This document shows positions 1 to 20,000 of a stretch of 20,000 nucleotides of DNA, piece after piece. The notes under the pieces are model-generated. The model did not search any database. It was not told where the DNA came from and worked only from the letters and a program-made list of their open reading frames with translations. A program made the position numbers and the translations under genes. Source of the DNA: Chiloscyllium plagiosum (lineage: Eukaryota); NCBI RefSeq assembly GCF_004010195.1, contig NC_057719.1, forward strand, positions 808,039 through 828,038, written 5' to 3'. Numbering within the stretch: the first letter of the stretch is position 1; each line of letters starts with the position of its first letter.

Positions 1-194
1 GAGTGAATCTGTGGAACTCTCTACCAGATAGGGATGTCAAGGCTGGGTCATACAGTATATTCAAGGCTGAGAGAGACAGGTTTTAATCGGGAAGGGGGTT
101 AAGGGGAAAAGGTAGGAGAGTGGAGTTGAGGATGATCAGATCAGCCACGATCCTATTGAATATTACCTGACTGCTCCGATGTCACCTGGTCTTA
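1..194 (+). mobile_element. CR1-clade LINE 3' end fragment
   Basis: Opens with gtgaatctgtggaactctctacca (VNLWNSLP, typical CR1 ORF2 C-terminus), followed by a CR1-type 3' UTR (gatcagccacgatcctattgaat). Confidence 0.8.
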
Positions 195-384
195 CTGGCT
201 TCAGTATTTGAATGGAGTGGGCGTTTGAAATGTGACAGGACTCCAAACGTGTGACCTAAGCACGTTTGATCTCCGTGTTTGACTGATCGCCTGCTGGAGA
301 TGAGGCTGATTGATCAGGTATCACTGGGGAAGCAAGTGCAGGCACTTACAGAACCTATAAACTGCTCAGCAAAGCATGTACAGT

Positions 385-1222
385 CAGAGAGACGTACAGC
401 ACGGAAACAGACCCTTCGGCCCAACAAGTCCGTGCCGACCATAATCCCAAACTAAACGAGTCCCACCTGCCTGCTCCTGGCCCATATCCATCCAAACCTT
501 TCCTATTCATGTATCCATCCAAATGTCTTTTAAACATTGTAATTGTACCCACATCCACCACTTCCTCAGCAAGTTCATTCCAAACACGAACCACCCTCTG
601 TGTAAACAATTTGCCCCTCATCTCTTTTTTAAATCTCCCTCCTCTCACCTTAAAAATGTGCCCCCTCATCTTGGAGTCCTCCATCGTGGGGAAAAGACAG
701 CTACCATTAATTAGATTCCCTACAGTGTGGAAACAGGCCCTTCAGCCCAACCAGTCCACACCAACTCTCCAAAGAGTAACCCACCCAGATGCATTTTCCT
801 ACCCTATATTTCCCCCTGACTAATGCACTTAACACTATGGGCAATTTAGCATGGCCAGATCACCTGATGTGCACATCTTTTGGATTGTGGGAGGAAACAC
901 ATGCAAACACTGGGAGAACATACAAACTCCACACAGAGGCTGGAGTCAAACCCGGGTCCCTGGCGCTGTGAGGCGGCAGTGCTAACCACTGAGCCACCGT
1001 GCCAACCTATTAGCTCTGTCTATATCTCTCATTATTTTATAAACTTCTATCAGGTCACCTCTCAACCTCTACGCTCCAGTGAAAACAGTGCCAGCCTATC
1101 CAGCCTTTCCTTATAACTCAAACCCTTCATACCCGGCAACATCCTGGTAAATCTCTTCTGACGCCTCTCCAAGCTAATAACATCCTTCCTGTTACTGGGC
1201 AACCAGAACTGGGCACAGTATT
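385..1222 (-). mobile_element. CR1/HER1-type LINE 3' fragment, split by a SINE at 710-1003
   Basis: ORF track peptides YCAQFWLP...QKRFTRMLPGMKGLSYKERLDRLALFSLERR (1062-1222) and RGHIFKV...FTQRVVRVWNELAEEVV...FKRHLDGYM (385-684) are consecutive parts of the CR1 ORF2 C-terminus. Confidence 0.92.
710..1003 (-). mobile_element. HE1-like tRNA-derived SINE
   Basis: Minus strand starts ggcacggtggctcagtggttagcactgccgcctcacagcgccagggacccgggtttgac (A and B boxes) and ends with a CR1-like tail (gggctgaagggcctgtttccacactgtagggaatctaa). TSD-like accatta (703-709) / acctatta (1005-1012). Confidence 0.92.
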
Positions 1223-1359
1223 TGTTGCTGAAACTCACTACCGTGATATTTGTACATCTTTTTAAAAAGAAAATTGTGAGGCAGTTTTGTGGTAAAGTAA
1301 GGTAAAGCAATTGGCCCATTAGCAATCCATATTTATACGGAGTTTTCCTGTTAATTCAG

Positions 1360-1394
1360 TTTGGATTCTGTCGACAGGGAGTGCATGTTAACAG
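1360..1394 (+). CDS. Candidate penultimate coding exon (xLDSVDRECMLTG) of an unidentified gene
   Basis: Acceptor ttttcctgttaattcag, donor ACAG|gtactg, non-repetitive DNA, phase 1 end compatible with the exon at 1636. Confidence 0.45.
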
Positions 1395-1635
1395 GTACTG
1401 CTATGGGAGTGACCCAGTAATGACTTGGTATCATATCTACCTCTGTAAACAGCCAAAGTGAATGCTGAACTCTAGGCATGATATCCCCAGGATCATTGTT
1501 TATCTTCACTCTTCTCACCTTTTTAATTAAGTTGAACACACTGTTTGTTTTCCAATTTAGTTGTTGTACCTGATGCCAACTTGCAGAATTTCACATTTCA
1601 CAGCCTTGCTAATTTGCCTGCATTTCGTCTTCCAG

Positions 1636-1667
1636 GGTGGATAACTGCAGAGCCAGGTTCTATCTAA
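1636..1667 (+). CDS. Candidate terminal coding exon (GWITAEPGSI*) of an unidentified gene
   Basis: Strong acceptor catttcgtcttccag with branch-like ctaat at 1609-1613. Joins in frame to 1360-1394. TAA at 1665-1667. Confidence 0.5.
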
Positions 1668-2290
1668 CACGCACTGACCCATTCATACAACCCATCAGTA
1701 ACCCTCTCACATTGCCTCCTTTCTTACTTTCCCTTCTGTGGATCATCGGGATGTGTGGGAATGTGTCACTCAGTCTCCTCATTCATTCATTAACGTCAGA
1801 ATGTAAATAGCTGAGCCTTCAGTGCTGACCGTTGCTGCATTCCACTGGTCACAGCCTGCCAATTTGAAAATGAGTCGTTCCCTCCTCCTCAGTTTTCTGT
1901 CGACTGGCCAATCCTACATTCCTGATACATTATCACCCTCAATCCCACAAACCCTAACTTGTAATTATTCCCACTTGGCCAGCGTCCCCCTGTGCATCTC
2001 ACTGCCTATTTCTGAATCCTTTCATCCCTTCAGACCTCACTGACGCTGACCCCTTATGTATCTCCACCTTTGATATCAACTACTTGGGCAATATGATGTT
2101 GATCAGAAAAGATTTACAAGGACGTTGCCAGGGTTGGAGGGTTTGAGCTACAGGGAGAGGCTGAATGGGTTGGGGTTGTTTTCCCTGGAGTGTCAGAGGC
2201 TGAGGTGAGACCTTGTAGAGGTTTATAAAGTCATGAGGGGCATGGATAGGGTAAATAGTAAAAGTCTAGAACTAGAGGGCATAGGTTTAA

Positions 2291-2491
2291 ATCAACTAGG
2301 CAAAAGTGAGGACTGCAGATGCTGGGGATCAGAGTCTAGATTAGAGTGGTGCTGGAAAAGCACAGCAGGTCAGGCAGCATCTGAGGGGCAGGAAAGGATT
2401 TCTGATGAAGGGCTTTTGCCCGAAACGTTGATTTTCCTGCTCCTTAATGCTGCCTGATCTGTCGTGCTTTTCCAGCACCACTCTGATCTAA
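2291..2491. mobile_element. Penelope-like element terminal fragment in inverted (palindromic) arrangement
   Basis: Arms 2337-2395 and 2433-2490 are reverse complements. Flanked by a 12-bp TSD with 1 mismatch, gcataggtttaa (2279-2290) / gcataagtttaa (2492-2503). Same family as 6649, 11779 and 12418. Confidence 0.8.
2396..2436 (+). ncRNA. Minimal type I hammerhead ribozyme motif (PLE-associated), canonical core
   Basis: CTGATGA (2402-2408), a, stem II gggc-tttt-gccc, GAAA (2422-2425), CGTT with putative GUU cleavage triplet. Confidence 0.78.
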
Positions 2492-2884
2492 GCATAAGTT
2501 TAAGGTGAGAGGGGAAAGATTTAAAAAGGGAACATAGGGGCAACGTTTTCACGCAGAGGGTGGTACGTGTATGGAATGAGCTGCCAGAGGAAGTGGTGGA
2601 GGCTGGTGCAATTGCAACATTTAAGAGGCATTTAGATGGGTATATGAATAGGAAGGGTTTGGAGGGATATGGGCTGGGTGCTGGCAGGTGGGACTAGATT
2701 GGGTTAGTCTCAGAATAACATGGTCAGGCTGCTGAGTTGGACTGAAGGGGCTGTTTTTGTGTGAGGCTAGTCTGGGTTAGGCTGTTTGACCACCCTTACA
2801 CCAGTGTTCAGTATGATTATGTCTGATCTCGTGGTGGCCCCCGTCCATTTGTACGTCAACCCTGCTGCCTTCAGAAACTTCATT

Positions 2885-3240
2885 GACAAGGAGTGGAATA
2901 GATAGAGTCAATAGCCAGAGACTTTTCCCCAGGGCAGGATTGACTGGTACAAGAAGTCATAGTTGGAAGTTTATTAGGAGGAAGGTATAAAGGAGACGTC
3001 AGAGGTAGGTTCTTTACACAGAGAGTTGTGAATGCATGGAATGCGTTACCAGCGGTGGTGGTGGAAGTGAAGTCATTGGGGTCATTTAAGTGACTGCTAG
3101 ACATGCACATGGACAGCAGTGAGTTGAGGGGTGTGTGGGTTAAGTTACTATATTTTACATTAGGATTAAAGCTTGGCACAACATCGTGGGCCGAAGGGCC
3201 TGTTCTGTGCTGGACATTTCTATGTTCTTCTATGTTCTAA
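2885..3240 (+). mobile_element. CR1 LINE 3' end with tandem tail
   Basis: Encodes DVRGRFFTQRVVNAWNALPAVVVE; 3' UTR gggccgaagggcctgttctgtgctg; (ttctatg)n tail at 3218-3239. Confidence 0.9.
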
Positions 3241-3699
3241 GGAATTCAATCACACCCAGACTGTAAGATATTCAGTGACTCTACCTCCACTGACAGATTG
3301 GCTTCTCCTTGTCTCTGTAACAGTTGACCCACAACTTGTTCAAAAAATACAAGGGAGAGTGTCTGAGCAGCGAGTGACAGAAGGAGGAGGAGCAGAGATT
3401 TAGTAGGAGAATTTCAGAGCTTAAGGGAGATTTAATTCAGTAATCGCCCCCACCTCCCCGTGAAATGCCTTGGGATGATCTCCTCTCTTGGAGGTGTGAT
3501 GTAAATATGAGTTGTTGTTGTAACTGGTGCCGCCTGGAACTCTGACAGGGGTGGGGATTTGGTGGAGACTCTCAAGTGAGAACCATGGACCTGATCACCG
3601 GCTGTTAGCTGCTGGTCACAGCGCAACTGGACAGTTCCTAGCAGAACGTCATCGCTCCTCACCATCTCGACCTCCCAGATCCAAGGGCCATTAGCTTCC

Positions 3700-3945
3700 A
3701 CGCTGCCCCCTCACTTGCCCCCAGCTCCTAGGCCCACCAGCCACCTTGCTTGCTGACCTCCCTAATCCCCTCACCCCTGTCCCTGTGCCATCTGGACTCT
3801 TTATCCCTTACCCCACATTCACTGCCCTCCCAGCTCCACCCCCATCCCCATCTCCTTAGACCATCTTATCTCCCACCCCTTTGTTCCTGCCGCCCACTCC
3901 TCCCTCCTAACCTACATTGCCTTCATCTTACTCTCATCCGTGGGC
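3700..3945. repeat. C/pyrimidine-rich low-complexity region
   Basis: Dense C runs on the + strand, no clear period. Confidence 0.5.
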
Positions 3946-3946
3946 C

Positions 3947-6642
3947 TATCCAAGAGTCACTTAAATGTCCGTGATGTCTCTGACTCTACTCCCACCGTTG
4001 GCAATGCATTACACACACCCACCACTCTCTGAGTAAAGAACCGACCTCTGACATCTCCCATAAACCTTCCACCAATCACCTTAAAATTATACTCCCTTGT
4101 GACAGCCATTTCTGCCCTGGGAAAAAGTCTCTGGCTATCCACTCTATCTCTGCCTCCCAACATCTTGTACACCTCGATCAAGTCACCTCTCATCCTCCTC
4201 CACTCCAATGAGAAAAGCCCTAGCTCTCTCAACCTTTCTTCATAAGACACACCCTCCAGTCCAGGCAGCTTCCTTGGAAAGCTCCTCCGCACCCTGTCCA
4301 AAGCTTCCACATCCTTCCTATAATGAGGTGAACAGAACTGAACACAATATTCCAAGTGTGGTCTAACCAGGGCTCTATAGAGCTGCAGCATAACCTCGCG
4401 GCTCTTAAACTCAATTCCCCTGTTAATGAAAGCCAACACACCGTACACCTTCTTAACAACCCTATCAGCCTGGGTGCCAACTTTGAGGGATCTATGCAAG
4501 ATCTCTCTATTCCTCCACACCGCCAAGAATCCTGCCTTTAACCCTGGGTAATCTGCATTCAAATTTGACCTTCCAAAGTGAATGGCATCACACTTTTCCA
4601 GGTTGAATTCCATCTGCCACTTATCAGCCCAGCTCTGCATCCTGTCAATGTCCCATTACAACCTACAACAGCCCTCCCACACTATCCACCACTCCGCCAA
4701 CCTTCGTGTCATCGGCAGACTTACTAACCCACCCTTCCACTTCTTCATCCCAGTCATTTATAAAAATCACAAAGAGCAGAAGTCCCAGAACAGATCCGTG
4801 CAGAACACCGAGCTCCAGGCTGAATACTTTCCTCGCTTTTCAAAGTTTTCAGCACATCCTCCTTCCTAACATCAACCTGTTTGAGCATATCAGCCTGTTT
4901 CACGCTGTCCTCAAACAACAAGGCCCCTCTCAGAAGTGAATACTGAAGCAAAGTATTCATTAAGGATCTCCCCTACCTTCTCCAACTCCAGGCACAAGTT
5001 CCCTCCACTACCCCTGATAGGCCCAACCCTCACTCTGGCCAACCTCTTGTTCCTCATAAGTGTTGAATGCCTTAGGGTTTTCCTTGATCCTACCTGCTAA
5101 AGCTTTTTCATGCCCCCTTCTCACTCTCCTAAGTCCATTCTTCAGTTCCTTCCTGGCTACCTTGTAACCCACTAGAACCCTGTCTGATCTTTGCCTCCTC
5201 AACCTAAGTAAGCTTCCTTCTTCCTCTTGACTAGATGTTTCAGATCCCTTGTCCCCCAAAGTTCCATCACCCTACCATCCCTTCCTTGCCTCAGTGGGAC
5301 AAACCTGCCCAGCACTATCAGCAAGTGCTCCCTAAACAACCTCCACATTTCTCTCATGCATTTCCCTGAGAAAATCTGCTCCCAATCTAGGCTCCCCAGG
5401 TCCTGCCTGATAGCATTGTAATTCCCCCTCTCCCAATTAAATGCTTTCCCATACCGTCTGCTCCTATCACGCTCCATGACTACAATAAAGGTCACTATCA
5501 TCAAAATGCTCTTTCCTGAGAGATCTGACACCTGACCTGGCTCGTTGCCAAGCACCAAATCCAATATGGCCTCCCTCCAGTCAGCCTATCTACATATTGC
5601 GTCAGAAACACTTTCTGGACACACTTGACACAAACTGCTACATCCAAACTATTTGAATTAAGGAGGTTCTGATCAATATTAGGGAAATTGAAGTCACCCA
5701 TGACAACAACCCTGTTACTTCTGCACCTTTCCAAAATCTGCTCCTCCCTGTCTCTGTTTCTATTGGGGGACATGTAGAAAGCTTCCAATAAAGTGACTGC
5801 TCCTTTCCTGTTTTCTGACTTCCACCCATACTGACTCTGTAGACAAATCCTCCTCGATGACCTCCCTTTCTGCAGCTCTGATACTATCCTTGATTAGCAA
5901 TGCCACTGCCCCATTTCTTTTCCTTGCCCCCGCCCAATCCCATTCCTTTTGAAACATCTGAACCCTGGAACATCCAACAGCCATTCCTGTCCCTGTGATA
6001 TACAAGTCTCTGTAATGGCCACAGCATCGTGGTTCCAAGGACTGGTCCATGCTCTGAGTTCGTCACCCTTATTCCTGATACTCCTTGCGTTAAAATAGAC
6101 ACACTTCAACCTATCACTCTGACTGCACATTTGCCCTATCAAGTACCTATCCCTCGTCACAGACTCTCTGCACACTGTCTCAGTCTGTTCACTACCTACT
6201 CCATCCTCTGATCCATAGCTCCAGTCCCCACCCCCTGCCAAACTCGCTTAAACCCTCCCAAAGAGCTCTTGTAAACCTCCCGCCCAGGACATTGGTGCCT
6301 CTCCAGTTCAGGTACAACCCGTCCTTCTTGTACAGGTCCCACTTACCCAGAAGGTATCCCAATGATCCACATATCTGAAGCCCTCCCTCCTACACCAGCT
6401 TTACAGTCACATGTTCATCTGCACTCACTCTCCATTCCTAGCCTCATGAGCACGTGGCACCAGTAGCAATCCGGAGATTACTACCTTGCTCATCCTGCCT
6501 ACTAGCTTCCAACCCAACTCCCTATATTCTCTTTTCAGGTCTTCATCCCTTTTCCTAGCTGTGCCATTGGTACCAACGTCTGGCTGCTCTCCCTCCCCCT
6601 TAAGAATCCTGTAGGCTCGATCAGAGACATCCCTGATCCTGG
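3947..6642 (-). mobile_element. Long decayed CR1-clade LINE (ORF1 esterase, ORF2 APE and RT), internally deleted, 3' UTR missing
   Basis: ORF1: GEGEQPDVGTNG...VVISGLL..., [60 protein letters not shown]...FIND...[41 protein letters not shown]. Multiple frameshifts. Confidence 0.95.
6250..6640 (-). pseudogene. CR1 ORF1 remnant, SGNH esterase-like domain
   Basis: GTN block (VGTNG) and a DGxHLN-like block (DGLYLN) upstream of the APE domain; frameshifted. Confidence 0.75.
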
Positions 6643-6648
6643 TAATCA

Positions 6649-6983
6649 GGAGAAAGTGAGGACTGCAGATGCGGGAGATCAGAGCTGAAAAATGTGTTGC
6701 TGGAAAAGCGCAGCATGTCAGACAGCATCCAAGGAGGAGAATCGACGTTTCATGCATAAGCCCTTCTTCAGGAATGAGGAAGGTGTGCCAAGCAGGCTAA
6801 GATAAAAGGTAGGGAGGAGGGACTTGGGGGAGGGGCAGTGGGAATGCGATAGGTGGAAGGAGGTTAAGGGGAGAGTGATAGGCCAGAGAGGGGGTAGGGC
6901 GGAGAGGTTGGGATGAACATTGCAGATCAAGAAGGCGGTGCTGAGTCTGAGGGACTGAGATAAGGGTGGAGGGGGGGGGGGGG
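6649..6983 (-). mobile_element. Penelope-like element 3' / pseudo-LTR fragment
   Basis: Shares gtgaggactgcagatg...gctggaaaagc with 2306-2361, has a G-rich body and a hammerhead core. TSD-like tccctgatcct (6630-6640) / tccctgacccct (~6985-6996). Confidence 0.8.
6737..6776 (-). ncRNA. Minimal hammerhead ribozyme motif, stem II damaged
   Basis: Minus strand cattc-CTGAAGA-agggc-ttat-gcat-GAAA-CGTC-gattc. Core and GUC site present; stem II 3' arm reads gcat instead of gccc. Confidence 0.65.
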
Positions 6984-6992
6984 GTCCCTGAC

Positions 6993-7050
6993 CCCTGACC
7001 CCTACACTCTGCCCCTCACTTCCTGACCCCCTACACTCTGCCCCTCACTC
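6993..7050. repeat. Two-copy ~29 bp tandem duplication
   Basis: cctgacccc(c)tacactctgcccctcact occurs twice, right after the PLE junction. Confidence 0.8.
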
Positions 7051-7109
7051 CCCTGCTTATTGCCCCTGTCCAAGCTGAGACCTGATTCCTCAGTGCCCTC
7101 CCCAGGATC

Positions 7110-7462
7110 TGATTTGCCCCTTTCTCTTTAATGGGTATTCACCATCTGCCCTTCCTTCCCACGTGCCATGTTGTTGACACTCTGCCAAGACCAGTGTGAA
7201 CCTTTGAAGGTCACTCCACCATCATTCGGTGAGCTCAATAAATCAGGCAATTAGCTAATGGACAGTAACTTGGAGAGAGACTGATGTGTGATCTGGCCGG
7301 GATTAGGAATCCACTCTGAATGAAGCTAACGTTGACCTGCAGCACAAGGTTGAGTCTGGAGAGATGGTTTTGGTAGCGACAGATTCGGTTTTTAACTTTG
7401 TGCAGACGATGTTCCCGAGTGTAGGGAGGGGCTTGAGAAAACACATCGTTCACTGAGCCTTC
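7110..7462 (-). other. Candidate terminal exon of a minus-strand gene
   Basis: Strong acceptor ccttctttctcctcgtcctttag|GAAGG at 7462. Unique sequence. ATTAAA at 7127-7132 (minus). Phase 0 reads EGSVNDVFSQAPPYTREHRLHKVKNRICRYQNHLSRLNL...; phase 2 reads QKAQ*. Confidence 0.4.
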
Positions 7463-7487
7463 CTAAAGGACGAGGAGAAAGAAGGTG

Positions 7488-7628
7488 CATTTTGATGGCA
7501 CCTTTCACCACCTTGGGACGATCCATAATGCCTCGCAACCAATGAGGTACTTTAAGGGGTTTTCATTGTTGCAATGCAGGAAACTTTGCTGATAGTTTGT
7601 GCACAGGAAGCTCCCATGACCAGCAAGA
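7488..7628 (-). mobile_element. Old SINE 3' relic (Deu-SINE-like with L2-type tail)
   Basis: Recognisable degenerate motifs gcacctttcacc...ccaatgaggtacttt...ttgcaatgcaggaaac...tttgtgcacaggaagctccca. Family assignment from recall only. Confidence 0.5.
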
Positions 7629-7639
7629 CTACAATAACA

Positions 7640-7928
7640 ATAAGAGATAAACCATTCAGGCCTGAGATCAGGAAGAATTTCCTCACTGAGAGTTGTGAGC
7701 CTGTGGAACTCTCTCCCACAGGAAGCTGTTGGGGCCAGTTCGTTAGATATATCCAAGAGGGAGCTGGACATGGCCCTTGGGGCTAAAGGGATCCAGGGGG
7801 ATGGGGAGAAAGTGGGAATGGGATACTGAGATTGCATGATCAGCCAGGATCATATTGAATAGTGATGCAGGCCAGAAGGGCCGAATGGCCTACTCCTGCT
7901 CCTGTTTACTATGTCTCTATGTTTCTAA
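7640..7928 (+). mobile_element. CR1 LINE 3' end
   Basis: IRDKPFRPEIRKNFLT / RVVSLWNSLPQEAV; 3' UTR gatcagccaggatcatattgaat...gggccgaatggcctactcctgct; tail ctatgtctctatgtttcta. Confidence 0.9.
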
Positions 7929-7999
7929 GAGATAGAGAACAAGGGAATGTGATGGTTGAAGGAGAAATATTGACCAATGACAATGGAAGGCAGTTAAAA

Positions 8000-8132
8000 A
8001 AATTAAGGGATACAGGGATATGTGGGTAAGTGGAGTTGAAATGCCCATCAGCCATGATTGAAAGGCAGAGTGGACTCGATGGGCCAAATGGCCTTACTTC
8101 CGCTCCTATTTCTTATGGTCCTCTTTGGTCTT
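8000..8132 (+). mobile_element. CR1 3' UTR fragment
   Basis: atcagccatgattgaa...gatgggccaaatggccttacttccgctcctatttcttatggtc. Confidence 0.8.
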
Positions 8133-8134
8133 AA

Positions 8135-8655
8135 CATCAGTACAGGATGCGGCCTTTCAGCCCGTCGAGCCTGTTCCACCATTCAATGAGATCATGGCTG
8201 ATCTGTGGCCTAACTCCACGCACCTGCCTTTGGCCCATATCCCTTAATACCTTTGCTGAACAAAATGTCACCTGTCTTGGATTTAAAATGAACAATTATT
8301 CCAGCATCCACTGCCATTATGGAAGAGAGTTCCAAACCTCTCCCAATCCCTTTGTGTGTGGAAATGCTTCCTGTCATCTCTCCCGAACAGTCTGACCCCC
8401 TTTGGTCCTAGAATTTCCAACCAGTAGAAATACTTTCTCTTTATCTACCCTGTCTTTCTCTGTTAATATCCTAATTGATGTTAACAGATATCAGATCACT
8501 CCTTAACCTTCGAAGTCCTTGAGACAAAAGCAACCTCATTTGTACAATCTCTCCTCAGAACCCCTGGAAACTGACATTGTTCTCCTTCCAATTCACCGCT
8601 CCTTCCAAAAGTGTGGTGCCCAGATCTGCTCACAGTCTCCAAGCGATGCTCTAAA
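8135..8655 (-). mobile_element. CR1 LINE 3' fragment, tail-to-tail with the previous fragment
   Basis: Reverse complement of the CR1 3' UTR (cattcaatgagatcatggctgatctg) and decayed ORF2 C-terminus (gagagttccaaacctct; tccaaaagtgtggtgcccaga). Confidence 0.82.
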
Positions 8656-8804
8656 TGGGAATATAGGGGATCTAGAATTCTGCTCAGAATCAACTTTTAA
8701 CCTGTCACTTGCACTATTCGGTCAGAAGAGATGATGCATTCAATGGGTCTGGGGATTTAAGCAGCATCAATGAATAATGCAGCATGTCCTTATGGGGAAG
8801 TGGG

Positions 8805-9010
8805 GGGGTGCTCAGCAAGCTCAGTTGGGTGGACGGCTGGTAGGCGATGCAGAGTGGCACCCACATTGTGGGTTCGATTCCTGCACCAGGTGAGGATCCT
8901 GTGGCAGTCCCACTGCCTTAACTGCTCCCCTCACCCGACTCTCGGGTTAAACGCACCATCAACCATGTGTCTCGCTCTAACGAGATGCCCCTCTATGGTG
9001 TCTTTACCTG
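8805..9010 (+). mobile_element. Old tRNA-derived SINE
   Basis: A-box-like agctcagttgg (8817-8827) and B box ggttcgattcc (8871-8881), followed by a ~130 nt body. Confidence 0.6.
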
Positions 9011-9019
9011 AAGCTAACT

Positions 9020-9340
9020 TGGTAAAACATCCCCAAAATTGTCAGAAAAAAAATTGTCCGACTCTGCAGGAGGTGGGACATTTGGGAATGTGATCGAAAA
9101 CATGGAAGAAAGATTAAGGACAATTCCGAGACTGTGGGGGAGGGAATCCAGAGATTTAGCATCTGACACATTGATAGGCAGAGCTTCCAATGATGGAGAG
9201 ATTAATGTCAGGGCGCCTTGAGGCCAAACTGGATTGGTGCAGGGATGGCAGTGAGTGGTGGGACTGGAGGAGGTTATGGAGATAGTGAGAGGTGAGGCCG
9301 TGGAGAGATGATAACAAATTTTCAAACTGAGGTGTTGCCA
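9020..9340 (-). mobile_element. Old L2-like LINE 3' fragment
   Basis: Decayed minus-strand peptide FENLLSSLHGLTSHYLHNLLQ resembles the L2 ORF2 C-terminal FKIL...LHGLAPxYL motif. Confidence 0.6.
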
Positions 9341-9629
9341 TAGAATTACTACAGTGTGGAAACAGGCCATTCGACCCAACAAGCTTACATCGACCCACCG
9401 AAGAGTAACCCAGACCCATTCCCCTTCCCTATTACTCTACATTTACCCCTGACTAATGCACCTAGCCTACTCATCCCTGAACACTGGGCAATTTAGCATG
9501 GCCCAATCCACCTAAACCTGCATATCTTTGGACTGTGGGAGGAAACCAGGGCACCCGGAGGAAACCCATGCACACACGGAGATAATGTGCTAATTCCACA
9601 CTAACAGTTGCCTGAGGCTGGAATCGAAC
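9341..9629 (-). mobile_element. HE1-like SINE, head truncated by the gap
   Basis: Same tail and core as 710-1003 and 12751-13082; breaks off in the B box (ggaatcgaac) at the N run. Confidence 0.9.
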
Positions 9630-10129
9630 NNNNNNNNNNNNNNNNNNNNNNNNNNNNNNNNNNNNNNNNNNNNNNNNNNNNNNNNNNNNNNNNNNNNNNN
9701 NNNNNNNNNNNNNNNNNNNNNNNNNNNNNNNNNNNNNNNNNNNNNNNNNNNNNNNNNNNNNNNNNNNNNNNNNNNNNNNNNNNNNNNNNNNNNNNNNNNN
9801 NNNNNNNNNNNNNNNNNNNNNNNNNNNNNNNNNNNNNNNNNNNNNNNNNNNNNNNNNNNNNNNNNNNNNNNNNNNNNNNNNNNNNNNNNNNNNNNNNNNN
9901 NNNNNNNNNNNNNNNNNNNNNNNNNNNNNNNNNNNNNNNNNNNNNNNNNNNNNNNNNNNNNNNNNNNNNNNNNNNNNNNNNNNNNNNNNNNNNNNNNNNN
10001 NNNNNNNNNNNNNNNNNNNNNNNNNNNNNNNNNNNNNNNNNNNNNNNNNNNNNNNNNNNNNNNNNNNNNNNNNNNNNNNNNNNNNNNNNNNNNNNNNNNN
10101 NNNNNNNNNNNNNNNNNNNNNNNNNNNNN
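9630..10129. other. Assembly gap of exactly 500 N
   Basis: Round-number N run, likely an arbitrary scaffolding gap; true distance and orientation uncertain. Confidence 0.98.
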
Positions 10130-10191
10130 CTCTTTATTCAAATTTCCACCACCAGGAAGAAAGGAAACACCCAAAGTGGCCAGTGACAAGC
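10130..10191 (-). mobile_element. Probable retroelement 3' UTR fragment with AATAAA
   Basis: Minus strand cttgtcactggccactttgggtgtttcc...ggtggtggaaatttgaataaaga resembles a shark LINE 3' end (recall only). Confidence 0.4.
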
Positions 10192-10339
10192 GATCAAAGG
10201 GCAATTCAAATCGCTTCTCAAATCACTTTGTCATCAATAACTGGTCACTAGTCCATAGACCAAGCAACTTCTTGTTAACTCCCAGCTGTATCTGTACACA
10301 GCCCCTCGGATCCAGTTCGTCTGCAGCCAATTCACTTAC

Positions 10340-10452
10340 TGCTTCCTCAAGCAGCTGTTTCCACAATGCTTGCTGTCAGTCTCAGGTGACTTGCTTTTCA
10401 AAATCTTTAAAAGGCTGTTTTAAAACAGTTCTTCCACAATTCATTCCATGGT
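10340..10452 (-). other. Candidate internal exon of the minus-strand gene (alternative acceptor at 10414)
   Basis: Acceptor tcttttttacttctgcgcttttcaag| and consensus donor GCA|gtaagtg. Second possible acceptor tgttttaaaacag| gives LLKILKSKSPETDSKHCGNSCLRKQ. Confidence 0.45.
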
Positions 10453-10747
10453 CTTGAAAAGCGCAGAAGTAAAAAAGACACATCCTTCCATCTCTGCAAA
10501 TTCTGCTGGGATTTTCTAACACCATTTTGTTTTTATTCCTGAGTTCCAGAATCCACAGTCTCTTTCTGTTTATATGGTAAGCTGCCTCATAGAACATGTG
10601 CTGTGGGTTGACCCACAATGCCCTTAGGGAGGGAATTCCAGGATTCTGACCCAGTGACACTGAAGGAACGGTGATGTATTTCCAAGTCAGGATGGTGAGG
10701 GGCTCGGAGGGGACCCTGCAGGGGGTGGGGGCGTTCCCATGTATCTT

Positions 10748-11082
10748 TTAAATTCATTTGGGGGAAGTGGGTGTCACTGGCTAAGCAGCGTTTATTGCCC
10801 ATCCCTAATTGCCCTGAGGGCAGTTAAGAATCAACCACATTGGCTGTGGGTCTGGACCGGACCAGAGCAGACCAGACCAGGTAAGGATGGCTGTTTCTTT
10901 CCCTAAAGTGACCCAGGTGGGTTTCCAACAATCGACAATGGTTTTATGGTCATCAGTAGACTCTAAATTCCAGGGTCTTTTTAAAAAAATGAATTCAAAT
11001 TCCACCATCTGTTGTGGTCAGAGTCAAACCTGGATCCCCACAACATTCCTGAATCTCCGGATGAACAGTGCAGTGATAACCC
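10748..11082 (-). mobile_element. tRNA-derived SINE with tail from the second LINE family
   Basis: Minus strand B-box-like ggtttgactct near 11020-11031. Tail gggcaattagggatgggcaataaacgctg matches the LINE 3' end at 19604-19658. Confidence 0.7.
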
Positions 11083-11096
11083 CTATATCCTCGGTG

Positions 11097-11627
11097 AAAC
11101 ATAAACAATAATTGCTGGAAAATGGCTGGTAGCACCTGTGGAGAAAAATCAGATTTAACGCTTCGGGTCCGGGGATCTTTCCTCAGAACTGATGGTAGCT
11201 GGGAAAAGGTGGAGAGGATGAGGTGGGAGGGGTGGGTGGGGGGGAAGGTGGAAGAGAAAGGGGAGAGGAGTAAATGATAGGTGGGGATAGAGTCCCAGGA
11301 GAGACAATAGATGGACAAAGGAATGGGTAACGATCTGGCTGGGAGGGTGAGTAGCTGTTAATGGGGGACTGTTGATGGCTAACAATGGGTTGTGTGTCAT
11401 AGTAGACGCTGGTAACAAAGCCTGGTGTGTGGGGGTTGGGGTAAGGACATGGGAGAGCTCAATCCCTAAAATTATTGAACTCGACATTGAGTGCAGAGGG
11501 CTGCAGGGTCCCCAAGTGGAAAATGAGGTGCTGTTCTTCCAGCTTACACTGAGCTTCACTGGAGCCCTGCATCAAACCTGAGACAGAGTTGTCCAGGAAA
11601 CAAGGTGGTAACAGGCAATGGGAAGCT
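11097..11627 (-). mobile_element. Penelope-like element (second subfamily), 3' end with GIY-YIG C-terminal remnant
   Basis: Minus strand reads SEAQCKLEEQHLIFHLGTLQPSALNVEFNNFRD* (~11459-11560), typical of the vertebrate PLE endonuclease C-terminus. Followed by a pyrimidine-rich UTR and a hammerhead-like core. Confidence 0.85.
11150..11192 (-). ncRNA. Degenerate hammerhead ribozyme motif
   Basis: Minus strand cagtt-CTGAGGA-aagatccccggaccc-GAAG-CGTTA-aatctg. GAAA changed to GAAG and stem II eroded. Confidence 0.5.
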
Positions 11628-11778
11628 CATGTGACTGTCAATCCTCCTTTCCAGGTGGGAGTGGGTTTGGAGGGTGCTGTCTCATGTCTAACAAAATTCT
11701 GCAGGGCATCTTGTAGATGGTACACACTGCTGCTACTGAGCGTTGGTGGTGGAGGGAGTGGATACTTGTGCATGTGGT

Positions 11779-11875
11779 CTATATTAGAGTGGTGCTGGAA
11801 AAGCACAGCAGGTCAGGCAGCATCCGAGGAGCAGGAAAATTGACGTTTTGGGCAAAAGCCCTTCATCAGGAAAAC
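11779..11875 (-). mobile_element. Short Penelope-like terminal fragment
   Basis: Same family as 2337-2490. 14-bp TSD with 1 mismatch, cttgtgcatgtggt (11765-11778) / cttgtggatgtggt (11876-11889). Confidence 0.82.
11836..11873 (-). ncRNA. Hammerhead motif with G12>A change
   Basis: Minus strand ttc-CTGATGA-agggc-tttt-gccc-AAAA-CGTC-aatt. GAAA changed to AAAA at a CpG. Confidence 0.62.
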
Positions 11876-11920
11876 CTTGTGGATGTGGTGCCAATCAAGT
11901 AGCTACTTTGTCCTGGATAG

Positions 11921-12239
11921 TCATAGAGTCATAGAGATGTACAGCACGGAAACAGACCCATCGGTCCAACCCGTCCATGCTGACCAGATATCCCAACCCA
12001 ATCTAGTCCCACTTGCCAGCACCCGGCCCATATCCCTCCAAACCCTTCCTATTGATATACCCATCCAAATGCCTCTTAAATGTGGCAATTGTACCAGCCT
12101 CCACCACTTCCTCTGGCAGCTCATTCCATACACGTACCACCCTCTGTGTGAAAAGGTGTAAATCTTTTCTGAACCCTTTCAAGTTTCCCAACATCTTTCC
12201 GATGGGAAGGAGACCAGAATTGTACACAGTATTCCAACA
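11921..12239 (-). mobile_element. CR1/HER1 3' fragment with internal deletion, nested in the host LINE
   Basis: FTQRVVRVWNELPEEVVEAG joined directly at ~12156 to upstream ORF2 sequence. (ctctatga)n tail. TSD-like gatagt (11916-11921) / gatggt (12240-12245). Confidence 0.9.
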
Positions 12240-12417
12240 GATGGTGTTGAGCCTCTTGAGTGTTGTTGGACCTGCACCCATCACATTCCTAACTTGTACC
12301 TTGTTAGGAAGTGAGTTAATGCCGTATTCCTAGCCTCTGACCTGTCATTGTGTTTATGTGGTGAGTCCAACTGAGTTTGTGGTTATTAGTAACCCCTAGG
12401 ATGTTAATAGTGGGGGA

Positions 12418-12452
12418 CTGAATGAAGGGCTTATGCCCGAAACGTCGATTCT
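12418..12452 (+). ncRNA. Hammerhead motif, 5' core altered at the insertion junction
   Basis: CTGAATGA (one extra base), a, gggc-ttat-gccc, GAAA, CGTC, gattc. Confidence 0.6.
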
Positions 12453-12538
12453 CCTGCTCCTTGGACGCTGCCTGACCTGCTGCGCTTTTCCAGCACCACA
12501 CTCTCGCCTCTGATCCTCAGTCCTTGCTTTCTCCTGAG
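12418..12538 (+). mobile_element. Short Penelope-like terminal fragment beginning inside the hammerhead core
   Basis: ctgaatgaagggcttatgcccgaaacgtcgattctcctgctcc...ctcagtccttgctttctc; ctga at both junctions. Confidence 0.8.
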
Positions 12539-12750
12539 TGAAGGTAATGATGTCAGATTGTCTCTTATTGGAGATAGTCATGACCTGGCATTTATGTGGC
12601 ACAAATTATATTTGACATTTGTCAGCCCAAGCCTGGATATTGTCCAGATATTGTTGCATTTAGACATGGATTGCTTCAGTATCTGAAGTCGTTGTTAATG
12701 GTGCTGAGCATTGTGTAATCATTGGTGAATTGCCCCACTTCTGACTTTAT

Positions 12751-13082
12751 CTATAGAATAGAATCCCTGCAATGTGGAAGCAGGCCATTCGGCCCATTAT
12801 GTCCACACCGATCCTCCAAACAACAGCCTACCCAAATTCCCATCATATTCCTGCAGCCCTGCATTTTCCATGGCAAGCCTAACTAACCTGCACATCCCTG
12901 AACACTGTGGGCAATCCCATGGCCAATTCACCTGACCTGCACATCTTTGGACTGTGGGAGGAAACCCACGCAGACACGGGGAGAATGTGCAAACTCCACA
13001 CAGACAGTCACCCGAGGCTGGAATCGAACCCGGGTCCCTGGTGCTGTGAGGCAGCAGTGCTAACTGCTGAGCTACCGTGCTG
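12751..13082 (-). mobile_element. HE1-like SINE nested in the host LINE RT region
   Basis: Full head (gcacggtagctcagcagttagcactgctgcc; ggttcgattcc) and (ttcta)n tail. TSD-like ctttat / cttat. Confidence 0.92.
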
Positions 13083-13213
13083 CTTATGATGGAGGGAAGG
13101 TCATTGATGAAGCAGCTGAAGATGATTGGATCTAGGACACTCCCCTGAGGAACTCCTGCAGAGATGTCCTGGAGCTGGGATGACAGACCTCCAACAACCA
13201 CAGCCACAACCAA

Positions 13214-13490
13214 GCAGCTGTGTTAACCACTGAGCCACTGTGGGGGCCTGGATTCGATTCCAGCCTCGGGTGACTGACTGTGTGGGGTTTGCACATTCTC
13301 CCCGTGTCTGCGTGGGTTTCCTCCCACAGTCCAAAAGATGTGCAGATTAGGGTGGATTGGTCATGCTAAATTTTCCATAGTGTTATGTACATTAGTCAGG
13401 GGGAAATGATTTTGGGTGGGTTACTCTTCAGAGGGTCGATGTGGACTCGTTGGGCTGAAGGGCCTGTTTTCACACTGTTGGGAATCTGAT
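13214..13490 (+). mobile_element. HE1-like SINE with inverted 5' head
   Basis: 13214-13242 is the reverse complement of the SINE head (cacagtggctcagtggttaacacagctgc); the body from 13243 on is on the + strand. Confidence 0.85.
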
Positions 13491-13643
13491 CTTCCTACGT
13501 GCCAGGTCTGACTTTAACCAGTGGGAGTTTGCCCGCCGATACCCATTCACTCCAGTTTTACTCCCTAATGCTGCATTGCCTGAGAACTTAAGAGTTTGTT
13601 TCCATGTGTCGGTTGAATGCATTTGGCTCGACCTCCCTGATAC

Positions 13644-13674
13644 CTTGCTGCACTTTCCTCTCTAACCTGCAGTC
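13644..13674 (-). CDS. Candidate 31-nt exon (GLQVREESAAR/S)
   Basis: Acceptor catctctgcccttcag| and donor AAG|gtatca, in a small unique island between repeats. Confidence 0.4.
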
Positions 13675-13704
13675 CTGAAGGGCAGAGATGGCCTGCATGT
13701 AAAC

Positions 13705-14007
13705 GGCACGGTGGCTCAGTGGTTAGCACTGCTGCCTCACAGCGCCAGAGACCCGGGTTCAATCCCAGCCTCGGACAACTGACTGTGTGGAGTTTGCACA
13801 TTCTCCCCATGTCTGTGTGGGTTTCCTCCGGGTGCTCCGGTTTCCTCTCACAGTCCAACGATGTGCAGGGCAGGGTGAATTGGCCATGCTAAGTTGCCCC
13901 TAGTGTTAGGGGAATGGGTCTGGGTGGGTTGCTCTTTGGAGGGTTGGTGTGGACTTGTTGGGCTGAAGGGCCTGTTTCCACACTGTAGGTAATCTAAACA
14001 TCTAAAC
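13705..14007 (+). mobile_element. HE1-like SINE, full length, best-preserved copy
   Basis: A box tggctcagtgg (13712-13722), B box ggttcaatccc (13756-13766), core, CR1-like tail, (atctaa)n end, taaac at both sides. Confidence 0.95.
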
Positions 14008-14099
14008 CCAAAGCTGATGTCATCTGCTCACCAACCAACTTCATCCATCTCCTTAGGCACTGCCAGAGCTGAGTGTAGGAGCCTCCATGCTGTTGTCTG

Positions 14100-14790
14100 T
14101 GAACCATATACGTCTCCTCAGCCTCTCTGCGTCCTTATTAATGAAACCTTGGATACTGGCTGCTTCATTAAATGCGCTCTCAGCCTGTCTCACCACCTTC
14201 AATAATTGATGCACATATGGCCCAGGTCTCTCGGTCCCTCTCTGTGGAGTAATACCTTTTTAAATATATCGTTTTTCTGTGTCCTTCACATCAAACTGCA
14301 ACACCTCACCTTTCTCTGCACTGAACTTCATCTGCCACCTAACCGCCCACTCCACCAATCTGTTTCTATTCTGTTGGAGTTTGACACTGACCTCCTCACA
14401 GTTTGCAGTGTTCCCAGGTATTGTCCTGTCTATGAACTTTGAAACTGTGCTGTGTGTCCGAGGTGCGTGTCATGAATATGTATCAGAAGGAGCAAGCTTC
14501 CTGTGGGATCTCCACTGGATATGGTCCTCCAGTCTGAAAAATATTCATTAACCATTATAATCTGTTTCTGATTGTTCAGCTAACTTGGTATCAGGATTGC
14601 TAATTCCATGAGCTATAATGTGTCTCAAATCCACCGAGCAATACTTAATCAAATGTCTTTCGGAATACACACTCACGAGCAGTATAACCATCATTATCCT
14701 TTTGTTACCACTCTCACTGACTGGCATGTTTCAGGTACTGTTTTTCTTTAAGAAATCCATGCTGGCAGATCTTTAATTAAGTCGCTTTTG
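14100..14790 (-). mobile_element. Ancient, highly diverged CR1 RT fragment
   Basis: acacctcacctttctctgcactgaacttcatctgccac is the reverse complement of the WQMKFSAEK motif; colinear with 4400-4800. Confidence 0.75.
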
Positions 14791-14924
14791 ACCATGTGCT
14801 GATTAATTTTGTCGTGAATTATTGTATCTGGGTTTCTCCACCTCTAAGGTTAAAGCGTGCAGTCAGACAGTTCAAAACATTGCAGCCGATTAAATATCAT
14901 TACAGTGTAGTTGCTGCTACAATC

Positions 14925-15240
14925 ATCATTGAATCCCTGCAGCATAGAAGCAGGCCATTCGGCCCATTATCTCCACACCGACCTTCCAAAGAACATCCCA
15001 CCCAAACCTATCCCTGCATTTCCCATGGCTAACACACCTAGCCTGCAAAATCCTGGACACTATGGGCAATTTAGCATGGCCAATCCACCCTAACCTGCAC
15101 ATCTATGGGGAGAAACCAGAGCACCCACGCAGACACGGGGAGAATGTGCAAACTCCACACAGACAGTCACCCGAGGCTGGATTCGAACCTGGGTCCCTGG
15201 GGCTGAGAGGCAGCAGTGCTAACCACTGAGCTGCTACTGT
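14925..15240 (-). mobile_element. HE1-like SINE
   Basis: Head (gctcagtggttagcactgctgcc; ggttcgaatcc), core and tail as in 12751-13082. Confidence 0.92.
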
Positions 15241-15344
15241 AGGGAGCAGGTCCATAAAGAGGGTTGTTGTTCAGCGAATCTGTTGATGTGATGTTGAATG
15301 AGAGACAAGTGAAATGATGCTGATCTAAAGAATATAAATCAGCA

Positions 15345-15510
15345 TATAGTTTGTCCATCTTCCCCTTCAAAGCATCTGTCCTTTTCATCTCAACCACCCT
15401 CTCGAGTTTCCTATTCTCCAGCTGCTTCTCCTGAATTCCCGATTGGATTTATTTGTGACCACTTCAGATGTCCCTGAATCTGGAATCTTCCCACAAGAGG
15501 AAACGTCACT
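15345..15510 (-). mobile_element. Ancient CR1 3' relic
   Basis: Minus peptide MVEMKRTDALKGKMDKLY resembles VVEA..IDAFKGKLDKYM. Confidence 0.55.
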
Positions 15511-15594
15511 GTTACCCCACCTCTGGGATAATTACAGCTTCTTCTCGTCTCACCGCTGGGTTACCTTAACCTGCTGCAGTTCAGGATTCCTCAC

Positions 15595-15628
15595 CCTGTC
15601 CATATTCCAATGAATCCAGACCCTTTAT
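15595..15628 (-). CDS. Candidate 34-nt exon (IKGLDSLEYGQG)
   Basis: Acceptor aactctgcag| and strong donor AGG|gtgagg; phase 1 end fits the 13644-13674 exon. Confidence 0.4.
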
Positions 15629-15826
15629 CTGCAGAGTTTTATAAATGATGATTATTTGTTTAAGTTTGGAAGTGAAATCCCAAGGCTGGTGCATTCAGCA
15701 TGTCCTCCGATTCATGAGCACGGTCACTGCCAGCTTCAAGCTCCAATCACCTTCGTTCCTTCTCATCCTGACCTGAGCAATGGAGGTTTTATGTGAAATC
15801 TCAGAGCTGTGTGGACACTGACTCAC

Positions 15827-15855
15827 CTTACAGGAATCCCAGCAGCACTGTCTCA
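15827..15855 (-). CDS. Candidate 29-nt exon (xRQCCWDSCK)
   Basis: Consensus donor AAG|gtgagt. Weak acceptor cttcatag| overlaps a SINE relic, so the 5' boundary is doubtful. Confidence 0.28.
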
Positions 15856-15911
15856 CTATGAAGCTCTCACCTTGAATTAAAAGCCCATTGGTTCAAATCC
15901 CACTCCCAGAG
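15843..15911 (+). mobile_element. Decayed tRNA-derived SINE head
   Basis: ctctcaccttgaattaaaag...ggttcaaatcccactcccagag with a B box. Confidence 0.5.
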
Positions 15912-16172
15912 TAAAACGGTGATGGGAATTCACACCAAAGATATCATCAACTCATGTAGCACCCATTCACAGCTCCAGAACAGCTCAAACTGCACAATAT
16001 CGGTTCTGATCTAAAACAATATGGACACTGTGTCAAAGCTATGCTGTGTTTAAACATTCCCATCCCATCCCATCCTTTCTGCTTTTTCTGAAACTGTCCA
16101 ACACGCCTGACCTTGTTCATGTATTCACCAACGTTTGGTGTTGCTAATGAGAGGCTTGGGCAACGTCATCGT

Positions 16173-16504
16173 CAGTGTAGAGGGAGCTTTACTCTGTATC
16201 TAACCCCGTGCTGTCCCTGTCCTGGGAGTGTTTGATGGGGACAGTGTAGAGGGAGCTTTACTCTGTATCTAACCTCCGGCTGTCCCTGTCCTGGGAGTGT
16301 TTGTTGGGGGACAGTGTAGAGAGAGCTTTACTCTGTATCAAACCCTGGGCTGTCCCTGTCCTGGGAGTGTTTGATGGGGACAGTGTAGAGGGAGCTTTAC
16401 TCTGTATCTAACCCTGTGCTGTCCCTGTCCTGGGAGTGTTTGATGGGGGACAGTGTCGAGGGAGCTTTACTCTGTATCTAACCCCGTGCTGTCCCTGTCC
16501 TGGG
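16173..16504. repeat. Minisatellite, 69-70 bp unit, ~4.8 copies
   Basis: Unit cagtgtagagggagctttactctgtatctaaccccgtgctgtccctgtcctgggagtgtttgatgggga starts at 16173, 16242, 16312, 16381 and 16451. Confidence 0.97.
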
Positions 16505-16559
16505 GATATTAAAAAATATAACAGGACATTCAGCTGAATGACTCTGTACCATCAAATAT

Positions 16560-17135
16560 ACAGGAAACCTACACTCGTCCCACTTTCCCACATTGGGCCC
16601 ACTGCCTTGAATGTTGTGTTGTTTCAGGCCCATCCAAGTACCTTTTTAAAGGTTGTGAAGTTTCCCACCTCAGCTTCCCCCTCAGGCAGTGCATTCCTCA
16701 AATCACCTCTCGATCTTCTGCCTTTCACTTGCAGATGTACCCCCTTATTACTGACCCTTCAGTAAGGGGAACAGCTGCTTTCTGTTCACCCTGTCCATGC
16801 CCCTAAAGATCATAAACACCACTATTAGGTTCCCCCTCAAACACCTTCTCCACTCTGGTGAATCCCCTCTGCCCCCTCCTCCAGTGTTATCCCATCCTTC
16901 CTATCGTGTGGGGACCAGAACTGCCCACAGTGCTCCAGCTGTGGCCTCACCAAAGTCCTGTACAGCTCCAACACCACCTCCCTGCTCTTACCATCTATAC
17001 CTGAGCTGATAAAGGCAAGTCTGCTGTATCCCTCCTTTACCACGTTATTAACGTCGTTCCACCTTCAGGGATCTGTGCACAGCTCCCCAGGATACTTCTG
17101 TTCCTCTGAGTTCACTAGTGTCCAGCCAGTCATTG
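16560..17135 (-). mobile_element. CR1 LINE 3' fragment with several deletions
   Basis: LAFISSGIDGKSREVVLELYRTLVRPQLEHCGQFWSPHDRKD. Confidence 0.88.
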
Positions 17136-17264
17136 AGTGTAGGGGAGGTTTGAAATGTAGAAATGTATTCCATGTTTGTGGTAACAGCTGAAAAGCTTAT
17201 CACAGCAAATCACAACAGCAGGATTTGTAAATGGTGTTAAATAATTTTCTGAAATTAACAATAC

Positions 17265-17319
17265 ATAGTTTTTGATATTTAAATCTGTCTTCAACACTCA
17301 TTACTTCAGCTTTATGAAT
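17265..17319 (-). CDS. Candidate 55-nt exon (IHKAEVMSVEDRFKYQKL)
   Basis: Acceptor atttttaatgctacag|, donor CTAT|gtattg (or GAA|gtaatg). Only one frame is open; AT-rich intron-like flanks. Confidence 0.35.
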
Positions 17320-17646
17320 CTGTAGCATTAAAAATATACATTCATTAGTCCAAAAACCATCAGCCCTGGGGCACGAGGGGAGAGGGGGAGGGGAGAGGGG
17401 GTAAATCCCAATGGGTTCTATTCCATTGGGACTCAGTCTCATTGTTGGGTCAAAGCTGCAGCTTCCTGCCCCTGAGCCCGTGTTTTGGTGAATTCCGGGC
17501 CAGCTCCACGGCATCCTCTATCAGGACAGGGCCAACGGTAAGGGGATAGGGAATGGTGAGGGGTAGAGTGGCTTCACTGGTGAAGGGGAGGGCTGTGCCT
17601 CAGAGTAATGACCAGATGTGGCCGGACTAATGGCCAGGTGATGACT

Positions 17647-18516
17647 GGACAGTGAGTGGATATGGCCAGACAGTGCATGGACGGGCCCAGATAGTGAGTG
17701 GACAGTGAGTGGACAGTGGCCGGACGGGCCCAGATAGTGAGTGGACAGTGAGTGGACAGTGGCCGGACGGGCCCGGATAGCGAGTGGACAGTGAGTGGAC
17801 AGTGGCCAGACGGGCCTGGACAGTGAATGGACAGTGGCTGGACGGGCCCGGACAGTGAGTGGACAGTGGCCAGACAGTGAGTGGACAGTGGCCGGACAGG
17901 CCCGGACAGTGAGTGGGCAGTGGCTGGACGGGCCCAGACAGTGAGTGGGCAGTGGCCGGATGGGCCCGGACAGTGAGTGGACAGTGGCCGGACATTGAGT
18001 GGACATTGGCCGGACAGTGAGTGGACAGTGGCTGGATGGGCCCGGACAGTGAGTGGACAGTGGCCAGACAGGCCCGGACAGTGAGTGGACAGTGGCCGGA
18101 CAGTGAGTGGACAGTGGCCGGACAGGCCCGGACAGTGAGTGGACAGTGGCCGGACGGGCCTGGACAGTGAGTGGACAGTGGCCGGACAGTGAGTGGACAG
18201 TGGCCGGACAGTGAGTGGACAGTGGCCGGACGGGCCCGGACAGTGAGTGGACAGTGGCCGGACAGTGAGTGGGCAGTGGCCGGATGGGCCCGGACAGTGA
18301 GTGGACAGTGGCTGGACATTGAGTGGACATTGGCCGGACAGTGAGTGGACAGTGGCTGGATGGGCCCGGACAGTGAGTGGACAGTGGCCAGACAGGCCCG
18401 GACAGTGAGTGGACAGTGGCCGGACGGGCCCGGACAGTGAGTGGACAGTGGCCGGACAGTGAGTGGACAGTGGCCGGACGGGCCCGGACAGTGAGTGGAC
18501 AGTGGCCGGACAGTGG
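17647..18516. repeat. GC-rich compound minisatellite of 10-11 bp units
   Basis: Units ggacagtgagt, ggacagtggcc and ggac(g/a)ggccc arranged as 22- and 32-bp modules; ~870 bp; degenerate at the left end. Confidence 0.97.
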
Positions 18517-18585
18517 AGGTGCACTCGGCCTGGGTTGTGTGGAAACGGCGATGCAGCTTCACTGGACACAGGAAGAGTCAAAGCG

Positions 18586-18722
18586 ACAGCCAATGACAGG
18601 AGAGAGAACATTGAAAAGCAGCAAATGGCATGAGCCTGAGGGAGGAGGGGGCGTGGTTATGATTGGATCACGTGGTGTGGGGCAGGGCCTGGTAAAGTTC
18701 GGGAACTTTGTGAAGTATAAAC
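18586..18722. promoter_or_regulatory. Promoter-like motif cluster
   Basis: agCCAATga (CCAAT 18590-18594), GC box ggggcgtgg (18648-18656), ATTGG (18662-18666), E-box CACGTG (18669-18674), palindrome aaagttc-gg-gaacttt (18694-18709), TATAAA (18716-18721). Confidence 0.55.
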
Positions 18723-18925
18723 CCCAGTACAAAGTTGTCAGGCTGAATGGCCTTGAACCATTCGGTTCATTCCACATAATTGGATGGGCTTTAATCCCTG
18801 GGAATATCCAACAGGGGGACCGCCCGCTCCTGGCTGAGGCTTGCTCCTGGAGCTGATGGAAGAGGACAGACAGATACCAGGCCCCTGTGAGGGCAGAGTG
18901 ACTGCCACTTCACAATACAGCCGCC

Positions 18926-19299
18926 TACACTAACACACTCACTCGCACACTCACACACACACTCACAAACTCACTCGCGCACACACACACAAACTCACTT
19001 GCGCACACACACACACTTACTCGCACTCTCACACACTCACTCGCACTCTCACACACACATACACTCACTCACACACAGACTCTCTCACACACACACACAC
19101 ACACACACTCACTCACTCGCGCGCACACTCACACACACACACTCGCACTCACATACACTCACACTCACTCGCACACACACACACACTCTCAATCTCGCAC
19201 ACTCGCACACACACTCAATCGCACACACACACTCAATCGCACACACACTCACTTGCACACACGCACACACACTCACTCGCACACACACACACTCACACA
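18926..19299. repeat. Imperfect (CA)n microsatellite with ctca and cgca interruptions
   Basis: Directly visible, ~370 bp. Confidence 0.97.
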
Positions 19300-19603
19300 A
19301 TCGGGTATCAACAGTACTGACATCAAAAGCAACTCTAAGTACCACAGAAAATGAAGCAAAAGCCCCCAGCAGTGCCTCTCCCCCACAGCCCCCCCTCCTT
19401 CAGTCAGTCCTGAGACTGCCCCTCCCTGGCCCCCGGGGTGGTTGGATGCTGAAGTAAAGTCTGAGAGCAGTGTGCTTCATGGCTTGGGAGGTGTCAAACA
19501 GCACGGACTGTGTCGCACACGTGTGTGCGTGTCTGTGTACATTTCAGATTGTGTCTGTGTAGGTGCACACAGGTGAGCGTGAGTTTGTCTGTGTTAGGTT
19601 AAG

Positions 19604-20000
19604 GGGATGTAGGCATTGCTGACTGGGCCCAGTATTTACTGCCCGTCCCTAGTTGCCCCTTGAGAAGGTGGGGGTGAGCTGCCTTCTTGAACCGCTGCAG
19701 TCCACGTGCTGTGGGTTGACCCACAATACCCTGAGGGAGGGAATTCCAGGATTCTGACCCAGTGACAGTGAAGGAACGGCGATATATTTCCTAGTCAGGA
19801 TGGTGGGTGGCTCGGAGGGAACTTGCAGGGGGTGGTGTTCCCATGTATCTGCTGCCCTTGTCCTTCTAGATGGAAGTGGCCGTGGGTTTGGAAGGTGCTG
19901 TCTGAGGGTCTTTGGTGAGTTTCTGCAGTGGGTCTTGTAGATGGTACACACTGCTGCTACTGAGTGTCGGTGGTGGAGGGAGGGGGTGTTTGTGGATGTG
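19604..20000 (-). mobile_element. LINE 3' end (same family as the 10595-13565 host), continues past the window
   Basis: CTIYKTHCRNSPKTLRQHLPNPRPLPSRRTRAADTWEHH and SWNSLP-type C-terminus; close similarity to 10595-10746 and 11655-11778. Confidence 0.9.

What the first reader, a model, noticed from the sequence alone, without database searches (positions are those of the whole stretch)
2396..12452. Five hammerhead-ribozyme motifs from two Penelope-like subfamilies within 10 kb
Seen: cores at 2402 (+), ~6744-6771 (-), ~11155-11186 (-), ~11842-11869 (-) and 12418 (+). Position 7 varies (CTGATGA, CTGAAGA, CTGAGGA) and the stem II loop varies (tttt/ttat), while the other core bases are largely kept, as expected for a hammerhead. 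One copy lies downstream of a GIY-YIG C-terminal peptide, which ties the motif to PLEs. Inference: if this density is typical, the genome holds a very large number of hammerhead relics, and some would be transcribed inside introns.
Basis: partly seen in the sequence, partly recalled or inferred. Interest (0 to 1): 0.7.

Follow-up and report, generated by a model that had tools for sequence, protein, structure and literature searches.

The report
Penelope hammerhead stubs, cut-site U6 fusions
The five motifs are real but mostly broken end-pieces of a known kind of jumping gene (Penelope-like) whose tiny self-cutting-RNA motif fills this shark genome over 160,000 times, and seven U6 RNA copies elsewhere in the genome join such pieces exactly at the predicted cut, which likely means the motif does cut in living cells.

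Summary
All five motifs are at the stated places and far beyond chance. They are minimal type I hammerheads in terminal-repeat fragments of Neptune-type Penelope-like elements (PLEs), a link in print since 2014. They come from three families, not two, and only the copy at 2402 keeps a full core and stem II.

The genome, a shark's by protein matches, holds 167,350 intact cores against 1,038 in the control; similar fragments occur about every 5 kb, so this cluster is only mildly dense. Between families the core is invariant and the stems covary; inserted copies decay like their flanks.

Most copies are about 100-nt stubs whose 5' ends cluster just before the core, at an initiator-like site with a TATA-like box upstream: likely run-off cDNAs of uncut RNA.

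Following a lead from earlier notes of this scan, I found seven loci where U6 joins a PLE tail exactly at the predicted cut (background 4 of 199): indirect evidence of cleavage in vivo. The scan found both features before on other DNA of this genome. Whether the window is intronic was not determined.

The parts
2398..2490 (+). Copy A, right arm: PLE terminal-repeat stub (TTTT-loop family) starting 4 nt before the hammerhead core (2402-2429); the only intact core in the window; GUU triplet, predicted cut after 2429
   Evidence: 91% to family A majority
2291..2395 (-). Copy A, left arm: inverted core-less tail starting 3 nt after the predicted cut; with the right arm it folds back into a long hairpin (-113 kcal/mol for 2336-2490)
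2279..2290 (+). Target-site duplication of insertion A, left copy (right copy 2492-2503; 12 nt, 1 mismatch)
6648..6960 (-). Copy B: 3' UTR + hammerhead (6744-6771, stem II broken) + long tail, TTAT-loop family; ends approximate; possible 10-nt duplication at 6630 and 6985
   Evidence: 94% to family B majority over 6667-6836
11096..11609 (-). Copy C: older family; endonuclease C-terminus, 3' UTR, damaged hammerhead (11157-11186) and tail; other copies are 74-83% identical
11459..11590 (-). GIY-YIG endonuclease C-terminal peptide (43 aa + stop) within copy C
   Evidence: no Pfam match on its own
11779..11875 (-). Copy D: solo stub starting 3 nt before the core (11842-11869, G12>A), flanked by a 14-nt duplication (11765-11778 and 11876-11889, 1 mismatch); independent of copy E
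12418..12536 (+). Copy E: solo stub starting at the first core base; 1-nt insertion in the core; TTAT loop; long tail; no clear duplication
   Evidence: 92% to family B majority

Best explanation
The five motifs are decayed minimal type I hammerheads inside end fragments of three Neptune-type Penelope-like retrotransposon families, and most such fragments are likely short cDNAs copied from the uncut front of the element's RNA, while in the active element the motif likely cut a fraction of the RNA. SHOWN: the motif sits in the repeat downstream of an RT + GIY-YIG reading frame; the core is invariant and the stems covary between families; inserted copies decay like their flanks; 5' ends cluster near the core; U6 is joined at the predicted cut at seven loci. 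INFERRED: (1) transcription starts at an initiator-like A four bases before the core, so stem I begins at the first base of the RNA; (2) the PLE protein nicks target DNA and starts reverse transcription inside the RNA at one of two tail sites about 90 or 125 nt downstream, as shown in vitro for an anole PLE; (3) when this happens in the 5' repeat, the enzyme runs off the RNA after about 100 nt and leaves a hammerhead-bearing stub; priming on both strands gives head-to-head fold-backs such as copy A; (4) the ribozyme has no loop 3 and would need a second copy or the PLE protein; when it cuts it leaves a 5'-OH end that an RtcB-type ligase would join to U6, and the chimera is retrotransposed. The window copies themselves are likely inactive relics.
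For: Core downstream of RT/EN fragments on the same strand in most RT-bearing loci. Zn-finger-like linker matched in 16 of 32 RT loci and in family C loci; GIY-CxxC-YIG in 8 of 32. 167,350 cores against 1,038 control. Seven stem pairs: 89% of cells paired, 5 pairs with changes on both sides, 0 of 500 shuffles reach the covariation score, slid controls 22-48% paired. Tail-anchored majority sequences of families A/B and C, chosen without the core, still carry the full core. By base class, core and flank decay do not differ (p 0.1-1.0), and G12 is A in 13 of 86 copies like other CpG sites. Of 148 random A/B tails only 22 extend more than 40 nt upstream of the core; the modal start is -4 (14 copies; 23 at -5 to -3). 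80 of 199 have an inverted partner within 100 nt. TATAAA lies 29 nt before the A in family C, and TTTATC/TTATCT at 31-32 nt in B and A. G precedes ATTC in 6,804 of 11,746 non-C junctions. U6 + five T + tail from cut+0: 4 of 46 U6 regions and 7 of 8 pattern hits, seven loci in all, each with a different tail variant, against 4 of 199 random tails starting there.
Against: No cleavage or start site was measured. RNA reads show no pile-up of ends at the cut (a fragmented library and so a weak test). The 5' ends form a cluster from about +20 to -11, not one base, and some fold-back arms reach -7 to -11. The G excess is partly templated by inverted arms and target duplications: by eye on the 100 rows, junctions with unrelated flank gave about 17 G, 13 A, 8 T; a script gave 8 G among 21 solo copies, and none of the 4 with a found duplication showed a clean extra G. 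In that locus set, enriched for long copies, 71 of 142 had upstream homology. Stem I of families A and B is weak (one U-U mismatch) and the active dimer is 8-15 kcal/mol above the predicted minimum. One U6 copy joins PLE coding sequence away from the cut (L325, read by eye), one Poseidon-type junction is ambiguous (L338), and one unverified U6-like 13-mer joins at the start site. No tree was built, so Neptune rests on motifs.
Confidence: 0.8

Rival explanations
1. The stubs are ordinary 5'-truncated copies primed at the 3' repeat, and reverse transcriptase stalls at the hammerhead fold or at a self-nick site next to it; no transcription start is involved.
For: Stem I begins at the same base as the modal 5' end; ends are spread through the core; the anole PLE endonuclease prefers ATT in its own repeat (PMC11167929, main text).
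Against: Once past -40 nearly all copies go on (22 at -40, 19 at -60). TATA-like and initiator-like motifs keep their spacing across families with different spacers. In 30 Poseidon-type copies, whose initiator-like A lies 15-20 nt upstream of the core, none starts at -3/-4 and about three start near -14 to -25 (read by eye).
Confidence: 0.25
2. The stubs are an independent non-autonomous family (a SINE- or retrozyme-like element) that copies itself from short transcripts.
For: Very high copy number, short defined length, target-site duplications.
Against: Solo stubs lack the upstream promoter-like region; their sequence is that of the PLE repeat of each family; ends and fold-back junctions differ at every locus; no tandem arrays of the retrozyme kind were seen in the loci read.
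Confidence: 0.1
3. The motif is kept as a protein-binding or promoter structure and never cuts; U6 junctions arise by template switching at a structural pause.
For: Low in vitro activity of minimal hammerheads (PMC4209133); cleavage not needed for insertion and no RNA ends at the cut in anole data (PMC11167929); most copies here were made from uncut RNA.
Against: All seven loci join at the same bond with exactly five T where both were read, in different tail variants; one fold-back insertion has the same junction in both arms; GUC variants offer no microhomology to U6.
Confidence: 0.15
4. Copies in this region were kept by the host as intronic ribozymes with a regulatory role.
For: Local density two to three times the average; pooled non-CpG core positions looked better kept than flanks (2.3% against 5.6%).
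Against: Four of five copies are damaged; the pooled difference disappears by base class and the sample was biased towards intact cores; no host gene was established.
Confidence: 0.03

Closest known systems
[quoted passage not shown]
   Same: Type I core, one unpaired base before stem II, G10.1-C11.1 pair, palindromic 15.2-16.2 with no loop 3, short stem I, families with covariation, mostly single motifs from truncated PLEs, some in opposite strands close together; reported in Xena, Poseidon and Neptune of fishes.
   Different: Count here is 167,350 against about 4,000 (coelacanth) and 9,000 (Xenopus), but by a sequence pattern, not their structural descriptor. No shark is named in the parts read; supplements were not seen.
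Anolis Poseidon PLE (Frangieh et al. 2024, PMC11167929; main text read)
   Same: Two tail ends about 35 nt apart that match two internal RT start sites; both strands nicked and extended; uncut RNA is the main template.
   Different: Window families are Neptune-type; that study found no RNA ends at the cut and did not describe stubs ending at a start site or U6 fusions.
U6/LINE-1 chimeric pseudogenes made by RtcB ligation (Moldovan et al. 2019, PMC6789731; passages)
   Same: U6 ending in its five-U tract joined to a retroelement RNA with a 5'-OH, then retrotransposed.
   Different: L1 partners are variably truncated; here the partner starts at one bond, the predicted ribozyme cut.
Non-LTR retrozymes (bioRxiv 10.64898/2026.07.22.740005; part 1 of 5 and passages)
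   Same: Short non-coding type I hammerhead elements related to PLE pLTRs; present in one chondrichthyan.
   Different: Retrozymes are defined there as tandem repeats with a hammerhead in each unit; these copies are solo or head-to-head.

Membership tests
min-HHR (type I) | Core CUGANGA ... GAAA ... UH | tested here: met
   Family majorities and copy 2402; not met by the four damaged window copies
min-HHR (type I) | Stem II closed by G10.1-C11.1, with an unpaired base after A9 | tested here: met
   (G-C in 10 of 13 distinct rows, G-U in 3)
min-HHR (type I) | Short stem I with compensatory changes | tested here: met
   3 of 4 pairs change on both sides; families A and B carry a U-U mismatch
min-HHR (type I) | Palindromic 15.2-16.2 without loop 3 (dimer-dependent) | tested here: met
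   ACGU in all eight subfamily majorities (six of them were collected with a pattern that required it)
min-HHR (type I) | Self-cleavage | not testable with these tools
   Indirect only: U6 junctions at the predicted bond
EN+ Penelope-like element | RT followed by a C-terminal GIY-YIG endonuclease with two cysteines inside the motif | tested here: met
   Genomic relatives; Pfam RVT_1 and GIY-YIG on database homologs; in the window only the EN C-terminus survives
EN+ Penelope-like element | Terminal repeat with hammerhead, optional 30-40 nt tail, inverted truncated copy at the 5' end | tested here: met
   features as described in PMC8557442 (passages)
Neptune clade | CX2-5CxxC linker between RT and EN | tested here: met
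   absent before the EN motif in the three T-type loci read. Nematis shares the linker
Neptune clade | Placement in an RT tree with named references | not tested
   No named reference set was held
Non-LTR retrozyme | Tandem units, each with a hammerhead | tested here: not met
   Window copies are solo or head-to-head; no genome-wide search for arrays was run

The most novel reading that the evidence does not exclude
This shark genome is a fossil record of the PLE life cycle: hundreds of thousands of 'strong-stop' cDNAs mark the capped start of the element's RNA at the first base of the ribozyme, and U6 fusions at the scissile bond show that animal minimal hammerheads cut in the germ line and feed RtcB ligation.
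Probability: 0.55. Interest if true: 0.7.

Novelty: new member of a known kind. Interest (0 to 1): 0.5.

Why it matters
The motif and its link to PLEs are known, and the five window copies are relics. What is useful is the scale and the two footprints. Whether animal PLE hammerheads cut in vivo is described as open in the papers read (no in vivo evidence in PMC4209133; no RNA ends at the cut in PMC11167929; function unclear in PMC8557442). The U6 junctions give indirect evidence and a precise bond to test, and the clustered 5' ends give a precise start site to test. My searches found no paper on shark PLE hammerheads or U6-PLE fusions; subscription papers and supplements were not covered.

Tried and rejected
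Rfam: no hammerhead match. Pfam on the window peptide and on a decayed genomic fragment: none. No intact full-length PLE frame among 32 RT-bearing loci; the longest 'open frames' were assembly gaps. Sequencing-run search: no RNA holder listed; run X20 laid no reads, which is no test. A>G and T>C differences in RNA reads coincide with subfamily variants in DNA and were not taken as editing. Copies D and E as two arms of one insertion: rejected (D has its own duplication; different subfamilies). Selection on inserted cores: rejected after stratifying by base. A first ungapped boundary estimate under-called long copies and was replaced by a gapped one that over-calls them. Cap-derived extra G: suggestive only. 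Lunse et al. 2016 on dimeric PLE hammerheads could not be read; I saw it only as a reference in PMC6765202.

Full report
OBSERVATION. The five motifs are at the stated coordinates. A strict pattern gives 2 matches and a 3-mismatch pattern 4, with none in 200 shuffles. Rfam has no hammerhead match among its 5 weak hits. Using standard hammerhead numbering (recalled): 2402 is intact with a GUU triplet; 6771 has a broken stem II; 11186 has A15.1>G and a broken stem II; 11869 has G12>A; 12418 has an extra base in the core and lacks the 5' strand of stem I. Copy A is a fold-back: a core-less inverted tail precedes it, the pair is flanked by a 12-nt duplication, and 2336-2490 folds at -113 kcal/mol. 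Copy D has its own 14-nt duplication, so D and E are separate insertions.

WHAT THEY BELONG TO. Copy C lies downstream of a 43-aa peptide that matches the C-terminus of an RT + GIY-YIG protein. A related genomic fragment finds 9 homologs among 515 candidates, the best named from Chiloscyllium punctatum and Stegostoma tigrinum, so the host is likely a shark; Pfam gives RVT_1 and GIY-YIG on these. In 32 loci fetched for their RT, the motif lies downstream of RT/EN fragments on the same strand in most, and no intact frame was found. A CX2-5CxxC linker pattern matched in 16 of those 32 and 7 of 29 family C loci (some of the latter are chance matches), and was absent before the EN motif in the three T-type loci read. 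By the criteria in PMC8557442 (passages) the window families are Neptune-type and the T-type is Poseidon-type; no tree was built. The window holds three families: TTTT loop (20,210 exact copies of one 27-mer), TTAT loop (33,157 of one 28-mer) and an older one (346 intact; copies 74-83% identical to copy C).

ABUNDANCE. A core-only pattern has 167,350 matches in 3.56 Gb against 1,038 for the reversed pattern; 18,746 fit the Poseidon-type pattern. In 110 arbitrarily placed 10-kb stretches of the large contigs (1.062 Mb without N) there are 199 tail-anchored Neptune-type pieces, one per 5.3 kb, or about 0.67 million if extrapolated. Of these 30 keep an intact core and 23 also keep minimal stems. 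The window's 6 pieces in 10 kb compare with 1.9 expected; 2 of 110 stretches had 5 or more. The span was chosen after the fact and arms come in pairs, so the cluster is unremarkable. Cervera and De la Pena report about 4,000 and 9,000 such motifs in coelacanth and Xenopus with a structural descriptor, not a like-for-like count.

IS IT A HAMMERHEAD? Between family majorities the 11 core positions are identical while flanks share 20-40% in most pairs (87% downstream for A/B, 67% for T1/T4). This is partly circular, because most families were collected with the core; but the A/B and C majorities rebuilt from tail-anchored copies still carry it. On 15 real copies from eight subfamilies (13 distinct), seven stem pairs are 89% paired, five change on both sides, and neither 500 shuffles nor slid partners reach the covariation score; the count of pairs with two-sided change is not above shuffles (171 of 500). 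There is no loop 3, so an ACGU:ACGU dimer is needed; that fold is 8-15 kcal/mol above the predicted minimum, in line with the low activity reported. After insertion the copies decay neutrally as far as I can tell: a pooled difference (2.3% against 5.6%) vanishes by base class, and G12 is A in 13 of 86 copies, like other CpG positions.

WHY SO MANY STUBS. With a gapped method that over-calls upstream extension (its null reads true -4 starts as -4 to -33, once -57), only 22 of 148 A/B copies go more than 40 nt upstream of the core; 86 reach the first core base, 30 reach -20, and the mode is -4. RNA reads of family B show the same edge as loose ends with unrelated flanks at -4 and -3 (96 and 43 of 1,616 laid reads). 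The A at -4 lies in an initiator-like context in all three families, with TATAAA 29 nt upstream in C and a TTTATC/TTATCT box 31-32 nt upstream in B and A (consensus and spacing recalled). PLE promoters lie in the terminal repeat (PMC2377424, passages; TATA + Inr noted in rotifer PLEs, PMC3846280, passages). Copies end at two 3' points about 35 nt apart, like the two internal RT start sites of the anole PLE, which extends both strands and uses mostly uncut RNA. I infer that priming in the 5' repeat gives a 90-130 nt cDNA that runs off the RNA start, and that two-strand priming gives fold-backs (80 of 199); PMC3846280 instead proposes self-priming on an antisense template for such palindromes. 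G precedes ATTC in 6,804 of 11,746 non-C junctions, as a copied cap would give (recalled for L1), but inverted arms and duplications supply part of it and the duplication-aware check was inconclusive. I put the start-site reading at about 0.6. I reached it before opening the earlier notes, which agree; they are not independent evidence.

DOES IT CUT? Earlier notes of this scan gave the lead that U6 is fused at the cut. I tested it. Rfam U6 gave 48 scored matches, fetched as 46 regions. Four have a terminal-repeat tail joined to U6, all starting at the first base after the predicted cut; one joins PLE coding sequence, one is an ambiguous Poseidon-type junction, and the rest join other repeats or none. 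A pattern allowing 5-35 nt between U6 and a tail anchor gave 8 matches, 7 of them at cut+0 after five T and one unrelated; allowing 36-66 nt gave 4 matches, none a verified U6, one a decayed U6-like 13-mer at the start site. Together: seven loci, eight arms, seven tail variants; two of the loci are those of the earlier notes. Background is 4 of 199 (binomial p about 1e-12, which treats loci as independent and cannot see junctions beyond the anchor). At one locus both arms of a fold-back carry the same junction inside a 13-nt duplication, which fits a chimeric RNA made before reverse transcription. Mature U6 ends in five U with a cyclic phosphate and RtcB joins it to 5'-OH RNA (PMC6789731, passages); hammerhead cleavage leaves a 5'-OH (established chemistry). 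I put in vivo cleavage at about 0.75. PolyA single-cell reads show no pile-up of ends at the cut, a weak test.

WHAT IS KNOWN. The motif, its place in PLE repeats, its dimer dependence and its dispersal as truncated relics are in print. A 2026 preprint ties animal retrozymes to PLE repeats and includes one chondrichthyan (its supplements are closed). Searches for shark PLE hammerheads, PLE start-site stubs and U6-PLE fusions found nothing on point.

VERDICT. Observation confirmed with corrections; new member of a known kind; the window copies are likely inactive relics. Interest 0.5, carried by the genome-wide footprints rather than by these five copies, and already noted elsewhere in this scan.

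Noticed in passing
L336 (G000:C31:9507190-9507790): Fold-back insertion whose two arms both carry U6 joined to a PLE tail at the predicted cut; one arm ends at the short tail end, the other at the long one; 13-nt target duplication.
   Followed up: yes
L314, L315, L319, L324, L327-L334, L337, L340, L346, L348: Many U6 copies are joined directly to the 5' end of an abundant tRNA-like SINE (HE1-like, name recalled), suggesting frequent U6-SINE chimeras; L310 is U6 joined to a tRNA-like sequence.
   Followed up: no
L183-L212: A second, Poseidon-type PLE group with longer stem II hammerheads (18,746 matches); one subfamily has G-U in place of the G10.1-C11.1 pair; its copies are mostly longer at the 5' side.
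   Followed up: partly
window:17630-18520: Tandem array of 11/21/22/32-nt GC-rich units, followed at about 18560-18680 by CCAAT-, GC-box- and E-box-like motifs that look like a promoter.
   Followed up: no
window:17440-17545: Non-repetitive stretch ending in a splice-donor-like site on the + strand; possible exon.
   Followed up: no
window:16173-16500: Four to five copies of a 69-70-nt minisatellite.
   Followed up: no
L128, L251, L288, L293: A further old family with tail like family C but a different 5' part (core begins CTTTGACA instead of CTGANGA); possibly a subfamily that lost the ribozyme core.
   Followed up: no
window:11127-11150 (family C majority): A pyrimidine tract + CAG followed by ATG lies just after the predicted cut in family C, like a 3' splice site.
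   Followed up: no
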